From: Escherichia phage KEP4
Length of the DNA stretch: 64,000 bases
Direction: 5' to 3' (one strand)
Sequence record: PP047754
In this document: positions 1-64,000 of the stretch, piece after piece
Numbering within the stretch: position 1 is the first letter of the stretch
Layout: each line of letters begins with the position of its first letter
Program-made: the position numbers and the translations under genes
The notes under the pieces: generated by a model
What the model saw: the letters and a program-made list of their open reading frames with translations, nothing else
What the model was told of the DNA's origin: nothing
Databases searched by the model: none

Positions 1-670
1 GACGGTAAATCATGAGCAGGTTGTTCTGGTCAAGCCCCTTAACACCCAGGCGCGCATAATCAGGGATCCAGGCAATAGTGGTGCCGAACTCTTTCGGTGT
101 ATTGCCGATGACCGGATTGGACTTCTTGCTCATGTTGTCTTCAAACAGCTGAGTATAAGACTTCTTGCCGTCACTGGTAGCAACGCGGAACCACTTTGAG
201 AACACGTTGACGAGCGAAGCCCCTTCACCGTTCTGGCCGCCGGACTTCTGGTTGTTGTACTCCTCGTCCTCATCGTTGAAGTTGCTGCCCGCATAGAGAG
301 AGCCAAACAACATCTCAGGGAGCCACTCATTGGTGACGCCATGCTTGACCACAGGGATACCCCCGTTGTCAGAAACGATGATTTGACCGTTCATAGGGGA
401 GACCGTGACGGTGATTTCCGTCAAGCCTTTACCCTCAGGGGTCTTGCTGTGGTCAACACAGTTGGTGATGATTTCATCAAACTGTTTGATCAGCGCAGGG
501 GAGTACTCAAAGTTGTCACGGAAGATGACTTTTTCTTTGGTTGGGTCATATACCCACACCGTCCCCACAGACGAACGGATACTGCCCAGATGACGCTCTG
601 GGCGAAGTAGGATATGCTCTATGTGAGTGAGCTTTTTGTATTTGCGTTCAATATCAATTTTGTTGGACAT
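1..670 (-). CDS. DNA topoisomerase II large subunit, N-terminal GyrB-type ATPase part (T4 gp39-like); partial, continues past window start
   Basis: Reverse-strand reading frame open from ATG at 670 to the window edge (absent from ORF track because no in-window stop). Hand translation MSNKIDIERKYKKLTHIEHILLRPE...VSDNGGIPV...SLYAGSNFND shows GHKL/topo II ATPase-like motifs. Confidence 0.7.
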   Translation of the reverse strand, partial: MSNKIDIERKYKKLTHIEHILLRPERHLGSIRSSVGTVWVYDPTKEKVIFRDNFEYSPALIKQFDEIITNCVDHSKTPEGKGLTEITVTVSPMNGQIIVSDNGGIPVVKHGVTNEWLPEMLFGSLYAGSNFNDEDEEYNNQKSGGQNGEGASLVNVFSKWFRVATSDGKKSYTQLFEDNMSKKSNPVIGNTPKEFGTTIAWIPDYARLGVKGLDQNNLLMIYR

Positions 671-719
671 CGGCCTATCCCGTCAATGGTAAACACACAA
701 GATTATGTATGGGGTTGGC

Positions 720-1298
720 TTATAGACCAAATTTAGTGCGCCACTTTTCAACTTTGTGTTCTATGGCATGTTCTACTTTAACGATCGTGTTGATATGGTT
801 TTGATTATACCCACACGCCAATTTAGCAGTATTGCGTATCAGATTTGAAACCAGGTCCACCATATTATCTTCTGAACGTTGAGGTTGGTTCAGTAAACGA
901 GTGATGCGGCCTTTGTAATGATTAACCATCGCAAGATATTTGTCTATAGTTTCAACACCACTACAGAACCAATAATCCTCCAACGTATGTTGGTTGAGAT
1001 CAGTTGTGTGATTGGCCGTAGCCAAAGCAAACACCATGGAGTCAAAGATTTCTTCTTTGGACATAGACCCATGTTGTTGAACTTGTTGATAATCCACAAC
1101 ATATAATAGATCCAGAGCCGAGATGATAACGTCCGCCACTTCACCGTTCAGGGGTTCGGATGCAGCGATTCCATAAAGCACATCTGATAGTTCACAAGAC
1201 TCTTCCACGAGTTTGCAATATACAAACACAGGAGAACGATTAGGATCGCGCTGGCTGAGTTCATATGATGTGTTGAAGATAGTTTTTAGATAATTCAT
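720..1298 (-). CDS. hypothetical protein; possible MazG-like NTP pyrophosphohydrolase
   Basis: 192-aa ORF; acidic EESCEL ... EVADVIISALDL pattern resembles the EExxE/ExxD metal-binding helices of MazG-type all-alpha NTP-PPases. Function is tentative. Confidence 0.5.
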   Translation of the reverse strand: MNYLKTIFNTSYELSQRDPNRSPVFVYCKLVEESCELSDVLYGIAASEPLNGEVADVIISALDLLYVVDYQQVQQHGSMSKEEIFDSMVFALATANHTTDLNQHTLEDYWFCSGVETIDKYLAMVNHYKGRITRLLNQPQRSEDNMVDLVSNLIRNTAKLACGYNQNHINTIVKVEHAIEHKVEKWRTKFGL

Positions 1299-1795
1299 TT
1301 CAAATATCCTTCTAGACGGAAGCGGTTAATATGCTGTATGATAAAATCCATAGAGTTTTGAAAACTGTATTTCCCCTGATGTTCATAAGCGTGAATCAGG
1401 GGAAGACGGCTGTGGGCCAATTGGAATCTCAACTTGGATGGCATTGTCAGCAATTTTTGACTCGTCGCTGCGATAATGTCTCGTTTAAATTTGGGATCAT
1501 CAGGGGACAATACAACGATGCGTGACTTGGCCAGGGTTTGTCCAAATTGCTTGGCGTCGTTCCCATAAAGACTACGCAAGTCGTCGTGGCGATATTTTAG
1601 CCAATACCAGTAGCCTTCTAACGAATTGAAATTACCATCAACAGTATCCATGGGATGGTATGCAAAATGGGAAAGGAATCTGCCTAGTTCTGTGCGGCTT
1701 CGACTGTATATGTTGTAATGGGTCTTGCCTTCACTATCCGGCGTCATACGTTCTTTTGGAACATTGAGTAATGGGAGCATGATATAGGGTCTCAA
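1295..1795 (-). CDS. hypothetical protein
   Basis: 166-aa ORF, same strand as neighbours, 4-nt overlap with downstream gene (operon-style packing). Confidence 0.55.
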   Translation of the reverse strand: MRPYIMLPLLNVPKERMTPDSEGKTHYNIYSRSRTELGRFLSHFAYHPMDTVDGNFNSLEGYWYWLKYRHDDLRSLYGNDAKQFGQTLAKSRIVVLSPDDPKFKRDIIAATSQKLLTMPSKLRFQLAHSRLPLIHAYEHQGKYSFQNSMDFIIQHINRFRLEGYLK

Positions 1796-2060
1796 ATCAA
1801 AATTGCTGTGTGTAAGTTAAATCAGATCTTTTTGTACGCTTTCAAAGCACTAATAACCGAGACGCCGCCAAATAGAACTAACAATATGAATCGTTCCATC
1901 CTAAAATCAGGAAGGGAAAGCAGTCCCACAAGGCTGTCTAAAGCAATCATGAACGTTACTCCAGTCAGCATACCCAACTTAAAGGAGTTGGAACCTCTCT
2001 TGCAACGTAACATAAATCACCTCCGATTCAAAATGGGGAGTTCTCTCCCCACACAGATAT

Positions 2061-2570
2061 CTAGCCCAGAAACACTACTAAAGTCAAATTTGTGAGACTG
2101 GTCCGAGCATCCTGCAACATTTCACGGGCAGCGGCTAAACGTTTTACATCATGTAGAGTGTCAGAGAACACGATTATGTTAGCCTTATCGATCCTGGTCC
2201 CCATGAAATGGGTGATTGTCGTCGTGCTCTCTTTCTTGTCGACATCAGGGATAAGTAATTCTTCGCCCGTCTGAGGGTTGCGGGAAGGATAGAAGAATGC
2301 ATCACGTTCACGAGAAGTATGGAAGACGCCAAACACATATGCGTCGTTTTCGACCTGAAACTTTTTAGAAAGTAGTTTCTTCAGAGCGGCTGTATGTCCG
2401 GTCTGGCGGAGCATTCTGTAGTAGAGCATGTTGCCGGAGCAAATAGGGTCTATCACTCCCCTAATCTGACGTTCCTTTTGTATCTCATACGCATCTGCCA
2501 CAAGCTGCTGGATCATATCGACATGGGCATTCATGGAGATTTCTATTTTACGTTTGATCATAGATTGCAT
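2061..2570 (-). CDS. hypothetical protein
   Basis: 169-aa ORF in the minus-strand early gene array. Confidence 0.55.
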   Translation of the reverse strand: MQSMIKRKIEISMNAHVDMIQQLVADAYEIQKERQIRGVIDPICSGNMLYYRMLRQTGHTAALKKLLSKKFQVENDAYVFGVFHTSRERDAFFYPSRNPQTGEELLIPDVDKKESTTTITHFMGTRIDKANIIVFSDTLHDVKRLAAAREMLQDARTSLTNLTLVVFLG

Positions 2571-2629
2571 TTGGTATATCCTCAGTTAGGTTCCGCTCAT
2601 GGGGAACGGGTCCATTATACACCCAATGC

Positions 2630-2657
2630 TGGAAATGAAAAAGAGGCCGAAGCCTCT
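2630..2657 (-). terminator. rho-independent terminator (minus strand)
   Basis: Perfect hairpin AGAGGC-CGAA-GCCTCT (2642-2657); on the minus strand it is followed by a U-run (complement of gaaatgaaaaag). Lies just after the stop of 2658..2879. Confidence 0.55.
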
Positions 2658-2879
2658 TTAATCGTCGTATTGGCCTGTCCTGAAATTCCATTTTCGTGCC
2701 TTGGATAAATCCAAATCTTTGAAAATGTTGCCAAAGATCTTTTTAAAATCAGACTCTTCTTCAAGATCTTTTGGTTTTTTGACAGGCTCCTTGACCATAC
2801 CGCCTTCGGGTTTCCCCACATCGGCGGTCGTGGTTGCCGGAGCAGAAGAGTCTTCAAGGAAATCCTGGAAGCTCTTCAT
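2658..2879 (-). CDS. hypothetical small protein (73 aa)
   Basis: Short ORF between two minus-strand genes, followed by the hairpin terminator. Confidence 0.4.
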   Translation of the reverse strand: MKSFQDFLEDSSAPATTTADVGKPEGGMVKEPVKKPKDLEEESDFKKIFGNIFKDLDLSKARKWNFRTGQYDD

Positions 2880-2882
2880 AAA

Positions 2883-3704
2883 TTACACCACAGCCATTTC
2901 ACAACGAGTAGACGTGACAGAATGGCCATCTGCATCAGAAACAACACACCAATATTCGCCTTCATTTGCGGCTTCAACTGCTGTGATAACCAGGTTAGCA
3001 GTGGCGGCGGTGGCATTAGTGCCAGCATCGATAACTGACCCCGCACCCCCAGGAGTATCAGAGAAATGCCACACATAAGTGTATGGAGTTGTACCACCCG
3101 CAGCAACAACACTAAAGGTTCCGTCTTGTCCAGAAGTTACGTCTTTGGTGGCAGGTAAATCAGTCGACAGCGACAGAGCGCCTGCAACTGTAATAACCGT
3201 AGAATCTGTGTGATTCCCTTCAACCGTGACACCATAAACCGTTACAGTTCCTGAAGCCAGCAATTTGAATTTACCACCACCGACATGTACAGCTTTCGTA
3301 ATATCACCAGAATACCAATTAACGCCTTGATATGTGGCATTGGCAGGGGATACCGTCGCTAGCAATTCAACAAATTGTCCGATCTCTCCGCTGGCTGTAG
3401 CTGGAGTAATCACAAGTCCGGTGGTTAAAATGGCATTCGGATCGTGGATTTCATAAGATACTTGAAAGCCGATAGGCTTGGTGGGATCCACTTTGGTGAC
3501 ACCGTCCGCTTGTAAATTGCTCTTGGTGAGCAGAGCGTCAAGACCTTTACATTCGGTCAGGATCTCATCAGGATCTTGGTTGAGGCTGGTCTTTTGCCAA
3601 CCCTTTGCAACACCCGTCACGACATGATTGCGTTCGGTTTCCGGTTTGTTGCGGACAACTTCCGGCGCGACTAATACTGTGATTGTTGGCATGGTTTCCT
3701 CCAC
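2883..3704 (-). CDS. Ig-like (bacterial Ig/BIG-type) domain-containing protein
   Basis: 273-aa ORF rich in Thr/Val/Gly beta-strand repeats; C-terminal ANEGEYWCVVSDADGHSVTS resembles an Ig-fold strand pattern. Confidence 0.55.
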   Translation of the reverse strand: MEETMPTITVLVAPEVVRNKPETERNHVVTGVAKGWQKTSLNQDPDEILTECKGLDALLTKSNLQADGVTKVDPTKPIGFQVSYEIHDPNAILTTGLVITPATASGEIGQFVELLATVSPANATYQGVNWYSGDITKAVHVGGGKFKLLASGTVTVYGVTVEGNHTDSTVITVAGALSLSTDLPATKDVTSGQDGTFSVVAAGGTTPYTYVWHFSDTPGGAGSVIDAGTNATAATANLVITAVEAANEGEYWCVVSDADGHSVTSTRCEMAVV

Positions 3705-4063
3705 TCATCCAAATCGTTGTTCAGAGCCATCATCAGCTCATTATCTGGTTCGTATGAACCGGAACATAAATCATCTCGCCAAACTCCTAACGTCAACAGC
3801 GCTGCTTTAAGACGAGGATGTTGGTTCTTATCCGTTTTCAACACCAACATTCGGCACACGGCTTCGGTTTCAAAGGTATTGAAAAGGATAATCAATTGAT
3901 TGATAAGTACGCGAGGACTTTTCCCTGGCACAAATCTTTTCAATGATTGATTAATTAGCGAAATTCGCTGAATGTCTACCATCAAATCATCTCTTGAGAC
4001 ACCAGGGGTGATATAATGTCTTAGAGCGTACTCCATCAAATTGCTTTCGTCAACGATAGCCAT
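3671..4063 (-). CDS. hypothetical protein
   Basis: 130-aa ORF; start overlaps the end of the upstream gene. Confidence 0.5.
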   Translation of the reverse strand: MAIVDESNLMEYALRHYITPGVSRDDLMVDIQRISLINQSLKRFVPGKSPRVLINQLIILFNTFETEAVCRMLVLKTDKNQHPRLKAALLTLGVWRDDLCSGSYEPDNELMMALNNDLDEWRKPCQQSQY

Positions 4064-4095
4064 ATTGAATTATAATCAGCAGTTATACACTGGGA

Positions 4096-4509
4096 TTATT
4101 TAATCTGCAGTTTTTCAGTCAATTGCGAGATTATTTCATTACGGTCAGTCGCGTCGATACCCAGGGGTTCCGCAAGTGTTTTAAGATCATTGATATCGAG
4201 CAAAAGAAGAACTTCAACTGTAATATCGGTTGATACCACAGTACCTGGTTTCATCGGCTTACCGAATTTATCTAACCCATAACGGCGCAAAGTTCCGGCA
4301 AGTCCGGTGAGTTCCTCTAGAAGCTCCTTAGAGCCGTCTTTGTATTCACACACCCAACCGTAGTCACCAGCGTAGACAATACCGCCGTCGCCGCCCTGAG
4401 GCACGTTATCCACCACGCGTTGCAGATAACTGGGAAGTTTATTTTCTTCCTGTGCAGTGATTTCTTGAATGGTTTGGGTGTTTTCAATTTTCTTTTGTGT
4501 CTTCGCCAT
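4096..4509 (-). CDS. hypothetical protein
   Basis: ORF-track frame 4096..4605 trimmed to the internal Met (MAKTQKK...) at 4509, which has a GGAG Shine-Dalgarno upstream and removes the overlap with 4484..4783. Confidence 0.5.
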   Translation of the reverse strand: MAKTQKKIENTQTIQEITAQEENKLPSYLQRVVDNVPQGGDGGIVYAGDYGWVCEYKDGSKELLEELTGLAGTLRRYGLDKFGKPMKPGTVVSTDITVEVLLLLDINDLKTLAEPLGIDATDRNEIISQLTEKLQIK

Positions 4510-4783
4510 GATCAGTTCTCCTATAGACTGTAATATATTTACCACAACAATTGCAGCAATAAACATGCATGGAATATCCGTCGTCGTTAAAATCACAGCC
4601 GCCACAACGACAAAATAATTTCACGAACTGGTCGCCTATGACTTCTCTAGGAGGAAAATTCCTGAACGAGTATTCTCTGAGTTCACCCTCAAATTGGAAT
4701 GAATCAACAAGGAACTTTGTTTTTCGGCGCAGTGATCCAAATGCCTGTTGCTCATACACGAAGTAAACATCTCTGGTTTCCAT
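4484..4783 (-). CDS. hypothetical Cys-rich small protein (possible zinc ribbon)
   Basis: 99-aa ORF with paired cysteine clusters (CRCGGC ... CCNCCG). Confidence 0.45.
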   Translation of the reverse strand: METRDVYFVYEQQAFGSLRRKTKFLVDSFQFEGELREYSFRNFPPREVIGDQFVKLFCRCGGCDFNDDGYSMHVYCCNCCGKYITVYRRTDHGEDTKEN

Positions 4784-4794
4784 ATCAACCTCAA

Positions 4795-4822
4795 AGAAAA
4801 GGAGGCCGAAGCCCCCTCTTTT
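4795..4822 (-). terminator. hairpin terminator, probably bidirectional
   Basis: GGAGGC-CGAA-GCCCCCTC hairpin flanked by T-runs on both strands (aaagaaaagg ... tcttttatg); sits after the rIIB stop. Confidence 0.5.
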
Positions 4823-4836
4823 ATGTCAGTTCGCGG

Positions 4837-6420
4837 TTACTTGTATAGACCGTCAACATCAATAGATTTATGTTGGCGGTTGTATTCCGTAGTATAGTCA
4901 TCCAACACGAGATATTCACAGCAGCGGATTTTACTAGAACCGTAATCATCAGTGATAGACACGATGTCTTTCGGGTTCAGCTTACAACGCACAACCCGCT
5001 GGCCCAGGCTACCGAAACATTGTTTCAGATACGCCAGAGAACAAACGTGAAGACCATAGGAGCACAGGTCTTTGTTGTTATCGTTCACAAATGAGCGAGC
5101 CATCCGAACAATGGTCCCAGGAGCATTACTAACTTTTCCTGTGCGCTTGTCCATATAATTTCCGCGAACGGATTTGTATAGAATAATGTCGCCATCTTCA
5201 TGAATCTCAATGTCTGAGTATGCCATGAATTCATAGATTCGACCGGACTGAACCAGCGCGGCGCTCGGGTTTTGGAACATTTTGTCCAGGAAACGACCCA
5301 AGCGTTCCAAGTTCGGATAATCGCCTTTTAATGCCAAAGCCAAAATGCGTTTGGCAACGGAAGTTCCGGTGATATCATAGCCACCCCAGCGAACACGATT
5401 GTCTGAAAGGTCAACCATGCCTGTGGTGAATTGTTTGATGGCTTCACGCGGTTTCATCAGAGTGTACGCTGTTTTGACGTCACGATTTTTAATCGCTTCA
5501 ACAATACGGTCATACGCCTGGTGGCTCGTTGTGATCGTTTCCGGTTTACCATCAACCACGATTACGATACTTTCCGGCAAAATCATGATCTGGTGTTCGT
5601 TCAGGAACACAGACAGATCTTTTTCATTAAATGAATTCTGAGTTTGCTTGTCGCCTGTTTCTCCAACAACTGCAACAGTCTTGACCACGAATAATACGGA
5701 TGACAATGCCAGACGAAGTGTACGGCCTAAAATTACATCAAAGTAACCCACGCGCCGACGGGCATCAAGGGAACCGCGCATCGGGTATGTTTCGCCGTCA
5801 TGTTGTACACTGATTACCACGCCATCATTGACTTTGGTAACGCCATCAACCAGTGCTGTCGCCAATTCGGCCAACGGCGAAATATTTTCTTCATTGAAGC
5901 GGCTTGATCGAGTTTCTAACGGTTTCAGTTCTTCGCTTCTGAAAAGTTTGGCCTGAATAGCAGCAGAGCTATCGTAACGCATACAGATAAACACTGTTTG
6001 GTTTTCCAGGAAACGGCCAACATACCATTCTTCGCCTTCAGAATCGACAGACACCGAACCTTCCAGAACTTCATAGGTGTCGGGGATTTTCCCTTCTTCA
6101 GTCAATTCTTTAATTGGCGAAATCACGACCACGTTATTAGATTCTTTGATGATACGAACCATCAGGGCGCGGGCAATTGTTTTGGCACTGACGCCATAAA
6201 CTGATGCCAGAGAAGAATTGCTTTCACCTTTGCTGCTCTTGGTTTGTATTTCTTGAATCTGTTCAGTGGTCAGAGACTTAATCGAAGCTGGATCCACTCC
6301 CAGTTCTTTATCCGACACGCGTTGTATCATTGAGCGCGGTACGCCCAATTCACTGGCTATTGAACTTTGACTTCTGTTCTCATTCAACAGCTTGAGAATA
6401 CGTTTTTCTATAGCATTCAT
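4837..6420 (-). CDS. rIIB: rIIB-like protein
   Basis: 527-aa ORF directly downstream of rIIA. N-terminal helix-turn-helix-like segment and C-terminus (...CSYGLHVCSLAYLKQCFGSLGQRVVRCKLNPKDIVSITDDY...) match my recollection of T4 rIIB. Confidence 0.75.
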   Translation of the reverse strand: MNAIEKRILKLLNENRSQSSIASELGVPRSMIQRVSDKELGVDPASIKSLTTEQIQEIQTKSSKGESNSSLASVYGVSAKTIARALMVRIIKESNNVVVISPIKELTEEGKIPDTYEVLEGSVSVDSEGEEWYVGRFLENQTVFICMRYDSSAAIQAKLFRSEELKPLETRSSRFNEENISPLAELATALVDGVTKVNDGVVISVQHDGETYPMRGSLDARRRVGYFDVILGRTLRLALSSVLFVVKTVAVVGETGDKQTQNSFNEKDLSVFLNEHQIMILPESIVIVVDGKPETITTSHQAYDRIVEAIKNRDVKTAYTLMKPREAIKQFTTGMVDLSDNRVRWGGYDITGTSVAKRILALALKGDYPNLERLGRFLDKMFQNPSAALVQSGRIYEFMAYSDIEIHEDGDIILYKSVRGNYMDKRTGKVSNAPGTIVRMARSFVNDNNKDLCSYGLHVCSLAYLKQCFGSLGQRVVRCKLNPKDIVSITDDYGSSKIRCCEYLVLDDYTTEYNRQHKSIDVDGLYK

Positions 6421-6452
6421 CTTGTAGTTCTCACTGTGGGGTAATGGGGCTA

Positions 6453-9194
6453 TTATGCCCCGAGAATACGTTTTGAAATAGCCTTCACAAATCTAGTGGC
6501 ATCTTCAATCGCGTTGTGTGCCGAAGGCTGATATGTTGACATCATGAATTTCACCAAACGATGACATTCAACTCGGTATCGGTTTTTGGCCTTTTGCTTT
6601 TGAGATATAGTGCTAGTGACCTTTATCTCATCAAATCCTTCAGCAGTTAATTTTTCATTCAATAAATCAACAACTTGAGTTAACTGGTTACAGGCGCGGA
6701 AAAATCTCGTAGTTGAGAAAGGCATTTCTATATGATAATGTAATTCCTCAACAGCCTTGCGGAAATAACCGTACCCCGATCCAGACGGATTTCGTTTGGC
6801 CAGCATACGAACAATCTTCCATTCTTCTTCAGTGATTTGTTGTTTCGCATAACTGATGATTGCTTTTGCCCTGTGTTGATGATGGGCATAGCCATCCGTA
6901 ACTTTTCCATGGGAATCAATCAACAGCTTGGCACCATAATCAATGCGATGAGACATGATGTTTATGCCCTTGCGAAGTTTCAGGAGTTTCTTAGATTCAA
7001 GCGCCTGAAATTCATCTTTATAATGCTCAAGCAACATATCAAACACTGCGTCAATGGGGATGAATACTTCTGGGAATTTCTTCATCATCGGAACAGATTT
7101 ACGACGCGCAAGAACGATTGTTGGATGTGCTCCCAGCAAATCAAACAGGTTTTCGTTTCCATTCTCGCCGAACTTCGTTCTTTCCATCGCTTCACGCAAA
7201 TGTCCAGCCGCGGATTGTCGTAAGGTAATACCATGAATTTTATGGATACCTTCTCGGCCAGATACTTCGATATATACGATCTTTTTGCCCGAATCAATAA
7301 TATCTGAAACGGTTTTTCCATCTAATTCATAAACGCTGTCGAAGTTAAATGAATTGTAATGGAAACTAAACATCCCAGGATCTTTTTCAACGGTCGGGCG
7401 AACATATTCCATTTCATGCATGAAATAGACTTCATCCGGATTGAATAAATCGCCAAAAACCTCGATCAGTTTATCGGCAAAGACCAGGTAGTCCGGCGTT
7501 GTTTCTTGTACACCGATCCATGATTCAAAATAAGACTTCAATTCCTCATGGTTGGTAAATGATTCTTTATGTGCCGCCAGCTGATTCCGATTACTGAAAT
7601 AATTTTCATTCGGTTTGACGACGATAACGACATTGAAGTTATTGCGTGCTGTTTGTATCTTCAGGTTTCGAGCACGATTCGAGTTATCAATAATAACAGC
7701 AATTTTTGATTTAGATTTCAACCAATTTCCGACAGAGTTCACATAAATGCTGTCGTGTACTACACCGTTGTCGTGTACTTCAATTTCGTAAGGACTACCA
7801 ATAGACCGGAAAGGTGCATCCAAAGAGTAATCGCGCACGACGTCCGGCGCTCCGATATAACGGAACGTGCCTTTGTAGAAACGGTTATCTGCAGGAAATT
7901 CTCGCTCCACTAATTTACGGAAACCACTACCGAACATATCAGTCAGCTGAGTCTTTTTCATATACAACATAAGAGGACCCATTGACTCCGCTTGGCGAAG
8001 TTCATACATCTTCGCTTGCATGATATTTTCGGCCACATGCTTGAACACGCGGTTCAGGCTTTCACGAGTGAATTCGTCGTATGACAAGTCTTCGCGTGAA
8101 GGCGGTACATTCAGTTCCCCAAGTTCGAAGAAGGTATAGGAACTCGGGAATTTTTCCAGCACGGTGCATATTTCAGAGTCCAATTGGTCGAGATCTATCG
8201 GGTAAGAAACCCCGCCCATGACAGCATAGTGGATGTTGTCGGAATCTGACTTCGGTTGGATATATGTGTTGCCTACACGGTTTTCGAAGTTGATGTCAGA
8301 CCAACGGAAAGCATAACTGGCGTTTTCAACCTTCGGACGCATTGAAGGTCGCATCACTCGACCCAAACGGACCAACTCTTGTTCAAAGGCGGTAAAACGC
8401 TGATTCTTTACAGGAACTTTAACAGTCAGGCCGTTGAACTCATCAGTGTCCTCCGGTTTAGGATCACGGGTATCTAAATCCTTGGTAATGAGATCCACAG
8501 TTGGGATTCTGTCCGCATTCAGATACATCAGGAAGCGATACAGTTTCCCTTCATAGCGACTTTCTACTGTAAATGAATCAGATACCGCAAATGGGGATTT
8601 AGAACCTAGCCCAAACGCCCCTATTTGCCCGTCGTCGTCCTCTTTTGTACTATGGAAGAGTGTTGTATACAAACCAGGACCACGAATGATCTCGCCATCC
8701 TCAGCGCGGAATACCAGTACCCCATTATAATAACCAGGTGTACCAATAACAGCAGTGCTATCAGGGATTTCGTCTTCCTTCACGACGATATTACCTTCAA
8801 CCAGCACTTCATCTTCACGCGCTGTAATAGGCTCGCCGATGATCATTTCTAATGGAAGACCAACCCCATAATCTTTAATTTCCAGCCAGGGTTCCATAAC
8901 ATCCGGTAAATGTACAACAACAGGAGTTCCCTTGGGGGCAAGATGTTTGCTGTATCGTTGAGGCATAGGAGTGAGAGGAGCATAATGCGATGGCATCCAG
9001 CGTTGTTGGCGATCACGCATATTATGTGAGTCTATACCATTACACAACGTCTCACGCAAAGACGCCGCCTCTTTATATTTGTAGAGACTTGAAAATAATG
9101 TTTCAAATAATTTATCCGTCATCTTGACATTGAATGTCTGTCCGACGATGGTAGAAGAAGAGCGCACGAAATGCTCGGACTTGCGCATTTTCAT
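6453..9194 (-). CDS. rIIA: rIIA-like protein (GHKL/HATPase-type N-terminal domain)
   Basis: 913-aa ORF; N-box-like LRETLCNGIDSH, G1-like DYGVGLP, G2-like GAFGLGSKSPFAV as in T4 rIIA; conserved rIIA-rIIB adjacency. Confidence 0.8.
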   Translation of the reverse strand: MKMRKSEHFVRSSSTIVGQTFNVKMTDKLFETLFSSLYKYKEAASLRETLCNGIDSHNMRDRQQRWMPSHYAPLTPMPQRYSKHLAPKGTPVVVHLPDVMEPWLEIKDYGVGLPLEMIIGEPITAREDEVLVEGNIVVKEDEIPDSTAVIGTPGYYNGVLVFRAEDGEIIRGPGLYTTLFHSTKEDDDGQIGAFGLGSKSPFAVSDSFTVESRYEGKLYRFLMYLNADRIPTVDLITKDLDTRDPKPEDTDEFNGLTVKVPVKNQRFTAFEQELVRLGRVMRPSMRPKVENASYAFRWSDINFENRVGNTYIQPKSDSDNIHYAVMGGVSYPIDLDQLDSEICTVLEKFPSSYTFFELGELNVPPSREDLSYDEFTRESLNRVFKHVAENIMQAKMYELRQAESMGPLMLYMKKTQLTDMFGSGFRKLVEREFPADNRFYKGTFRYIGAPDVVRDYSLDAPFRSIGSPYEIEVHDNGVVHDSIYVNSVGNWLKSKSKIAVIIDNSNRARNLKIQTARNNFNVVIVVKPNENYFSNRNQLAAHKESFTNHEELKSYFESWIGVQETTPDYLVFADKLIEVFGDLFNPDEVYFMHEMEYVRPTVEKDPGMFSFHYNSFNFDSVYELDGKTVSDIIDSGKKIVYIEVSGREGIHKIHGITLRQSAAGHLREAMERTKFGENGNENLFDLLGAHPTIVLARRKSVPMMKKFPEVFIPIDAVFDMLLEHYKDEFQALESKKLLKLRKGINIMSHRIDYGAKLLIDSHGKVTDGYAHHQHRAKAIISYAKQQITEEEWKIVRMLAKRNPSGSGYGYFRKAVEELHYHIEMPFSTTRFFRACNQLTQVVDLLNEKLTAEGFDEIKVTSTISQKQKAKNRYRVECHRLVKFMMSTYQPSAHNAIEDATRFVKAISKRILGA

Positions 9195-9265
9195 AGTATA
9201 GAATTCCTGTTCAGATCAAAGAAGAACACATTATTGGGTAAGGTTATGATACTGGCGGGTGGTTC

Positions 9266-9291
9266 AATAGAAAAGCCTCCAATCGGAGGCT
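9266..9291 (-). terminator. rho-independent terminator (minus strand)
   Basis: Hairpin AGCCTCC-AATC-GGAGGCT followed on the minus strand by TTTTCTATT; directly after the stop of 9302..9655. Confidence 0.5.
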
Positions 9292-9301
9292 TTAATCAGG
9301 A

Positions 9302-9655
9302 TTAACTTCCCTGAACGTTTACAACGGTGGCGTTGAAATTGAATATCGGGTGGGTGGCACCTGGCTCTAACGTCTCTTCCAGATAACCCACAATATTGCG
9401 TGTCACAGATTTCGGCTCTGCGCGGGAAGGCTTCGTTGCGCCGAGGTCAATAATGCTCGAAGTGACTTGTTCAACCTGAGTGTGATTGACAACAAAATGA
9501 TAACGACTACCGAAGGCCGCAACTTCAACTTCTGTTATTTCTAAACCACTCAATTCAGAGCTGTTCAACTGCTTCACATTCAATTGAGAGCGGAGGTGCT
9601 CTACAATATTGCTGTAAACATATTGTGGTGTGATCAGCTGTTCAATAGAACTCAT
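9302..9655 (-). CDS. hypothetical protein
   Basis: 117-aa ORF. Confidence 0.5.
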   Translation of the reverse strand: MSSIEQLITPQYVYSNIVEHLRSQLNVKQLNSSELSGLEITEVEVAAFGSRYHFVVNHTQVEQVTSSIIDLGATKPSRAEPKSVTRNIVGYLEETLEPGATHPIFNFNATVVNVQGS

Positions 9656-9664
9656 GACATATCC

Positions 9665-9958
9665 TCATTTCTTTGGGGGTTTATTGTTACTTAAACGGAT
9701 CACCTCTGCTCGAAGGAAGAGGATTTCATCGGCCATCATTTTACCTTCTTGAAACATAACATGACATCGTGATGATCTGGGTTCACCTTCCGATAATGCG
9801 TGAAGGCGATATTCGGGGATGACATCATTTACGGCGTTTCTTTTTGTTCTTTCCATGGGTCTTGGCCTTTTTAGGACGACTGACGGAAGGACGAGCATGC
9901 CCAGGTTCCCCAGGGGTACACCCTTGTGCATAACGATGATCATCCCAGAGACGACCAT
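9665..9958 (-). CDS. hypothetical protein (conflicts with 9825..10031)
   Basis: 97-aa ORF with no recognisable RBS; overlaps the signal-peptide ORF in another frame, so only one of the two is likely real. Confidence 0.3.
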   Translation of the reverse strand: MVVSGMIIVMHKGVPLGNLGMLVLPSVVLKRPRPMERTKRNAVNDVIPEYRLHALSEGEPRSSRCHVMFQEGKMMADEILFLRAEVIRLSNNKPPKK

Positions 9959-10031
9959 TATGCGTCATATCTTCAGCCATGGCGGACAAAGCAAGGGTTG
10001 CTACAGCCGCAGCAGATAATGGTTTAGACAT
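9825..10031 (-). CDS. small secreted or membrane-targeted basic protein (predicted signal peptide)
   Basis: Start moved to the internal Met (MSKPLSAAAVATLALSAMA-ED...) preceded by AAGGAG at 7-nt spacing; Lys/Arg-rich C-terminus. Confidence 0.4.
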   Translation of the reverse strand: MSKPLSAAAVATLALSAMAEDMTHNGRLWDDHRYAQGCTPGEPGHARPSVSRPKKAKTHGKNKKKRRK

Positions 10032-10470
10032 TTGTTTCTCCTTTTGCTGCATACGACAGAGCTTTTACGATCATAACAGCCAAACCGATAGGATCGTATG
10101 CATTGTCGAATTCTTGTTCTATGTTCTGACGAATTTCATCAGAAGATTGTACTTCAGAGCAGTTCTTACTCTGTCTGCGTTGCTCTTGCTCGACTAGATC
10201 TTTGAACAGAAGGTCTTTGAAAGAATACTCATCGAAGTTTTCAAGATACCGTTGGATGCTTGGTTGTTTTACATCCATCGTTTGACGCAAATTGCTAATA
10301 GTTGAACTTGCCTGTTCGCGGTGTTTGTTCATAACAGCAAAGTTAACGGGCTTGCCCCAAGCATTCATCACTGGATTAGAGCATACTTGGCCAAAGAGAT
10401 CTTGGAAGGCATCATCCATGTGGATCAACGCAGTGGCCAATTCCTCATAAGTCGGTTTTTGAGTAGTCAT
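10024..10470 (-). CDS. hypothetical protein
   Basis: 148-aa ORF; 4-nt overlap with upstream gene. Confidence 0.55.
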   Translation of the reverse strand: MTTQKPTYEELATALIHMDDAFQDLFGQVCSNPVMNAWGKPVNFAVMNKHREQASSTISNLRQTMDVKQPSIQRYLENFDEYSFKDLLFKDLVEQEQRRQSKNCSEVQSSDEIRQNIEQEFDNAYDPIGLAVMIVKALSYAAKGETNV

Positions 10471-10868
10471 TTTCGTTTACTCCGATTTTTATATTTCTTA
10501 GCCTGACGTTTATGTTGGGCGGCTCCATATAGGCGCGGCGGCTTTTGATAACGTTGTGACGCAATTATGTCTCTGTCATCGGCTTCTGCTTCACAATACG
10601 AAATATCTGCCTTCCGTAACTGAGCCACCGCTTGAGATACCAATGTTTTGCGTTCACTTTCTACCAGATCATCACAAATTATCATGCGTTCACCTGGTTC
10701 ACAACGACGTTTAGGAATATCGTCTACACTGATACATTCTACTTCAACACCTTTCAACTTTTCTTGAAGGATAATGGCCATAGTCCGAGCGCCGATTCCT
10801 CCTCCAATAATCGCTATCTTTCTTGGCTTGTCTGTCATGTTCTTGTCCATGAAAAGGGGATAGAGCAA
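10467..10868 (-). CDS. hypothetical protein with N-terminal dinucleotide-binding-like GxGxxG motif
   Basis: 133-aa ORF; KIAIIGGGIGARTMAII resembles a Rossmann beta-alpha-beta start. Confidence 0.5.
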   Translation of the reverse strand: MLYPLFMDKNMTDKPRKIAIIGGGIGARTMAIILQEKLKGVEVECISVDDIPKRRCEPGERMIICDDLVESERKTLVSQAVAQLRKADISYCEAEADDRDIIASQRYQKPPRLYGAAQHKRQAKKYKNRSKRK

Positions 10869-10895
10869 TAATACCCTATCCCCATTTATTGAAGA
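10858..10895 (-). terminator. conserved intergenic hairpin element (terminator-like), copy 1
   Basis: GGGGATAGAG ... CCCTATCCCC stem with AATAATA-type loop; on the minus strand it is flanked by TTCTTCAATAAA upstream and a T-run downstream. Near-identical architecture at 13845..13890. Confidence 0.45.
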
Positions 10896-10899
10896 ATTA

Positions 10900-11322
10900 T
10901 TAGTCTTCCGAACCTACAACCCCACCACGCAGATCCTGTGCTGGCTTACCATCAGGTGCCATGACATAGATGGTATTGATGGTCTCAAACCAAGACAATA
11001 AATCAACTCCTTCAGTGTATGGCGTTACCGGAACAGAAGTTTTGATTTCTTTCTGTTCATCCTTCAAATCCGGATGACTTCCCGATAGGGTTAACCAAGC
11101 GAATCTTCCGTTGGGATAAATAATGCCTTCTTTGAACATTACAATCTTTTTGCGAGGATTATTGGCTTCGCCCAGACACACCACCAAATGATGTATCATT
11201 TCGGGGCGCGTCAACAACGTGTCATCTTTGATAATGCCCTGCTTGACAGCAGAGATTACCACTTCATCCAGTAACGCCTGTTGCTGTTCCAGCGTCAGAG
11301 ATTCGGTTAGTTTCACGCTCAT
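10900..11322 (-). CDS. hypothetical protein
   Basis: ORF-track frame 10900..11391 trimmed to the internal Met (MSVKLTES...) at 11322 to avoid a 65-nt overlap with the upstream gene. Confidence 0.5.
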   Translation of the reverse strand: MSVKLTESLTLEQQQALLDEVVISAVKQGIIKDDTLLTRPEMIHHLVVCLGEANNPRKKIVMFKEGIIYPNGRFAWLTLSGSHPDLKDEQKEIKTSVPVTPYTEGVDLLSWFETINTIYVMAPDGKPAQDLRGGVVGSED

Positions 11323-11326
11323 AAGA

Positions 11327-11896
11327 TCAGCCTTTGAAGTTAATCGGAGTCTGGACACCAGAGTCAAATGCGGCCTGGGTACGGGTGTCACTCACCACCT
11401 GACATGTCTTGTCAAGATCGATACGCGGATATCCAAAGATTCCTGCTATCAGAGAACCAGGGAACTGGCCAAGTTTAGTTTCATAGATCGCACATGCGTC
11501 CAATTTTTTAGTTTGGCTAATGCGGAATTCATCCCGACCTGAGCTGATAACAACCTGAATCTCTTTGTACAAAGATGAATCAAACTGAATATTCTGTTCC
11601 TGAATCCATTGCATTACTGCTTTGGAACCGTCTGCACCATAACGGCCTTGGAAAGTATCTTTGATCACTTCCTTCAAACCGTTTTTGTACATGTCAGGAA
11701 TCTGCGCCGTCTCCTGAACTTTGAGCGTGTAGTTGCTCAGGTGGTTTTCAGAATCTTTGTTGAACTTTTTGACCTGTTGTTCAATGCGGTTGAAATCATT
11801 GAAATAGCTAACCACACTGCCAATCCCAATTACAGCAAATGCTAGAATTGCCAACCCAACGATCCAACCAATTGAAATACCTTTACGTTGTGACAT
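11327..11896 (-). CDS. membrane-anchored protein, LemA-like (tentative)
   Basis: 189-aa ORF with one N-terminal transmembrane helix (ISIGWIVGLAILAFAVIGIGSVV) then a soluble domain; size and topology fit the LemA family. Confidence 0.45.
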   Translation of the reverse strand: MSQRKGISIGWIVGLAILAFAVIGIGSVVSYFNDFNRIEQQVKKFNKDSENHLSNYTLKVQETAQIPDMYKNGLKEVIKDTFQGRYGADGSKAVMQWIQEQNIQFDSSLYKEIQVVISSGRDEFRISQTKKLDACAIYETKLGQFPGSLIAGIFGYPRIDLDKTCQVVSDTRTQAAFDSGVQTPINFKG

Positions 11897-11911
11897 CTTT
11901 ACTTCCTCTTG

Positions 11912-13021
11912 TTAAAACAAACGTTTGTAAGTGCGACCATTGTACTGCATGCGGCCTAATATGAAAACTGCGGTAAATGGGATACATCCAAACAACACGA
12001 CGATAATCACTTCCCAAGTTTTAAGATCTCGCCATTTCAGATATTCCATTTCCTTCATCTCGACTCGGTTGTATCCCTTACTGATATTGACCGCAACTTC
12101 TTGGAACACGGATATGCCCATTGGTTTCCCAGTCAATGAAAGTCCGTTACGAGAATGGAGTTCCATGTTGTTCATGCCGTCGGCAAATGACGTAGACTTA
12201 CCCCAATTAATTTTCATATCCTTTGAAATATCGGTGACTACAATAACATCGTTCTTTTTACCGCCAGACCATGCATATAGAAGTCCCTGAAAATATTCAA
12301 CAGGCTGGCCAGAAGTCACAACCCAAACGATATTAACCTGACGTGAAGCACCTAATGTTTTCAGAGTATTGTTCAGATAATCATTCCAGTAATCAACAGG
12401 AATGTCCATCCCTGACATATTCAGAACACGAGTTACTCGGTAATAATCATACACCCTCGGATATGAAGGGATATGCTCTTTGAACTTCTCGGCGAATTGC
12501 TGGTCAGATTTAGAGAATAATGAATCTTTGTTGCCCAGCACATAATTCATATATGAATGTTCACGTGCCGCAGGTTCCCCGATTTTAACTTGTGCCCAAC
12601 GCGGAGGCTCTGTAGTACCCTGACGATCAATACGGTCAATGCTCAGATCACCGACGGTTGTTAATACGTCCCAATCAACGTCATAAGAGTGCTCATAGCA
12701 TGTGCTGCAATGACGCGTTTGTGTACAAGATCGGTTATTTCCTGAACCAGAGCAAGATGTTGTGTAATAACACATACATTCATAAGAATGTTCACAACCC
12801 ACCTTATTCCGTTGCTTATCAGTTACATATCCATTCAGGATTTCCACGTCCCCAGAACTACCAAGGGAGAAAGCAGCATATAATCCCGACTGGATAAGGC
12901 AAGACAATACGATAACAATGGCCGTGGCGATCAAAGTCTCCTTTGGCTCATGGGTCTTGCGGTGATATATTATAAACAAGATGGCCAAAATTACAGGAAC
13001 CACAAACAGAAGGTAAATCAT
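11912..13021 (-). CDS. membrane protein with Cys-rich extracytoplasmic region
   Basis: 369-aa ORF; N-terminal and C-terminal hydrophobic helices bracket a domain with many cysteines (GCEHSYECMCYYTTSCSGSGNNRSCTQTRHCSTCYEH). Confidence 0.55.
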   Translation of the reverse strand: MIYLLFVVPVILAILFIIYHRKTHEPKETLIATAIVIVLSCLIQSGLYAAFSLGSSGDVEILNGYVTDKQRNKVGCEHSYECMCYYTTSCSGSGNNRSCTQTRHCSTCYEHSYDVDWDVLTTVGDLSIDRIDRQGTTEPPRWAQVKIGEPAAREHSYMNYVLGNKDSLFSKSDQQFAEKFKEHIPSYPRVYDYYRVTRVLNMSGMDIPVDYWNDYLNNTLKTLGASRQVNIVWVVTSGQPVEYFQGLLYAWSGGKKNDVIVVTDISKDMKINWGKSTSFADGMNNMELHSRNGLSLTGKPMGISVFQEVAVNISKGYNRVEMKEMEYLKWRDLKTWEVIIVVLFGCIPFTAVFILGRMQYNGRTYKRLF

Positions 13022-13404
13022 AACACACCATCCACGAGTTGTTCCTTCGTCATACCAAGAAGTTGATTTTTATGCTCAGATTTAGCCCCATTTTTCAACA
13101 ACAGATCCCAACGTTCTTCATGATACTGTGGAGTCATTGCATCGTCAAAAGAAACATGGTGGCGATGCATAATTGTTGCAACGGTATGAAGAACGATTGC
13201 TGTTTCTCTTTTTAAAGCACGTGTATCCGTGATGTGGTCTTCGTATTCGATTCCCATCAAATCGAGTTCTTTTCGGATATATGCTATAGACAAATCACCT
13301 TCAGAATGCAATTTAACAATAGTCGCTTTCTTAGGATGTAACACGCCGTCTGTTTCTTTCATGAACAGATCGTACAAATATTGTTTGTATTCGGGGCGCT
13401 TCAT
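13018..13404 (-). CDS. hypothetical protein
   Basis: 128-aa ORF, 4-nt overlaps on both sides. Confidence 0.5.
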   Translation of the reverse strand: MKRPEYKQYLYDLFMKETDGVLHPKKATIVKLHSEGDLSIAYIRKELDLMGIEYEDHITDTRALKRETAIVLHTVATIMHRHHVSFDDAMTPQYHEERWDLLLKNGAKSEHKNQLLGMTKEQLVDGVL

Positions 13405-13622
13405 CTCGTAATCCCTCCGGCACAGATGATATTCAGTTCACCGCGACGGAAACCGCCTTGCCCACCGTTCAATTTAGTCGGAAGCGTATCTTGAACTTTT
13501 TGTGCGAACTCTTCCGACACTACCAGATGACCCTTTTCTTGTTTCGGGGTAGATTCAAAATAGTCGCCAAATGTCGCTTCCATATCGAGCACAGACATGT
13601 CTTCAATTCGTTGCATTGCCAT
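13401..13622 (-). CDS. hypothetical small protein
   Basis: 73-aa ORF in operon-style packing. Confidence 0.4.
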   Translation of the reverse strand: MAMQRIEDMSVLDMEATFGDYFESTPKQEKGHLVVSEEFAQKVQDTLPTKLNGGQGGFRRGELNIICAGGITR

Positions 13623-13633
13623 GATATAGGACC

Positions 13634-13825
13634 TCAGTATAATTTCGTATAAACTTGTTTAACGCCAATATCGGCAGGAGCTGTGCTCTGCTGCATATTA
13701 TAGAATGCCAAATCTGCTTGTTCTTTGTTTTCAAAATCAACTACAACTGTGTGTACTGATATTGCTTCACCCTGTCCATAAGCATAACAACGGCTGGTGA
13801 CCAATATTTTGTATTGAGGTGTCAT
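13634..13825 (-). CDS. hypothetical small protein
   Basis: 63-aa ORF. Confidence 0.35.
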   Translation of the reverse strand: MTPQYKILVTSRCYAYGQGEAISVHTVVVDFENKEQADLAFYNMQQSTAPADIGVKQVYTKLY

Positions 13826-13844
13826 AAATCAATCCTTGCAAAAA

Positions 13845-13890
13845 GAAAGGGGAACGGGCTAATAATAACCCATTCCCCTTTATTGAAGAA
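13845..13890 (-). terminator. conserved intergenic hairpin element (terminator-like), copy 2
   Basis: AGGGGAACGGG ... CCCATTCCCCT stem with TAATAATAA loop and the same TTTATTGAAGAA flank as the 10858 copy. Confidence 0.45.
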
Positions 13891-13906
13891 CGCAATCGCA
13901 ATCAGA

Positions 13907-14074
13907 TTACTTTTTCTTCAGCTCGTCCAGTTTGGCTTCGATTTGTTCCAGGATGTCTTTACCCTTCTGAACAATCACTTCACCGTCTTGCGCGTGTTTA
14001 CGAAAGACCAGAGCGCCAGCTACGAAGCCGACAACAACGCCAGGAAGCGCGTACACCAACAGATCTTGTAACAT
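13907..14074 (-). CDS. small membrane protein (55 aa)
   Basis: Hand-found ORF below the 60-aa track cutoff: MLQDLLVYALPGVVVGFVAGALVFRKHAQDGEVIVQKGKDILEQIEAKLDELKKK, one transmembrane helix plus a charged tail. Confidence 0.4.
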   Translation of the reverse strand: MLQDLLVYALPGVVVGFVAGALVFRKHAQDGEVIVQKGKDILEQIEAKLDELKKK

Positions 14075-14110
14075 GATAATATCCTCACTTTATAGGTGAG
14101 GATATTTATA

Positions 14111-15346
14111 TCAGCGCTTCAACAAAGACATGAGGTTTACACTGGTCGACTTCGGATTGTCCTCTATCTTTCGGACGGGCATTTTCAGATTAGTGTAAAC
14201 CTCAGATGGTTCCCAACGCGTACCCTGCTGTAAATGCCATATATGTAGAGGAACACCCGTCTCAAAGAACACAGGCATCTTCCACTTCTGGACGCCAGGA
14301 ACGTGCCCTGCAGGAGCTTTTTCGCACAACAGGGTATCTGGTAGCCAGAGTGAACGGGCTTCCCATAATGCCTTACAGGAGTATTCAGGCCAAATACGTT
14401 CCATATAATCGATCTCGTCCCATGTACGCTCGGCGTCCCACCCGATGTAACGGGTATTCTTCAGTCGGAAGAATTTCTTCAGCCAACAAGCACCGGAGGT
14501 CTCAAAGTTCAGACGATTGATAAACGTGATGTGGCCAAACTCTTCAACGCATTCCTGAAACGCTTTCTCAAGGTCGGTTTCGAGTATATCACATTCTTCG
14601 TCTGTAATAGGACAACCGTTGATCTTTTTCTTCCCGTGCTTGGTCACCCAGTCGTCACGGTTTGACAAGAATGCCGCGCCGTTGCGGTTGGACTCGCTGC
14701 CATCGCGGTCACGCAGCATGAACCCAGGGACGTCGATCTCCCACATGTTGCCGAATACCATGTTCAGGGCTTCCAGGAAGTTCCAGGCGCTCAGGCGGCC
14801 AAAGTATTTCCAGGACATCGCCGTGTCCCACAGATTCGTGAATTGGTGGACAGGGATATCCAATTCAAGCATCGGTCGGAATGCTTCCATCTGAGTACGC
14901 CCAGCCAGCCAATCAATGTAGGACTGAACACACGGGATCATCTTCGACTTACGGTAACGGCAATCGGTATCGAAGCGCATACGCTCAAAGTTCAGGTTGT
15001 ACCAATCAGAAAAGCGCTGCATCTCTTCTTTGGACTGAGGAGGCACAGGGAACTCACTGTAGATTGTCCATGGACCGATGGCGTTATAACAGCAGCCCCA
15101 AAGGAACGACATCCAGATCTTGCGCTCGATCTTCTCAAGCTGTGTGATGCCTTCAGTGACTTCGATCGCATAGTCCATCAGACGCATCTGCTGGTTGTGC
15201 TCTTCGGTGTAGGACAGCGCCTCCACCCAAGCCTTGAGCAGGTACATCCGATTCTCAGGCTTGCGATAGTCAACAGCCAGGTCAATCGGGTACTTCCATT
15301 CAGCCGGGGGCGCATAGCCAGTCGGCATTTTAGAAATGTTATTCAT
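14111..15346 (-). CDS. conserved protein of unknown function; candidate DNA-base modification enzyme (tentative)
   Basis: 411-aa Trp/Cys-rich ORF clustered with a P-loop kinase, a HAD hydrolase and the DNA polymerase. No motif-level assignment was possible by eye. Confidence 0.6.
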   Translation of the reverse strand: MNNISKMPTGYAPPAEWKYPIDLAVDYRKPENRMYLLKAWVEALSYTEEHNQQMRLMDYAIEVTEGITQLEKIERKIWMSFLWGCCYNAIGPWTIYSEFPVPPQSKEEMQRFSDWYNLNFERMRFDTDCRYRKSKMIPCVQSYIDWLAGRTQMEAFRPMLELDIPVHQFTNLWDTAMSWKYFGRLSAWNFLEALNMVFGNMWEIDVPGFMLRDRDGSESNRNGAAFLSNRDDWVTKHGKKKINGCPITDEECDILETDLEKAFQECVEEFGHITFINRLNFETSGACWLKKFFRLKNTRYIGWDAERTWDEIDYMERIWPEYSCKALWEARSLWLPDTLLCEKAPAGHVPGVQKWKMPVFFETGVPLHIWHLQQGTRWEPSEVYTNLKMPVRKIEDNPKSTSVNLMSLLKR

Positions 15347-15528
15347 CCGATTTTACTCCCGAGTTCAACACGGAACGCCAGATAGAAGAAAGTGGCGATA
15401 GATACAGGACATATCACCAAGAATGGGCGCTGTTGCACCCCTTCTGTGACCATGACGCCGACCAGCGAAACCGTAAAGATAACGAACATCAACATCATGA
15501 AGATAAAATCAACCTGCTTGATTTTCAT
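15343..15528 (-). CDS. small membrane protein
   Basis: 61-aa ORF, two hydrophobic segments. Confidence 0.4.
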   Translation of the reverse strand: MKIKQVDFIFMMLMFVIFTVSLVGVMVTEGVQQRPFLVICPVSIATFFYLAFRVELGSKIG

Positions 15529-15895
15529 CTTTCACTTCCTCTACAGGAGAAACAACTTCAGGCTCAGCTTCGGGAGCCAGCTGAATTTCTTCGGGGCTTA
15601 CTACGGGCTGTCCCAGAGACCAGATAGGCAGGAAACGACGATCATTCGTCACCAACCAAATTTGCTTGGCGGTTTTCGTCTTTTCGGAAATAAAATGCTG
15701 GGCATTGACTTGGGTACGAGCCAAACCCACCTGACGCCAAGAACCGAAATCCTTAGAAGAAGGATTGGTATTCAGTTGAAATTGTGGGACGATTTTATTC
15801 TGTTCCGGATAGTAACGGACAGCGTTAATCATCTTCGCATCACCACGGTAATCAATAGCAACAGCGACAACGTTGCGTGGAATGAGGATTTTCAT
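15509..15895 (-). CDS. hypothetical protein
   Basis: 128-aa ORF with acidic Pro/Glu-rich C-terminus. Confidence 0.5.
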   Translation of the reverse strand: MKILIPRNVVAVAIDYRGDAKMINAVRYYPEQNKIVPQFQLNTNPSSKDFGSWRQVGLARTQVNAQHFISEKTKTAKQIWLVTNDRRFLPIWSLGQPVVSPEEIQLAPEAEPEVVSPVEEVKDENQAG

Positions 15896-15896
15896 T

Positions 15897-16100
15897 TTAA
15901 TTCCTTTTGAAACTCTGAATTATGTTATAGACGAAAGGCGTTAATAAGATAGCACCCCCCAAATAATATAACGCGTAAACGTTCAATATTTCGGTTGAAT
16001 CCAACTCAACGATGCCCAAATATTTCATGACACCGACGAGCACAGCTGTGATACACATCACCAATCCGACGAACACAAAATATTTAGACATCTGTTTCAT
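15897..16100 (-). CDS. small membrane protein
   Basis: 67-aa ORF with two predicted transmembrane helices. Confidence 0.4.
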   Translation of the reverse strand: MKQMSKYFVFVGLVMCITAVLVGVMKYLGIVELDSTEILNVYALYYLGGAILLTPFVYNIIQSFKRN

Positions 16101-16102
16101 TT

Positions 16103-17008
16103 CTAACCCTTACTCAACAGGCCGAGAAGGGATACAGAGGACTTTGTTACCTCTCCCTTGGCGCTCGCCTTGGTTTTAGATTTGGTCACCTTCTCAGGGA
16201 CTCGATGCGCTAGAGGATCATCCCCACCGACTTCGCGCGTCATTGGGTCAGTTTCACAGAATCCGTAGAAATCTTTGATGTCCAGACCCATGGCGTGAAA
16301 CTCACCACGCATTTGATGATGAATAGCGTTGCCAATCACCCACAAAGGTGCATCAAACGGCATCATGGCTAATTCGCTATCATTTCCTGTTTTGAATTCT
16401 TGAGTGTTTGTAGGCGATTGACGATACAACACGTCTTGCCCGCTGTAGTCATTGACCACCACTTCCCAACCCAGCACCAGCATTTCAGTCTTCGACTTCT
16501 CAAACTCCTTGGAGTAAGATTCGTTGCGTGACCAGCCGGAGTCCCCTGCTTCCTTACCAGAGCGACCACGGATGCGCGCATCATACTGATAGCGGTCTGG
16601 GTATGCAAAATAAAGCAACGCCAGAGATTCAATCGGATAGTTCTTGAACATCCATTCAGGACGCCATTTATCTGACAGCATGAGGGGTTCACCCTCGCAC
16701 ACCAAAGTGTAACCCTGAGCCAGCCAGCCTTTGACCAGATCACGGGCGATATCACCCGAGCCTGTGGCGGCGTGGATGGCGTCCATGGAAGTCCAGGAAG
16801 CCAGACCGGATTTGTTGGACACAGTATACTGGCCGACGAAGATTAACTTCAGCTCTTCGAATTTCAGGCCGAATGGGCGCGTCTTGTCACCAATGGTGTA
16901 GGTGAGTTCAGTAGGCTCCAGCTTAGTGCGGAGCCATTCGATGAACTGGACTACTCTCGTACCCTTGCCCACGCCACTTGTTCCTTTCACTACAATTATT
17001 TTAGCCAT
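16103..17008 (-). CDS. P-loop kinase (NMP-kinase-like Walker A)
   Basis: 301-aa ORF; N-terminal IIVVKGTSGVGKGT matches the GxxGxGKGT P-loop of nucleotide/nucleoside kinases. Confidence 0.65.
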   Translation of the reverse strand: MAKIIVVKGTSGVGKGTRVVQFIEWLRTKLEPTELTYTIGDKTRPFGLKFEELKLIFVGQYTVSNKSGLASWTSMDAIHAATGSGDIARDLVKGWLAQGYTLVCEGEPLMLSDKWRPEWMFKNYPIESLALLYFAYPDRYQYDARIRGRSGKEAGDSGWSRNESYSKEFEKSKTEMLVLGWEVVVNDYSGQDVLYRQSPTNTQEFKTGNDSELAMMPFDAPLWVIGNAIHHQMRGEFHAMGLDIKDFYGFCETDPMTREVGGDDPLAHRVPEKVTKSKTKASAKGEVTKSSVSLLGLLSKG

Positions 17009-17349
17009 TATGCATCTTCCTCAATACGCCAGCTCACACCGCCCAACCAGGGAGACCAGAAAACAGCAACCTGTGGGCGATCGTTTTCTACAAACTTCAC
17101 TTTATACTGGTCGTCGAAGTTATAGAAAATTTCATCGTCATCTGGTGCCATACCGTTTTCTATCAGAACACGCTTTAACTCCAGCGCCGCACCAACGGAA
17201 GTGGGTGTGGTTTGTTTACGAATGAAGTTGTTCACATGGATAATAACGCCATCCATATCGCTATCACCGGAACGCTTGTCTGGGGTTTCCCCAAACTTGG
17301 ATTGTTCTTGCACGATGTCCTCCTCAATGGACGTATTGATAATGGCCAA
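17008..17349 (-). CDS. hypothetical protein
   Basis: 113-aa acidic ORF. Confidence 0.45.
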   Translation of the reverse strand: MAIINTSIEEDIVQEQSKFGETPDKRSGDSDMDGVIIHVNNFIRKQTTPTSVGAALELKRVLIENGMAPDDDEIFYNFDDQYKVKFVENDRPQVAVFWSPWLGGVSWRIEEDA

Positions 17350-18106
17350 TCAGGCGGTTCACCACTTCGACAATATTGCGGTTCAGGAAGTCGAAGTGGT
17401 TCTGGCCTTCGACTGGTTTAATATAAAGCATATCTTCCGAGTTCGAAAGATCCAGTTTTTCATAATTTCCCTGGGGAACAAAGATGACAAAAATATTGTT
17501 CATCGCACAGGGTTCAACGTATTTCGGGTTATCATCAATTAAAACATCACCTGCCAAAAGATGCTTTTCGTCGGTGCTGACAAACCCGTTGAAGATGCCA
17601 GGGAACTTGTCATAGACAAACTGGCGCTTGCTGCGCTCGTGTTCTGGCTCACACTTAGATACTGCGATCAATTCAACATTTTCAAAGTCTTCGAGAAGGA
17701 TCTTCTTCAGATTCACCAGGAACTCGTAAGCGCCTGGAAGCGGGTTCATCTTGGCATACAGGTCCGGCATGCGCCACCAATCCATAGGATCACGTCCTGT
17801 AGGTGAATCCATCCATTGACCAGCAACAAACACACGGCGCGTCAACCATGCTGGGTGAGCGCGTTCCCGCATGAGGATCGCCAAATCACCAGCATGAGCC
17901 ATATAGCACTCTTTGGTGATACGCTGGAAATCATTGGGATAATCATGACAACCCATGTTTTCAGCAGCAGCTTTTGAATTGGAAATATTAAACCAATCCA
18001 CCCAAGGGGAGAGGCTATCAACCAAAGTCAAGTCTACGTCTACCAGGATACGATACATTCCACCGATTTTAGAATTGGCATCATACAGACCAACATGATT
18101 ATTCAT
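17324..18106 (-). CDS. HAD-superfamily hydrolase (possible nucleotidase/phosphatase)
   Basis: ORF-track frame 17324..18166; start placed at the internal Met (18106) with GGAG upstream. Motif I hhhDxDxT present (ILVDVDLTLVD). Confidence 0.55.
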   Translation of the reverse strand: MNNHVGLYDANSKIGGMYRILVDVDLTLVDSLSPWVDWFNISNSKAAAENMGCHDYPNDFQRITKECYMAHAGDLAILMRERAHPAWLTRRVFVAGQWMDSPTGRDPMDWWRMPDLYAKMNPLPGAYEFLVNLKKILLEDFENVELIAVSKCEPEHERSKRQFVYDKFPGIFNGFVSTDEKHLLAGDVLIDDNPKYVEPCAMNNIFVIFVPQGNYEKLDLSNSEDMLYIKPVEGQNHFDFLNRNIVEVVNRLIGHYQYVH

Positions 18107-18443
18107 CAGACTTCTCCACTTGATCATAACCAGTTGCGGTGCATTGCTCTTCTGTGCAATCTGCATACAGAACCACAGAAGATTCCTTCACGTAAGTGGT
18201 ACAGTGATAGGTTTCATCTTCCTGGATGGAATCGTCATAATTGCAAACAGTTTGCAACGGACCAGGAGTGGTGTTATCCAACGCAGCATGTGCCTTGATT
18301 GTGTCTTCCATCTTATTCACCGCTTGCTGATTGGTGAACGTCGGCGCATCGAGGTCAACAGTAGACGCAACGTCCAGAAGGGTAGAGCATGCAGTGGTAG
18401 AGAAAGCCAGAGCACACACCAGAAGAATCTTATTGAGTTTCAT
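18099..18443 (-). CDS. predicted lipoprotein
   Basis: Start placed at MKLNKILLVCALAFSTTAC: signal peptide with lipobox-like STTAC, mature protein Cys-rich and acidic. Confidence 0.5.
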   Translation of the reverse strand: MKLNKILLVCALAFSTTACSTLLDVASTVDLDAPTFTNQQAVNKMEDTIKAHAALDNTTPGPLQTVCNYDDSIQEDETYHCTTYVKESSVVLYADCTEEQCTATGYDQVEKSDE

Positions 18444-18503
18444 AACAATACCTGTTGTCAAAGGGATAACAGGGGGAATTATATCCCCCTTTGGTTTATT
18501 GAA

Positions 18504-21500
18504 TCAACCTTTCTTGCCCATCATGGACAACAGATTAACTCGACGTTTATGAGACCAACCAACCACATCCAAGATAGACTGAATTGGCTCTATAAAGGTC
18601 TTTTCAAACGTGGTGTGGTAATCCACCCATTTATCCAATCCCAATTCTGGAGGAAGGAAGTCAGGGAAGGCTATGCGATCATTCCCCACAGGATTGCCAG
18701 GTTTCAGGTTGATGATTTTAACCTTATCGCCAGATTCGATAGGGGGAAGACCGAGATCTTCGTGCTTATCGATCAGCTTGTTGTACATAATACAAGCCTT
18801 GGCAGCAAAGTGCGTACCGCTGATGTAATTCCCGTTCGCGTCTAACCACTTCTCAATATCGCTTACACCAGATGCCTGAGCGATATCATCCACGGTGAGT
18901 TCCATATATTCCTTTTTGTATCCAGCGATTAATTCCTGAACCTCTGCCTCAGTACCGAGCAGGACTTTCTCATAACATTTAACCAGACGCTCACGACACC
19001 ACTCAGGAGTGGTTGATTTACGCGCTTCCAGACCTTTGAATTTGATCTTTGGCTTCTCATACTTGATGCCTTCGCTATCGTATACTGCCATGCAATACAT
19101 CTTCTTGGCTCGCCATACAGCAGACGATGCGATGACCTCACGTTCCCAGACCATGCGCTGCTCAAACCCGTTCATGGTATTACACAACAACTGCGCCCAT
19201 TCACTGGTTTTTGGCTGGTAATTCTCTTTGATCCATTGGTCAATGTTATCAACGAGTTTGTGATGGTCCTTTTCTTCAGGCCACAATTGCTTGACCAGGC
19301 GTTCAATGCAAATGTAGTTGGAGTCTGTATCACCTGCGATAACAAAATCCTGACCAGTAGTACCACAAAGTTTGTTCAGATAATCATCAGTGTGGCGTTT
19401 GTTCCATTTATTGATCAACTGGCCGGAAGTGGTAATTGCTTCAGCGATGTTGATGTTGAAGTATTCTTTAAACCAGACGTTAGAAATTGCACCATATCCT
19501 GCGTTCATCAAGATCTTCAGACCTTGTTGTAACGTATCTTGGGCAACTCCCAAATCTTCCCACTTGTGCATGACTTCAGTCAGGTGATCAAGGTCGATAT
19601 GCTTGTGTTCTTCATACCATTCAGGATCGTAGAAACGAGACTTCATGGCAGATTCAAGGTGGAAATCACCTTTAGACATTTCCTTACACCAACCAGCCCA
19701 TTGCTCATACTTCAGACCAGTTGCTTTCTCTCCTTTACGGTCAGCGTATATGCCTCGCATAATTTCGGAAAGGAAAGACATCTTCTCATTACTGAAGAAT
19801 TGAACGTTCGGGGTAAACGAAACGTTATATCGACGTAATGTTTCAAAATGGAATTCACCCAGCGCGACCAATTCATCAACAACTTGTATGCGTTCATCAA
19901 TAGCACGCTGCAGCTTGTCGTGAAGATTTTTGAGATGACGGCGCTTGTTCATAGGCGTTGTCATATCATTCATCGCTTTGGTCAATTCTTCACACATGGA
20001 CTCAATGATATCGCGACGTGTGTGCTTGTCAGAAACGATAGTCTCAGGACCAAGGTTGTATTGCTGTATGATGTGGGGATACAGGGAGTTTAAGTCCTCA
20101 GAGAATACCCAGAAATATATCCCTGGTGCAACCTCCATGACATATGCGCCTTCAAAGTCCGTTGGACCATCATATACACGCTGTATTTTAGGGACAATCC
20201 CCTTTTCATAAAGACGATAGTAACACATCGCCAGCCATGGTGCTACAGTCCCAAGACCGTCTTCATAGTTAGATTTGGTGCGATACGCCAATACGAACAT
20301 CAGCTGTATCAAACGCAGCTTTTGTTCTAAACGCCACACGAGTTTGACGTCTTTGATACCATATCGGGTGTGTTTGCAATAATCATTAAAATATAGATCA
20401 TACAATGACTTGCTTTCACTATAATCCAACTTCTTCTCACCGAGTTCACAATAAGCGATCCAATCCAGTGAGTATTTTTCGCGGGTTGTGTACGTGTGTT
20501 TCTTGTAAACTTGCATGTAGTCCATCATAGGACAACCCACGAATTGATAAGAAGTCACGTCGCCTTTACGGTCTTTGATGAAACGTTTCTTGAGTTTGCC
20601 CCAAGGACTGAGGCGCTCTGCCTGAGTTTCACCGAGAACCTGCGTAATACGTTCAACCAAGTACGGGCTATCAAACGTTTCGATGTTCCAGCCAGTCCAA
20701 CCATCAAATTGACGTTCAGACCAATAATCTAAGAAAGCGCGAAGAAGTTCTTGTTCAGTCGTGTATTCTTTGTATTCAACCTCAAGACCACCTATCTCTT
20801 CATCATTTGGATCATATTTGAATTTATGGCGATCCTTAGAACACGGCATACCCCAGACATAGAACTTGTTGGTGTTCATGTCTTGAAGCTGGATGAGCGT
20901 AATAGGGAAGGCGGCATTCATGTTCTGTGTGATCTTACCATTACTATCAATGATAGGGAACTGGTCAGTCACGTTGTTGGAAATAAAGGAACCTGGGAAG
21001 TGCTCTCGAACGAAATCATGGTTGGCCAACACTTGCTTATGGAATCGGCGAACACGCGCCTCGCTCCCCTTAAACGTGTGGGATTCAATCGTCGCGTGAG
21101 GAAATGGGCCTTTAGTCATTTCTCCATCGCGCCACCCAGCCGAGAAAACTTCGATATCCACGTTGGCGATGTGAATATTTGAGTAATCGGGGGTAATCAT
21201 CCCAGGAAAACTATGCGCTATGAATTGATATGCATAATCCGTTTGTCCGTAAACGGCAGCGCCTTCGACCTCCTTATATTCCTCCAGATAGTTGTCGGCG
21301 TCACGCATTGACGCAAATTTTTTAGACACCAACGGTTCATTGAGGAGGCCAATCTTTTCAACTTTGGAATAATCGGCTGTGGGTAAATACAAGGTGGGTT
21401 CGAATTTCTTACGCAACATACGGCGATTGCCGTTGTCGTCTGCAATACGAATCAGAAGGTCGTTACCCTGTCGGGCAACGTTCGTATAGAAAACAGTCAT
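18504..21500 (-). CDS. DNA polymerase, family B (T4 gp43-like)
   Basis: ORF-track frame extends to 21659, but the internal Met MTVFYTNV... at 21500 has a GGAG RBS and avoids overlap with the divergent gene. Exo I-like NVDIEVF and motif C IAGDTDSNYI present. Confidence 0.85.
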   Translation of the reverse strand: MTVFYTNVARQGNDLLIRIADDNGNRRMLRKKFEPTLYLPTADYSKVEKIGLLNEPLVSKKFASMRDADNYLEEYKEVEGAAVYGQTDYAYQFIAHSFPGMITPDYSNIHIANVDIEVFSAGWRDGEMTKGPFPHATIESHTFKGSEARVRRFHKQVLANHDFVREHFPGSFISNNVTDQFPIIDSNGKITQNMNAAFPITLIQLQDMNTNKFYVWGMPCSKDRHKFKYDPNDEEIGGLEVEYKEYTTEQELLRAFLDYWSERQFDGWTGWNIETFDSPYLVERITQVLGETQAERLSPWGKLKKRFIKDRKGDVTSYQFVGCPMMDYMQVYKKHTYTTREKYSLDWIAYCELGEKKLDYSESKSLYDLYFNDYCKHTRYGIKDVKLVWRLEQKLRLIQLMFVLAYRTKSNYEDGLGTVAPWLAMCYYRLYEKGIVPKIQRVYDGPTDFEGAYVMEVAPGIYFWVFSEDLNSLYPHIIQQYNLGPETIVSDKHTRRDIIESMCEELTKAMNDMTTPMNKRRHLKNLHDKLQRAIDERIQVVDELVALGEFHFETLRRYNVSFTPNVQFFSNEKMSFLSEIMRGIYADRKGEKATGLKYEQWAGWCKEMSKGDFHLESAMKSRFYDPEWYEEHKHIDLDHLTEVMHKWEDLGVAQDTLQQGLKILMNAGYGAISNVWFKEYFNINIAEAITTSGQLINKWNKRHTDDYLNKLCGTTGQDFVIAGDTDSNYICIERLVKQLWPEEKDHHKLVDNIDQWIKENYQPKTSEWAQLLCNTMNGFEQRMVWEREVIASSAVWRAKKMYCMAVYDSEGIKYEKPKIKFKGLEARKSTTPEWCRERLVKCYEKVLLGTEAEVQELIAGYKKEYMELTVDDIAQASGVSDIEKWLDANGNYISGTHFAAKACIMYNKLIDKHEDLGLPPIESGDKVKIINLKPGNPVGNDRIAFPDFLPPELGLDKWVDYHTTFEKTFIEPIQSILDVVGWSHKRRVNLLSMMGKKG

Positions 21501-21579
21501 TGTTTGTCTCCGGTTAACCGTGCCGTTAGCACGTCCCCGTAATTTAGCCGAGGAACGTTCAATGACCAAGGAGTTTATT

Positions 21580-22152
21580 ATGGCAATCCCCTTTGTGAGT
21601 ATGATCCCAGGGGCGCTCAAGCAACTCTGGAACCTCGGGACTGATTTGATCCAATACAAGCGGGAAGTTGTTCAGGCCAAACACGATGTCAAGCTAGAGG
21701 CTATCAAGTCCTCCTCAGATTGGGAGCTGTCTAAGATCACCGAAGTCGGCGGGTCTTGGAAAGACGAATTCTGGACTATCGTGTTAGCTGTTCCCGCTAT
21801 CCTCGTCATGACTGCTCCGGTTGTGGAACTAATTCTGTTCCCTGATGAGTATCATAAAGGGGATTTCATCAAAGCAGTAATCGACGGCCTCCAGGCGCTC
21901 GATACCGCACCTGAATGGTATACCTATTCGTTATTGACAGCAATTAGTGCATCATTCGGTATCAAGGGGTATAACCATTACAAAAGCAACAGCCGGAAGG
22001 CGCAAGCTGTGGATGCTCTCAAGCAGTTTGGGGTCAAAGTGGTTAACAAAGATCCCACTGTTGTTACTCAGTCGGGTTCTCCCGATCTTGAGTCTGCTCC
22101 CCCAGCTGGGTCTACTGCGACCTCTGGTGCGTGGCCTGATCTGAAGAAATAA
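21580..22152 (+). CDS. hypothetical membrane protein
   Basis: ORF 21520..22152; start placed at the ATG (MAIPFVSMIP...) preceded by AAGGAG. Contains a hydrophobic helix (WTIVLAVPAILVMTAPVV). Confidence 0.5.
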   Translation: MAIPFVSMIPGALKQLWNLGTDLIQYKREVVQAKHDVKLEAIKSSSDWELSKITEVGGSWKDEFWTIVLAVPAILVMTAPVVELILFPDEYHKGDFIKAVIDGLQALDTAPEWYTYSLLTAISASFGIKGYNHYKSNSRKAQAVDALKQFGVKVVNKDPTVVTQSGSPDLESAPPAGSTATSGAWPDLKK

Positions 22153-22156
22153 GTTA

Positions 22157-22184
22157 GAGGGGAGGAAACTCCCCTTTCTTTTGG
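22157..22184 (+). terminator. rho-independent terminator
   Basis: GGGGAG-GAAA-CTCCCC hairpin followed by TTTCTTTTGG. Confidence 0.65.
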
Positions 22185-22193
22185 TGTTAAGGA

Positions 22194-22406
22194 ATGAAAG
22201 TGGTAAACAAGAGATTGCTCGTCACCCAAGGCGGGGCGACGATAGTGAGAGGAAGGATTTACGAACAGATTCAGCTGGGTGATCATAAGACACGCCTGAC
22301 TGTCAAAGCACCGGACGGCGGATGGCCCACAAAGGTGGTTGTCCCCGACGGCCTCATAGAACGAGGGACAGCAGTGTACAAAGGAGCAGAGTTCAAAATT
22401 TATTAA
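22194..22406 (+). CDS. hypothetical small protein
   Basis: 70-aa ORF after the terminator. Confidence 0.4.
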   Translation: MKVVNKRLLVTQGGATIVRGRIYEQIQLGDHKTRLTVKAPDGGWPTKVVVPDGLIERGTAVYKGAEFKIY

Positions 22407-22501
22407 AATATTTATTGAATAAAGTTTACTTCTTCAATAACTGGCGTATACTTCTAATTGTAGTACGAACAAACAACAATCTGAAGAGAAGGAAATACAT
22501 C

Positions 22502-23059
22502 ATGGCAATCGAAATTATCGCTCAATCCAAATCCGGCAAAACTGTATTGTTCGGCACCGAAGAAGGCCGTGTAATCACCACTTTGGGCACAGTTGACGGC
22601 AGCAACCCCGTAAAAGGCGGTCGCTTCCTGGTTGAGTACGGTTCTCGTGTCGTGATGGTAAGTAAAATTGATGGGCGTGATATCACTGCTCCTCGTCAAG
22701 AATTCTTTGATTCACGTTCTGCCGCCATGCAATTCTTTTTCTTCCAGAAACGTCACGAACTGTTCGTTGAAGCGAAAGACGCAGGTCTGGACGACGCAAC
22801 GGCTGAGCTGATTGCCGAAGGTAAAATGACTCTTGAGACTGCTCTGGGAGACATGGATTACGAAGCCGAAGCGCATTATATTGAATATTCCGCATATCAG
22901 AACGAATGTGAAGATGATCCGGAAGATGATGGATTTGATCCAGATCTTCACGGCGGCGAGGATGACAATACTCCTTCTCTGGAAGTTATCATGGCTGGTG
23001 GTCAGGCCGCTTGGGAATGGCAGAATGAAAAGAACGCATGGTTGGATTCCCGCCTCTAA
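22502..23059 (+). CDS. hypothetical acidic protein
   Basis: ORF 22322..23059 trimmed to the Met (MAIEIIAQSK...) with AAGGAAA RBS; acidic C-terminus. Confidence 0.55.
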   Translation: MAIEIIAQSKSGKTVLFGTEEGRVITTLGTVDGSNPVKGGRFLVEYGSRVVMVSKIDGRDITAPRQEFFDSRSAAMQFFFFQKRHELFVEAKDAGLDDATAELIAEGKMTLETALGDMDYEAEAHYIEYSAYQNECEDDPEDDGFDPDLHGGEDDNTPSLEVIMAGGQAAWEWQNEKNAWLDSRL

Positions 23060-23066
23060 TATGACA

Positions 23067-23084
23067 AAGCCCCTTCGGGGGCTT
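23067..23084 (+). terminator. hairpin terminator (UUCG loop)
   Basis: AAGCCCC-TTCG-GGGGCTT immediately after the stop of 22502..23059; downstream T content is modest. Confidence 0.4.
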
Positions 23085-23107
23085 ACTTTGAACTGAAGGA
23101 CTATATT

Positions 23108-23257
23108 ATGATTTTTATCGTGTGGGTAGTATTCGCATTTCTGGCCATGGCCGACATCGGCAAGTATCACCTAATCCCCAGTGACCTGACTGTCCTGCTG
23201 TACGGTATGGTTTCGTACATCCTGGGTTATGTCCGCGCCCGTCTTCTGTCTGAATGA
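23108..23257 (+). CDS. small membrane protein (49 aa)
   Basis: Hand-found ORF MIFIVWVVFAFLAMADIGKYHLIPSDLTVLLYGMVSYILGYVRARLLSE; upstream context GAAGGACTATATT-ATG is repeated before the next gene. Confidence 0.4.
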   Translation: MIFIVWVVFAFLAMADIGKYHLIPSDLTVLLYGMVSYILGYVRARLLSE

Positions 23258-23268
23258 AGGACTATATC

Positions 23269-23811
23269 ATGAATATACCAAAAACTCCTGTCCGTATTGC
23301 CGTCGAGCCTCTGCTGGTTGATGCTGAGAATGCTGCTGAGCAGTACGCGAACAAAGTCATCAAGAACATAATGGACGATCTGGCATCCAACGGCTGGGAC
23401 GTCGAGAAGTGCGCTCCGTGGCCATCTTCGGTTGGTGTCAAGTTTGGTGATCCAGATTACCAACGAATGAAATCAAAACATGCGCTCTACCGTTCTTTGA
23501 CCCAGGCAGTGAATCCTTCTTACATACCTGGGAAGCCGGATATTGTCAAAGCTGATCCTGAGCGCCATGCTCTGTTTGTCAAAGAAGCACGTCGAAACGC
23601 TGCGATGCAATATGAGTCTTTCATTTGTAAACTGGAAGACAAAATTGGTGGGCACAGCGCGGCTGTGCTGAATGGTTCCCATATATGGGGTTATTCAATC
23701 CTAACCGTGACTACACCAGAGGGGATCGAGCGCTGGAAGACTCAGACGATTATCAATGTGTCCAAGCTGGGCAAACTCTTTAACCAATATCCAACGAGGA
23801 AGGTGAAATGA
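23269..23811 (+). CDS. hypothetical protein
   Basis: ORF 23254..23811; start placed at the second ATG (MNIPKTPV...), which has the same GAAGGACTATAT context as the preceding small gene. Confidence 0.55.
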   Translation: MNIPKTPVRIAVEPLLVDAENAAEQYANKVIKNIMDDLASNGWDVEKCAPWPSSVGVKFGDPDYQRMKSKHALYRSLTQAVNPSYIPGKPDIVKADPERHALFVKEARRNAAMQYESFICKLEDKIGGHSAAVLNGSHIWGYSILTVTTPEGIERWKTQTIINVSKLGKLFNQYPTRKVK

Positions 23812-24182
23812 TGAAAAACTTCGCACAAGAATTACAGACTACGATTGACCAGGCTCAGATTTGGGAAGCCATGGGGATAGTTGAAAAAGCCGTTGATATC
23901 TTTGTTTGCAAAATGAAGAAGCAACTCGTTTCCCAAGCAAATCGCGGAGTTGAAATTGATGACATGGTGTACGCTGTTGGTGGCCACAGGTTTGACGAAA
24001 TATTAACCGCATTTCAACAGGCATATAAGTCTCAAAAATACCCAACAGACAAGCAAGTCGAAAAGTTCAAAACATTGTTGGTGGCGAGTCTTCTGAAGGA
24101 AGGTTTGAAGTTCGAATTACACAAGGATGAAAGAACAGATGTCGTAACAATGAGATTCACAGTACACACAAACGATATCTAA
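23808..24182 (+). CDS. hypothetical protein
   Basis: 124-aa ORF, 4-nt overlap with upstream gene. Confidence 0.5.
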   Translation: MMKNFAQELQTTIDQAQIWEAMGIVEKAVDIFVCKMKKQLVSQANRGVEIDDMVYAVGGHRFDEILTAFQQAYKSQKYPTDKQVEKFKTLLVASLLKEGLKFELHKDERTDVVTMRFTVHTNDI

Positions 24183-24184
24183 AA

Positions 24185-24207
24185 CAAAGGGGCATTAAGC
24201 CCCTTTG
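24185..24207 (+). terminator. bidirectional rho-independent terminator
   Basis: CAAAGGGGC-ATTA-GCCCCTTTG hairpin with T-runs on both sides, between convergent genes 23808..24182 (+) and 24209..24667 (-). Confidence 0.65.
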
Positions 24208-24208
24208 T

Positions 24209-24667
24209 TTATTTCCCATCCCAAAAGTCGTCTTCATCGTCTACTTCATCAAACGCAGAATCCAATTCTTCGTCAGAGTACTCTGGAAGACGACCATTCT
24301 GTTTCAGATATTCAATTTCGTCATCTTCCAATTGAAGATCCGTGGCTATAAACAGCGCCCCTGTTTCTTCATCGTGCTCAATACTGTAAGATGTATATTC
24401 AGCACCCTGGACTGTAATGATGATAGACGTCGGGTCTTCTGGGTCCACATGGGCTTCAAACGGGATACCGTCAATCGGGGCGTCCTCTAAAAATGTAGCA
24501 AGAGCTACGGCGGCGCGGACGACGTCTGTCCCTTGCACGGAAGCATAAATCTCTTCAGCGCCTGTTTCCCCGCGCTCAAAGAATTCAATCGTAGTCCCGT
24601 CTTGAACACCAGTCCAGATAGGCATGTCTGCTGGGGAATCCGCTTCAAATAATTTCGAAATTGGCAT
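24209..24667 (-). CDS. hypothetical highly acidic protein
   Basis: 152-aa ORF, Asp/Glu-rich. Confidence 0.5.
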   Translation of the reverse strand: MPISKLFEADSPADMPIWTGVQDGTTIEFFERGETGAEEIYASVQGTDVVRAAVALATFLEDAPIDGIPFEAHVDPEDPTSIIITVQGAEYTSYSIEHDEETGALFIATDLQLEDDEIEYLKQNGRLPEYSDEELDSAFDEVDDEDDFWDGK

Positions 24668-24702
24668 GGTAATGTCCTCTTGAATAAACCGCTTTGGACT
24701 AT

Positions 24703-25152
24703 TTAGGCTTCTCTGGTCGCCAACCCTGGCTTAAACACCACCATTTCCTCAACGTTATTGGCACTCATAGAGGCTATAGAATCGAACCCTTTGTTGATAA
24801 GTTCTTTCACATTATCATGTATCTTACCAGGCTTTATCCCCAACTCTCGCATTTTATTTTCCCACACCGAAACATTGTTGGAATCTATTACAAGAGTCTT
24901 CTTGGCCTTGACACGAAATGCCATGACAATAGGTTCACCAGATTGACGATAGCGCACGGCATTTTCTGCGTAGATCTGTGCCTTTTCTGGATCCCCCGTC
25001 AGGTAAAACCCAGCACCCATCGTACCAGAGTCAGTCTGGCCAAATTTTTCAAAATCAAAGATATCGAATTCAACATTAGACCCATGATACAAAACGATAT
25101 TCGTAAAATCAGGTAACGTTGATTCGCGATAAAATTCTAGAAAGGTTTTCAT
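24703..25152 (-). CDS. hypothetical protein
   Basis: 149-aa ORF; no confident motif. Confidence 0.5.
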   Translation of the reverse strand: MKTFLEFYRESTLPDFTNIVLYHGSNVEFDIFDFEKFGQTDSGTMGAGFYLTGDPEKAQIYAENAVRYRQSGEPIVMAFRVKAKKTLVIDSNNVSVWENKMRELGIKPGKIHDNVKELINKGFDSIASMSANNVEEMVVFKPGLATREA

Positions 25153-25191
25153 AGATACCCCACACTGGTCGTATGGGGTATTTAGGATGGA

Positions 25192-26385
25192 TTAGCTGGG
25201 GACAAACTCATTCACAGGGACATGTTCAGGTATTGATAATTCAGGACAAGCAGCTTTCATCGCTTCCAGATATGGCTTGCTACCCACGATCCAAAACAAT
25301 GAGTTCTCATTAAGCAATTCTGGTTTGTGTTCCTGTATCCATGTCATCACCTTCCCTTCATAACGAGGATGCAACTCAATATCTCCCCACTGGTAATCCA
25401 TGAGGTCGTTGTAACGAACCCAATTAGTGGTATGAAGATCCCAATGGTGTACCTCAAAGCGAGGAAGCACGATATCCGGCTCGTTCTTTGGCCTGATACC
25501 ACTTAGGAGGCCAGCCAGCGAAACGCTCTTAGAGGCATGCTGAAGATCCTTCTTACCATACACATAATCTGGGTTGTCGTGATAGCGACGAGTGAAATCA
25601 GTTATGTGAGGGAGGTTTGCTTGCTTACCGATAATGCGCAAACGACTTTCAATGAAATCTAATCGGTTAGGTCCAATCCCGATCAGATAGACATTCTTCA
25701 GATTTGGTTTCGGATGCATCGCTAAACCTGTCAGGATACTGGTGCATGAATTACAAGAACCAGCAGGAATGATCAGATCAGTGATATGGTCTGGGATATT
25801 GGCAACCTGCTCGCCACCCAGCATATGGAATCCAGCAATGCGTTCTGGTGAATGAACGGTATGATCCAATGTAATGCCATATTCCAGATAATACGCCTTT
25901 GGATTTAATTGTTCAATGAGTTTCTTACAGCGCGGCTGAATGGTGCTATTGTAACCAGATCCAACAAAGTTGAACTCACTACCAAACCATGCTGACATTG
26001 AAACCATATCATGATTCATGCATGTGGTTGGTTTAGTGGCACCCAGCACAGTGGTTGTCTTGCCGCCGAAATGCCGTGAGACTGCCGTCGCCATAGGGGA
26101 CTGCGGACTACCAACTACAGTACCATGGATAAGATCTGGGGATCCTCCAGCTTTCAGATGCTCCATCATGAGCCAGATGGCCTGGCGGAGTTTGCTGCCA
26201 TTGATCCCCTGCTTGCCATTCATATAGCATGACAAAGGCGCGAAGTAATCTTCACGTTTGAACCAAACCTGCTGATTGGTTTCTGGATTGGCAATAAGTT
26301 CGCACGGGGTGTGTTTGTAGAGATAGTCTTCCCAGTGAACCAGATTACGGTCGAGGGAAAGGGTATCGAAGATGGTTTTGTTCAT
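25192..26385 (-). CDS. PLP-dependent enzyme, fold type II (Trp-synthase-beta/ACC-deaminase-like), tentative
   Basis: 397-aa ORF; candidate PLP-lysine motif NGSKLRQA and a loop IIPAGSCNSCTSILTG resembling the VVCSVTGSTQAG loop of ACC-deaminase/D-cysteine desulfhydrase enzymes. Confidence 0.45.
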   Translation of the reverse strand: MNKTIFDTLSLDRNLVHWEDYLYKHTPCELIANPETNQQVWFKREDYFAPLSCYMNGKQGINGSKLRQAIWLMMEHLKAGGSPDLIHGTVVGSPQSPMATAVSRHFGGKTTTVLGATKPTTCMNHDMVSMSAWFGSEFNFVGSGYNSTIQPRCKKLIEQLNPKAYYLEYGITLDHTVHSPERIAGFHMLGGEQVANIPDHITDLIIPAGSCNSCTSILTGLAMHPKPNLKNVYLIGIGPNRLDFIESRLRIIGKQANLPHITDFTRRYHDNPDYVYGKKDLQHASKSVSLAGLLSGIRPKNEPDIVLPRFEVHHWDLHTTNWVRYNDLMDYQWGDIELHPRYEGKVMTWIQEHKPELLNENSLFWIVGSKPYLEAMKAACPELSIPEHVPVNEFVPS

Positions 26386-26454
26386 TCTATTTCTCCTGTA
26401 GGCATTGGCTTATCATAGCGTATCTACAGGAGTATAGAAAAGGAGAATCTCGGA

Positions 26455-27156
26455 TTACTTCTTGAACAGACGAAGGAACTTCATCATGTTATCCATGAAA
26501 GTCGGCTTCTCGACCTTTTGTTTTACCGGAGCGCCCTGATCATTCAGAACACGACTGGCCGGAGGAGTAGGCGGTGTCGGGATTGAACTGTCATGTTTAA
26601 CAACCGGAGCACCACTGGCCAGAGGAGTTGGCTTCAAAGATTTAATTGCCTGATTCAAATCGGAATTATCCACGACACCCACTTCTTCACCGACCGTAAC
26701 GCATGGTTTGATCAGAACGGATTTCTTAGACTGCTCATACTGATGAGCGATGTCCAGATATTTCTTGCGCTCTGTGTAGAAATCAACATTCTTTACTTTA
26801 CGGCGGCGAGCAGTAGAACTCTCTTCACCATAGAAATCATAACCATTTTTGAATAACCAATTCACGGCTTGCTCAAATGTGTTGAACACCATATACAGAC
26901 CGCGTCGACCATTTACCATGTCGTCTTCGCTGGAATAACCAATGAATACCGCTTGCCCTTTCTTGTTGATATCAAAAGGAGTACACACACCAGTTTCTTC
27001 AAGTGATCGCGGAGCAAGATGCCCGTCCCGATAGATATATGCCGGATACAAGAACTCATTAAGAGTACGTTTGTTCCCTTTGTATGTGTACAGGCGAGCA
27101 AATGGAGGCAGGTCACAAACGACATCGTTGTAATCCCAAATCGTAACATTACGCAT
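26455..27156 (-). CDS. hypothetical protein
   Basis: 233-aa ORF with Pro/Thr-rich linker and basic C-terminus. Confidence 0.5.
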   Translation of the reverse strand: MRNVTIWDYNDVVCDLPPFARLYTYKGNKRTLNEFLYPAYIYRDGHLAPRSLEETGVCTPFDINKKGQAVFIGYSSEDDMVNGRRGLYMVFNTFEQAVNWLFKNGYDFYGEESSTARRRKVKNVDFYTERKKYLDIAHQYEQSKKSVLIKPCVTVGEEVGVVDNSDLNQAIKSLKPTPLASGAPVVKHDSSIPTPPTPPASRVLNDQGAPVKQKVEKPTFMDNMMKFLRLFKK

Positions 27157-27227
27157 GTTGTTTCCTCAAATCAATGAAGGGGTTTATAAACGGTTAAATT
27201 TTAAACCCCTTATTCTCATTGAACAAA

Positions 27228-27746
27228 TCAAATACTAGTCATATAGAGTGGGACAACCTGCTCAGCGATCAACACGACCTCGGTAATGGTAAAGTCACCA
27301 CCATAAGAGTACAGTTTCATTTGCGCTCCGTTGGTCGCCAGGTTCCCATCCTTGTCAACGCTGAAGAATGTAATGAAAGACAAAGTGTCCGGCGGCGGTA
27401 CGCTAGCATCACGACTTCTTGATAACTGGTTCCCCACAGAACCCACAAAATCTAATATCATAGTTCTATTAGAAGTAGACCCAGACCATGATCCGACAAT
27501 ATTAACCTTCACCGGAAGAATAGAATCATAGGGAAACGCATGAAATTTGTGATCTGATAATTTAAAAAACGGGGCTAAACCAGTAGGAGAAGAAGGGTTC
27601 GGAGTCTTCCCATCCAACACAGTTAATAAATCTATTCCAGTTGCCCCAGAAGTTAGCAGTTGTGACAATCCAGAAAATCTGACTTCTGTTTTAATGCGGT
27701 GGGTCTGAAGCATATTCCCCAAATAGGGAGATGTCAAAATAGCCAT
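27228..27746 (-). CDS. hypothetical protein
   Basis: 172-aa ORF. Confidence 0.5.
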   Translation of the reverse strand: MAILTSPYLGNMLQTHRIKTEVRFSGLSQLLTSGATGIDLLTVLDGKTPNPSSPTGLAPFFKLSDHKFHAFPYDSILPVKVNIVGSWSGSTSNRTMILDFVGSVGNQLSRSRDASVPPPDTLSFITFFSVDKDGNLATNGAQMKLYSYGGDFTITEVVLIAEQVVPLYMTSI

Positions 27747-27755
27747 ATCTCCCCC

Positions 27756-27989
27756 TTAAGAAACGATAACTGTCGCATCAGAATTAATTGCCTTAACCCA
27801 ACCCACCGTCGGCGGGGTTAAAACGACCATATTTCCTTGATATATGATATGCGCGTTGTTACCCGTTGGAGCGCTGGGGCTATCACACAGATACACAGAA
27901 CCGTGAGTCACTTGAAGAGTTTTCAAAGATGTTCCGTCTGAGACTTGTGTCCATGTACTTGCGTTTGGTATGATCTTAGCGGTTGCCAT
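27756..27989 (-). CDS. hypothetical small protein
   Basis: 77-aa ORF. Confidence 0.4.
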   Translation of the reverse strand: MATAKIIPNASTWTQVSDGTSLKTLQVTHGSVYLCDSPSAPTGNNAHIIYQGNMVVLTPPTVGWVKAINSDATVIVS

Positions 27990-28034
27990 AATAGACCTCC
28001 TTTACAAGTCAGATCTATTTATTATAGACAAAAA

Positions 28035-28060
28035 GAAGCCCGATCTTCCTGATCGGGCTA
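28035..28060 (-). terminator. rho-independent terminator (minus strand) at the exit of the tRNA island
   Basis: AGCCCGATC-aggaa-GATCGGGCT hairpin followed on the minus strand by TCTTTTTGTC. Confidence 0.5.
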
Positions 28061-28119
28061 TGGTTAAACCATCGTGGGGATGGAAAGACTACTCACAGCA
28101 ATTTCTAGTATTAGGCGTT

Positions 28120-28150
28120 TGGGAGAGTGCGTCGGGAATCGAACCCGAAA
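28120..28150 (-). ncRNA. tRNA-like 3-prime fragment (T-arm plus acceptor strand); 5-prime half not found
   Basis: Reverse complement reads TCGGG-TTCGATT-CCCGA-CGCACTC-T-CCCA, a perfect T-arm, but no complementary acceptor strand or anticodon stem was found nearby. Confidence 0.25.
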
Positions 28151-28283
28151 TCGTCAGGACGTTGAAAGCTATTTGCATTTCACTTGCATATCCTGCGACT
28201 TTCTTAACTTCCTTAACCCCAGATTGTTATGAAGTCGGCATGCACACCTTCTTCATCTTCAGGAAGTCACACTCATTATTCTG

Positions 28284-28370
28284 ATTGCTTCAACTGGATT
28301 CGAACCAGTGACCTCAGGCACCTTGTTCTCTCGAAACTTTCCTGCGCTCTACCACTCGAGCTATGAAGCA
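28284..28370 (-). pseudogene. tRNA-like element without an anticodon stem (probable pseudo-tRNA)
   Basis: Reverse complement has a 7-bp acceptor stem (TGCTTCA/TGAAGCA), canonical D-arm GCTC-GAGTGGTA-GAGC and T-arm ACTGG-TTCGAAT-CCAGT, but a sliding 5-bp/7-nt/5-bp scan of the 35-nt middle segment finds no anticodon stem. Confidence 0.35.
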
Positions 28371-28373
28371 ATT

Positions 28374-28462
28374 TGGCGGAAGGTGAAGGATTCGAACCTT
28401 CGGGGGCTAAAAGCCCCACTCGATTAGCAGTCGAGTCCCTTAAACCTCTCGGGCAACCTTCC
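28374..28462 (-). tRNA. tRNA-Ser (anticodon GCT), type II with long variable arm, CCA encoded
   Basis: Reverse complement folds as GGAAGGT/ACCTTCC acceptor, anticodon stem CTCGA/TCGAG with loop CTGCTAA, variable arm GGGGCTTTTAGCCCCC, T-arm GAAGG-TTCGAAT-CCTTC, discriminator G plus CCA. Confidence 0.8.
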
Positions 28463-29002
28463 AATTTGGAGCGGGAGAGCAGTCAGCTACTGGCCAACCC
28501 CTATGGCTCCCGCGAAATTAGGACGGGCTTCACACCCGATTGTGCATTTGATCTGCCGTAGCCCAACTCCCCGCGCTTATCAGCGCCGATTGGTTAACTG
28601 GCACCAGTGCCTTCTGGTTCGATCTCCTGGAACTTTACAGGCTTCGTGCCCGACCATTTCTGGAAGTTGGGGCATCGTTTCCGATGTGGAGTCACCCCAT
28701 TTTATACACAGCTGGCTGCAACGCTTACTGTGTTTGGTCTACCACCACGTGCTGGGCCACGCTTGAGGACATCGGCCATCCTTCCTCAGCTAATCCACGC
28801 GGTGGTAGATTTTGTATCAGAGTGTCCGGTGTAGCTTTCCGTGAGGTGCGCACTACTGTAGCCTCTACACTCTGAATTTGGTGGGCGTTACTTTCGTCGG
28901 GTTCGGATTCCGTTCGGCTATTGGACGTCGCTCGAGAGAACTTGTCGTTCGCGTACTTCGTGCTTACTTGCTTTCGTTTCACACCCATTGTTTGTCGTCG
29001 GG

Positions 29003-29023
29003 CGGGGGATTCAAACCCCAATC
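29003..29023 (-). ncRNA. tRNA-like T-arm fragment
   Basis: GGGG-TTTGAAT-CCCC motif in reverse complement followed by an acceptor-like strand; no matching 5-prime half. Confidence 0.2.
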
Positions 29024-29130
29024 TTTAGTTTGTGTTTCTTCAAAGCTATCATATGTTCACTTTGAATACTAGACTCCCCTGGACATCAAAACAGAATCTC
29101 TATTCCATCCTGCAAGACCCGACATAATCC

Positions 29131-29206
29131 TGGCGACGATGGCAGGACTTGAACCTGCGACATACGGTTTAACAGACCGCCGTTCTACCGACTGAACTAC
29201 ATCGTC
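29131..29206 (-). tRNA. tRNA-Asn (anticodon GTT), CCA encoded
   Basis: 76-nt cloverleaf: acceptor GACGATG/CATCGTC, D-arm GTTC-AGTCGGTA-GAAC, anticodon stem GCGGT/ACCGT with loop CTGTTAA, T-arm GCAGG-TTCAAGT-CCTGC, discriminator G plus CCA. Confidence 0.85.
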
Positions 29207-29619
29207 ATTTATTCTTACTTTCGTAAACATTCTTTATTTTGCATGAAGACCCAGGGCAGGATCATAACGATCGTAAGTTTTTGGATGAGACCCGTTCTTG
29301 ATGCTCACCATCCGACCTTCCCAACTAGCGCGAATTCTGTTGGAAATCACCACCCAAATATTCTTCATAATATAGAACCCTTCAACTATGTTTATTCGCT
29401 TCGATCGCCCTTAATTGGGCGTCCGCGTCAGCTTTGGTGTCATGTGTCCCAAGAACTTTAGTCTTGGTGTGGTCAAGGACAACCCACTTATCGCCTCGCT
29501 TTTCAACAAACTCAACAATCTCTTTGTTGTCAGTAGCGAGGCCATCCCACTCAGTAAGAAACTCACCGAACGTTTTCATCATACTCACCAATTGTTTATT
29601 GAACAACTGGTTTATTTAG

Positions 29620-29695
29620 TGGTGACCCTGGCTGGACTTGAACCAGCGACCAATCGATTATGAGTCGACTGCTCTAACCACTGAGCTACGGGGCC
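29620..29695 (-). tRNA. tRNA-Met (anticodon CAT; elongator Met or lysidine-Ile type), CCA encoded
   Basis: 76-nt cloverleaf: acceptor GGCCCCG/CAGGGTC (one mismatch, one GU), D-arm GCTC-AGTGGTTA-GAGC, anticodon stem GTCGA/TCGAT with loop CTCATAA, T-arm GCTGG-TTCAAGT-CCAGC. Confidence 0.8.
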
Positions 29696-29758
29696 AAAAT
29701 TTGGCGGGGTCTGAGGATTTTCACCTCACCTGCTGGATTGGCCTCCAGCTGTTCTCTA

Positions 29759-29784
29759 TGAGGATTCGATGCGCGCGCATCGAA
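29759..29784. repeat. perfect 26-nt palindrome
   Basis: GGATTCGATGCGC|GCGCATCGAATCC is an exact reverse-complement palindrome. Confidence 0.6.
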
Positions 29785-30016
29785 TCCCTTAAACTATCGC
29801 CCCATAATTTATTGTGTGACCAACCAAGGTCTCTCAACCCTTTATCCCGTTTGTGCATGATCAGTTCATGCATGCCTGTTTGTGCGCCTCGCGGCAACGC
29901 GCTTCTGTGGGTCTTTGGCTTGCACCGTAGCCTCACCACAGGCGTTTATTTTTCCAGGGCTTTCCACTTGCAAGTCTTGACCATACAGGGATACGGGCTT
30001 GCAAGATCGGGTTGGA

Positions 30017-30096
30017 CACAACTTTGATGGCTCTGGTACTAAAGATCCCGCGTCACCCATAGACATGGTTTATAAAATCCAGAGCCATCAAAGTTG
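30017..30096. repeat. long inverted repeat (about 18-bp perfect stem, about 42-nt loop)
   Basis: CAACTTTGATGGCTCTGG at 30018-30035 is the exact reverse complement of CCAGAGCCATCAAAGTTG at 30078-30095. Confidence 0.55.
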
Positions 30097-30475
30097 CAAC
30101 CAAATGTTACAACTCGCATTCAATGTCTTCGTCACACCGAATACTTGTCCTCTATCGCTCGGACCAAACGAGGCTGGCCGAAGAAACAAAACACCACTCA
30201 ACACTAGAGCAAGGATGTGGTTGATGGCCACGATGTAATGTCTCTATCGAAGAGTGATCACACTTGTCAGATGATCACTGTTTTGCGAACTCGAGAATAC
30301 TGCGCCTGTCTCGGGTTTCCCCTTAGTTCGGCCTCTCATTGTTCGTCCGGTCAGGGAGCTACCCTTGATGACCAGCTTATATTGAGATCTTCGCCAGCGC
30401 CCACCAGTGTCTAGAATGTGTAGGCGTCGAGGTCTGCAAGGCATTGCCCTATTTCATACAACGCTCTCTCAAGTA

Positions 30476-30608
30476 CGCAAATCGAAGTTCTCTGGGCTTA
30501 ACAGGTTCGACCCAACATGTTGTATATCGCCTAACTTACTCATGGGACGGCCACTTCTGTGTACAGACCTTGAGGGTTAAAAGATATACCCAGAGAACTT
30601 CGATTTGC
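30476..30608. repeat. long inverted repeat (20-bp perfect stem, about 93-nt loop)
   Basis: CGCAAATCGAAGTTCTCTGG (30476-30495) and CCAGAGAACTTCGATTTGCG (30589-30608) are exact reverse complements; a second hairpin TGTGGGGG-CAAA-CCCCCCACA follows at 30610-30630. Confidence 0.55.
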
Positions 30609-30894
30609 GTTGTGGGGGCAAACCCCCCACACGGCTACTTCTTTAACAGGGATTGCTAGCCCTGGGGATTCCACTGTTTAAGGCTTTATCCCATAACGCC
30701 CGAGGCGCGTTTTAACTTATTGAAGCTTGCATAACTGCAAACTGATGCGCTGTGAGACACATCTTTGAGGGCACTCAGTGTACAACAGGCTCCGATATTT
30801 CATAGGGCATTACTGCCTCGGATTTAAGTTGCCTTTCTCCTGAAACTCCATACAGTCTCGCGTCTGACGCGGAATGCCCTCAAAGATATGGAGC

Positions 30895-30925
30895 CGTTTT
30901 AGGGAGTCGAACCCAAATGCTTGGC
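30895..30925 (-). ncRNA. tRNA-like T-arm fragment
   Basis: GGG-TTCGACT-CCC in reverse complement; no acceptor complement found. Confidence 0.2.
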
Positions 30926-31016
30926 CAGCGCTGACCTTACATCCCATCTGACTTAGGCAACCCACCTCTGCCTACTCAGGAGCTTATCCCCTTTGGACAG
31001 TCAGATATAACGGCGT

Positions 31017-31045
31017 TGGGATTGGAGGAAGGACTCGAACCTTCT
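31017..31045 (-). ncRNA. tRNA-like 3-prime fragment with encoded CCA
   Basis: Reverse complement GAAGG-TTCGAGT-CCTTC-CTCCAAT-C-CCA; no 5-prime acceptor strand (ATTGGAG) nearby. Confidence 0.25.
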
Positions 31046-31300
31046 CATGTACGCTCCTGATTTCTCAGAAGTAGTCTGCTCCCATCGACCTATTAAGTAC
31101 ACGCTCCGCTCATTGTCGACGGGAGATTATTAATCACACCCTCCCGTCTATTTTAGTGCGCCGAATTTGGTGATGAGGAATCGGAAGACCTCACTGGTGT
31201 ATGGCTATTAAGCTACTGCCAGGAACGTGTTATCATTAGCGATTATTTTTGTGGTCAGTTTCTAAAAACCCGCAAAGTCACGCACAACGAAAACGAAAAC

Positions 31301-31365
31301 CTGTTTGAGTCCTAAACCTACCTGTCTTGGTCTCACATCGCTATGAGTGGCCAGGACTCAAACAG
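31301..31365. repeat. inverted repeat (13-bp perfect stem, about 39-nt loop)
   Basis: CTGTTTGAGTCCT (31301-31313) is the exact reverse complement of AGGACTCAAACAG (31353-31365). Confidence 0.5.
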
Positions 31366-31427
31366 CTTGCCGTTCAGTGAGTTAACTATACTTTGTAACC
31401 CGTTATTGATAAAACCTTTTATTTTTG

Positions 31428-31500
31428 TTGGCGAGGGTGCGGAATCGAACCACACTTCTGAGCGCTACCCCGTGTCATCAATGCACCACCTCACCATCGA
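31428..31500 (-). ncRNA. truncated tRNA-like element
   Basis: Acceptor-like GGTGAGG/CCTCGCC pairing and T-arm TGTGG-TTCGATT-CCGCA, but the body is about 8 nt too short for D plus anticodon arms. Confidence 0.25.
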
Positions 31501-32158
31501 TTTGCCGGAACTTACGCATCCGGCCTCGTCCTGTCGGTGTTCTTCTGAATCCGGGAAGATCAGCAGGAACTATGAATCAAGTTAATTCAACCAACAGGAA
31601 TCCTCTTGTTGCCCTTTGACGCAACATTATGAACCCTCTATGAAGACTCATAATGTTGTCGGCGTGATGGAGATTAGCGCCCCCGACCTCCCCTTATATG
31701 TTGGTGTCGACTTGCCAACGGGGTGCTCTCGTTTTTCTGAGCTAATCACGCTACAACAGGGAGTTTCGTTCTCCGACGGTCAAGTGCGTCCACTGACACC
31801 AGCGAGGTGGCTATTACGCCTCTATTCACACAAGCCCCTGAGACTAGGGGTTAACTGGTTTTGGGCTGCAAACCCGACTCCCACTGTGTTATTTCCCTCA
31901 TGTTTAATACTTTACCGCAGCCCAGCTAATTTGAAAAGTCCTCTCCCCTTTGAGCTACACTGCCCACAGCAGTGCGGACGAACCTTCACTCAAAACCGGA
32001 TGCGCCGAAGTGGGCAACTGTTTACCGGACTGATCGGGTAGACCCAGGAGAGAGCAGGTAATCCCGATCAGGAGGATGAGGAGTAACATCATGTAAAACA
32101 TAGTGTTCCCTCCCTTCCATGCAACTAACTTTACTACAATTATTTATTGAATAAAGCG

Positions 32159-32728
32159 TTATTTTAACACTTCTAACTTCACAACACGACGCAGAAGGTA
32201 AACATATTCGCCAGCAGCTTCATGCGTCATATAATGGGTAGAAGGTGTGGAATGATTGTTCTGGGTTTCTTTTAATCCAACACGTTCTGCCCAACCATTA
32301 ATAGAGTTCCCATAGAAACCGATAATCGCGCCAAAATAAATGCGCTGGCTTTCTGGCTCTAAAACATAGTTGACAGTGAAGCAAATATCAGAACGAATAG
32401 ACTCCAGTTTCATACCAACACGACCTTCGGAGAATTCGTTACGAACATATAAATGACGGAAACGATCGCGCCGCGCTTGTGATGATTCTTCCAATTCTTG
32501 TCGGAGTGAAGAAGTTACGTCAATATTAAATGAAAATGTTGGATTCTGTAAATCGGAACGGGCCAACTCTAACGCAGATTCAACAACGCGACGGAAATTG
32601 ATACTTTTACCTGTCAGGCGTTTCACTTCATCTGTGATTGTTCCAAAAGGGATTTTCGTGGCGCGTTCCCCTTCGTATTTTGCCAATAAAGGAATAATGT
32701 GTTTCATGATTGCTGTGTTAATGTGCAT
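32159..32728 (-). CDS. hypothetical protein
   Basis: 189-aa ORF transcribed divergently from the structural module. Confidence 0.55.
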   Translation of the reverse strand: MHINTAIMKHIIPLLAKYEGERATKIPFGTITDEVKRLTGKSINFRRVVESALELARSDLQNPTFSFNIDVTSSLRQELEESSQARRDRFRHLYVRNEFSEGRVGMKLESIRSDICFTVNYVLEPESQRIYFGAIIGFYGNSINGWAERVGLKETQNNHSTPSTHYMTHEAAGEYVYLLRRVVKLEVLK

Positions 32729-33091
32729 TCCGGAGCCTCACCGAATTGATTAAATGTCTCCATTATTATATTGGAGATACGTTTATTGAATATAAACACA
32801 GGAATGGCCAATAAAATAATGACAGTGATTATTAATAGGTAAAAACTACTTTTCTACAACATCAAGAAACTGTATCTTAACGCGGTGCCCTTCGAGTTGT
32901 GAGTGTTAACGAACAACGAGAAGCAGCCTCCATGGCTGTGGAATGGGACTGCCTGTCAAGGCGGTGTTACGAGCGAGGGCGTCAGCCCCCTCGCGAGTAT
33001 ATTCGAATAAATTAAACGCGCGCGAGCGTTTTGATTCCCGTTGGCTAAATATCTTCAACACCATATTCAAACTCAGGTGATGGAGATTATC
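32729..33091. promoter_or_regulatory. divergent intergenic control region (early-type leftward, late-type rightward)
   Basis: 363-nt gap between divergent genes; TATAAT-like hexamer on the minus strand and the CTAAATATC late-promoter-like motif at 33045-33053. Confidence 0.35.
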
Positions 33092-34873
33092 ATGGCCACG
33101 CAAACAGTTCCTTCACTCGACGTCAGAGCATTTGAATACATTATTAAACAGCGAATGAAAGCTGATCCCACCTTTAAAGATTATGACTTTGAAGGTTCTG
33201 GTCTTAGTGCGATTATTCGTTTGTTGGCATCTGACGCGAACGCCATAGCCTTTATGCAAAACATGCTTAATGGTGAAGGCCATTTGAAGACAGCAAATCA
33301 ACGTTCAAACGTCGGTTTATCTGCTGCATTTCTTTCCTACACGCCTGACAACTATCGGGCAGCATACATGTATGTCAACATCAAAGTTACGCCTTATGAC
33401 GCCAGCACAGCCCCCAATGAGATCATCATGGATCGGCGCGTAATGTTCGTTGGGGCAAAAGACGGCAGTTCCTACAACTTTACTGTTGAGAAACCAGTGT
33501 CGGCAACGTTGACTGCAGACGGTTATTACATGTTCAACAATGTAAAGTTGATACAGGGGAATTGGTTGTACAAGACATATGATGTTGAAGGAAGCGCGAT
33601 TTCAACATATACGATTCCTTCTGGGAATGTCGATATCAATCATATGGTCGTGCAAGTACAAGAATCAGAGTCTTCCGACGTTTCGACGACATATCAACGT
33701 TACAACAGTCCATTTGATCTGAGCCAATATGCCTACCTGTATTTCGTAGAATTGGGTATTGATGGTCTGTATGTGTTTGAATTCGGAGATGGTTATCTTT
33801 CGCGTCGAGTAGAAGATGGGAACGTCATATTCCTTCAATACTTAGAAACTTCTGGTGCTGATGGGAATGATATCACAAGCCTGTCATCAGCGTCATCCAT
33901 AGGCGGGTTTAACCAGGTCGATGTAGAATTGGTTTCCGAACGTAGCGCAGGTGGAGACGATCCGGAATCTATTGAGGACACTAAACGGTTGGCTCCTTTA
34001 GCTTATCAGGCTGATGGTGCTGCGGTTACAGAAACAGATTATGGTGTATTGACTGAAAGGTTATTCTCCAACGTCTCCCGAGCTAAATCATATGGTGGTG
34101 ACACGCTGTCTCCTCCTGATTCTGGCTATGTTTACATCGCTGTTATACCTTCTGTTGGTGAGACACTTTCGGACGCTGAGAAGGCCGATATCGTTGCTGC
34201 TCTGGACAAGTATAATGTGGGATCTATTACCCCCAAAGTGGTAGACTCCGAGATCACATATATCCAAGTCTCAACGACTATATTTTGGGATCCGACTTCT
34301 ACAGTCTACGTTGAAGAACAGATGAAAGTTGTTGTTGGAAACAGTATCGTTAAATGGGGTGAAAATAATCTCGGCGGATTTGACCAATTGTTTGACAAAG
34401 AAATATTGCAGGAAGCAATTACAAAAATGGAGCGTTCTATTAACTCGAATATTACTTCGGTTGGTTATAAACGCCATTTCAAACCCGATTATGGAGTCTT
34501 AGACAGTTTTACATTCAGTTATGGAAGAAGTATCAAACCTGGTTCTGTGAAAATAACGGGGTTCAAACCGCTTCCTGCCGAGGTGGATTTCACTTACTAC
34601 ATGCGCGACAATAATGGCGATTTGAACATGTATAAAGTGAATAACAATGACACGACAAAAGAGTTTTTAGTTCAAAAAACAGGGGTTGTAGATTATGCAA
34701 ATGGGGTTGTAGACCTTCAACAGATCACAGTCTCCAACTATAACCCTGAAGGGGTGACCATAGTCGTGTTACCGGATGGACTGAACCAGAACATACAGGC
34801 TACACAAAACCAAGTATTCAAGATTGGTGATGTGGTTGTTACGCCAGAGGTGCGCTATGTCCAAAGATCTTAA
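33092..34873 (+). CDS. baseplate wedge protein, T4 gp6-like (baseplate J family)
   Basis: ORF 33041..34873; start placed at MATQTVPSL... (GGAG RBS). N-terminal ...KDYDFEGSGLSAIIRLLA... matches the gp6 DYDFEGS signature. Confidence 0.7.
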   Translation: MATQTVPSLDVRAFEYIIKQRMKADPTFKDYDFEGSGLSAIIRLLASDANAIAFMQNMLNGEGHLKTANQRSNVGLSAAFLSYTPDNYRAAYMYVNIKVTPYDASTAPNEIIMDRRVMFVGAKDGSSYNFTVEKPVSATLTADGYYMFNNVKLIQGNWLYKTYDVEGSAISTYTIPSGNVDINHMVVQVQESESSDVSTTYQRYNSPFDLSQYAYLYFVELGIDGLYVFEFGDGYLSRRVEDGNVIFLQYLETSGADGNDITSLSSASSIGGFNQVDVELVSERSAGGDDPESIEDTKRLAPLAYQADGAAVTETDYGVLTERLFSNVSRAKSYGGDTLSPPDSGYVYIAVIPSVGETLSDAEKADIVAALDKYNVGSITPKVVDSEITYIQVSTTIFWDPTSTVYVEEQMKVVVGNSIVKWGENNLGGFDQLFDKEILQEAITKMERSINSNITSVGYKRHFKPDYGVLDSFTFSYGRSIKPGSVKITGFKPLPAEVDFTYYMRDNNGDLNMYKVNNNDTTKEFLVQKTGVVDYANGVVDLQQITVSNYNPEGVTIVVLPDGLNQNIQATQNQVFKIGDVVVTPEVRYVQRS

Positions 34874-35711
34874 TAATGGACACAACGGGGTTAAGTATGA
34901 AACTCCGTTGTTCTACCAGAATGATTTCCCTCTGTTCATAGAATTTATGGACACGTTTTTCAATTGGCTGTATAGACAGCAGGGGTTCACTCAAGAAGAG
35001 ATCTTGGCATATCTGGCAGATACGTCTAGTTGGATGAATCCCGAGAGTGAAGATTCTCCGGTTAAACAGCTGATTGATTTAAAGGCTGACAAGACTCCAG
35101 GCTCAGAGGCCAAGGATTATTTGTCTGATAAATTCTTGGTTCGTACCTTTGAGAACATGATGGCTCTGGATGCCGAAGAACTTTTAGATGCCGACGGAAG
35201 GCCGCTATTGTCAATAGAAGATAAGAACAAACAGATAGATGACTGGTATAATGATTTTGGTTTCCAACGAACTGTTGATAAATCATTTCAGGAATTTGGT
35301 CATTTTATCCCAGTTGGTTCGGATTCTTTGCTGACGGCAACGGGAGACAGGTTCTCAGTTTACATTGAAGGAACGAAACGGAGAACGCTAGATCATCCAC
35401 GTTGGTTGAAACTGTTAAAACATATCTATAAAATCCGCGGAACCAAGAAAGCAATTGAATTGTTCTTTTGGATATATTTTGGTTGTCCAGTCAGTGTCTA
35501 TTTCCCAAAAGAGGAAATAGGCGGTCTGGATGGCAATTTTGAATGTGACGGTATGACAGGGATGCGTGATGACTATTATTATGATGAGTACACTTACGTG
35601 ATAAGAGTCCCAGGCGACGTATCTGATTTCGAAGGCGTATTTGAACGTGTCTTCCGTCAGCATTTCCATCCTGCTGGGTTTACTGTATTCCTAGAAAGTT
35701 CAAGGAGCTAA
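34857..35711 (+). CDS. putative baseplate-associated structural protein
   Basis: ORF 34824..35711; start placed at MSKDLNNG... (GAGGTG RBS), 17-nt overlap with gp6-like gene. Function from position only. Confidence 0.45.
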   Translation: MSKDLNNGHNGVKYETPLFYQNDFPLFIEFMDTFFNWLYRQQGFTQEEILAYLADTSSWMNPESEDSPVKQLIDLKADKTPGSEAKDYLSDKFLVRTFENMMALDAEELLDADGRPLLSIEDKNKQIDDWYNDFGFQRTVDKSFQEFGHFIPVGSDSLLTATGDRFSVYIEGTKRRTLDHPRWLKLLKHIYKIRGTKKAIELFFWIYFGCPVSVYFPKEEIGGLDGNFECDGMTGMRDDYYYDEYTYVIRVPGDVSDFEGVFERVFRQHFHPAGFTVFLESSRS

Positions 35712-35713
35712 AA

Positions 35714-36904
35714 ATGGCCGATTTCCTGAGTCAATATACAGGTCAGCAGATAGATCAGATATTGGGTTCTGTTGACGACAAAGTAAGTAAAAATGACGTT
35801 ATTAACGATTTTGAAGTTAACGACCCATTGTTTCCACCATCTGCTCGCCTGACATATGAGTTGAAAAGATCTGTTGACACAATCAATGATACTCTGGCCA
35901 ACAAAGTTATTCGTACAGATAGTGGTGAACAAACAATCAATGGCAAAAAGACTTTCAATGCGTTGTTGGTGACCAATGGGGGCATACAAGTCCCCGCCGG
36001 AAAATCCGTTTCAATCACAGATGAACCAACGAACTCGACAGATGGTGTTAACCTGAGCATGTTGAGAAAGCATGGCGTCAGTGAAGACACTACCCCGCCT
36101 GGTTCTGGTTTGGCTGGGGAGTTGTTGACATCCGGATATTACAAATTCAATTTGGATTTCACCAGATTGTCTGCGTATACCGGACCAACGTTGCCGACTT
36201 CAGTTCCTGTACAGACAGATTCTGGAGCGCGTTATTGGACAATGACTGCATTTTTTGATGCGTTGTTTGCAGACAACCGATTTAATGGATATGTGACAAC
36301 GACAGCGTATGACGCAGATATGCTGAGTCTAGAGTCTCAAATTAATAACATCAACACGTCGTTGAACGGGAAAGTCAACACCTCGACTTACAACACTAAG
36401 ATGGCGTCGTTGGATTTGAGTATCTCCAATATCAACACGTCTCTGGGTAATAAAGTCGAGGTCAGCACATATAATACGAAGATGACTTCCTTGGACGGCA
36501 GTATCAGTTCTCTCACGACTGGTAAGGTCGATGTATCAACGTATAATGCCAAAATGACCACAATTGATAACAGTTTAGGGAACGCAGTTTATCGCACAAA
36601 AACAAACTTGTCGTCATACACGGTTTCGGCTTCGGGAACGACGGCTCTTCCAGATTTTGATTTGGTGAACCTTTGTCAAATACTGGTAACTGCGCAATGG
36701 GGGACAGGTAACGTTGTTGACACATATCGAGTAACCATAACTCGTGACGGAACGATCAAATCAGAGTTGTTGGTTCAGAAAAGTACGAGTGGTACAGTGA
36801 CGTTCACAGGGTCTGTGGTGGGCGGTAAATTGAGAATTTCCGTTGTTAATGCGAATACAACAACTGCTTGTTCTGTCGATTATTCTATTGCAGCTTCTTT
36901 CTAA
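35714..36904 (+). CDS. tail fibre-like protein with tandem ~20-aa repeats
   Basis: 396-aa ORF; central repeats (NTSLNGKVNTSTYNTKMASLD / NTSLGNKVEVSTYNTKMTSLD / TGKVDVSTYNAKMTTID) typical of fibrous trimeric proteins. Confidence 0.55.
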   Translation: MADFLSQYTGQQIDQILGSVDDKVSKNDVINDFEVNDPLFPPSARLTYELKRSVDTINDTLANKVIRTDSGEQTINGKKTFNALLVTNGGIQVPAGKSVSITDEPTNSTDGVNLSMLRKHGVSEDTTPPGSGLAGELLTSGYYKFNLDFTRLSAYTGPTLPTSVPVQTDSGARYWTMTAFFDALFADNRFNGYVTTTAYDADMLSLESQINNINTSLNGKVNTSTYNTKMASLDLSISNINTSLGNKVEVSTYNTKMTSLDGSISSLTTGKVDVSTYNAKMTTIDNSLGNAVYRTKTNLSSYTVSASGTTALPDFDLVNLCQILVTAQWGTGNVVDTYRVTITRDGTIKSELLVQKSTSGTVTFTGSVVGGKLRISVVNANTTTACSVDYSIAASF

Positions 36905-36950
36905 AACTAAATACCCCTAGATGACATGAATACATTTAGGGGTATTACAA

Positions 36951-39900
36951 ATGGCCAACAAACCAACACAGCCTCTTTTCCCTTTGGGTTTAGAAACTTC
37001 TGAGTCTTCGAACATAAAAGGCTTCAACAACTCCGGCACTATTGAGCATTCCCCTGGTGCCGTAATGACATTTCCTGAAGATACTGAAGTTACAGGTCTT
37101 CCATCTTCTGTGCGTTACAATCCTGATAGTGATGAATTTGAAGGTTATTACGAAAACGGTGGTTGGTTGTCTTTGGGTGGCGGCGGAATACGCTGGGAAA
37201 CGCTCCCTTACGCTCCCTCTAGCAATTTGTTAGAAGGTCGCGGCTATCTCATTAATAATACGACAGGGACTTCTACAGTGGTTCTCCCTTCCCCTACGCG
37301 CGTTGGTGATTCAGTTACAATTTGTGATGCCTATGGGAAATTCGCGACGTATCCATTGACTGTATCTCCAGCGGGAAATAACCTGTACGGCTCCACCGAA
37401 GATATGACGATATCCACCGATAACGTGTCGGCGACTTTCACTTGGTCTGGTGCCGAGCAGGGTTGGGTTGTTACATCTGGTGTTGGCCTCGGCCAAGGTC
37501 GTGTGTACAGTCGTGAGATTTTCACTCAAATTTTAGCATCTGAAACAAGTGCTGTCACTCTCAATACTCCACCAACAATCGTGGACGTGTATGCTGACGG
37601 AAAACGTCTTGCGGAATCCAAATATTCACTAGATGGGAATGTAATCACTTTCGACCCTTCTTTACCTGCCAGCACTGAATTGCAGGTAATAGAATATACT
37701 CCGATTCAGTTGGGCACTGGCGGCGGGGGTTCGGGCGCTTCTGCAATCACCTGGATTTACAATGGCGGATCCGCTATTGGTGGCGAAACCGAAATAACGC
37801 TAGATATCGTTGTAGATGATGTTCCGGCTATTGATATAAACGGGTCTCGTCAGTACAAAAATCTTGGATTCACGTTCGACCCATTGACGAGTAAAATCAC
37901 TCTGACGCAAGAACTGGAACCAGAAGATGAAGTTGTTGTGGTTATAAATGGGACACCAAACATTTATAACCAAATCGATCGTTCTTTACAGGAAGTTGCT
38001 CGCGCCTACAATTTTACAAATGCTCAAGTTATTTTGAGCAACGATTATACTTCTGTTCTGGATAATAAAGTCGTTATTTATGATACGACATCCCAACGTT
38101 CTTGGGGGATTCCATCTGGAATCCCAGCAGGTTCTACAGTGGTTTCCGTCAATGGGGATCAACTGAAGTACAAAAATGGATCAACTGAAACCACTGTTAC
38201 ATTGGTGAGTGTACCAGGTAGTGCAGAGAAATTGAAGAACGATCTGGCTTCAAACTCTGGTTCAGGTATGTTGAAAACTTCTAGAGGTGATACCGTAGAA
38301 GAAGAATTGACTTTCATTAATCAGAATATGGTCGTTCAAATTTCAGATTTCGCGAGTCTTAGAACTTTAGTGCCAGCCACAGCGGGTATCCGAGTCAAAT
38401 TGAAAGGTTATTATTCTGGTTCTGAAATCGGTGGCGGAGAATTCATTTCTGTCGCTGGAGATGCTGTTGATGATGCTGGGATGATTGCTCGAGTGTCAAG
38501 CAGCTTCTATTGGAAGAGAATTATCGACAAACACATTACTCCTGGCATGTATGGCATCAAAGGGAATCTTCCAGAAGATCCGGCAGTGAAACTGAACGCT
38601 ATGTTTACGGCTGCGGCTGCGGCTAACGCTTATGTCTTACTGAACGATGTCGACACTCTGGTCTGTAAAAGCCCTGTCGTGATTCCAGCACATTCATTAG
38701 TGTACGGCAACAAACGAACTATACTGAAACGTGATGCATCGTTGTCATATGCTAATGATTTCTTGACAATTATGAATGATTCATATGTCAAGGGGATCTA
38801 TGTTGATGGTAGCCGTTTAGATTCTCAGACTCCTCTAGAAGCAGTTTTGGTGCGTATCGCTGGGAATGTAACTATCCATAAGAGTGAGATCCGAAACAAT
38901 GCTGGCTATGGCGTTGTTGGTAACGCAGTCCCTGGTATTCGTATCACCAAGAACATTTTTTCCAACTTCGCCAAAGGTTGTGTAGCCATGTTTGGCGACG
39001 GAACAGCGACGAGTGATGATCTGCAAATTAATGATAACAGATTCTTTAACCTGGGCGCGGGAACCATTTATGTTGGCGGTTACTCAAACTTCCTTGTCGA
39101 CAAAAACGTCGGAAGAGGCACTTACGTGGGTTCTCCAGGAAACCGTCTGTATGTTGTGACCAATACTAACGGGACTATCACCCAAAGCGCTGGGCCAGAT
39201 TTTGGGCCATTGAAAACGGGTATGTTCTTTGTATTGCCTGGTGGTTCTGAACATATGATAACGGCGGTCAACAGCCTTACCAGTGTGACAGTAACCCCAC
39301 CACCGCCGTCGAACGCCACAGTTCGTGCAATCGCAGGGACAGGGGATCTTCTGGGCATCCAATCATGCTCCTACGGCACCATCAGCCGTAACAACCTGAC
39401 CGATTGCGTGACTTACGGAACTGGTGGAGGCACGATGGAGGGGAGCACTCTGGGTTGCAATTATGTCACTTGGGAAGACAACTTCATCCGCAACACAGGT
39501 AAGAACGGAATCAACGTCGGGCAATCAGGCGCTGGGGTTGCCACGTGTTCTATCCTGAGGAACACTCTGATACAGGTTGGTAACGGCGGTCAGGGTGTTG
39601 GCCCAGCGTATCTTCTGCCTTGGTTCGATACGCTAGGTATCGCTCTGTATCAGGGAAACCCAGGTTATATGGCGAATATGGACGTCAGTGATAACAACGT
39701 CTCTACATGGTCTGGCGATCTGAATGACGGCGCTGCTTGGTTTGGTATGAGCGGTTGTACGGAAGCCACTGTGACTTGTACAGGCAACAAATCTTCTGGT
39801 TATTCCGACGGCTATGTTCGTGGAGATATATTAGAAGTCACGTTGACAGGTTATGGTACAGGGGCGGCTGCGACTTCATTCGTTAGTGATGGTGAGTCTA

Positions 39901-40124
39901 TACAGATAACCGTTCAAACAGGTACTTCACCAACAGCTTCACCTTATTTTTCAGTGCGGAAGGCGATCCGCACCCGCCATCAACCGATGATAACGGCGCA
40001 GATCGTCACCACAACTGGGAACATGTCTCATTGTTGGGGTATGCAATCTAGTACAGCAGGAAACTGGATGGTGGGTCAGAATACAACTCCTTCGGGGCTT
40101 ACGACATATTACGCAAAAGGGTAA
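36951..40124 (+). CDS. tailspike protein 1 (right-handed parallel beta-helix)
   Basis: 1057-aa ORF; PbH1-type repeats (NNAGYGVVGNAVPGIRITKNIFSNF ... INDNRFFNLGAGTIYVGG); N-terminal module homologous to that of 42756..45536. Confidence 0.7.
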   Translation: MANKPTQPLFPLGLETSESSNIKGFNNSGTIEHSPGAVMTFPEDTEVTGLPSSVRYNPDSDEFEGYYENGGWLSLGGGGIRWETLPYAPSSNLLEGRGYLINNTTGTSTVVLPSPTRVGDSVTICDAYGKFATYPLTVSPAGNNLYGSTEDMTISTDNVSATFTWSGAEQGWVVTSGVGLGQGRVYSREIFTQILASETSAVTLNTPPTIVDVYADGKRLAESKYSLDGNVITFDPSLPASTELQVIEYTPIQLGTGGGGSGASAITWIYNGGSAIGGETEITLDIVVDDVPAIDINGSRQYKNLGFTFDPLTSKITLTQELEPEDEVVVVINGTPNIYNQIDRSLQEVARAYNFTNAQVILSNDYTSVLDNKVVIYDTTSQRSWGIPSGIPAGSTVVSVNGDQLKYKNGSTETTVTLVSVPGSAEKLKNDLASNSGSGMLKTSRGDTVEEELTFINQNMVVQISDFASLRTLVPATAGIRVKLKGYYSGSEIGGGEFISVAGDAVDDAGMIARVSSSFYWKRIIDKHITPGMYGIKGNLPEDPAVKLNAMFTAAAAANAYVLLNDVDTLVCKSPVVIPAHSLVYGNKRTILKRDASLSYANDFLTIMNDSYVKGIYVDGSRLDSQTPLEAVLVRIAGNVTIHKSEIRNNAGYGVVGNAVPGIRITKNIFSNFAKGCVAMFGDGTATSDDLQINDNRFFNLGAGTIYVGGYSNFLVDKNVGRGTYVGSPGNRLYVVTNTNGTITQSAGPDFGPLKTGMFFVLPGGSEHMITAVNSLTSVTVTPPPPSNATVRAIAGTGDLLGIQSCSYGTISRNNLTDCVTYGTGGGTMEGSTLGCNYVTWEDNFIRNTGKNGINVGQSGAGVATCSILRNTLIQVGNGGQGVGPAYLLPWFDTLGIALYQGNPGYMANMDVSDNNVSTWSGDLNDGAAWFGMSGCTEATVTCTGNKSSGYSDGYVRGDILEVTLTGYGTGAAATSFVSDGESIQITVQTGTSPTASPYFSVRKAIRTRHQPMITAQIVTTTGNMSHCWGMQSSTAGNWMVGQNTTPSGLTTYYAKG

Positions 40125-40174
40125 TATTGAATGCCTAAATACCCCATATTGGTCATCCTTTATGGGGTATTATC

Positions 40175-42715
40175 ATGATTTCTCAATTCAATCAACCACG
40201 CGGTTCCACTTCCATAGAAGTTAACAAACAATCTATCGCTCGAAATTTCGGTGTCAAAGAAGACGAAGTCGTTTATTTCACTGTCGGTATTGACCTCAGT
40301 GGATTTAAAGTAATTTATGATGAGTCTACCCAACGGGCTTATTCTCTCCCTTCCGGTATTGTTTCAGGGACAACTGCAATTAGTCTGGATGAAAGAGCTA
40401 TCCTCACTCATTCTTCTGGCTCTGTTGACCTTGGGGAATTAGCAGTAAGCCGCGAAGAATATGTGACTTTACCTGGTTCTTTTAATTTCGGCCATACCAT
40501 TAATGTGAAAAATGAACTTCTTGTTCACGATGATGAAAAATATCGATGGGATGGTTCTTTGCCAAAGGTAGTTGCCGCTGGTTCTACACCCGATAACTCA
40601 GGCGGTGTTGGCACAGGCGCGTGGATACCTGTTGGCATTAATTCTTTGTCTGGCGATGGTGGTTGGTCGCGTATCGGATCAGAATTTGGTAAATCTTTGA
40701 AAGAACATATTCAAAGTCTTCCCAGCTTGTCTGCTGTCAAATATATGACATTTGTTGAATACGCAGCCCTTTTGGCAGGAAACGACACGGTCAATCATGA
40801 CGTTAAAGTTCAGCAAGTTATGGATGAAGCGCATGAATTGAAATGCTCTGTTTATTTTCCAACAGGGCGTTATGTATTTGACACTGCAGTCAACGTTTGG
40901 ACATACGTTCGCGCTGTTTGGGGAGACGGTTCGGCCATTATCACCAGACGTTACGGAAGTCAGTTTAGTTCCCCTGGGGTGATAGATCCGGCGCATGATA
41001 CGCGTAAATTATTCCGAATGATGGGCGGAGCGTTGGGACCGCAGTCTATTCATGGTCTTATTATTGATGGTAATGCGCGTTCATTTACAGTCCCAAAACA
41101 TACTGATTCGGATCAAACTTATCCCAACCAAACTTATTATGGCGATGTTGAACCAGTCGATGTTGGCCCATATGTATTTGGACCGGAAGGAAATACTTCT
41201 GTTCCTGGCGCTTCTTACTATAACCATGATAAGAAAGAATCCGGTCTGACCGTTTTCGATATGGTGTTTAAAGATCAACCTGGTGGTGGTGTCGTAGGTA
41301 ATGGCCAAAACGTCCGTGTGTTTGGAAATCACTTTATGGGTTGGTATGACCATGCTGTGTATATCGCCGGAAGTAACTTTGCCTCGGAAGGAGACGGAAT
41401 TTTGTGTAGTGATATTGTTGTCACTGGTAACGTATTCCGAAATCGTATTAACAATCGAGGCAATGGAGCAGTCAAAGCACGATTTGGTGTTAATCGTTAC
41501 GCAGTTACAGGCAACTCCTTTGATATAGTTGACTATTGCATGGCATTTGAGATGGGTAATGGACCAGCGACTCAACCATTTGGCCAAATTGTTGTGGACG
41601 GCAACGTGTGCACTTCAGATGGTATGTTTATGCAAATCGGGAATGATATTGGGACTGAGTGGTTCTCGACCAATTGGCTCAAATCAATGACTATTACGAA
41701 TAACACAGCACGGTCGTTGGATCGCATTTTCTTGTTAGGGGTTAGCGGATCTTCCAGTTATATTATGGATGGGTTTTCTGTACAAGTGGCCAATAACCGA
41801 TTTTATGCGCCGTCATTTTTGTCCGTGTACACATTCATGACGAATACGGAATGGATGTTGAATAACAATATCGTGGAGATCACAGGAACTGCTATGATCA
41901 CAGGAGTTGATCAATCGAACATCAACAATTCACGGATATATCTTAAAGATAATGTTTTAGGAGTTCTCCGGACTGATGTTCAAGGTTATGCTGCAGTCAG
42001 TAATTTTCAACAAGTTGAAATTTCTAATAATACATTGCGTAATTTGTATTTCCAAATAGGAAGTTATACCACAGATCTGTTTATTAAAGGAAATACTGTT
42101 AACTACACATCTGCATTATCCAGTAAAAACTTGGCGCTCATGTATTCAAGTGCTGGGAATGGTTTGATAACAGCCGATATCAGTGATAATAAGTTTTTCG
42201 GTGGAGTTGGTCGTTGCCAACTTAAATTCAGTAGCAGCGCTTCTCTGGATTGTATTAACAACAAATTCTTTACAACTTCGGCACCGTTTTTGGAATTGCA
42301 TCCGGCTGGTTATACTCCACGTGTCGTTCGTATAAAGGACAATTTAATGCGTGGTGCAGGCGTATTGCTGGCTCCTCTTGCTTCTGGTGTTTCTTTGTCC
42401 GGTGCTGGGAATTATATGGTAATTTCGGGAAACACGTTGATGGCTAATAACCCATCTGCGCCTGAAAATATAACTTTGTATCAGGACACAGGTGCGCAGA
42501 GTTGGGTGGCCCATTATGAAACTATCAGATGTGTTCGAAATGATTTCAAATCTGCGCTGTTGGCGATTAATGCAACAGGGACAGCACAATCTGGTTTGAG
42601 TACTACCAATAAATTCTGGTTCGGGGATAACGCGACGATTAATACCACGGTTGTTTGTACTTATCCTGCTGGCAACAAAGCCAACACCGACATCACCCAG
42701 ACAGTTTCAGTTTAA
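40175..42715 (+). CDS. tailspike protein 2 (parallel beta-helix)
   Basis: 846-aa ORF; N-terminal about 90 aa alignable to 45591..47825; beta-helix repeats (GNHFMGWYDHAVYIAGSNF ... VVTGNVFRNRINNRGNGA). Confidence 0.7.
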   Translation: MISQFNQPRGSTSIEVNKQSIARNFGVKEDEVVYFTVGIDLSGFKVIYDESTQRAYSLPSGIVSGTTAISLDERAILTHSSGSVDLGELAVSREEYVTLPGSFNFGHTINVKNELLVHDDEKYRWDGSLPKVVAAGSTPDNSGGVGTGAWIPVGINSLSGDGGWSRIGSEFGKSLKEHIQSLPSLSAVKYMTFVEYAALLAGNDTVNHDVKVQQVMDEAHELKCSVYFPTGRYVFDTAVNVWTYVRAVWGDGSAIITRRYGSQFSSPGVIDPAHDTRKLFRMMGGALGPQSIHGLIIDGNARSFTVPKHTDSDQTYPNQTYYGDVEPVDVGPYVFGPEGNTSVPGASYYNHDKKESGLTVFDMVFKDQPGGGVVGNGQNVRVFGNHFMGWYDHAVYIAGSNFASEGDGILCSDIVVTGNVFRNRINNRGNGAVKARFGVNRYAVTGNSFDIVDYCMAFEMGNGPATQPFGQIVVDGNVCTSDGMFMQIGNDIGTEWFSTNWLKSMTITNNTARSLDRIFLLGVSGSSSYIMDGFSVQVANNRFYAPSFLSVYTFMTNTEWMLNNNIVEITGTAMITGVDQSNINNSRIYLKDNVLGVLRTDVQGYAAVSNFQQVEISNNTLRNLYFQIGSYTTDLFIKGNTVNYTSALSSKNLALMYSSAGNGLITADISDNKFFGGVGRCQLKFSSSASLDCINNKFFTTSAPFLELHPAGYTPRVVRIKDNLMRGAGVLLAPLASGVSLSGAGNYMVISGNTLMANNPSAPENITLYQDTGAQSWVAHYETIRCVRNDFKSALLAINATGTAQSGLSTTNKFWFGDNATINTTVVCTYPAGNKANTDITQTVSV

Positions 42716-42755
42716 ATTGAATTGAGCCTAAATACCCCATATTGGCAAATCCTTT

Positions 42756-45536
42756 ATGGGGTATTTTCAAATGACCAGAAATGTAGAAGAATTATTCGGC
42801 GGCGTAATCACAGCTCCCCACCAGATTCCTTTCACTTATAAATCAAGTGTCGGTGGAGAAACTTTCTTTTCTCTACCTTTCTATCCTGTCACTGGCGTAG
42901 TCACAATTAACGGCGGCATGCAAGTTCCGTTAGACAACTTCGAGATAGACGGGAATACGTTGAATCTCGGGCGCGCATTGTCCAAAGGCGATGTTGTGTA
43001 TTGCTTATTCGATAAAATTCTTTCACCAGAAGACACTGCCAAAGGCATCCGCATATACAAATTTCAAGCCGTGGGTGGAGAAACTGAATTCACGCCTGAC
43101 TTTACTTCTTATGGTGTACAGTCTCTTTATATCGGTGGCGAATACAAAACTCCTGATATAGAATATTCCTATAACAGCACGACAGGGAAAGTGTCTTTGC
43201 AAACTGCATTGACTGCAGGCGTTTGGGTAGTCGCTGAAATGTCTGTTAAACAACCGAATATCAGTCCGGCGTTTGATCGCAGTATTCAAGAAATTGCCCG
43301 TTCTGCTAATGTGAAAGACTCTGAAGTCATCGTTAGTACGGACACCATATCTTTATTGGATGGGAAGAAAGTTGTTTATGACGTAGCGGCGCAAACCAGT
43401 TATGGCTTACCAACCATTCCTGATGGTTCTGTCATTTCTTCTGTTAGTAATGGGCAACTTACTTATAATCCAGGTAATGTTGTAGTGGATTTGTTACCTT
43501 TAGAAGATTCATTTATTAATGTGATAAACACTCTGGGGCGCAATGATGGTGCCAAGTATATCGGAGAATGCCATTCTGTTGCTGATCTCAGGAATACTGA
43601 ACCCACTATGGATGGACAACGCATTATTCTTAAGCAACACACTGCGGGTACTCTTCTTGGTGGAGGGGTATTCCGTGCGTTAATTGATGGTACAGGAAAG
43701 ACTGATGATAACGGCACTGTGATCAAAACTGTTGGCGGCGCAGCCTGGTTACGTGTTAATGCTGATAGAGTTAACCCATTCATGTTTGGTGCTTTGGGCG
43801 GTTCTAATGATGATACTATTCCAGTACAATCTTGTGTGGACAGTGGTAAGGCCACACAATTAACTGGTGTACATTACGTTAGCAATATCCGGTTAAAATA
43901 TAATACGTCGTCTATTTATGGGTCTGGATTACATTACTCCAGGTTGCATCAGTTGCCTTCTGCTACTGGGAATTGTATTACCATAAAAGATACATGCTCC
44001 CTTATTGTATTAGACTCCTTTGGGGTATATGGCACAGGTGCACAACAAGGCACATCATTTACTGCGGGTACAACAGGTATCTATATAGAAACTCCTTCAG
44101 GTCTCTCAGCCGATTATCCGTTCCACACTACCGCAGACCCAAGACGCGACTTGTGTATTTCTAAGGTCCATATAGCAGGTTTTGATGAATATGGGTTAAA
44201 TATTGATAGTGGTAACTTTAGTGTTACTACAGATTCTCTTTTAGTCAACCACATCAATCAGGTGGGCGTCCGTTGTGCTACTACTGATTGGACTTGGACA
44301 AATATTCAGGTTAATACCTGCGGTAAACAATGTCTGGTTCTTGATGGTTGTGGTAATGGTCGTATTATTGGTGGTAAATTCATTTGGGCTAACTGGCAAC
44401 CTTATGGTACAGTAGGACAGTTCCCAGGCATTACTATTAATAATAGCCAGAATATGGTTATTAATGGTATTGAGGTACAAGATTGTGGCGGGAATGGCAT
44501 TGAGATTAGCGATTCATATTCAATTTCCATGAACGGATTGAACACCAATCGTAACGGCATCAACGCTAACAACACTTTCTACAACATCGTATTTAACAAA
44601 AGTGATGCAGTTATCAACGGATTCGTAGGACTCAATTATGCTGCGAATAGTGGTTCAGGTGCTAACTCTAGTGCAGGCAATTTTCAGTTCCTGTCTAATG
44701 ATTGCAGCGTCACCATTAATGGTGTGGTTGAGACTGGTTATATGGGCATTAACTTTATTGGTGATAACAATATTATCAACCCCACAAATTCCGAACTGAG
44801 CATTAACGGATTGGTTAATTATTCCAAGACTGGTTTGCAAACCATGAACGAGACCCCTACATTTGATGGTGTTAGCACTACACCTGTTTATGTAAGTGTC
44901 CCATCTTCTGTAGGGCAAGTAAATGGTCTGAGACTATCACAAGCCAACAAAGATAAATTACTGTACTCAAGAACAGCAGGTCCAGAAGGTATTACCATGG
45001 CTGCTGTTGTAGTACCTACCATATCTGGAGCTGAAGTATTTAACTTCATGGCCATTGGTTCAGGGTTTAGTGATACATCCAACAGTCTTCATCTTCAATT
45101 AGTTATAGACGCTTCTGGAAAACAAACAATTGCTTTGCTATTGGGGGGCGATGGTACAACCCAAATTTTATCTGGGGATTTACCTAACGACCTTAAACTA
45201 CAAAGTGGTGTGCCATATCATATAGCTATTGGTGCTAAACCTGGATATTTCTGGTGGAGTATTCTTAATATTCAGACGGGTAAGAGAATCAGACGGTCAT
45301 TCCGAGGCGCTTATTTAGCTGTACCATTTAATTCTATATTCGGATTAACTTCTTCATTAACATTCTTCTCGGATAGCAATGCTGGTGGGGATGCCTGTTC
45401 TGGTGTAGGTGCTAAAGTGTATGTTGGTATGTTCTCTTCTGAGAATGATTATGTAGCTTCACGGTACTACAACCTGATTAATCCTGTAGACCCTAATAAG
45501 TTAATTAGTTACCGTATATTGGATTCTTCTATTTAA
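42756..45536 (+). CDS. tailspike protein 3 (parallel beta-helix)
   Basis: 926-aa ORF; shares the FDRSIQEIARSANVKDSEVIVSTD...VVYD... module with tailspike 1; Asn/Gly-rich beta-helix repeats. Confidence 0.7.
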   Translation: MGYFQMTRNVEELFGGVITAPHQIPFTYKSSVGGETFFSLPFYPVTGVVTINGGMQVPLDNFEIDGNTLNLGRALSKGDVVYCLFDKILSPEDTAKGIRIYKFQAVGGETEFTPDFTSYGVQSLYIGGEYKTPDIEYSYNSTTGKVSLQTALTAGVWVVAEMSVKQPNISPAFDRSIQEIARSANVKDSEVIVSTDTISLLDGKKVVYDVAAQTSYGLPTIPDGSVISSVSNGQLTYNPGNVVVDLLPLEDSFINVINTLGRNDGAKYIGECHSVADLRNTEPTMDGQRIILKQHTAGTLLGGGVFRALIDGTGKTDDNGTVIKTVGGAAWLRVNADRVNPFMFGALGGSNDDTIPVQSCVDSGKATQLTGVHYVSNIRLKYNTSSIYGSGLHYSRLHQLPSATGNCITIKDTCSLIVLDSFGVYGTGAQQGTSFTAGTTGIYIETPSGLSADYPFHTTADPRRDLCISKVHIAGFDEYGLNIDSGNFSVTTDSLLVNHINQVGVRCATTDWTWTNIQVNTCGKQCLVLDGCGNGRIIGGKFIWANWQPYGTVGQFPGITINNSQNMVINGIEVQDCGGNGIEISDSYSISMNGLNTNRNGINANNTFYNIVFNKSDAVINGFVGLNYAANSGSGANSSAGNFQFLSNDCSVTINGVVETGYMGINFIGDNNIINPTNSELSINGLVNYSKTGLQTMNETPTFDGVSTTPVYVSVPSSVGQVNGLRLSQANKDKLLYSRTAGPEGITMAAVVVPTISGAEVFNFMAIGSGFSDTSNSLHLQLVIDASGKQTIALLLGGDGTTQILSGDLPNDLKLQSGVPYHIAIGAKPGYFWWSILNIQTGKRIRRSFRGAYLAVPFNSIFGLTSSLTFFSDSNAGGDACSGVGAKVYVGMFSSENDYVASRYYNLINPVDPNKLISYRILDSSI

Positions 45537-45590
45537 AAATATACCCCTCTTCGGAGGGTATTTACTAGAGAAAAACAGGAGATTCTTATT

Positions 45591-47825
45591 ATGAATCCGC
45601 AATTTGCTCAACCAAAAGGTTCTACTTCAAAAGAATCGAATAAAGATAGCATCGCCCGTAAATTTGGGTGCAAAAAGTCGGAAGTCGTTTATGCGAAATC
45701 AGGACAGTCCTTGTCTGGTTATAAGGTTATTTATGACAAGGAAACACAGAGAGCGTATTCCTTGCCTGTAGATATTCCAGCAGGAACCACGGTTATTAGC
45801 CTTAGCGCCAGTGCTCTGCTTGTACACTCTGGGGGTTCTGTAGACCTGGGCGAACTAGCTTCCCAACGCAATGAATATAATGTATTACCTGGTTCTTTTA
45901 CTACTGGTGCAATAGTATCCACAAAGAATGATGTACTTACCCACAATGGTATCCAGTATCGTTGGAATGGTTCATTACCTAAAGTTGTACCTCAGAACTC
46001 TTTACCATCCAGTGATGATAATTGGATTGGCTTGGGTGCTTCTTATCTGAAGGAACAGCTTAACAGTACCAGTGGTGCATCCATGGTAGTACTGGCTAAT
46101 GGCAAAACCATTGAAGAAGAATTTGCCGAAGAAGCTGCATGGCAGAACCAAGAGAATATGGTGAGAACCGTTATTCCTAATGTTTATCACCATATCCGTG
46201 GCGTTCAGCGTCACTCTGGTAAAAACTTAGCATGGTCTGCTCCAGACGTTGCTATTGATAAACTTAACCCTACGGATACCGTCTTCTACCGTATGCCCCA
46301 GATTGTTAAAACTGGTGATGGTACTCTGATGATTTTCTGTAATGAGTTGCATGGTAACAATACAGATATTGGTGCTACTCCAGATCAGCAATGTAATATC
46401 GTTATGAAATACTCCATTGATAATGGGTGGTCTTGGTCGGCTAAGGTAGTGGTAGCTAACTTTGGGGCTACGTATCAGAACGGTGAGATTGCTGCTGTGT
46501 ATAACCCAGCAGATGGTCGGGTATACTGTTACTTTACTTCCTGCAAAGGCCAGTTGGGTTGGGGATACTCACAGCCAGGCAATGACCCTAATACATCATC
46601 CCAGATATATGTTACCTACTGTGATGCGGAAGCTCCTACTATATGGCGTACACCAGCTAACCTTACTGCTACCCTTAAGCCAGCAACGGCAGATTTTATC
46701 TGGACTTCACCAACTAAACCAGTTGTTTTACCGGATGGTAAGATGGCAATGATTGTGTCTACCGTCACTGGTTCACGGGTTGATTCTTTCCTTACCATCA
46801 TGAAGTATGACATTAAGTACAGCATGGACTACGTACTTAGTTCCGAAGAATCTGGTGGGGAAGTCGGACTGAACCTTTTGCCGGATGGTCGTATGGTGAT
46901 GAACTCTCGTGCTTACCACACCACAGACCTTAAAGGGCTTCAGAAATTCTATATCAGTGATCATCAGTTTAAGAACTGGCAGCACTTATCTGATTTAGTT
47001 ACATCGGATAGTAAGGGTGACCTGGTTCCTATTTTTGATGGGGTTAATGGTGTTCTTACTTGGGCGTTTACTTGTGCTAATGGTGTAGGTGATAATTCTA
47101 TTGGTCGTACTAACTACCGAGTATGGATTAGTCGTGACCTAGTTACTTGGGGGTTAGCTCCTACTGGGGATATCAACACAAGTGATTCTGTTGGGTACAT
47201 CGCATCAATGCCTGGTGGTGATGATGGTTATGTAATCTCTACATCTGAATCAGGTGGTTTTGGTGGTATTTGGTTTACTCAATGGAATGCTAAGTATATC
47301 CAGAACAGAAACTACAACCGCTATCACAAAGAGTTGCGAGAATTAGAGTCAGTAGATGAAACAGCAATGCTCGCATCCGGTGCTATTCCTAACTACTCTT
47401 TTTACGTAAACAAAGACTCCAACCTAATTAACTTCAACCGCAACGGTACTCCAGTTAAGATTCAGCAGTTGGGGGTTAGTCAGAATGCTGTTGATAAGTA
47501 CACTACAACTCAGACCCTAGCATCTATTCCTGTAGATGGTGTTGATATTGTATTAGTCACTGGTTCTGGTACTACTCTTACCCTTAGTGGGTTTAGCGGT
47601 GGATATATGGGCCAGCGTGTGACAGTTATCTCTGATTCATCTGGTGGTGGGGTGGTGCTTAAACGTGCTGATACAACATTGCCTACTGTAACGGACAGAT
47701 TCCACTTTAATGTGGCAGGAGCCTTTACTGCTTTGAGGGTAGACTATGCAACTAAGATGATGGCTACTTTAGTTAAGACTCCATCTGGTTGGTTCACGGA
47801 AAGTATTGCTAACGTAACAATCTAA
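45591..47825 (+). CDS. tailspike protein 4 with putative sialidase/BNR-like domain
   Basis: 744-aa ORF; N-terminus homologous to tailspike 2; one canonical Asp-box SIDNGWSW and one degenerate (SRDLVTW). Confidence 0.65.
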   Translation: MNPQFAQPKGSTSKESNKDSIARKFGCKKSEVVYAKSGQSLSGYKVIYDKETQRAYSLPVDIPAGTTVISLSASALLVHSGGSVDLGELASQRNEYNVLPGSFTTGAIVSTKNDVLTHNGIQYRWNGSLPKVVPQNSLPSSDDNWIGLGASYLKEQLNSTSGASMVVLANGKTIEEEFAEEAAWQNQENMVRTVIPNVYHHIRGVQRHSGKNLAWSAPDVAIDKLNPTDTVFYRMPQIVKTGDGTLMIFCNELHGNNTDIGATPDQQCNIVMKYSIDNGWSWSAKVVVANFGATYQNGEIAAVYNPADGRVYCYFTSCKGQLGWGYSQPGNDPNTSSQIYVTYCDAEAPTIWRTPANLTATLKPATADFIWTSPTKPVVLPDGKMAMIVSTVTGSRVDSFLTIMKYDIKYSMDYVLSSEESGGEVGLNLLPDGRMVMNSRAYHTTDLKGLQKFYISDHQFKNWQHLSDLVTSDSKGDLVPIFDGVNGVLTWAFTCANGVGDNSIGRTNYRVWISRDLVTWGLAPTGDINTSDSVGYIASMPGGDDGYVISTSESGGFGGIWFTQWNAKYIQNRNYNRYHKELRELESVDETAMLASGAIPNYSFYVNKDSNLINFNRNGTPVKIQQLGVSQNAVDKYTTTQTLASIPVDGVDIVLVTGSGTTLTLSGFSGGYMGQRVTVISDSSGGGVVLKRADTTLPTVTDRFHFNVAGAFTALRVDYATKMMATLVKTPSGWFTESIANVTI

Positions 47826-47831
47826 AATACA

Positions 47832-47858
47832 AGCCCCCAATAAGGGGGCTTTCTTTTG
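47832..47858 (+). terminator. rho-independent terminator
   Basis: AGCCCCC-AATAA-GGGGGCT hairpin followed by TTCTTTTG, just after the tailspike 4 stop. Confidence 0.7.
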
Positions 47859-47955
47859 CTATGTCTCGTTAACCTGACAGGAACTGGAAGTTCAAAACTA
47901 TCTATTGGCTGTATACTAAATATCTCTATAAAATGGCACTCGATGGAGCATCAAA

Positions 47956-50900
47956 ATGCAATCTACAAATTTAAACCGTCGCCCGTATTGGGATGACTGG
48001 AATCCTGGGAAACGTTTTTCACGGATTCTTTTTCGTCCGATGCCTATCAAGGTTCAGACTCGCGAACTGAATCAGATGCAGACTATTCTTCAGGATCAAA
48101 TTGAAAAACTGGGCAACCATTTGTTCAAAGATGGTTCTATGGTTATCCCTGGCGGTTTGACGATCACTAACGCCGCAGTCTCTTTGAAATTCACTTTGGC
48201 TGGTGGTACTGAATTCACTGATCTGGAAGGTATTTCTGAACTCTACGTTTTGGGGAAAGACAATAACGCCAAAGCGCGTGTGCTGTCTCTTGAACGTGAT
48301 CTGTCTGCTCCTGATACAATGCTGGCTATCCTTGAGATGACTGAAGCGGGTAATGCTGACGGATTCCATGTTAACGATAATCTGTATTTCCAGACTTACG
48401 ACGTGAATGATAATTTCATTCGTATTGGTTATGGGATCGCGGCTGCTGTGACTGGTTCTATCGTTGCTCGTATGACGAAAGGCGTTTACTTCATTCGTGG
48501 GATGTTCCTAGACGTTGATGACGCGACTCTTATCGTTGATAAAACTTCGAACACGTCTTCCCACCGCGTCGGATTTAAAGTCACTGAAACCATCGTGACT
48601 GAATCTGAAGACGAATCCCTTTATTCAAATGCTCAGGGAACGATTAACTCCAAAGCCCCAGGCGCTCATCGTCTTCGAATAGATCTGGTCTTATCTCGAT
48701 TTGATTATGATGCTGTGGTTGAAGACTTTGTTGAACTGGCCAAAGTTCGTGATGGTAAAATCCAGTCTATGGTGACTCAGTCCACCTATAATATTCTGGA
48801 AGACACGTTGGCCCAACGGACGTATGAAACCAACGGCGATTACAACGTTTCAACGCACCAGATCGACATCCGCGAACACCTGAAAGTCAATAACAATGGT
48901 GGTGTATTCAATGCTGCTGATGGCGGCGACGAAAGTAAATTCGTGTCTGTAATGAAACCAGGTATTTCCTATGTTCGCGGTCGCCGTATCGAAAACGTCG
49001 GGGAAGAGTTGGTGATCGTTGATAAGGCGCGGGATACCGATGTCCTGAACAACACCCCTGTTGCGGTGGCCACAGGCAATTATCTGGTCACTAAGAATTC
49101 TAAAGGTGTGCCAGTGATATCCCGCACCGTTCGATACAAATTACTGAATGCTTCAGGCGTTACCCAGGCTACAGCACTTTGTATATCAGCTGAACGTAAT
49201 TCAACAGAATTTCGTCTGTATATGCGCGACCTGGTCGTTACTGGCGATGCATCCACTATCACCAAAGTGTCTTACGAAGAAAGCGGTATCACCATGTTCT
49301 CTGCTGAACTGGAATCCAATCAGTTTAACCAGAGTTCTATGATAGATCTGATCTTCTCTCTTCCGGTATTCGGTGTCAAGACTTTAGCACCAACTGGCTC
49401 CGTGGATATCAACTACACTGTTCTCAGAACGTATAAAGTGACGTTGGACAACAGCGGCGCGGGTTCTATTTCTGCTCCATTGGGATATAGTTTTTCCCCA
49501 GAATTTTCGTTGTACTCTGCAGCGAAATCTGATGGTTCTGAAGCGCAGTTCGATATCTCTGGTTCTTTGTCTTTGACTGGTTCTCCGGTCGGTTCGGCGT
49601 TGCAGATTTCTCTGGGCAGTGGTAATGCTAACCAGTCAATCAATTTGCTGGCGCTGATGATTCGTACCACGGCCACAATCAAAACGAAGACCATCACTGA
49701 AACAACTGAAACAGTGACGTTCACCTCGCAGACTAGCCACCCTTTGGCGAATCACGATGGTTGGAAATTGGTGTCGGTCAAAAACGATACTGGCGCAGAC
49801 GTGACCTCCAGCTTCGTCCTAGATGGCGGACAGCGTGATGCAGGGTATTACAAGTCTAACTTGTTATCCAGCGCTGGAGCAATCTCAGGGACGTATACAG
49901 TGGTGTATCAATACTTCGCCCACAGTTCCGGTGATTTCTTCTCTGCTGATTCGTATACTTCGATGGATTATAAAGATATCCCGAATTATACATCTTCTAC
50001 ATCAGGCGCGGTGTACGGCCTGGCAGATAGTTTGGATTTCCGTCCGAAAATCACCAACGGAACTTCTGACACAGATATGGTTCGTCCAAACACTGCAGTT
50101 ATTCTGGACACAGAATATTATCTGCCGCGTATTGACGCGATTTATCTGGCAGATAACGGTGTGTTTGGTGTGGCTCGTGGCATCAGTTCGAACAATCTGG
50201 CTTCTCCAGCAATCCCAGCGAACGCCATGCGTTTGTATGAATTGTTGATCCCACCGTATACGCCGAATATTGATGATATCCAAATTCGCACTATTGACAA
50301 TCGTCGTTATACGATGCGCGATATCGGTAAACTGGAAACCCGTATTTCCAATGTTGAATACTATACCTCTCTGTCACAGTTGGAATCTTCAGCGATGACA
50401 CAGCAAGTGTTTGACCCCATCACGGGTAATCCTCGTTTCAAAAATGGTATTGCAGCTGATCCGTTCAAAGACTTCCGGTTGATTGATGACTTGTCTGAAG
50501 ATTGGATGGGTTCTATCGATACCGAAAACGGACGTCTGCGCCCGTTTGTACAACAAAACGTTGTTGACATGACTCCGGTTGGCTGGAACAAAGTGATGGA
50601 TGGGATGGTGGTTTGTAATTACACGCCTGAAATCTCAGTGAACCAAGAATATGCGACGACGACGATCAACGTTAACCCGTATGCAGTATTCAACTGGGAA
50701 GGTTTCTTGAAGATTAACCCGACCACGGACTACTGGTTCGAAAACTATTATGTTGCCCCGCGTATTATTAATGAAACGATCAACACCCGTGGTACTGTAC
50801 AAGAAGGTTCAGTGTACGGAACATGGCGGACTGTTTCTGTTTCTGATCGTGTTTGGGAGCCGCATGGTGCTGGTGGTGTGTGGTGGGGATATCGTTACCG

Positions 50901-52794
50901 CACGACTGTTTCTGCCCGTGATGTGACCACATACACATACACAGACAAAACAACCACGACCATGACTGGTGAACAGATTGTGGAGACGCAAGTTATCCCA
51001 TACATGCGCGAGATCGATATTTCTTTCGACGCATCTGGACTGCGACCTTTCACTCGTATGTATGCGTTCTTCTCTGGTCGTGACGTCAATCTGTATTGCA
51101 AACCGAATGGCGGTAATTTCGGTGACCCAATCACCACTGATGCCAATGGTGCTGTTAAAGGTGTATTCCGCGTTCCACAGAACGATACAATCAAGTTCAA
51201 CACAGGTGACAACGTGTTCCGCTTGACAGATAGCCCTGTTGATAGTAAATCTGCGGATGATACACTGACCAATGCAGAAATTGTTCATAAATCTTTCGGC
51301 AAGAAACAAGGTATTCAAAAGACCTTTGTCAACACTCGTGTCTTGGGTTACACTGCCAGCACTCGCACCGAAACTTCTACTTCTGAAGTTGTGGTCGACC
51401 AATGGCGTGATCCGATTGCCCAATCGTTTATGGTGGCGACTAAGATTGGCGGCGAGTATATCGAAGGCGTGGAAGTATTCTTCTCTACCAAATCTCGCGA
51501 TGTACCGATCACTTTGGAAATTCGCGAGATGGAGAATGGCTTACCTTCTCACACAGTCATTACTCGTAAGACTTTGAACCCATCTGAAGTGACGATCTCT
51601 ACAGACTCTTCCGGCGGTACGAAGTTCACCTTTGATTATCCGGTGTATCTGCAAGCATCGACTGAGTTTGCTATCGTTTTGTTGGCGAATACTCAGGATT
51701 ACAACGCGTATATCGCGGAAATGGGCAAGAAAAACCTTCTGTCCAACGAATATATCGCCAAACAACCGTATACAGGGGTGTTCTTCACTTCTTCAAACGG
51801 TTCAACTTGGTCTCCGAACCAAATGGCTGATATGAAATTCCGCATATATCGTTGCAACTTTGCGGCTGGTCAGAACGTTGTAACATTTGATCCGAAGCTC
51901 GGGCCAAAACAACGTCCTCTGGGTCTGAACACTCTCAACTGTGTGAGCGGGTCTTCTGTTGTGACGGTGTTTGCACCTGGTCATGGTTTGGTTGCTGGGA
52001 ACAATGTTACTCTGTCTGAATTGACAGGTGGTTGTGGGTTCACCCCAGAACAACTCAACAAAACATTTACCGTGACAGACGCAAGCTATACTTCATTCAA
52101 GATTGATGTTGGCGCAGCAGCAGACAGCAACGGTCAGATTGGTGGTGACAACGCATCTTTCTTGGGCAATTATCTGGTTGATATGTTCTATGCCAGTGTC
52201 ACCAATTCAGCTCTGGAAGGTTCAATTCTGAAATTGGAATATCGCTATCGCGATGCTACTTCCAATTCTATGTCTGATTGGGCTGAATTTGAAACTGACA
52301 CTGACGTGGCGTTGCCGACTGAAGGGATCTATCGTCAGGTCGGGGATTTCCAGATCCGAGCCACCATGACGCGCAGTGAAAACAACGTGTACACCGCTCC
52401 AATGATTGATGGTGATGACCTGAGCGTAATCTTCAACTCATACGGCGTGGATCCATTTGAAGATGTCTTCAAATATGTGACAAAAGACATCGGATTTGAT
52501 AACCCATGTTCGACTGTGAAGTTGTTCTTTGGTGCAATGCTCCCATCTCAGTCTTCTATGAAGGTGCAGGTGAAACTTCTTAGAGCAGGTCAGGAGATGG
52601 ATAGTGTGGCTTGGGAAGATGTTACTCCAACGTCGCCTCTGGTCAACGACGGTTCTACATTCTTTGAATATGAATACGACAAGACTGTGGCGAGCAATAA
52701 CCCGTTTGTTGGCCTGAAAGTCCGAGCGCTTGTACGGGGGAACCGCGTTGCTCCTCCATCATTCAAAGACTTCCGTCTTATTGCTCTGGCATAA
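47956..52794 (+). CDS. very large virion structural protein (putative baseplate/tail-fibre-associated)
   Basis: 1612-aa ORF with the CTAAATATC motif 32 nt upstream; Thr/Ser/Gly/Asn-rich like fibrous proteins. Function inferred from position between tailspikes and neck genes. Confidence 0.55.
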   Translation: MQSTNLNRRPYWDDWNPGKRFSRILFRPMPIKVQTRELNQMQTILQDQIEKLGNHLFKDGSMVIPGGLTITNAAVSLKFTLAGGTEFTDLEGISELYVLGKDNNAKARVLSLERDLSAPDTMLAILEMTEAGNADGFHVNDNLYFQTYDVNDNFIRIGYGIAAAVTGSIVARMTKGVYFIRGMFLDVDDATLIVDKTSNTSSHRVGFKVTETIVTESEDESLYSNAQGTINSKAPGAHRLRIDLVLSRFDYDAVVEDFVELAKVRDGKIQSMVTQSTYNILEDTLAQRTYETNGDYNVSTHQIDIREHLKVNNNGGVFNAADGGDESKFVSVMKPGISYVRGRRIENVGEELVIVDKARDTDVLNNTPVAVATGNYLVTKNSKGVPVISRTVRYKLLNASGVTQATALCISAERNSTEFRLYMRDLVVTGDASTITKVSYEESGITMFSAELESNQFNQSSMIDLIFSLPVFGVKTLAPTGSVDINYTVLRTYKVTLDNSGAGSISAPLGYSFSPEFSLYSAAKSDGSEAQFDISGSLSLTGSPVGSALQISLGSGNANQSINLLALMIRTTATIKTKTITETTETVTFTSQTSHPLANHDGWKLVSVKNDTGADVTSSFVLDGGQRDAGYYKSNLLSSAGAISGTYTVVYQYFAHSSGDFFSADSYTSMDYKDIPNYTSSTSGAVYGLADSLDFRPKITNGTSDTDMVRPNTAVILDTEYYLPRIDAIYLADNGVFGVARGISSNNLASPAIPANAMRLYELLIPPYTPNIDDIQIRTIDNRRYTMRDIGKLETRISNVEYYTSLSQLESSAMTQQVFDPITGNPRFKNGIAADPFKDFRLIDDLSEDWMGSIDTENGRLRPFVQQNVVDMTPVGWNKVMDGMVVCNYTPEISVNQEYATTTINVNPYAVFNWEGFLKINPTTDYWFENYYVAPRIINETINTRGTVQEGSVYGTWRTVSVSDRVWEPHGAGGVWWGYRYRTTVSARDVTTYTYTDKTTTTMTGEQIVETQVIPYMREIDISFDASGLRPFTRMYAFFSGRDVNLYCKPNGGNFGDPITTDANGAVKGVFRVPQNDTIKFNTGDNVFRLTDSPVDSKSADDTLTNAEIVHKSFGKKQGIQKTFVNTRVLGYTASTRTETSTSEVVVDQWRDPIAQSFMVATKIGGEYIEGVEVFFSTKSRDVPITLEIREMENGLPSHTVITRKTLNPSEVTISTDSSGGTKFTFDYPVYLQASTEFAIVLLANTQDYNAYIAEMGKKNLLSNEYIAKQPYTGVFFTSSNGSTWSPNQMADMKFRIYRCNFAAGQNVVTFDPKLGPKQRPLGLNTLNCVSGSSVVTVFAPGHGLVAGNNVTLSELTGGCGFTPEQLNKTFTVTDASYTSFKIDVGAAADSNGQIGGDNASFLGNYLVDMFYASVTNSALEGSILKLEYRYRDATSNSMSDWAEFETDTDVALPTEGIYRQVGDFQIRATMTRSENNVYTAPMIDGDDLSVIFNSYGVDPFEDVFKYVTKDIGFDNPCSTVKLFFGAMLPSQSSMKVQVKLLRAGQEMDSVAWEDVTPTSPLVNDGSTFFEYEYDKTVASNNPFVGLKVRALVRGNRVAPPSFKDFRLIALA

Positions 52795-52846
52795 ATAGTG
52801 TTGAAAGGTGGGCGTAAAGCCCACCAAACCAATAGAGGATAAAGAT

Positions 52847-53095
52847 ATGCGTGGAATGAAAGTACAGGGGCACGCATCCATGTTGAGAAGCAGTTCTTGT
52901 CCAGGCGCGATCATTTGTACTGATCATGCTGCAGGTATGGCTGCATTGCAAGCCCGTCAACGCAACGAAACCCGTGAAGCCACCATTGTTGAACAATCAA
53001 ACCAGATATCGAATCTGGAGGCGACGATCAAAATGATGGCCGAAAAGTTGGGGATAGAAATCCCCGAAGGAGGTCAGAATGGCGACGCAAGCTGA
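52847..53095 (+). CDS. hypothetical small protein
   Basis: ORF 52808..53095 trimmed to MRGMKVQG... with GAGGA RBS. Confidence 0.4.
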   Translation: MRGMKVQGHASMLRSSSCPGAIICTDHAAGMAALQARQRNETREATIVEQSNQISNLEATIKMMAEKLGIEIPEGGQNGDAS

Positions 53096-53420
53096 AAGAT
53101 CTGGGCTTGATATCCGTGGTATCTTGACTGCTGTCGTGGCTTCTGCATTGGTCTCGGCGGCGTCGTTCCTTTGGTTTATGGGTGGGATGGAAACACGCGT
53201 GAATGTATTGGAGCGAGATTCTAATAAAATGGATCAGGTCCTTCAAAAGGTGAATGACATGAGTGAGCGCATGGCGATCATGAATACAGACCTCGCATAT
53301 GTCAAACAAAATATGGCTGAGTTAAAACTCAATAGCAGCAGCCTATCAGACGATGTCCGCACATTGCGGATTACTGTATCTGATTTGCAGCAACGAGGGA
53401 ATAACAATGGCCGTCAATAA
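53079..53420 (+). CDS. membrane-anchored coiled-coil protein
   Basis: 113-aa ORF with GGAGG RBS; one transmembrane helix (ILTAVVASALVSAASFLWF) then heptad-like sequence. Confidence 0.5.
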   Translation: MATQAERSGLDIRGILTAVVASALVSAASFLWFMGGMETRVNVLERDSNKMDQVLQKVNDMSERMAIMNTDLAYVKQNMAELKLNSSSLSDDVRTLRITVSDLQQRGNNNGRQ

Positions 53421-54159
53421 AATTCGCGACAAGAAATCTTTTATGAACTATGTCTTGCGTAAATTGGGCGCTCCGGTCATCCAAATTAACCTTGACAGTT
53501 CACAAGTAGAAGATGCTGTTGATGATGCTCTACAGAAGTTTTGGGAATATCATCGCGACGGTAGCCAAGATGCGTTCTTCCTGTACCAAGTTAAGCAAGA
53601 AGATATCGACAAGGGTTATATTGAATTCCCAGAAGATATTGACGATGTGATTGAAGTTATCCCTGGACCTCCTATTGAGTCAATTGGAAACTGGGCAACT
53701 CCTCAATGGCAAATGGCCCAAGCCATGCTTGTACCAAAAGCGGCGCTTGTGTCTATTCGTCTCATTGATTACGTTTCCATGCAACAGCGCCTGTCTGATA
53801 TCACAAGCGTCTTGAATGTTCGTCGTAATTTTGTGTACAAGAAGTTCCAGCGACGCCTTTACCCGCAATTTGCTGCCACCATTGATGAAACTCTGGCTTT
53901 CCGTTGTTATCAGAATATCGACCCCGAATCGGAAGAAAACGCTGAAGCATGGAATGACATGTGGTTGAAAGCGTATGCGACTGCATTGGTTAAGCGCCGT
54001 TGGGCAGAGGTGCTTAAGAAGGCAAGAGGCATCCGTCTCCCAGGTGGTATCGAACTGGATGGTGATAGTATGTTCAGTGAGGCCGAGACCGAGATAGAGC
54101 GGTTGGAGGAAGAATTGCGTACTGGTCAGCAATACCCTATCGATTTTATGATGGGATAA
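53407..54159 (+). CDS. neck protein, T4 gp13-like
   Basis: ORF 53353..54159; start placed at MAVNKIRDKK... (GAGGGA RBS). N-terminal YVLRKLGAPVIQINLD resembles the gp13 ...LRRLGAPIINVEL... region as I recall it; T4 13-14-15-16-17-18-19-20 order. Confidence 0.55.
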   Translation: MAVNKIRDKKSFMNYVLRKLGAPVIQINLDSSQVEDAVDDALQKFWEYHRDGSQDAFFLYQVKQEDIDKGYIEFPEDIDDVIEVIPGPPIESIGNWATPQWQMAQAMLVPKAALVSIRLIDYVSMQQRLSDITSVLNVRRNFVYKKFQRRLYPQFAATIDETLAFRCYQNIDPESEENAEAWNDMWLKAYATALVKRRWAEVLKKARGIRLPGGIELDGDSMFSEAETEIERLEEELRTGQQYPIDFMMG

Positions 54160-54163
54160 GAGA

Positions 54164-54181
54164 AGGCGGGATAACCCGCCT
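54164..54181 (+). terminator. bidirectional hairpin terminator
   Basis: AGGCGGG-ATAA-CCCGCCT followed by TTCTTTTTA; also directly downstream of the antisense gene 54188..54400. Confidence 0.6.
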
Positions 54182-54187
54182 TTCTTT

Positions 54188-54400
54188 TTATAACTTGATG
54201 TCGCGTTCGGAAGGATTTGAATTTGCTAGAATATAACCATCAACCACGTTCTTTTCATCCCACCATTCAATAAAATCATTCCCATCTTTGCCTTTAATAA
54301 GACCCACAATGTTATAAGAATTATTTGCGACTTTAGCGTCCACACAGATAATTCTCACACGCCTTCCGTCACGAGTTTCTTTAATATCTTCAACCTTCAT
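54188..54400 (-). CDS. hypothetical small protein encoded antisense within the structural module
   Basis: 70-aa minus-strand ORF in an otherwise plus-strand late operon, flanked by the bidirectional terminator. Confidence 0.4.
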   Translation of the reverse strand: MKVEDIKETRDGRRVRIICVDAKVANNSYNIVGLIKGKDGNDFIEWWDEKNVVDGYILANSNPSERDIKL

Positions 54401-54461
54401 TTATCAATTCCTCAAAAGAATTAATGATTGACTAAATACCTTCAAAATTGAGGGTAAAGTC

Positions 54462-55103
54462 ATGGCTACTTCAAAATATTTCAACTATACAGCACACCAA
54501 GGTACTCAGAAATTAATTGACGACTTGGTGGTCGAGATGATACAACTACGTGGGATTGACGTCAAGTATATTCCACGTTCCATCGTTGAAAAATACCCAA
54601 TTTTAAACGAGGCTGAACATAAATTCGACCAGGCGTTCGATATCGAAGTATACATGCAAGATTACCAAGGCTTTAACACCCAAATGTGGGAGAAGTTTGG
54701 CGGTATTCAATTACAAGATGAAGTGACGTTCACCATTGCTCGTCGCCGTTTTTCGGAAGTGATTGGTAATGGGCCAGGACTTGAGCAGATGCCTCAAGAA
54801 GGTGATTTGATATACCTCCCAATGGCGAACAAGATATTCAAAGTGAATAACCCGAATAACGACGAAGAATTTATGCAATTCGGTAAATGGTACACATATT
54901 CCTTACCGTGCACGTTGTTCCAATATGGTAATGAAGATTTTGATACTGGTGTATCTGAAATTGACGACATCGATAAACGTTTACAAGATCTAGACGGCGA
55001 TGGTGTCTATAAAGATGCCAGTCTACAGACAGATAACCAATTTGCGGACGAAATAGAGAAAGATCTTTCGCCCAATAAAATGAAGATAGACTTCGGGGAA
55101 TAA
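54462..55103 (+). CDS. putative neck protein (gp14 position)
   Basis: 213-aa ORF with CTAAATACC motif 22 nt upstream; assignment by synteny only. Confidence 0.45.
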   Translation: MATSKYFNYTAHQGTQKLIDDLVVEMIQLRGIDVKYIPRSIVEKYPILNEAEHKFDQAFDIEVYMQDYQGFNTQMWEKFGGIQLQDEVTFTIARRRFSEVIGNGPGLEQMPQEGDLIYLPMANKIFKVNNPNNDEEFMQFGKWYTYSLPCTLFQYGNEDFDTGVSEIDDIDKRLQDLDGDGVYKDASLQTDNQFADEIEKDLSPNKMKIDFGE

Positions 55104-55105
55104 TC

Positions 55106-55804
55106 ATGGCCAGACCATTTGAAAAATATTTCTACCATGAATCGTTGTTGAAATACATTCATGTCTTCAACGCTATCATGTCAGATTTAAAAGTCAAAAC
55201 CGAACGTGGCTTGATGGAAATCCCGCTGCATATGGCTATTGGCCGTCGCAATGACCTCAACAGGAACGTGCCAGCCAATATGCTGCCATTTGCGACTATG
55301 TCCTTCGGTCAATTCGAAATTAATAAACAAGTGACCAAGTCGTATCATAATCAGATATCGACTGCAACTGCGCGGTCCAAACAACGAATTCCGATCATTA
55401 TAGATTTTGAATATAACATCAGAACGAAGAAACTGGTCGAAATGCTACAGGTGTTGGAACAAATTTATTCTGTGTTCACTCCTTCTATTGATTGTCAGAT
55501 AAAAGACAACGATACGTTATCTCAAGATCAAAACGTGAAGATTATGTTGACATCCCATACCATTTCCGATAACTGGGAAGGGGATGCCGCTGAATCACCC
55601 CATATAGATTGCACCTTTAATTTTCAATTACATGGGCACATTTATGGCGAAGATTATTGGGTCGATGACGGCTCTGGCGGTGGTGATCCGAACGTTATCA
55701 AAGAGATAATTATTGAAATGTCTAATGATTTGAACACGCCATGGTCGGAACTGCCTGAGTGGTTCCGAGTTGACAAAGATGGCATACATCATCCGGAGGA
55801 TTGA
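55106..55804 (+). CDS. tail completion / sheath stabiliser protein, T4 gp15-like
   Basis: 232-aa ORF immediately upstream of the terminase genes; N-terminal pattern resembles gp15 as recalled; synteny. Confidence 0.5.
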   Translation: MARPFEKYFYHESLLKYIHVFNAIMSDLKVKTERGLMEIPLHMAIGRRNDLNRNVPANMLPFATMSFGQFEINKQVTKSYHNQISTATARSKQRIPIIIDFEYNIRTKKLVEMLQVLEQIYSVFTPSIDCQIKDNDTLSQDQNVKIMLTSHTISDNWEGDAAESPHIDCTFNFQLHGHIYGEDYWVDDGSGGGDPNVIKEIIIEMSNDLNTPWSELPEWFRVDKDGIHHPED

Positions 55805-56487
55805 TCATGAGCAATATGTCAGAAAGGTTACTTGCGACGCTAGACGCGGTGACTGCCAGAGATGAAGTTGGTAAGGAGGCGATGGAAGCCGTCTCTCCAC
55901 GTCCAGGTATTGACTTCGATGAAAAAACGGGCGAGTGGTTTGGTGAACGCCCAGAAGGTTATCAGCCGATTCCAGAACCTCCATCATTGGAAGATATCGC
56001 GTCCAAAGAATCCAAGGTTCCGGAGTTTGCGGATACTGATGCCACAACAGATTACAAGCGGATACGCGACACAACATATGCCATGCAAGAAGCCACGATG
56101 TTCATGATGGGGCAAGCTGCTAAATTAGCTGCATCTACCGAAGCCCCAAGAGCGTTTTCCGTGTTTCGTGAATTGGGCGAACTCATGCGCGGCCTGAACA
56201 AAGACCTGATGGAAAACCAAAAAACCATCAAAGCTGTGACAGGGGATAAAGAACCGCCGACTGATGACACAACCGTGGATGTTACCACTTCACCCGACGG
56301 GACCACAACAGTATCTGTTGGGAAGAAAGCGAGATCTTCGCGCGATTTATTGAAAACGATCGAAGATGCACGCCGCCGCGCTGAAGAACGCGCCCAGGCA
56401 AAAGCCACCCAACAAACCGAAGATGAAATTATCGACGGAGAAACGGTTGACGTGAAGGAAGAAGACGATGGCGTATCAGAAGCGTGA
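55801..56487 (+). CDS. terminase small subunit (gp16-like)
   Basis: 228-aa ORF overlapping the TerL start by 20 nt; central region resembles T4 gp16 as recalled; acidic C-terminus. Confidence 0.6.
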   Translation: MIMSNMSERLLATLDAVTARDEVGKEAMEAVSPRPGIDFDEKTGEWFGERPEGYQPIPEPPSLEDIASKESKVPEFADTDATTDYKRIRDTTYAMQEATMFMMGQAAKLAASTEAPRAFSVFRELGELMRGLNKDLMENQKTIKAVTGDKEPPTDDTTVDVTTSPDGTTTVSVGKKARSSRDLLKTIEDARRRAEERAQAKATQQTEDEIIDGETVDVKEEDDGVSEA

Positions 56488-58678
56488 TATAGAATATGCT
56501 CCGATAAAAACGGGGTTTAAAATCGACGACGTGAAATTGCGTATGGACCAGACGTTCATGCGCAAGCCTTCTGTGCGCGCTCCACGAGTCGAGTTGATGC
56601 TAACAGATGAACAAGAAGACGAATTTGTTGAATGTTCAATGGACGCGCATTACTTCGCTGCCAATTACTATAAGATAACGACAATCGATAAAGGCTTTAT
56701 CCTTTTCGATATGCATGATTATCAGAAACAATTATTTCACGATTTTCAAGATTATCGTTTCAATGCCGTTGTCCAGGCGCGTCAGTCCGGTAAATGCGTC
56801 CGTGGTGATACTCTTGTTTATGTCTATGATACAGTCAGTCAACAAGAGTTGCATCTCACCATAGAAGAGCTTCACAAGCGCTTCGAAGGACCGAACCATG
56901 CTGTGCCACTGAATACCATTGGCAACCACAATAAGTTTGTAGACAGCCGTTTCGGGAAACGATATTTTGTTGAGTCCGACACTGGCTGGGTTCCGGTTAT
57001 TGCCGCTCATAAAACGAAAGAATACGCTGAATACGTGGTCAGGACTGAAACCGGACGCACAATTCATGTCGCAGATGAGCACATGTTCTTCAATGAATAT
57101 GGGCGCGAAGTATTTGCTAAAGACATGGAGGCCGGAGATGCCATAATGACCCAGGAGGGAATAGAATTCATCTCTGAGATCTGGGAGACTGGTGAGTACC
57201 ACCACATGTATGACTTGCAAGTCAAGTCCAGCGATCAACGTTATTACACGAATGGGTTCCTCAGCCATAATACCACGGTCGTGGCTGCGTTTCTTCTTTG
57301 GTATGCGATGTTCCACTCAGACAAAGAAATCGCGGTACTGGCAAACAAAGAGAAACAAGCGATTGAAATTCTTGACCGTATCAGGAAGGCGTATCAGGAC
57401 CTCCCATTCTTCCTTCAGCAGGGTTGTGAGAAGTTTGGTTCTACACTGATAGAGTTTGAGAACGGCTCTAAGATATATGCTTATGCAACGTCTTCGGACT
57501 CTATTCGTGGTCGTTCTGTATCTCTCTTGTACGTGGACGAAGTCGCATTCATCGAAAATGACTTTGAATTTTGGGAATCAACATTCCCAGCGATCGCATC
57601 TGCTGATACTTCACGTTGTATTCTGACCAGTACTCCGAAAGGCCAGCGAGGGTTGTTCTATGATATCGTCACCAAAGCAGACCCGCGCCATCCGCAATAC
57701 AACGACTTCCATCTTACCGAAGTCCCTTGGTACAAGGTTCCGGCGTACACCAAAGACCCTGATTGGGAAACCAAACAACGCGCTCGTCTGGGGGATGCCC
57801 GTTTTGACCAGGAATTTGGAATCAAGTTCCGTGGTTCTGTAGGTTCATTGATACCAGCCAAATGCTTGGATAAAATGACATCCAAGTTATATCGAGAGCC
57901 TAATGAATTCACCAAAATTTACAAGGAATATGACCCGCAACGCATCTACTTCGGGATTGCAGATACGGGGAAAGGTGTTGAAGGAGATTATTCGGTTCTG
58001 ACAATTCTGGATATAACGGAATACCCGCATGTCATAGCGGCCAAGTACAGGAACAATACAATACCTCCGATGATGTATGCATACACGATAGCCGATATGT
58101 GTACTGAATACGGGGAATGCCCTGTCCTTGTAGAAACCAACAACGACGTTGGTGGACAGGTTATTACGATCTTGTATCAAGAAATTGAGTATCCAGAGAT
58201 CATATTCACGTCGACGGATAACAAAGGGACAGGGAAACGGATTGGTGGTCGTAAACCAGAGCCAGGCATTAACACCAACAGGAAAGTGCGATCTATTGGT
58301 TGTGCTAACCTGAAAGCGCTTATTGAGAAAGAAATGTTGGTGATTGAAGATCAAGACACGATAGATGAACTCAGCACATTCGTGTTCCGTGGTGCGCGTT
58401 ATGAAGCAGATGATGGATGTCACGACGACTGCGTTATGCCGTTGGTATTATATTCTTGGGCAGTTAAACAAGAATGGTTCAGTGATCTGACTTCTACCAG
58501 TATTTCTCAAGACATGAGAAATAGAATGTCTTCGACTGAGTCACAACAAGTATTCCCGTTTGGTGGTTTAGTCGTGGGAGACACTCCATCTGGAACTGAG
58601 CATCTCCCTGGGTTCGGTGGTGTTCAAGTCTTCGACGAACGTTCAGGGATGACCATGGATGAGTGGTTTAAGAATTGA
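56468..58678 (+). CDS. terminase large subunit (T4 gp17-like), interrupted by a mini-intein
   Basis: 736-aa ORF. Extein matches gp17 across the ATPase (...VVQARQSGK / TTVVAAFLLWYAMF...GSKIYAYATSSDSIRGRSVSLLYVDEVAFIEN); about 159 extra residues sit between the Lys and Thr of the Walker A GK[TS]. Confidence 0.9.
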   Translation: MAYQKRDIEYAPIKTGFKIDDVKLRMDQTFMRKPSVRAPRVELMLTDEQEDEFVECSMDAHYFAANYYKITTIDKGFILFDMHDYQKQLFHDFQDYRFNAVVQARQSGKCVRGDTLVYVYDTVSQQELHLTIEELHKRFEGPNHAVPLNTIGNHNKFVDSRFGKRYFVESDTGWVPVIAAHKTKEYAEYVVRTETGRTIHVADEHMFFNEYGREVFAKDMEAGDAIMTQEGIEFISEIWETGEYHHMYDLQVKSSDQRYYTNGFLSHNTTVVAAFLLWYAMFHSDKEIAVLANKEKQAIEILDRIRKAYQDLPFFLQQGCEKFGSTLIEFENGSKIYAYATSSDSIRGRSVSLLYVDEVAFIENDFEFWESTFPAIASADTSRCILTSTPKGQRGLFYDIVTKADPRHPQYNDFHLTEVPWYKVPAYTKDPDWETKQRARLGDARFDQEFGIKFRGSVGSLIPAKCLDKMTSKLYREPNEFTKIYKEYDPQRIYFGIADTGKGVEGDYSVLTILDITEYPHVIAAKYRNNTIPPMMYAYTIADMCTEYGECPVLVETNNDVGGQVITILYQEIEYPEIIFTSTDNKGTGKRIGGRKPEPGINTNRKVRSIGCANLKALIEKEMLVIEDQDTIDELSTFVFRGARYEADDGCHDDCVMPLVLYSWAVKQEWFSDLTSTSISQDMRNRMSSTESQQVFPFGGLVVGDTPSGTEHLPGFGGVQVFDERSGMTMDEWFKN
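56795..57271 (+). mobile_element. mini-intein (Hint domain, no endonuclease domain) inside TerL
   Basis: In-frame 477-nt insert starting with Cys (CVRGDTLVYVYD...) and ending ...HHMYDLQVKSSDQRYYTNGFLSHN followed by Thr; block F/G-like ends and a TxxH-like block B (RTIHVADEH). Confidence 0.8.
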
Positions 58679-58730
58679 TCACTAAATATCTTTCAAATTG
58701 AGCGAAACTCTACCGAGAAGGAATGATATT

Positions 58731-60626
58731 ATGGCAACTCAAAGCTTCAGCGTTGCGCCGTCCGTTCAGTGGACTGAGCGTGATGCCACGCTTCAGACGT
58801 CCCCGTCCGTTGTTGTTCAGGGCGCGACCGTCGGCAAATTTCAATGGGGTGAAGTTGAACTTCCAGTGCTGGTGACTGGTGGTGAGACAGGTTTGGTGAA
58901 GAAATTCTTCAAACCCAACGACAGCACCGCGACCGATTTTCTCGTAATCGCGGACTTTTTGTCTTACAGCTCTATGGCATGGGTGACCCGTGTTGTTGGT
59001 CCTCTGGCCAAGAACTCTGTTACCAAAGGTCAGACAGCGATTGCGATCAAAAACAAACTGGATTTTGAAACAGCAAGTCCTTCGGCGTCCATCACTTGGA
59101 CTGGTCGTTATCCAGGTTCCCTGGGTAATGATATTGCTATCAATGTTTGTGATGCTGCTGGGTTCTCAACTTGGGAATTCCGTAATAACTTTGCATACGC
59201 ACCTCAGTCTGGTGAATTCCATGTAGTTGTCGTAGACAAAGTTGGTCGCATTACCGACTCTGCTGGCGCGGTCGGTCAGGTTGACCGTATCTCCGTTTCT
59301 GGTACGGCTACTGCTGCTGGCACCATCAGTGTGGCAGGTGAAGATATCGCATATCTGGATACTGATACTCCAGCCGATTTGGCAACCAAAATCGGCACAG
59401 CGCTAACTTCCCTGACAAGTGTTTATTCTTCTGTTGTCGTGAAGTCCAACACTGTCATCGTGACACATAAAGCTATCGGTCCTCAGGCCGTTACAGCTAT
59501 CGTTCCTGATGATAAAGGACTGACTGCAACAGCCGTAATCACTACTGTTGGCGCTTCTGGTTCCATCATTGAAAAATACGAACTGATGCAGAACACCCAG
59601 GGTTCTAAAAAATCCGATGGCGCGAATGCGTACTTCAAAGACGTGATCAACGATACTTCAAATTGGGTGTATACCTTCGCGAGCGAACTGGTTGCAGGTG
59701 TCGTTGAATTAGAAGGCGGCGTAGACGATTATAACATCAACCGCGTGGCAGCTATCCAAGTCTTGAACAATGCTGAAGCATATGATGCGAAGCCAGTATT
59801 TGCGTACTGTGAAGAACTGATTGAGCAACAAGCATTGATCGACTTATCTACTGAGCGAAAAGATACTGTATCTTTCGTATCCCCGCTCCGTGATACGGTT
59901 GTTGGCAACCGTGGTCGTGAAATGGATGATGTCGTTGCTTGGCGTGAAAGTCTGGTGCGCGACTCCTCCTATTTCTTCATGGACGACAACTGGGCATACG
60001 TGTACGATAAATACAACGATAAGATGCGTTGGATTCCGGCTTGTGGCGGCACCGCAGGTGTTTGGGCGCGAAGCATTGAAATCGCGGGTATCTACAAATC
60101 TCCGGCGTTCCACAACCGTGGTAAATACAACAACTATAATCGAATGGCGTGGTCTGCGTCTTCTGATGAACGTGCTGTGTTGTACCGCAATCAGATCAAC
60201 AGCATCGTAACCTTCTCCAATGAAGGCATCGTCCTGTATGGTGACAAAACTGGCCTGACCCGCCCGTCGGCGTTTGACCGCATCAACGTTCGTGGTCTGT
60301 TCATCATGGCTGAGCAGAACATCGCCGCAATCGCCAAATACTATCTTGGTGAGAACAATGACGCGTTTACACGTGGTCTGTTCAGCAATGCGGTTCGTCC
60401 ATATATTCGCCAGCTGGCGAATATGGGCGCGATTTACGATGGTAAAGTCAAGTGTGATGAAGATAACAACACTGCTGATGTCATTGCGGCAAACCAAATG
60501 GTTGCTGGTATCTGGTTGAAACCGGAATACAGCATAAATTGGGTGTATCTTGACTTTGCTGCAGTTCGACCAGATATGGAGTTCAGCGAAATCGAATCCG
60601 GTGGCGGCATCGTTGCTGCTTCATAA
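58731..60626 (+). CDS. tail sheath protein (T4 gp18-like)
   Basis: ORF 58698..60626; start placed at MATQSFSV... N-terminal GKFQWG and C-terminal DKYNDKMRWIP...VLYGDKTGLTRPSAFDRINVRGLF match the gp18 signatures. Confidence 0.9.
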   Translation: MATQSFSVAPSVQWTERDATLQTSPSVVVQGATVGKFQWGEVELPVLVTGGETGLVKKFFKPNDSTATDFLVIADFLSYSSMAWVTRVVGPLAKNSVTKGQTAIAIKNKLDFETASPSASITWTGRYPGSLGNDIAINVCDAAGFSTWEFRNNFAYAPQSGEFHVVVVDKVGRITDSAGAVGQVDRISVSGTATAAGTISVAGEDIAYLDTDTPADLATKIGTALTSLTSVYSSVVVKSNTVIVTHKAIGPQAVTAIVPDDKGLTATAVITTVGASGSIIEKYELMQNTQGSKKSDGANAYFKDVINDTSNWVYTFASELVAGVVELEGGVDDYNINRVAAIQVLNNAEAYDAKPVFAYCEELIEQQALIDLSTERKDTVSFVSPLRDTVVGNRGREMDDVVAWRESLVRDSSYFFMDDNWAYVYDKYNDKMRWIPACGGTAGVWARSIEIAGIYKSPAFHNRGKYNNYNRMAWSASSDERAVLYRNQINSIVTFSNEGIVLYGDKTGLTRPSAFDRINVRGLFIMAEQNIAAIAKYYLGENNDAFTRGLFSNAVRPYIRQLANMGAIYDGKVKCDEDNNTADVIAANQMVAGIWLKPEYSINWVYLDFAAVRPDMEFSEIESGGGIVAAS

Positions 60627-60634
60627 AATGACCA

Positions 60635-60660
60635 ACCCCGCTTCGGCGGGGTTTTCCTTT
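60635..60660 (+). terminator. rho-independent terminator (UUCG tetraloop)
   Basis: ACCCCGC-TTCG-GCGGGGT followed by TTTCCTTTG, directly after the sheath stop. Confidence 0.7.
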
Positions 60661-60683
60661 GTCTTATTGATTTGAGTTATTGA

Positions 60684-61142
60684 ATGATATACGCATACAA
60701 AATTGAAACGATAACTAATGGAAAGGTCTACATCGGTGTGACCAATCACCCACAACGAAGATATGATCAGCATTTTGCGAATGCTTTTCATCATGGAGTC
60801 CAAAGTGAATTGTATGATGCCATGCGTAAGTATGGAACATCTGGATTTACTTTCGTTGTAATTGCTCAGACCGATGAAGTCCATAAATGGGAATTAGAGA
60901 AGCAACTCATCGCTCAATATAATTCTTATGAGATGGGTTACAACATGAATAAAGGCGGTAATGATGGAAGTCATATGCTGGGTAAAACTGCAGCAAAATT
61001 GACATCTACAGGTGAACACATTGGTCTTGTTTCTCTCATAGATCCCCGTTGGGAATTGTGTGAAATCGAACCCGTTTTAAGCAATGTTGACCACGGATTT
61101 GATTTTTCTTCCATGAAGATTAAAAGATTGACGACTAATTAG
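60684..61142 (+). CDS. GIY-YIG family homing endonuclease (free-standing)
   Basis: 152-aa ORF; N-terminal IYAYKIETITNGKVYIGVT...RRYDQH is a GIY-YIG motif with the conserved Arg; inserted between the sheath and tube genes. Confidence 0.7.
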   Translation: MIYAYKIETITNGKVYIGVTNHPQRRYDQHFANAFHHGVQSELYDAMRKYGTSGFTFVVIAQTDEVHKWELEKQLIAQYNSYEMGYNMNKGGNDGSHMLGKTAAKLTSTGEHIGLVSLIDPRWELCEIEPVLSNVDHGFDFSSMKIKRLTTN

Positions 61143-61172
61143 AATTGTGTACTCTTATTTGGAGATATAAAA

Positions 61173-61706
61173 ATGGCGACAGTCAATGAGTTTCGCGCAG
61201 CCATGTCACGAGGGGGCGGCGTACAACGCCAACACCGCTGGCGTGTGACTGTAAACTTTCCTTCTTTTGTTGCTGGTTCCGACACAATTCGTGACGTGTC
61301 CTTGCTGGCTGTAACCACCAACACCCCAACAGGTCAGCTGGGCGAAATTCTGGTGCCCTGGGGTGGTCGTGAACTTCCGTTCCCAGGGGATCGTCGTTTC
61401 GAAGCGCTTCCTGTGACGTTCATTAACGTGGTGAACAACGCTCCATACAATGCTTTTGAAGTGTGGCAGCAATTCATCAACGGTAGTGAAAACAACCGCG
61501 CCAGCGCGAATCCAGATGATTATTTCCGTGATATCATCATGGAACTTCTGGACGCGAATGACAACGTGACTAAGACATGGACTTTGCAGGGTGGCTGGCC
61601 TCAAAACCTCGGCCAATTGGAACTCGATATGTCGGCAATGGACTCTTACACACAGTTCACTGTCGACTTGCGTTATTTCCAAGCCGTTTCTGACAAGTCA
61701 TTGTAA
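61173..61706 (+). CDS. tail tube protein (T4 gp19-like)
   Basis: 177-aa ORF; C-terminal GWPQNLGQLELDMSAMDSYTQFTVDLRYFQA matches the gp19 LWPTNVGELQLDWDS...FEVTLALDYWE pattern. Confidence 0.85.
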   Translation: MATVNEFRAAMSRGGGVQRQHRWRVTVNFPSFVAGSDTIRDVSLLAVTTNTPTGQLGEILVPWGGRELPFPGDRRFEALPVTFINVVNNAPYNAFEVWQQFINGSENNRASANPDDYFRDIIMELLDANDNVTKTWTLQGGWPQNLGQLELDMSAMDSYTQFTVDLRYFQAVSDKSL

Positions 61707-61773
61707 TGTCCTCGGTGCTGGGGGAATGTTATTCCCCCTCACTAATTACAAGAAAATGTTGAGGACTTAGATC

Positions 61774-63456
61774 ATGGCTGGATACGGCAGAGGGTTCTTC
61801 GGTTTGTTTGGCGGCGGCGGTTTAGTCAATGCCAAAGTCGACACCGATAAGTTAGCCCAAAAACAAGATGAATTGTTGCTCACCAAGGCGACAGTTGTTG
61901 CTCTGGACGATGCTCAAGACGGTTCTATAATCCTTCAGGGCGGTGCAAACACCTACAACTATGTTGGCGTTGAGAGTGAACTTCTCAGCGTTAAAACAGT
62001 TGTGGAAGAATATCAGTCCATGGCTCAACAGCCTGAAATTCGCAAAGCGGTGGACATTATTGTCAATGATGTTGTCACCTGTGAGGAAGATGAAACTCCA
62101 GTGACAGTAAACCTTGACAAAGTTGAAGGGATATCTGATACTGTTAAAGAATCTATCACCGAATGCTTCAAAGAAGTTATGCACTTGATGGACTTTGACA
62201 ATACAGCATATCAGAAGATCCGGAAATGGTATGTTGACGGTCGACAAGCATATCATGTCATCGTTGATCCCACGAATAAAAAAGGCGGGATCAAGAAATT
62301 GGTTATGCTTGATTCTCGTTGCATTCGTCCTGTCTATATCGTTGAGAAGGCGATGCGTGAAGGCGGTATTGAAGCAATAGAATCTGTAACATTGAAGTAT
62401 TATTACAACCCGAATTATAATCGAAACCAATTCACTGGCCAATCTGGTACTTCCCAGAACTTCCAGCCTTCACAGCAAGAACTCGTATTCGATGACGAAA
62501 GCATTGTTTACATCGATAGTGGTGAAGAGCCATTGGCCAATGGTATTGTCCCAGGCCTTTTAAATCCTGCTATCCGTCCGTTGAACAACCTGGTTACGAC
62601 TGAAGATGCGACTGTAATTTATGCCATCACTCGCGCCCCTGAGAAACGCGCATTCTATCTTGACGTCGGTACTCTCGGTAAGAAATCTGCTGAAGAATAC
62701 ATGACCATGATGATGGGTAAATTCAAAAACCGCAACGCATATGACCGCACCACTGGTAAGATAACAGGTAATGCCCATCTTATGGGTATTGCAGAGGATT
62801 ATTGGTTGCCGCGCCGCGAAGGTCAGAATGCTACAGAGATTGCGACTGTTGGGGGTGGGAATCAATTGGGCGAAATGGATCACGTGAACTATTTCCGTGA
62901 AAAACTCTATGATGCTCTAATGATCCCTAAGAGCCGCCTCCAAGAGGAAGGATCTATTAACATTGGGGGTTCTAACCTTGCGGAGATTACACAGGAAGAG
63001 CTGCGCTTCAGCAAGTTCTGTGCTGGGTTACGACGCCGTTACTCCCATTTCTTCATGGAATTCTTGCGCCGCCAGTTAATTTTGAAAGGCGTTACGGATG
63101 AAAAGGATTGGAATGAGAAGATCAAACCGTTTATAAAGTTTGAATTCACATCCGATAGTTACATTCGTGAACAACAAGAAAACGCTATCTTGAATGATCG
63201 TCTGGCTTCATTGAACACTGTTGAGCCATTTGTTGGTTCCATTTTCTCCATAGACTACGTCATGAGAAATGTATTGCGTATGTCTGATGAAGAAGTTAAA
63301 GAACAACAAACGAAGATCGCGGAAGAGAAAAAGAAAGGTCTCTATCCGAAGGTTCAAGCAGATGAAACTGGCAATTATAGCGGTTCAGATGTTAGTCCGT
63401 TGAAGTTTAAACCTGAGACTATCCCATTCTCCGGTTCAACAGACGATAGTATTTAA
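61774..63456 (+). CDS. portal vertex protein (T4 gp20-like)
   Basis: 560-aa ORF; RKWYVDGRQAYHVIVDP and VIYAITRAPEKRAFYLDVGTLGKKSAEEYM...EDYWLPRREGQ match conserved gp20 blocks. Confidence 0.85.
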   Translation: MAGYGRGFFGLFGGGGLVNAKVDTDKLAQKQDELLLTKATVVALDDAQDGSIILQGGANTYNYVGVESELLSVKTVVEEYQSMAQQPEIRKAVDIIVNDVVTCEEDETPVTVNLDKVEGISDTVKESITECFKEVMHLMDFDNTAYQKIRKWYVDGRQAYHVIVDPTNKKGGIKKLVMLDSRCIRPVYIVEKAMREGGIEAIESVTLKYYYNPNYNRNQFTGQSGTSQNFQPSQQELVFDDESIVYIDSGEEPLANGIVPGLLNPAIRPLNNLVTTEDATVIYAITRAPEKRAFYLDVGTLGKKSAEEYMTMMMGKFKNRNAYDRTTGKITGNAHLMGIAEDYWLPRREGQNATEIATVGGGNQLGEMDHVNYFREKLYDALMIPKSRLQEEGSINIGGSNLAEITQEELRFSKFCAGLRRRYSHFFMEFLRRQLILKGVTDEKDWNEKIKPFIKFEFTSDSYIREQQENAILNDRLASLNTVEPFVGSIFSIDYVMRNVLRMSDEEVKEQQTKIAEEKKKGLYPKVQADETGNYSGSDVSPLKFKPETIPFSGSTDDSI

Positions 63457-63497
63457 AGTTCAACTAAATATAGAAAATTAATTCGGAGATCAAAATC

Positions 63498-63668
63498 ATG
63501 AGCGCAATTGATATCGTTCGTGCAGTAATTGACGGTGACACTGAAACTGCTGTTGCAGAATGCAACATGGAACTTGATGCACGTAGTCAAGAACTATTAA
63601 ACCAAGGCACCGCATATGTTCTGGATTCTATCGCAGCTGATATGAATTCAAACAACAACGGCCAGTAA
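63498..63668 (+). CDS. small head-assembly protein (prohead core gp67-like by position)
   Basis: Hand-found 56-aa ORF with GGAG RBS (MSAIDIVRAVIDGDTETAVAECNMELDARSQELLNQGTAYVLDSIAADMNSNNNGQ), directly after the portal gene as gp67 is in T4. Confidence 0.4.
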   Translation: MSAIDIVRAVIDGDTETAVAECNMELDARSQELLNQGTAYVLDSIAADMNSNNNGQ

Positions 63669-63676
63669 GGAGATGC

Positions 63677-63994
63677 ATGATGGAAATCACAGAGATCGCC
63701 ACGTTCGCTGATTTCCTGGCCTCTCGTATGGACGAGCAGCGAGTCATCGATAAAGTGAACGCTCGTGGTAAACGCCGCCGCCGCTTGAAATGTGCCCCTG
63801 GGTTCAAATTGTCGGCTGATGGTTCACGTTGTGAAGTTATGGACGCCAGCGAACGTCGTGTTCGCAAGATCGGCAACCGCAAAGCCCTCCGCTCTAAAAA
63901 GCGTATGGGAATGGGCTATCAACGTAAAATCGAGCGCCGCAAGAAAAAGGCTATGAAGTTCCGCAAAATGATGGGACTGAGTAAGAACAAGTAA
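63677..63994 (+). CDS. basic prohead core/scaffold-like protein (gp68 position)
   Basis: 105-aa ORF with AAGGAG RBS; Lys/Arg-rich C-terminal half. Confidence 0.45.
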   Translation: MMEITEIATFADFLASRMDEQRVIDKVNARGKRRRRLKCAPGFKLSADGSRCEVMDASERRVRKIGNRKALRSKKRMGMGYQRKIERRKKKAMKFRKMMGLSKNK

Positions 63995-64000
63995 GGAGTT

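What the first reader, a model, noticed from the sequence alone, without database searches (positions are those of the whole stretch)
47956..52794. 1612-aa structural protein of unassigned function
This is the largest gene in the window, lying between the tailspike cluster and the neck genes with its own late-promoter-like motif and terminator. T4 has no counterpart of this size here. It could be a fibre, adhesin or baseplate scaffold specific to this lineage.
Basis: inference. Interest (0 to 1): 0.4.

Follow-up and report, generated by a model that had tools for sequence, protein, structure and literature searches.

The report
Conserved VriC/VrlC baseplate "tripod" protein
The 1612-residue gene is the well-known, conserved VriC/VrlC virion protein of Vi1-like (Ackermannviridae, Kuttervirus) phages, a full-length relative of the baseplate "tripod" protein recently solved in Staphylococcus phage 812, so it is an ordinary phage structural gene and not a lineage-specific novelty.

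Summary
The ORF is real and sits exactly where stated: 47956-52794, + strand, ATG start, 1612 aa. It is the largest ORF in the window. The window is a Kuttervirus (Ackermannviridae) genome. The gene is CBA120 orf209, annotated "VriC/VrlC" in many of the 242 phage records that match it at DNA level. It exceeds the Pfam DUF4815 threshold (207 bits against a cut-off of 30). It is colinear from end to end with the 1152-aa tripod protein (TmpG/gp119) of Staphylococcus phage 812/K (hhalign probability 100%, E 5e-70). My two AlphaFold models hit only the phage 812 tripod chains significantly in the PDB. The next hits are carbohydrate-binding (CBM22) beta-sandwiches. The family is not lineage-specific: I found 1691 phage records (cyanophages, Herelleviridae, Vibrio, Rhizobium and others) and about 4900 clusters at 50% identity. 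The most likely function is a trimeric peripheral baseplate module, possibly the "prongs" seen by EM. It would contact conserved cell-surface glycans and reorient during tail contraction. Its position in the Ackermannviridae virion has not been shown. Verdict: already known, low interest.

The parts
47831..47851 (+). Intrinsic terminator (8-bp GC-rich stem plus TCTTTTGC) that ends the upstream TSP1 gene. It marks the 5' boundary of the VriC transcription unit.
   Evidence: -15.5 kcal/mol
47916..47922 (+). CTAAATA, a late-promoter-like motif 34-40 nt before the ATG. The same heptamer precedes the TSP4, TSP3, TSP2, 54462 and sheath genes.
   Evidence: 13 matches against 6.4 expected
47927..47934 (+). 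TATAAAAT, one mismatch from the T4 late promoter TATAAATA.
   Evidence: The exact TATAAATA occurs only once in the window, elsewhere.
47945..47948 (+). GGAG ribosome-binding site, 7 nt upstream of the ATG.
   Evidence: read directly from the sequence
47956..52794 (+). VriC/VrlC gene (1612 aa plus stop), a DUF4815 baseplate tripod-family protein.
47962..48147 (+). aa 3-64: conserved N-terminal segment with a long helix (aa 32-56 in the model). It aligns to tripod residues 2-62.
48148..48468 (+). aa 65-171: insertion 1 relative to the phage 812 tripod, a beta-rich domain.
48469..49035 (+). aa 172-360: aligns to tripod residues 75-242.
49036..49743 (+). aa 361-596: insertion 2. About 235 aa stand where the tripod has about 53. 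It is all-beta with pLDDT about 85-93.
49744..51897 (+). aa 597-1314: conserved core, colinear with tripod residues 296-954. It includes the best Pfam DUF4815 stretch (aa 582-930), a long helix (aa 787-815) and the DPIAQSF beta-sandwich (aa 1147-1314).
51973..52200 (+). aa 1340-1415: insertion 3, a small beta domain. It gives a weak, sub-threshold Pfam Phage_spike_2 match (E 0.035).
52201..52773 (+). aa 1416-1606: C-terminal beta-sandwich, aligned to tripod residues 967-1145. It ends in the conserved ...DFRxIALA motif.
52799..52834 (+). Stable hairpin 5 nt after the stop codon, without a T-run. It may be a weak terminator or an RNA-stabilising element.

Best explanation
This is the Kuttervirus/Ackermannviridae VriC (VrlC) protein, a late-expressed, abundant virion protein of the DUF4815 family and a full-length homologue of the Herelleviridae baseplate 'tripod' protein (phage 812 gp119/TmpG, A511 gp106). 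Shown here: the homology, the fold match, the C-terminal CBM-like beta-sandwiches, and near-identity to an orthologue detected in purified virions. Inferred by analogy with phage 812: three copies form a pyramidal trimer on the periphery of the baseplate, probably the 'prong-like' structures seen under the baseplate by EM. After the four variable tailspikes have bound and digested the O-antigen or capsule, the trimers would face the cell surface and bind a conserved surface glycan through their C-terminal beta-sandwich domains. They would then rearrange, stabilising the post-contraction baseplate and helping to couple attachment to sheath contraction. The label 'virulence-associated' is an annotation carried over from a bacterial locus and says nothing about function.
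For: Identity: the gene is 97% identical in DNA over its full length to VriC genes of Salmonella phages S115 and S118, and it equals CBA120 orf209. In all, 241 of 242 matching records cover at least 80% of the gene. Family: Pfam DUF4815 at E 3.8e-61, 207.5 bits against a cut-off of 30, and phrog_358. Homology to a solved protein: phmmer against PDB chain 9euf_0 (1152 aa, labelled DUF4815) gives E 1.2e-51 in four colinear stretches. A profile comparison against TmpG gives probability 100%, E 5e-70, with 1088 aligned columns spanning VriC 7-1617 and tripod 2-1145. That chain is the tripod: the gene order tmpF (arm scaffold), bmpC (gp8-like), tmpG (1152 aa), RBP1, RBP2 matches gp117-gp123 of the paper. 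Fold: the AF2 models have pLDDT 74.9 and 84.9. Their only significant PDB hits are phage 812 tripod chains, at E 2.3e-22, and at E 1.1e-15 with TMq 0.57. The CBM22 tandem 4xup follows at E 5e-4, probability 0.99-1.0. Virion presence: the protein is 1599/1612 identical to Sajous1 gp140, which gave 311 spectra and ranked in the top five in CsCl-purified virions. Mechanism in the homologue: twelve tripod trimers, CBM-like base and fin domains, a lectin-like leg, rotation and refolding on contraction. A511 gp106 forms pyramids that reorient toward the cell wall. A published review links VriC to the prongs. Conservation is fairly even along the protein, in contrast to the mosaic tailspikes: only 15 of 75 TSP1 matches cover at least 80% of that gene. 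This fits a conserved target better than a role in determining host range.
Against: No experiment locates VriC in an Ackermannviridae virion, and I found no cryo-EM of such a baseplate. The PDB holds no closer relative. Sequence comparison did not detect the partners that hold tripods in phage 812 (the arm scaffold with its docking loops, and the gp8-like arm segments) among the neighbouring genes. The best BLASTP result was E 0.055, and the neighbours had no significant PDB sequence hits. Attachment geometry and copy number are therefore unknown. The host is Gram-negative, so the peptidoglycan or teichoic-acid targets proposed for phage 812 do not transfer. VriC carries about 410 extra residues in three insertions of unknown role. 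Trimer formation, glycan binding and conformational switching were not tested here. The monomer model has low confidence at aa 798-914 and 961-988.
Confidence: 0.75

Rival explanations
1. VriC is a passive baseplate scaffold or adaptor. It would be a large peripheral wedge component whose main job is to hold the branched TSP1-4 complex, for example by docking the N-terminal anchor domain of TSP4. It would have no receptor-binding or switching role of its own.
For: The gene is directly adjacent to the tsp cluster in Ackermannviridae. The baseplate partner of the TSP4 anchor domain is not identified. An older immunolocalisation study suggested that the A511 receptor-binding protein gp108 is bound to the VrlC homologue (quoted). 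VriC has three insertions absent from the Staphylococcus tripod that could be docking surfaces. The protein is strongly conserved while the TSPs vary.
Against: In the solved phage 812 baseplate, the receptor-binding proteins attach to the arm scaffold and not to the tripods. The C-terminal half retains the CBM-like and lectin-like beta-sandwich architecture. VriC shows no sequence or fold similarity to T4 gp7, gp10 or other wedge scaffolds in the PDB searches.
Confidence: 0.15
2. VriC is a fibre or tailspike-type primary receptor-binding protein or depolymerase that sets host range.
For: Its size and position next to the tailspikes fit. Some records call homologues 'tail fiber' or 'adsorption-associated tail protein'. 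There is a weak Phage_spike_2 hit at E 0.035.
Against: There is no beta-helix, catalytic or fibre-repeat domain. The Phage_spike_2 score of 14.9 bits is below the cut-off of 25. The protein is 95-99% conserved in 141 records from phages with different hosts and TSP sets, while TSP1 is mosaic. There is no hypervariable C-terminus. The fold matches the tripod and not tailspikes; endosialidase hits have TM below 0.2.
Confidence: 0.05
3. VriC is a bacterial virulence factor carried by the phage, as the label 'virulence-associated protein' suggests.
For: Only the inherited annotation supports this.
Against: The gene lies in the late structural operon behind a late-promoter-like motif. Its product is abundant in purified virions. 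It is homologous to a structurally solved baseplate component. These are virulent phages, and no toxin or enzyme domain was found.
Confidence: 0.01

Closest known systems
Ackermannviridae VriC/VrlC (for example CBA120 orf209, Det7 gp210, Sajous1 gp140, Salmonella phages S115 and S118)
   Same: It is the same gene: 1612 aa, 97% DNA identity and 99% protein identity, in the same position between TSP1 and the small virion and neck genes.
   Different: Nothing of substance. There are 13 substitutions relative to Sajous1 gp140.
Tripod protein of Staphylococcus phage 812/K (gp119 = TmpG; PDB 9EUF, 9EUI, 9EUJ, 9EUK; EMBO J 2026, PMC13433997)
   Same: Both belong to the DUF4815 family. Homology is colinear from end to end (probability 100%, E 5e-70). 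It is the only significant PDB fold match. The C-terminal beta-sandwich, CBM-like domains are shared.
   Different: Identity is only 27% over the aligned columns. VriC is 460 aa longer, with insertions at aa 65-171, 361-596 and 1340-1415. The host is Gram-negative. Arm-scaffold and arm-segment partners were not detectable next to the gene. Pfam did not detect a LysM-like 'hook' at E <= 0.1.
Listeria phage A511 gp106 and its Bacillus phage homologues (Deep-Blue Gp176, Vp4 Gp120)
   Same: They are labelled 'Tail fiber/VrlC'. They form pyramidal baseplate structures that reorient toward the cell wall, and they carry C-terminal CBM and lectin-like folds. Listeria and Bacillus phage records match VriC aa 701-1313 at about 26-28% identity.
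   Different: They are about 1150-1175 aa long and come from Herelleviridae or Gram-positive hosts. I made no direct comparison beyond tblastn, and the A511 structure paper was not available to me.
VrlC proteins of T4-like cyanophages, pelagimyophages and rhizophages (S-PM2-like, HTVC008M, PhiM9, PhiM12)
   Same: They belong to the same family at 29-35% identity over aa 701-1313. They are abundant virion proteins correlated with large double-ringed baseplates.
   Different: Lengths and accessory domains differ. None has been structurally placed.

Membership tests
Pfam DUF4815 / VrlC (PHROG 358) family | Match to the family HMM above the curated gathering score | tested here: met
   PF16075 scores 207.5 bits against a cut-off of 30, E 3.8e-61, in 3 stretches. 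phrog_358 scores 1676.9 bits.
Ackermannviridae VriC orthologue group | Full-length, near-identical orthologues in the conserved position flanking the tsp cluster | tested here: met
   241 of 242 records cover at least 80% of the gene, and 141 are 95-99% identical. Synteny with CBA120 and Sajous1 holds. Protein identity to Sajous1 gp140 is 99%.
Baseplate tripod protein (phage 812 gp119 / A511 gp106 type) | End-to-end colinear sequence homology to the structurally defined tripod protein | tested here: met
   phmmer gives E 1.2e-51. hhalign gives probability 100%, E 5e-70, with 1088 aligned columns spanning VriC 7-1617 and tripod 2-1145.
Baseplate tripod protein (phage 812 gp119 / A511 gp106 type) | Same fold as the solved tripod chain | tested here: met
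   In Foldseek against the PDB, only phage 812 tripod chains are significant: E 2.3e-22 for aa 1-1200, and E 1.1e-15 with TMq 0.57 for aa 1101-1612. Global TM for the N-terminal model is low (0.18-0.25) because domain arrangement differs and three insertions are present.
Baseplate tripod protein (phage 812 gp119 / A511 gp106 type) | Carbohydrate-binding-module-like beta-sandwich domains in the C-terminal half | tested here: met
   The CBM22 tandem (4xup) is the next-best hit, at E 5e-4 and probability 0.99-1.0. This shows fold similarity only; binding was not tested.
Baseplate tripod protein (phage 812 gp119 / A511 gp106 type) | LysM-like C-terminal 'hook' proposed to bind peptidoglycan | tested here: inconclusive
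   No LysM Pfam match appears at E <= 0.1. However, VriC aa 1416-1606 aligns with tripod residues 967-1145, which should include the anchor and hook region. Domain boundaries of the hook are not given in the paper's text.
Baseplate tripod protein (phage 812 gp119 / A511 gp106 type) | Homotrimer docked on loops of a gp7-like arm scaffold protein reinforced by gp8-like arm segments | tested here: inconclusive
   BLASTP of phage K TmpF and BmpC against the neighbouring 295-aa and 396-aa ORFs gave nothing significant. The best result was E 0.055, between TmpF 22-118 and the PF23786 wedge protein. Neither neighbour has a significant PDB sequence hit.
Baseplate tripod protein (phage 812 gp119 / A511 gp106 type) | Physical location at the baseplate periphery and reorientation on contraction | not testable with these tools
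   I found no Ackermannviridae baseplate reconstruction. Only a published suggestion links VriC to the 'prongs'.
Virion structural protein | Detected in purified virions | tested here: met
   The evidence is from the literature, linked here by sequence. Sajous1 gp140 gave 311 spectra in CsCl-purified virions and is 99% identical to the window protein.
Tailspike / depolymerase | Right-handed beta-helix or other catalytic domain, with a variable receptor-binding module | tested here: not met
   No Beta_helix or enzyme domain was found. The neighbouring TSPs do show such features. Conservation is even along the protein.
T4 gp7-type wedge scaffold | Sequence or fold similarity to T4 gp7 | tested here: not met
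   No T4 baseplate chain appears among the PDB sequence hits or the listed top 50 Foldseek PDB matches.

The most novel reading that the evidence does not exclude
VriC may be the long-unassigned 'prong' of Ackermannviridae. On this reading it is a tripod module re-tooled for Gram-negative envelopes. Its three lineage-specific insertions (aa 65-171, 361-596, 1340-1415; about 410 residues) would either dock the TSP4 anchor domain or bind the LPS core or outer membrane. Its tripod-like flip, occurring after the tailspikes have removed O-antigen or capsule, would be the actual trigger for sheath contraction. That would make the tripod switch a conserved trigger shared by myoviruses of Gram-positive and Gram-negative hosts and of cyanobacteria.
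Probability: 0.3. Interest if true: 0.45.

Novelty: already known. Interest (0 to 1): 0.15.

Why it matters
For genome annotation, the practical point is that 'virulence-associated protein VriC' and 'hypothetical protein' should read 'baseplate tripod-family (DUF4815/VrlC) structural protein'. This matters for safety assessments of kutterviruses used in biocontrol and phage therapy, because the word 'virulence' is a false alarm. Biologically, the family is among the most widespread large baseplate proteins: 1691 phage records and about 4900 clusters at 50% identity. Yet it has been placed structurally only in Herelleviridae. The Ackermannviridae version, its partners and its target on Gram-negative cells remain open, but this is a recognised gap and not a new discovery.

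Tried and rejected
I re-ran it with 47 sequences.
3. Plattner et al. 2019 (JMB) and the A511 baseplate paper (EMBO J 2019) are not held in the library. Their content is cited only through papers that quote them.
4. I searched for phage 812-type partners (arm scaffold TmpF, arm segment BmpC) among the neighbours by BLASTP and searched the neighbours against the PDB. Nothing was significant.
5. The exact T4 late promoter TATAAATA occurs once in the window, far from this gene, and is not enriched. I rejected it in favour of CTAAATA.
6. There are no tandem repeats in the gene, so it is not a repeat-built fibre.
7. The 'virulence factor' reading was rejected as annotation transfer.
8. The gp7-equivalent wedge scaffold reading was rejected for lack of any sequence or fold similarity.
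9. The supplement of the phage 812 paper, which would give domain boundaries, is not held.
Full report
OBSERVATION. The mechanical ORF list contains an ATG-initiated ORF at 47956..52794 on the + strand, 1612 aa long. It translates without internal stops. It is the largest ORF in the 64-kb window; the next largest are 1057 and 1051 aa. A GGAG lies 7 nt before the ATG.

WHAT THE WINDOW IS. A megablast of the gene finds 242 phage records. In 241 of them the match covers at least 80% of the gene. They are mostly Salmonella, Klebsiella, Escherichia and Dickeya phages of the family Ackermannviridae. The best matches are 97% identical over the full length (Salmonella phages S115, S118, S8). Where the gene is annotated, it is called 'virulence-associated VriC protein', 'VrlC protein' or 'hypothetical protein'. 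In Escherichia phage CBA120 it is orf209.

The surrounding gene order matches CBA120 (Kuttervirus). It runs: gp6-like wedge, a second wedge subunit, a 396-aa protein, four tailspike genes (TSP4, TSP3, TSP2, TSP1), orf209, two small virion proteins, the gp13-like neck protein, terminase, sheath, tube, portal. PHROG and Pfam scans of the window's own ORFs agree with this order.

REGULATORY SIGNALS. The 130-nt gap upstream starts with a canonical intrinsic terminator at 47831-47851 (8-bp stem, then TCTTTTGC). That terminator belongs to TSP1.

The gap then contains CTAAATA at 47916-47922 and TATAAAAT at 47927-47934. The exact T4 late-promoter octamer TATAAATA occurs only once in the window, elsewhere, and is not enriched.

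CTAAATA occurs 13 times against 6.4 +/- 2.5 expected by chance. It sits 16-44 nt upstream of the start codons of TSP4, TSP3, TSP2, this gene, the gene at 54462 and the sheath gene. It is the better candidate for the lineage's late promoter. This is inference; no transcript data were available.

Downstream of the stop codon there is a strong hairpin at 52799-52834 (-17.2 kcal/mol, z = -4.6). It has no T-run, and the terminator scan did not call it. The claim of 'own late-promoter-like motif and terminator' is therefore half right.

FAMILY. The protein matches Pfam DUF4815 well above threshold (207.5 bits against a cut-off of 30, E 3.8e-61). It shows no enzymatic, beta-helix or fibre domain. A Phage_spike_2 hit at aa 1351-1421 is below threshold. 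It belongs to phrog_358, 'unknown function'. The gene has no tandem repeats.

The family is very large:
- 1034 hits in the word-indexed search. The best 120 listed are mostly about 1570-1720 aa long and most align over their whole length at 31-99% identity. They include Vibrio phage VP-1 and Ralstonia phage RSP15.
- 4948 clusters at 50% identity with E <= 1e-3, of which 2287 have E <= 1e-30, in the exhaustive search with aa 1-1200.
- 1691 phage records by tblastn with aa 701-1313. Synechococcus and cyanophages (about 440), Staphylococcus (342), Bacillus (246), Salmonella, Vibrio, Enterococcus and Listeria lead the count; Rhizobium and Pelagibacter phages are also among the hits.

BFVD fold matches tell the same story. 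The protein is therefore not lineage-specific.

LINK TO A SOLVED STRUCTURE. A sequence search of the PDB finds one real hit. It is an 1152-aa chain labelled 'DUF4815 domain-containing protein / ORF65', present in 15 entries (9EUF, 9EUI, 9EUJ, 9EUK, 9TIC and others). The E-value is 1.2e-51, in four colinear stretches.

These entries are the cryo-EM structures of the Staphylococcus phage 812 baseplate (Binovsky et al., EMBO J 2026, PMC13433997). To decide which component the chain is, I looked at a Kayvirus genome. The 1152-aa gene is tmpG. It lies after tmpF (1019 aa) and bmpC (a T4 gp8 homologue), and before RBP1 and RBP2. That order matches the paper: arm scaffold gp117, arm segment gp118, tripod gp119, RBP1 gp121, RBP2 gp123. 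The chain is therefore the tripod protein.

A profile of 47 VriC-like sequences aligned to TmpG gives probability 100% and E 5e-70. There are 1088 aligned columns, spanning VriC 7-1617 (profile numbering) and TmpG 2-1145 of 1152.

My block map of that alignment shows three places where VriC is longer:
- aa 65-171;
- aa 361-596, where the tripod has about 53 residues;
- aa 1340-1415.
The rest is colinear, including aa 597-1314 against tripod 296-954 and aa 1416-1606 against tripod 967-1145.

STRUCTURE PREDICTION. AlphaFold2 with a 47-sequence alignment gave two models. The model of aa 1-1200 has mean pLDDT 74.9. It is good for aa 20-790 and 1000-1140, and poor around aa 798-914, which contains a long helix and extended segments that probably need the trimer. 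The model of aa 1101-1612 has mean pLDDT 84.9 and pTM 0.72. Its ordered part is almost entirely beta-strand.

In Foldseek against the PDB, the only significant hits for both models are phage 812 tripod chains. For the N-terminal model the best E-value is 2.3e-22. For the C-terminal model the best hit is the pre-contraction chain, at E 1.1e-15 and TMq 0.57 over 482 columns. The CBM22 tandem of a xylanase (4xup) follows at E 5e-4, probability 0.99-1.0. No T4 baseplate protein appears in the hit lists.

WHAT THE HOMOLOGUES DO. In phage 812, twelve tripod trimers sit on 'docking loops' of the arm scaffold protein. Their base and fin domains have CBM16/CBM61-type folds. The leg domain is lectin-like. 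The C-terminal hook resembles LysM. On attachment the outer tripods rotate by about 170 degrees, and all tripods refold so that their legs and hooks point toward the cell wall. New tripod-tripod contacts then stabilise the contracted baseplate.

In Listeria phage A511 the homologue gp106 forms pyramids that reorient to face the cell wall. Bacillus phage homologues labelled 'Tail fiber/VrlC' carry the same CBM folds. [quoted passage not shown] The same paper reports that VrlC correlates with large double-ringed baseplates.

For Ackermannviridae, a 2024 review states that the prong-like structures under the baseplate are of unknown composition and 'may be comprised of' VriC. It bases this on in-silico resemblance to the A511 and phi812 baseplate proteins.

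VIRION PRESENCE. It has effectively been done. Sajous1 gp140 (VriC) gave 311 spectra in CsCl-purified virions and ranked among the five most represented proteins. The window protein is 1599/1612 identical to it.

HOST RANGE OR CONSERVED FUNCTION? VriC is conserved at full length in 241 of 242 matching records, 141 of them at 95-99% identity. The adjacent TSP1 gene is found at full length in only 15 of 75 matching records. Identity along VriC is fairly even, with no hypervariable C-terminal module. This holds both among close relatives (0.56-0.95 per 50-residue block) and among distant ones. This argues against VriC being a serotype-specific receptor-binding protein. It fits a conserved structural or mechanical role, or a conserved target such as the LPS core. 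That last step is inference.

BEST EXPLANATION AND ITS LIMITS. Shown: the gene is the Kuttervirus VriC/VrlC gene. It is a member of the DUF4815 family. It is a full-length homologue and fold-mate of the phage 812 tripod protein. It is abundant in virions of a near-identical phage.

Inferred: it forms trimers at the baseplate periphery (the prongs). It binds conserved surface glycans through its C-terminal beta-sandwich domains once the tailspikes have cleared the O-antigen or capsule. It rearranges during contraction.

Not resolved:
- What it attaches to. BLASTP of the phage K arm scaffold and arm segment against the neighbouring 295-aa (Pfam Baseplate_wedge) and 396-aa ORFs found nothing significant; the best E-value was 0.055. 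Those ORFs have no significant PDB sequence relatives.
- Its copy number.
- The role of the three insertions.
- Whether a peptidoglycan-binding hook equivalent exists. No LysM Pfam hit was found, but the C-terminus aligns with the tripod's C-terminus.
I found no cryo-EM of an Ackermannviridae baseplate in the literature library or in the PDB.

RIVALS.
- A passive adaptor that carries the TSP complex remains possible, at about 0.15. This rests on gene adjacency, the unknown partner of the TSP4 anchor domain, and old A511 immunolocalisation data. [quoted passage not shown]
- A fibre, tailspike or depolymerase is unlikely, at about 0.05.
- A true virulence factor can be dismissed. To my knowledge the name derives from the vrl locus of Dichelobacter nodosus and spread by annotation transfer (my own knowledge, not checked with tools).

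VERDICT. The gene is already known and named, its homology to Herelleviridae baseplate proteins is published, and virion proteomics exist. What this analysis adds is modest:
- an explicit end-to-end alignment to the now-solved tripod;
- a map of three insertions specific to the ~1600-aa VriC-type proteins relative to the phage 812 tripod;
- the CBM-like nature of the C-terminal half;
- a conservation contrast with the tailspikes;
- a better candidate (CTAAATA) for the late promoter.
Interest is low (0.15). Novelty is 'already known'.

Noticed in passing
window 36907, 40135, 42728, 47916, 54432, 58682, 63464 (+ strand): The heptamer CTAAATA, often followed by CCCC and a hairpin, recurs 16-44 nt upstream of late structural genes (TSP4, TSP3, TSP2, VriC, the gene at 54462, sheath). 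It occurs 13 times in the window against 6.4 +/- 2.5 expected. It is probably this lineage's variant of the T4 late promoter TATAAATA. TSP1 (45591) lacks it.
   Followed up: partly
window 34824-35711 (+): This 295-aa ORF matches Pfam PF23786 'Phage baseplate wedge subunit' at E 5.5e-154. However, PHROG and the CBA120 record (orf216) label it 'head closure Hc2', which looks like a propagated mis-annotation. It shows a weak similarity (E 0.055) to the N-terminus of the phage K arm scaffold TmpF.
   Followed up: partly
window 35714-36904 (+): This 396-aa ORF lies between the wedge genes and TSP4. It belongs to phrog_3838 (unknown function) and has no Pfam family or significant PDB sequence hit. 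Its position makes it a candidate baseplate adaptor for the TSP complex or for VriC.
   Followed up: partly
window 45591-47825 (+) compared with 47956-52794: There is a sharp contrast in conservation between neighbours. TSP1 is full-length in only 15 of 75 matching phage records (mosaic, module-swapped). VriC is full-length in 241 of 242. The recombination boundary therefore lies in the 130-nt spacer or at the 5' end of VriC.
   Followed up: partly
window 60684-61142 (+): This 152-aa ORF lies between the sheath and tube genes. It corresponds by position and size to CBA120 orf195, annotated as a GIY-YIG homing endonuclease. That would be a mobile-element insertion inside the tail gene block. 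I did not check the sequence itself.
   Followed up: no
window 52847-53095 and 53079-53420 (+): Two small ORFs (82 and 113 aa) lie immediately after VriC. They belong to phrog_4322 ('virion structural protein') and phrog_3961 (unknown function). In A511 a small protein encoded next to the VrlC homologue (gp107) has been suggested to be a chaperone or binding domain for it. Whether either small ORF plays that role here is untested.
   Followed up: no

Follow-up and report, generated by a model that had tools for sequence, protein, structure and literature searches.

In the window, the whole 64,000-nt stretch of DNA analysed, the Walker A P-loop of the large terminase subunit (TerL), a Kuttervirus protein of the T4 gp17 type, is very probably interrupted by a canonical class 1 mini-intein, which is predicted to splice. 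The element is already known, an identical protein with equal intein boundaries having been annotated and published since 2013. The window phage is a Kuttervirus (Vi01-like, Ackermannviridae) and its TerL is a T4 gp17-type large terminase (Terminase_6). In Pfam, the protein matched Terminase_6N (PF03237, E=3e-16, residues 269-460) and Terminase_6C (PF17289), and in its spliced form it matched the gp17 structures of the PDB (3ezk and 3cpe) at E~1e-75 across residues 28-516. The gene lies in a T4-like morphogenesis block of the window that comprises neck protein, tail-sheath stabiliser, small terminase (TerS), large terminase and tail sheath, where TerL is flanked by TerS and the tail sheath in the gp16-gp17-gp18 gene order. 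According to the ORF list, no free-standing endonuclease gene adjoins TerL within the window. The coordinates of the gene, the exteins and the intein motifs are collected in Table 1.

Table 1. Features of the intein-containing TerL gene in the window, with the evidence for each.
Feature	Coordinates (nt)	Strand	Evidence
TerL precursor gene, T4 gp17-type large terminase (736 aa, 84.7 kDa; stop codon included)	56468..58678	+	ORF list
N-extein, residues 1-109	56468..56794	+	Aligned to T4 gp17 SRQLGK
Predicted class 1 mini-intein, Cys110-Asn268 (159 aa, 18.6 kDa)	56795..57271	+	Intein HMM and PDB matches; Marshall annotation; gap in K368
Block A CVRGDTLVYVYDT, with Cys1 as putative first nucleophile	56795..56833	+	TIGR01445 alignment begins at intein residue 1
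Block B GRTIHVADEHMFF, with conserved His96	57053..57091	+	Aligned to gp41-1 GKEIICSEEHLF
Block F HMYDLQVKSSDQRYYTNG, with Asp140	57203..57256	+	Aligned to the block F region of gp41-1, Cdc21, CatC and VidaL
Block G NGFLSHN and Thr269 (putative +1 nucleophile)	57251..57274	+	TIGR01443 weak match; alignment
C-extein, residues 269-736	57272..58675	+	Pfam and alignment to T4 gp17

By motif search, the insert of 159 codons was found to split the Walker A motif (ARQSGK/TT) between Lys109 and Thr269, the protein reading FNAVVQARQSGK before the insert, CVRGDTLVYVYD and QRYYTNGFLSHN at the two ends of the insert and TTVVAAFLLWYA after it. The first half of Walker A, A104-R-Q-S-G-K109 (nt 56777-56794), thus closes the N-extein, while the C-extein opens with the Thr-Thr of Walker A, followed by what remains of the ATPase domain and by an RNase H-like nuclease domain. 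Removal of residues 110-268 left a 577-aa protein which was aligned to T4 gp17 (PDB 3ezk, E=4.6e-76) with no gap at the P-loop, where the spliced extein ARQSGKTTVVAAFL stood above SRQLGKTTVVAIFL of T4 gp17. In a multiple alignment with the intein-free TerL of Vibrio phage K368, the gap covered residues 110-268 exactly. Searches by tblastn with the spliced ATPase region gave two-piece matches with an extra 477 nt in close relatives among the matches listed, and single-piece matches in intein-free TerLs such as those of Vibrio phage K368 and Aeromonas phage TSW001 (both 67% identical). An earlier sequence-only reading of this DNA had proposed an insert of this position, length and flanks lying exactly between the Lys and the Thr of the P-loop. 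Its boundaries proved exact to the nucleotide, and both T4 gp17 and the K368 TerL are contiguous at the site.

The same reading had taken the insert for an intein, and comparisons with intein models agree with it. The 159-aa segment matched TIGR01445 (intein_Nterm) at 26.8 bits, above the cut-off of 24.5, and PF14890 (Intein_splicing) at E=3.9e-8 with 33.7 bits, slightly under the cut-off of 35.8; TIGR01443 (intein_Cterm) gave a weak match over residues 139-159 (11.9 bits against a cut-off of 15.6). When the PDB was searched with the single sequence, the best matches were inteins only, namely gp41-1 (E=8e-4), Cdc21, the consensus intein CatC, VidaL and Mxe GyrA. A profile was then made of the window intein and the segments from six other Ackermannviridae TerLs (seven sequences in all), each of which matched PF14890. 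With this profile all six PDB matches were inteins, including gp41-1 (E=1e-8), VidaL (3e-8) and the Cdc21 intein (2e-6), so that gp41-1 (6qaz/6riz) and VidaL (6vgv) are the closest solved structures by sequence. A single-sequence AlphaFold2 prediction of the intein had a mean pLDDT of 36, too low to be of use, and support for the fold comes from the sequence profiles only. When homologous proteins were sought with the intein alone, the mature peptide 'intein' of RefSeq and a single incomplete fragment were the only matches. An HMM of the seven inteins, run against the six-frame ORFs of the window, found the TerL copy and no further member of the family.

Hint blocks A, B, F and G, a Cys at position 1, a block B His, a C-terminal His-Asn and a +1 Thr are all present, as expected of a class 1 intein. 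Across the seven sequences, the invariant residues were C1, V2 and D5 in block A (the Cys110 codon being TGC at 56795-56797), A93, D94 and H96 in block B (VADEH), H137, M138, D140, L141, Q142 and V143 in block F (HMYDLQV), and L156, S157, the penultimate His158 and the terminal Asn159 in block G. Throughout the family Ala93 replaces the usual Thr of the block B TxxH, a Thr that is less strictly conserved among inteins. The intein was followed by a +1 Thr in all aligned sequences, and C1, H96, D140, H158, N159 and the +1 Thr were invariant down to 33% identity (the Vibrio phage VP-1 member). The Cys start, the His-Asn end followed by Thr and the block F/G-like sequence noticed at first reading were borne out, block F/G being canonical (HMYDLQV...YYTNGFLSHN). 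As to the other classes, class 3 inteins are recognised by a block B Trp, a block F Cys and a block G Thr. No such WCT motif was found in the segment, whose block F has Asp140 without Cys and whose block G reads FLSHN; neither is it a class 2 intein, position 1 being Cys and not Ala. By the class definitions, class 2 corresponds to Ala1 and class 3 to the WCT motif (PMC2807308).

The segment also has the dimensions of a mini-intein, for which a length of about 130-200 aa is usual. A Pfam scan of its 159 residues at E<=1 gave Intein_splicing only and no endonuclease domain, and residues 58-159 were collinear with residues 28-128 of the 128-aa gp41-1 intein. The extra length relative to gp41-1, about 30 residues, lies in the N-terminal half, where residues 1-57 correspond to gp41-1 residues 1-27. 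The window intein shares with gp41-1 and VidaL a compact Hint core, a block B xxxH, blocks F and G and the C-terminal HN. Both gp41-1 and VidaL are naturally split inteins of environmental phage-like sequences, located in other host proteins, whereas the window intein is contiguous. The view that the insert has no room for an endonuclease is consequently upheld by its length, by the absence of a homing-endonuclease match in the scan and by its collinearity with gp41-1; self-homing is impossible for the TerL intein, since it has no endonuclease. A 194-aa antisense ORF (56732-57316) spanning the whole intein was considered as a possible hidden endonuclease and rejected, as it had no Pfam match. 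Its stop-free length was not conserved among relatives (194, 164, 126, 124, 88, 164 and 81), and comparable antisense runs occurred nearby (258, 186, 154 and 151 aa), so the ORF was judged to be due to chance.

The window TerL protein is 100% identical to that of Salmonella phage Marshall (AGY47567.1). In the Marshall record (KF669653.1) the CDS is named 'intein-containing terminase large subunit', carries the note 'intein from Cys110 to Asn268' and has separate mat_peptide features for TerL and for the intein. The interruption of the large terminase by an intein was published in a 2013 genome announcement (PMC3853055), and the intein is also annotated in Maynard (KF669654.1), Mooltan and Klebsiella phage Magnus. 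It further stands in nr as an entry of its own, 'intein' (P0001), and a 2024 paper on Vi01-like phages has a 'terminase large subunit precursor' in its list. Compared with the TerL intein of Marshall and Maynard, the window intein is the same element at the same site of the same host gene with the same Cys110-Asn268 boundaries, with no substantive difference. At the DNA level the window TerL is 99.4% identical to its best records (Escherichia phage Sa157lw and Salmonella phages Marshall, Maynard and Mooltan), so that the window comes from a very close relative but another isolate. The finding is hence correct but known, because prior annotation and publication cover both the element and its boundaries. 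In many of the ~280 database genomes the intein goes unmentioned, the gene being called simply 'terminase large subunit' or 'hypothetical protein', and their intein annotation could be harmonised.

Homologs of the intein were found in 320 phage records, of which ~278 had at least 60% identity and belonged to Ackermannviridae of Salmonella, Escherichia, Shigella, Klebsiella, Dickeya, Serratia, Enterobacter and Erwinia. This count roughly equals that of the records with a TerL ATPase region at least 80% identical (282), and the intein thus appears to be effectively fixed in enterobacterial Ackermannviridae. To call it a mobile element, as had been done at first, is consequently only partly apt, given that it has no endonuclease and seems fixed in nearly all of these phages, in which it is passed on together with the gene. 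In one record, that of Klebsiella phage TTM-TASP117, the intein matched in two pieces; an insertion inside the intein was rejected, the pieces being separated by an assembly gap of 100 N. More distant relatives were found in the TerLs of Vibrio phage VP-1, Campylobacter phage CP21 and Salicola jumbo phage SCTP-2 and, outside TerL, in a UvsX-like protein of PA5oct. Those of VP-1 and of the Campylobacter phages CP21 and vB_CcoM-IBB_35 (PMC3322345) lie, like the window intein, in the P-loop of T4-type TerLs and are 33-38% identical to it across the C-terminal ~115 residues. The VP-1 intein occupies the same GK/T site and has 179 aa, with a 19-residue insertion and one further inserted residue when compared with the window intein, whereas the CP21 intein is inserted three residues upstream (PRQ/SSKS) and is followed by a +1 Ser. 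Unlike that of the window, the CP21 TerL gene is additionally interrupted, by an intron with an HNH endonuclease (PMC3322345).

Within Kuttervirus, two intein alleles seem to occur in near-identical exteins, a small addition to the known facts which is put forward as a lead and not as a result. Between the window phage and CBA120, the exteins were 99.0% identical in amino acids and the inteins 78.6%; with the intein of Klebsiella phage Magnus, the window intein had a higher identity, 84.3%. Synonymous differences between the window and CBA120 gave a pS of 0.78 in the intein (saturated, and at the intergeneric level) against 0.45-0.59 in the flanking extein (unsaturated), and the drop in DNA identity coincided with the intein boundaries at a resolution of 100 nt. 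For the few genomes compared, this pattern suggests that the history of the intein differs from that of its flanks and is the older one, by way of either allele exchange or homogenisation of the exteins.

It is possible, although rather unlikely, that horizontal exchange of the intein among Ackermannviridae continues, through homologous recombination when phages co-infect a cell and perhaps with help in trans from the free-standing homing endonucleases encoded beside TerL in some relatives, and that the intein is therefore not a purely vertical, immobilised remnant. Besides the intergeneric divergence of the intein inside an almost unchanged extein and its proximity to that of Magnus, such exchange is favoured by the free-standing endonuclease genes with which Dickeya phage XF4 and Klebsiella phage TTM-TASP117 separate TerS from TerL, and by sharp mosaicism beside TerL (~100% identity at 58695-59395). 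However, the allele follows the TerL DNA clade (91 records have at least 90% identity in TerL DNA, and 91 at least 90% in the intein) and therefore gives no sign of a recent swap, and the distances of intein and extein are in agreement beyond Kuttervirus. Moreover, the comparison covers a handful of genomes, and an equal pattern could arise if intein and extein evolved at different rates or if recombination had homogenised the exteins. The more general proposition that an endonuclease-less intein is no frozen passenger but is passed between Ackermannviridae lineages by recombination, with free-standing homing endonucleases perhaps assisting in a kind of 'collaborative homing', must be regarded as speculative and doubtful; to our knowledge, collaborative homing has so far been described for introns and not for inteins.

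Regarding the function of the class 1 intein, translation of TerL would give an 84.7-kDa precursor with Lys109 and Thr269 parted by 159 residues, a separation that would keep the ATP site from forming. Splicing would then begin with an N-S acyl shift at Cys110, aided by the block B His (intein His96), followed by attack of the Thr269 (+1) hydroxyl on the thioester to give a branched intermediate. Cyclisation of Asn268, aided by the penultimate His267 and the block F Asp, would release the 18.6-kDa intein, and an O-N shift would restore a normal Lys-Thr peptide bond. The expected product is a 577-aa TerL of 66.2 kDa with an intact ARQSGKTT Walker A motif. The junction peptide of the spliced TerL with a missed trypsin cleavage at K109 would be QSGKTTVVAAFLLWYAMFHSDK. 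In the literature searched, the Ackermannviridae TerL intein was mentioned at the level of annotation, and no splicing experiment on it was found. From the sequence we infer that splicing occurs and that packaging would require it, since 159 residues between Lys and Thr preclude a functional P-loop and since the catalytic residues are conserved. That plaque-isolated phages, in ~280 genomes, have a TerL with a split P-loop likewise argues that splicing repairs the protein.

A closely similar situation is offered by the TerL inteins of mycobacteriophages. Insertion between Lys and Thr is the 'classic' site of P-loop inteins, and other TerL inteins do splice (PMC5050341). The TerL1-a inteins lie, as in the window, between the invariant P-loop Lys and the nucleophilic Thr, with the shared consequence that no ATPase site or oligomer would be formed before splicing (PMC5050341). 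The same split-P-loop argument was made for mycobacteriophage TerL inteins by Kelley et al. in 2016, and representatives were shown to splice (PMC5050341); splicing is experimental for TerL1-b, -c, -e, TerL6-f and Pham3880-g, whereas that of the window intein is predicted. The two groups differ in that the TerL1-a inteins belong to terminase_1-family TerLs of actinobacteriophages and the window intein to a terminase_6 (T4 gp17-type) TerL, while the terminase_6 inteins of the same study are inserted in the C-motif and not in the P-loop (PMC5050341). Several mycobacteriophage TerL inteins also have active endonucleases (PMC5050341), unlike the window intein.

The intein is under purifying selection, with a dN/dS of 0.039 (C-extein, 0.033) when the window is compared with Klebsiella phage Magnus, and a pN/pS of ~0.19 for the intein between the window and CBA120. 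In addition to the basic splicing mechanism, and without replacing it, the intein might act as a conditional switch: its response to temperature, to redox state or to some signal late in infection would delay the ATPase of the terminase until proheads and concatemers are ready. The retention of the intein in nearly all enterobacterial Ackermannviridae TerLs, a selection equal to that on the extein in the Magnus comparison and the possible retention of P-loop inteins by selection as regulators (PMC4760082, PMC5050341) are compatible with such a role. It is nonetheless improbable, as the sequence has no hint of a sensor, for instance no second Cys placed for a disulfide trap, retention is explained equally well by the difficulty of deleting an intein exactly from an essential motif, and purifying selection would follow from the mere need for splicing to work. 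That the segment is instead a structured non-splicing insertion, such as a bacterial intein-like (BIL) or other Hint-derived domain, kept in the mature terminase is scarcely credible: the splicing of the TerL intein is inferred rather than directly observed and two family members gave a weak PT-HINT match, but the segment parts a Walker A Lys and Thr which are invariant and are contiguous in T4 gp17 and the K368 TerL, none of the splicing residues varies, the +1 nucleophile and the terminal Asn included, and BIL domains typically lie in variable regions of non-essential proteins.

The significance of the TerL intein is limited, and its position is in keeping with the well-documented tendency of inteins to occur in P-loops and in terminases. 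As a contiguous, compact intein of 159 aa with Cys1 and a +1 Thr, it may have some minor use in protein engineering, and the two-allele pattern provides a small lead on how mini-inteins persist or move. For the Vi01-like phages, which are widely used in biocontrol of Salmonella and E. coli O157, the presence of a class 1 mini-intein in the P-loop would mean that the packaging ATPase is made as an inactive precursor and is presumably activated by protein splicing.

A related intein was recognised in the same P-loop of TerL in Campylobacter phage CP21, three residues upstream of the window intein site (PRQ/C...SHN/SSKS, slashes marking the intein junctions, with Ser as the +1 residue), and a second intein-like start, CLENTRVQV, is found near Walker B after RGFS; the annotation of this gene is in two pieces. 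In Salicola jumbo phage SCTP-2, the ORF annotated as 'terminase large subunit' (gp267) starts within a related intein, whose approximately 115 C-terminal residues are followed by the extein (...ILSHN/TAVAALYLLWYAMF), the insertion being at the same GK/T site, between the P-loop Lys and Thr, as that of the window intein. The Walker B region of gp267 also contains a second intein-like start, CLDGETTV, and, judging from its sequence, SCTP-2 TerL looks like a fragmented protein whose pieces carry split inteins.

An ORF with RecA/UvsX-like P-loop sequence was also observed in Pseudomonas phage PA5oct (EST35_0210), where it is annotated as 'structural protein', the matching region of Pseudomonas phage Cassandra being annotated as 'UvsX-like recombinase'. 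This ORF starts within the C-terminal part of a VidaL-like intein ending in ...GFSSHN/SGKS, and a Hef-like endonuclease gene is located downstream; EST35_0210 appears to represent a split-intein arrangement in another P-loop.

Coordinates of the features in the window and in the comparison loci (L)
Feature	Phage	Position	Strand	Remark
Intein	KEP4	window 56795-57271
Intein	Escherichia phage CBA120	L003:2501-2977
Intein	Klebsiella phage Magnus	L004:2501-2977
TerL	CP21	L009:1994-3205
gp267	SCTP-2	L011:1492-2385
EST35_0210	PA5oct	L012:1438-2709
F-LimIX free-standing homing-endonuclease gene	Dickeya phage XF4	L005:1309-2187		between TerS and TerL
HNH-like ORF, free-standing homing-endonuclease gene	Klebsiella phage TTM-TASP117	L010:806-1687		between TerS and TerL
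Scaffold gap, 100 N	TTM-TASP117	L010:2150-2250		duplicated flank
Antisense ORF, 194 aa	KEP4	window 56732-57316	-	covers entire intein
5' part of tail sheath gene	KEP4	window 58695-59395
Three-tRNA gene cluster (Ser-GCT, Asn-GTT, Met-CAT)	KEP4	window 28374-29695	-	ARAGORN and Rfam in agreement

In XF4 and TTM-TASP117, some 330 nt separate the endonuclease gene from the intein site downstream of it. No free-standing homing-endonuclease gene was found between TerS and TerL in the window, and these two genes overlap there by 20 nt. The TTM-TASP117 TerL annotation is split by the scaffold gap, which falls within the intein coding region, and this interruption was rejected as biology and attributed to an assembly artefact. 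The antisense ORF was likewise rejected as a real gene and judged a chance ORF, since it has no Pfam match, its length is not kept among relatives and the surrounding DNA contains other antisense runs of this kind.

Directly downstream of TerL, the tail sheath gene shares ~100% DNA identity with CBA120 in its 5' portion, compared with only ~88% across TerL, and identity drops again past ~59400; this rise and fall indicates a probable mosaic recombination tract bordering TerL. Between the window and CBA120, the TerL exteins show 99.0% amino acid identity with synonymous differences (pS) of 0.45-0.59, whereas the inteins show 78.6% identity with a saturated pS of 0.78, the Magnus intein being nearer to that of the window (84.3%). 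On these sequences, two intein alleles exist in Kuttervirus, and the intein segment would have a different history from its flanks.

Follow-up and report, generated by a model that had tools for sequence, protein, structure and literature searches.

A short-form, probably Seg-like GIY-YIG endonuclease gene at the polymorphic junction of the tail sheath and tail tube genes in Kuttervirus and related phages

The stretch of DNA analysed here (the window, 64 kb in full) is a segment of a Kuttervirus genome (ViI/CBA120-like, Ackermannviridae), in which an ORF of 152 codons separates the genes for the tail sheath and the tail tube. The question raised by this locus is what such a gene does between two conserved structural genes, and whether it is a mobile endonuclease, a nuclease kept for another purpose, or a remnant. 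The genes follow the T4-like order TerS, TerL, tail sheath, 152-aa ORF, tail tube and portal. The original prediction placed the ORF between the sheath and tube genes, and both its coordinates and the identities of its neighbours agreed with our analysis:

56468-58678, TerL gene, preceded by TerS
58731-60626, plus strand, tail sheath gene (Phage_sheath_1C, PHROG 23)
60684-61142, plus strand, ORF with ATG start, 152 aa, product beginning MIYAYKIETITNGKVYIGVTNHPQRRYDQH
61173-61706, tail tube gene, gp19-type (PHROG 45)
61774-63456, portal gene, T4-type

The gap between the sheath and tube genes is 546 bp in the window, and the G + C content of the ORF was 38% (34% at third codon positions), compared with 49-51% in the flanking genes. 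PHROG 5123 ('homing endonuclease with GIY-YIG motif') matched the protein from end to end (1-152/152, E=2e-93). This match and a Pfam match described below show that the ORF is not a chance ORF. The stretch from the sheath gene through the ORF to the tube gene was 98-99% identical to that of many Salmonella and Escherichia phages, and the junction was 100% identical in Salmonella phage ISTP3. In RefSeq and GenBank the 152-aa gene is annotated in many phages, and identical proteins have been deposited as GIY-YIG homing endonucleases. Its orthologue in CBA120, orf195, was called 'a homolog of T4 segD' by Kutter et al. 2011 (PMC3184105), and Hooton et al. 2011 (PMC3220722) listed for PhiSH19 a GIY-YIG endonuclease of 152 aa that lies between tube and sheath. 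A search of the literature on function or expression of the gene yielded mentions in genome annotations only, and no functional study. The gene is known already at the annotation level and its kind is well known; the points of interest are the uncharacterised DPRW repeat in its product and the richness of the locus.

Further upstream, TerL contains an insert of 159 aa (residues 110-268; window 56795-57271), which has Cys as its first residue and His-Asn as its last two; the next residue is Thr. The insert interrupts the P-loop ARQSGK/T (GK/C...SHN/T), and the spliced TerL would be 577 aa. Pfam Intein_splicing scored 27.1 bits on the insert, under the cut-off of 35.8, and the PDB sequences matched were those of the gp41-1 (best, E=8e-4), CatC, VidaL and Mxe GyrA inteins. 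With its junction residues, its in-frame position in a conserved motif and its Hint similarity, the insert is a predicted mini-intein, in line with the intein that had been proposed in TerL.

On the basis of sequence alignments, family conservation and a structural model, the 152-aa protein was divided into three parts:

60684-60974, plus strand, GIY-YIG catalytic domain, residues 1-97, with Y5, Y16, R26, H30, E72 and N87 (from PF01541, the I-TevI alignment and the model)
60975-61076, plus strand, single DPRW unit, residues 98-131 (HMLGKTAAKLTSTGEHIGLVSLIDPRWELCEIEP; GKTAAKLTSTGEHIGLVSLIDPRWELCEIE), from family conservation; presumed minimal DNA-contact module
61077-61142, plus strand, tail, residues 132-152 and stop codon, poorly conserved; occupies the place of the ~95-aa C-terminal module of long-form relatives

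The clear GIY-YIG motif that had been predicted was recovered by Pfam (PF01541, E=1e-10, 42.2 bits, cut-off 22.6), in agreement with PHROG 5123. With phmmer, residues 5-87 aligned to the catalytic domain of I-TevI (PDB 1mk0/1ln0), Y5, Y16, R26, H30, E72 and N87 corresponding to I-TevI Y6, Y17, R27, H31, E75 and N90. All six residues were invariant in the family alignment, also after the addition of the long and reverse-strand relatives. Lack of the catalytic Arg and Glu had been named as grounds for abandoning the prediction; both are present, as R26 and E72. In an AlphaFold2 (AF2) model built from a 59-sequence alignment, residues 1-93 had a pLDDT of about 90-96, and Foldseek ranked the I-TevI catalytic domain first (TM 0.81-0.82, rmsd 1.9-2.1 A over 92-94 residues). 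UvrC was a weaker structural match (TM 0.57, E=0.03), and Slx1 was likewise among the weaker ones. The NCBIfam model 'group I intron endonuclease' gave 46.8 bits, under its cut-off of 56.05. The protein belongs to the GIY-YIG nuclease superfamily and has an I-TevI-type catalytic domain. No other GIY-YIG gene was found within the 64-kb window.

The DPRW unit proved as invariant within the family as the catalytic core. A profile search of 1.8 billion representative proteins identified this stretch as one unit of a repeat of ~34 aa with the consensus xGxxxAxxxxTGExLGxVxxxDPRWxTGEI. Elsewhere, proteins with a GIY-YIG-like or other nuclease-like N-terminal part carry 3-7 such units in tandem. A two-unit profile retrieved only 4 short proteins, and the distribution of the repeat is thus poorly sampled; among cultured phages, tblastn found DPRW arrays in only three besides the family of the window. 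One of these is a Vibrio jumbo phage, whose array is in a 'GIY-YIG domain protein'; the other two are Pseudomonas phages that share an array-bearing gene, which one record calls 'homing endonuclease' and the other 'hypothetical protein'. The unit had no match among Pfam, NCBIfam or PDB sequences, and for residues 95-152 no known DNA-binding family was found in Pfam (up to E 10), NCBIfam or PDB sequences. A Pfam search detected no NUMOD, HTH or Zn-finger module in the 152-aa protein. In AF2 runs with 9-sequence and 59-sequence alignments, residues 96-152 had a pLDDT below 50, which permits no fold assignment for the C-terminal 55 residues.

Apart from one partial sequence, the family proper comprised proteins of 151-174 aa in 9 clusters at 90% identity. 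Longer relatives are encoded at the same junction. The protein of Klebsiella phage K5lambda5 (CAK6596898.1) has 230 aa and is 58-61% identical across the first ~133 residues; those of allotria, AV101 and YX22 have 232-237 aa and are 42-45% identical across about 133 residues. These long forms add a C-terminal module of ~95 aa (NAKRFxLISPxGEEY ... RLNTTGWQLIRIV) with weak HTH matches, which the K5lambda5 and allotria/AV101/YX22 proteins have in common and which is not found in the 152-aa protein. Judged from these alignments, the 152-aa protein is a short form of the ~230-aa relatives, without their C-terminal module. Site-specific cleavage by the short form is uncertain, because this module is missing, no DNA-binding domain was recognised and the last 55 residues could not be modelled; the DPRW unit is presumed to be the minimal DNA-contact module.

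The signals for transcription and translation around the ORF were located as follows:

58682-58688, plus strand, CTAAATA late-promoter-like box upstream of the sheath gene
60634-60653, plus strand, intrinsic terminator of the sheath gene, AACCCCGC-TTCG-GCGGGGTT, then TTTTCC
61135-61153, plus strand, box CTAATTAGAATTGTGTAC, which holds the TAG stop of the ORF (61140-61142) and CTAATTA
61161-61164, plus strand, GGAG, ribosome binding site (RBS) of the tail tube gene (ATG at 61173), conserved in relatives

The strong terminator claimed beside the ORF was indeed found: a computed RNA fold has an 8-bp stem with 6 G-C pairs and a UUCG loop, followed by the T-run. It was kept in all relatives examined, in two allelic forms with CCCCGC and GCCCTC stems. 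The window has 13 copies of CTAAATA where 6.4 would be expected, and most of them lie 25-50 nt ahead of start codons of late genes; the LIMEstone1 record annotates TAAATA upstream of the sheath gene as 'putative late promoter'. A variant, CTAATTA, precedes the tube gene at 61135 (31 nt before the ATG) and the portal gene at 61742 (25 nt before the ATG). The box CTAATTAGAATTGTGTAC was near-identical in Ag3, where the junction is empty, and in KN2-1, allotria, YX22, AV101, K5lambda5 and LIMEstone1. The CTAATTA box thus resembles a late promoter and may serve the tube gene as one. As the TAG stop lies within this box, the ORF exactly fills the space from the sheath terminator to the promoter-like box of the tube gene.

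Upstream of the ORF itself, neither a CTAAATA box nor a sigma-70-like site was found; sigma-70-like matches occurred only inside the ORF, at a frequency no higher than in shuffled sequence. The RBS of the ORF, a GAG 9-11 nt before the ATG, is weak. RNA structure that would sequester the start codon was considered and set aside, the prediction giving only a weak hairpin there. From this arrangement, we infer that a transcript reading through the sheath terminator reaches the ORF. Expression by read-through would match the pattern described for several T4 seg and mob genes, which are typically promoter-less cassettes, with downstream promoters embedded in the endonuclease genes (PMC2988022).

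The original prediction called for a check of related phages for presence or absence of the ORF, and the insertion polymorphism was clear. The junction showed at least 8 occupancy states in sequenced Ackermannviridae, with gaps spanning 80-2400 bp:

Sheath and tube genes adjacent, 12 nt apart: Vibrio phage 207E48.1
'Empty', with a 78-nt spacer: Shigella phage Ag3, Gloob
152-aa gene alone: most Kuttervirus and Taipeivirus, IME250, 3M
Reverse-strand GIY-YIG gene of 262 aa together with the 152-aa gene: PhaxI, Det7, others
Reverse-strand GIY-YIG gene (262-264 aa) alone: SilasIsHot, Se-J, SP-9-14
Long plus-strand GIY-YIG gene (230-245 aa) alone: allotria, SKML-39, AV101, YX22, K5lambda5
Long gene and 152-aa gene in tandem, stop and start overlapping or abutting: rabagast, phiMAM1
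Reverse-strand Hef-like gene of 591-596 aa: Mutine, LIMEstone1 (F-LimVIII)

The 152-aa gene is absent from Ag3, Gloob and 207E48.1, and is replaced by different endonuclease genes in SilasIsHot, allotria, Mutine, LIMEstone1 and K5lambda5. Counted at an amino-acid identity of at least 80%, it was present in about 197 phage records, out of about 265 relatives at megablast level, counts that rest on identity bands and on sampled rows of the matches listed. It is thus Seg-like in lying between conserved genes and in being present or absent among relatives, and the hotspot for selfish elements that had been proposed is borne out by the several distinct endonuclease genes at this one junction. Decay was seen as well. 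LIMEstone1 has a stub of 39 codons, in which the first 3 codons of a K5lambda5-type gene are joined to its last 36 (75% identity, E=6e-19), and at the end of the 'empty' spacer of Ag3 stand the final 18 nt of a long-form gene and its downstream spacer. As this spacer carries a long-form 3' end, the 'empty' site may be a deletion scar. The Kuttervirus and Taipeivirus records examined included no close relative whose site is empty.

In one tract, the flanking sheath gene varies with the occupant:

60467-60626, plus strand, last 160 nt of the tail sheath gene; mosaic tract, candidate co-conversion or target region

Phages with different occupants differed by 10-25% in these last 160 nt, against 0.4-5% (most pairs) in the other 1717 nt of the gene. 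The excess at the 3' end was 3-25 times, with Fisher p values of 1e-6 to 7e-28 (most pairs):

Kuttervirus pairs with different occupants: rest of gene 0.4-5% in most, last 160 nt 10-25%, p mostly 1e-6 to 7e-20
Ag3 (empty) and SP-9-14 (reverse gene): rest 0.9%, last 160 nt 21.9%, p 7e-28
KN2-1 (152 aa) and K5lambda5 (230 aa): rest 0.9%, last 160 nt 10.6%, p 1e-10
Window and Marshall (both 152-aa gene only): rest 10.9%, last 160 nt 9.4%, p=0.76

Between KN2-1 and K5lambda5, 16 differences lay within the last 100 nt of the sheath gene. The tract linked to the occupant covers the last 100-160 nt and was seen in Kuttervirus, Agtrevirus and Taipeivirus; nearly all changes were synonymous, and the sheath protein was almost unaltered. 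The tube gene was identical from its ATG on, unless a Hef-like gene adjoined it, in which case its first 160 nt differed by about 20%. Break-induced gene conversion that takes the flanks along is expected to leave sharp breakpoints beside an endonuclease gene (PMC2988022; cf. PMC10448857), and the mosaic at the sheath 3' end resembles this signature of co-conversion. From sequence alone, a particular tract is not assignable to a particular endonuclease. Since no empty-site relative was found in Kuttervirus or Taipeivirus, the mosaics could be attributed to the other occupants.

Substitution rates were used to estimate how long the gene has resided at the junction and whether it is under selection. 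Compared with that of Klebsiella phage 0507-KN2-1, the ORF of the window had a dN of 0.123 and a dS of 1.475, giving a dN/dS of 0.084, which is approximate because dS is near saturation; the raw counts agree with it, 41/362 non-synonymous and 59/91 synonymous sites being changed. For the catalytic part the ratio was about 0.09-0.10, and for the DPRW unit dN was 0.10 with dS saturated. The C-terminal tail was relaxed, with a dN of 0.30 as compared to 0.10 for the remaining protein. The ORF is thus under strong purifying selection (dN/dS ~0.08), with both the catalytic part and the DPRW unit constrained, as befits a gene whose product matters. In the same comparison, dS was 1.32 in the sheath gene and 1.58 in the tube gene, and in Serratia phage 3M divergence was greater in the ORF and in both flanks. 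As the ORF matches its flanks in dS between the genera, it has travelled with them since before the Kuttervirus-Taipeivirus split, which points to vertical descent of the gene, not to recent transfer. Given this long co-divergence, the present polymorphism is mostly a matter of other endonuclease genes joining or displacing the 152-aa gene.

The original prediction saw in the ORF a Seg/I-Tev-like mobile gene, and the catalytic residues, the TM of 0.81 to I-TevI and the polymorphism of the junction support this interpretation. We consider it probable that the ORF is a functional, long-resident, short-form homing endonuclease of the Seg type, engaged in marker exclusion at a contested junction, with its expression, cleavage, target and mobility deduced from context. 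The gene would be a free-standing Seg-like GIY-YIG gene, the short form of a family that occupies the sheath-tube junction of enterobacterial Ackermannviridae. It would be transcribed late and at a low level, by read-through of the sheath terminator from the late promoter of the sheath gene. Its product would consist of an intact I-TevI-type catalytic domain and one DPRW unit, the HTH-like C-terminal module having been lost. In a mixed infection, this protein would cut the genome of a co-infecting relative bearing a different junction allele, most likely within the 3' end of the sheath gene or close to it. Repair of the break by recombination, with the endonuclease-bearing genome as template, would carry over the gene along with its flanks, a process of marker exclusion or intronless homing. 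Such a process has been shown for SegF and SegG of T4. Counting against this reading are the missing C-terminal module, the dS that equals that of the flanks, the lack of an empty-site relative among the Kuttervirus and Taipeivirus records examined, and the weak RBS with no promoter found.

The same loss of the C-terminal module could have a different outcome. A nuclease that has lost its DNA-binding module might be stranded, no longer mobilising itself, and be kept for some other benefit to the phage; possible roles are the degradation or nicking of DNA from a competitor or the host, a bias on recombination close to the essential structural genes, or joint action with a long-form partner that some phages encode just upstream. 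Co-divergence with the flanks across genera at a dN/dS of about 0.08 is a stronger and more lasting constraint than is expected for a fixed, purely selfish gene. Where other endonuclease genes have entered on the sheath side, the 152-aa gene still stands next to the tube gene, and in rabagast and phiMAM1 it abuts the long-form gene or is translationally coupled to it. However, the gene is dispensable, being missing in Ag3, SilasIsHot, allotria, Mutine and K5lambda5, its context indicates no role other than homing, and T4 seg genes are likewise intact while mobile. We regard such domestication as the main rival reading, possible if on balance unlikely. A related proposal, which we hold to be rather doubtful, is that of a minimised nuclease that is not self-mobilising and has long been kept by selection as a weapon or recombination trigger at the sheath-tube junction, with one unit of the previously undescribed DPRW repeat as its sole element of DNA contact. 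If it were true, DPRW would represent a new type of modular repeat by which homing endonucleases recognise DNA, the arrays of 3-7 units being 'beads on a string'.

The short form also resembles an internally shortened version of the ~230-aa form, and true remnants exist at the locus in the LIMEstone1 stub and the last 18 nt of a long form in Ag3, which would fit an inactive remainder of a long-form gene that is being deleted. However, about 200 records from four lineages retain the length and frame, the catalytic residues are all invariant, and the counts of changed sites between genera (41/362 against 59/91) are not those of a decaying gene. A pseudogene is ruled against by the dN/dS and the invariant residues, and this reading is strongly disfavoured and very improbable. 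Equally improbable is a housekeeping nuclease of the UvrC, Slx1 or YhbQ type for repair or processing of phage DNA. The GIY-YIG fold is common to repair nucleases, and UvrC and Slx1 were indeed recovered as weaker structural matches, but UvrC reached only TM 0.57 (E=0.03), the best matches in sequence and structure were to I-TevI and the 'group I intron endonuclease' family, and the gene is intergenic, sporadic in distribution and replaceable.

A gap between two essential, conserved structural genes with at least 8 states is a natural system for the study of competition between endonucleases, and the locus is suited to tests of marker exclusion and of the cycle of invasion, decay and reinvasion. 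ViI-like phages are widely proposed for biocontrol and therapy, often in cocktails, where exchange of this kind would occur. If the DPRW repeat does bind DNA, it could prove an interesting modular unit for that purpose.

Comparison with known systems places the gene among several endonucleases that have used the same site. The Hef-like gene of LIMEstone1 and Mutine shares the landing pad, but belongs to another nuclease family, with DUF7487 and DUF559-like matches, lies on the opposite strand, and accompanies a divergent tube 5' end and not just a divergent sheath 3' end; F-LimVIII is described as a free-standing Hef-like endonuclease with the tail tube gene downstream (PMC3296691). The reverse-strand GIY-YIG gene of PhaxI, SilasIsHot and SP-9-14 likewise has the landing pad and the divergent flank tracts in common with the 152-aa gene, and differs in strand and in its unrelated C-terminal part. 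The long-form genes of the K5lambda5 and allotria type are alike in insertion site, in the catalytic domain and DPRW unit, and in 3' ends that enter the CTAATTAGAATTGTGTAA box, and are distinguished by their extra C-terminal module of ~95 aa. I-TevI has the same catalytic domain with the six residues (TM 0.81, rmsd 2.0 A), but is intron-encoded, whereas the gene in the window is free-standing and its product has no I-TevI linker, Zn finger or HTH DNA-binding region. Proteins annotated as SegD are about 32-38% similar to the 152-aa protein, over roughly the first 90-120 residues only. T4 Seg proteins are roughly 190-225 aa long. The protein of the window differs from them in its 152 aa and in having no detected NUMOD, HTH or Zn finger. 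In several respects the 152-aa gene is like T4 SegA-SegG: its GIY-YIG domain is N-terminal, it is promoter-less and intergenic between conserved essential genes, and its 3' end contains or adjoins the promoter, here putative, of the downstream gene (PMC2988022). As with the Seg genes, its occurrence among relatives is sporadic; the mosaics in its flank could reflect cleavage at a distance with co-conversion.

At the junction between the tail sheath and tail tube genes, the loci of two relatives carried what appear to be remnants of the long form of the GIY-YIG endonuclease gene (about 230 codons, found at this junction in K5lambda5, AV101 and YX22). The features at this junction in these two relatives and in a third are, in coordinates local to each locus:

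L005 (Dickeya phage LIMEstone1), 5345-5464: 39-codon stub ORF, MITNSHIDSGPIPEVGIYQRKRATDLRLKTTGWQLIRIV
L001 (Shigella phage Ag3), 1878-1955: 'empty' sheath-tube spacer of 78 nt
L006 (Salmonella phage Mutine), 5756-5915: divergent tube gene start, also found in L005 (LIMEstone1)

The LIMEstone1 stub joins the start of a long GIY-YIG gene of K5lambda5 type to its final 36 codons (75% identity). The terminator is present as a second copy in front of it, and the Hef-like endonuclease gene F-LimVIII is inserted upstream. This junction is a nested invasion on top of a decayed endonuclease gene. The Ag3 spacer carries CTAATTAGAATTGTGTAA at its end. The long-form genes of AV101 and YX22 close with exactly these 18 nt (LIRIV and stop codon), and in Ag3 they are followed by the spacer found downstream of those genes. 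The empty site of Ag3 may be a deletion scar in which the putative promoter box of the tube gene was retained.

Where the tube gene adjoins a Hef-like endonuclease gene, its first 160 nt differ by approximately 20% from those of other Kuttervirus phages, whereas the difference is 0-4% among Kuttervirus phages without such a neighbour. This divergence suggests that the conversion tract or the target of the Hef-like enzyme is located in the 5' end of the tube gene.

In two relatives, a long GIY-YIG gene lies in tandem with a short one:

L015 (Salmonella phage rabagast), 1916-2653 and 2650-3108: long and short gene, with stop-start overlap ATGA
L016 (Serratia phage phiMAM1), 1822-2499 and 2501-2971: long and short gene, separated by 1 nt

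The overlap in rabagast and the 1-nt gap in phiMAM1 suggest that the two endonuclease genes are translationally coupled in both phages. In Salmonella phage SE14 (MK972690.1, 90980-91434), the orthologue of the 152-aa gene aligned as two pieces with 92.7% identity. Either this copy is frameshifted or the break is a sequencing error; it was the sole disrupted copy noticed among the matches listed.

The 152-aa protein itself contains one copy of a repeat of about 34 aa, which we refer to as DPRW:

60975-61076: single DPRW unit, consensus xGxxxAxxxxTGExLGxVxxxDPRWxTGEI

Other nuclease-like proteins carry this unit in 3-7 tandem copies; the proteins listed with the repeat were P0012, P0016, P0019, P0023, P0028, P0031, P0054 and P0102. 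Searches of Pfam, NCBIfam and PDB sequences for the repeat gave 0 matches. DPRW may represent a modular repeat, not previously described, through which homing endonucleases bind DNA.

Within the window, the sequence CTAAATA, often as CTAAATAcccc, is located 25-50 nt 5' of many late-gene start codons:

58682, 63464, 54432, 47916, 42728, 40135, 36907 and 33045, plus strand: CTAAATA boxes
25185 and 24706, minus strand: CTAAATA boxes
61135 and 61742: CTAATTA variants, replacing CTAAATA at the tube and portal genes

In this phage, CTAAATA looks like the late-promoter element; according to Kutter et al. 2011 (PMC3184105), the late promoter of the ViI family had yet to be identified. Directly 3' of four boxes (about 25185, minus strand; 36907, 40135 and 42728, plus strand) we found an inverted repeat that runs nearly up to the start codon (CTAAATAccccatattgg...cctttatggggtat is one example); in the late transcript, this repeat would fold into a 5'-UTR hairpin.

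The P-loop of TerL is also interrupted:

56795-57271: mini-intein-like insert of 159 aa, TerL residues 110-268 (ARQSGK/C...SHN/T)

The predicted spliced TerL is 577 aa. The insert seems fixed across the Ackermannviridae rather than sporadic, since TerL is 733-739 aa in LIMEstone1, Mutine, AV101 and K5lambda5 (the TerL genes of this family with readable length) and likewise in PhiSH19 (PMC3220722). Among PDB sequences, inteins come closest to the insert (gp41-1, E=8e-4).
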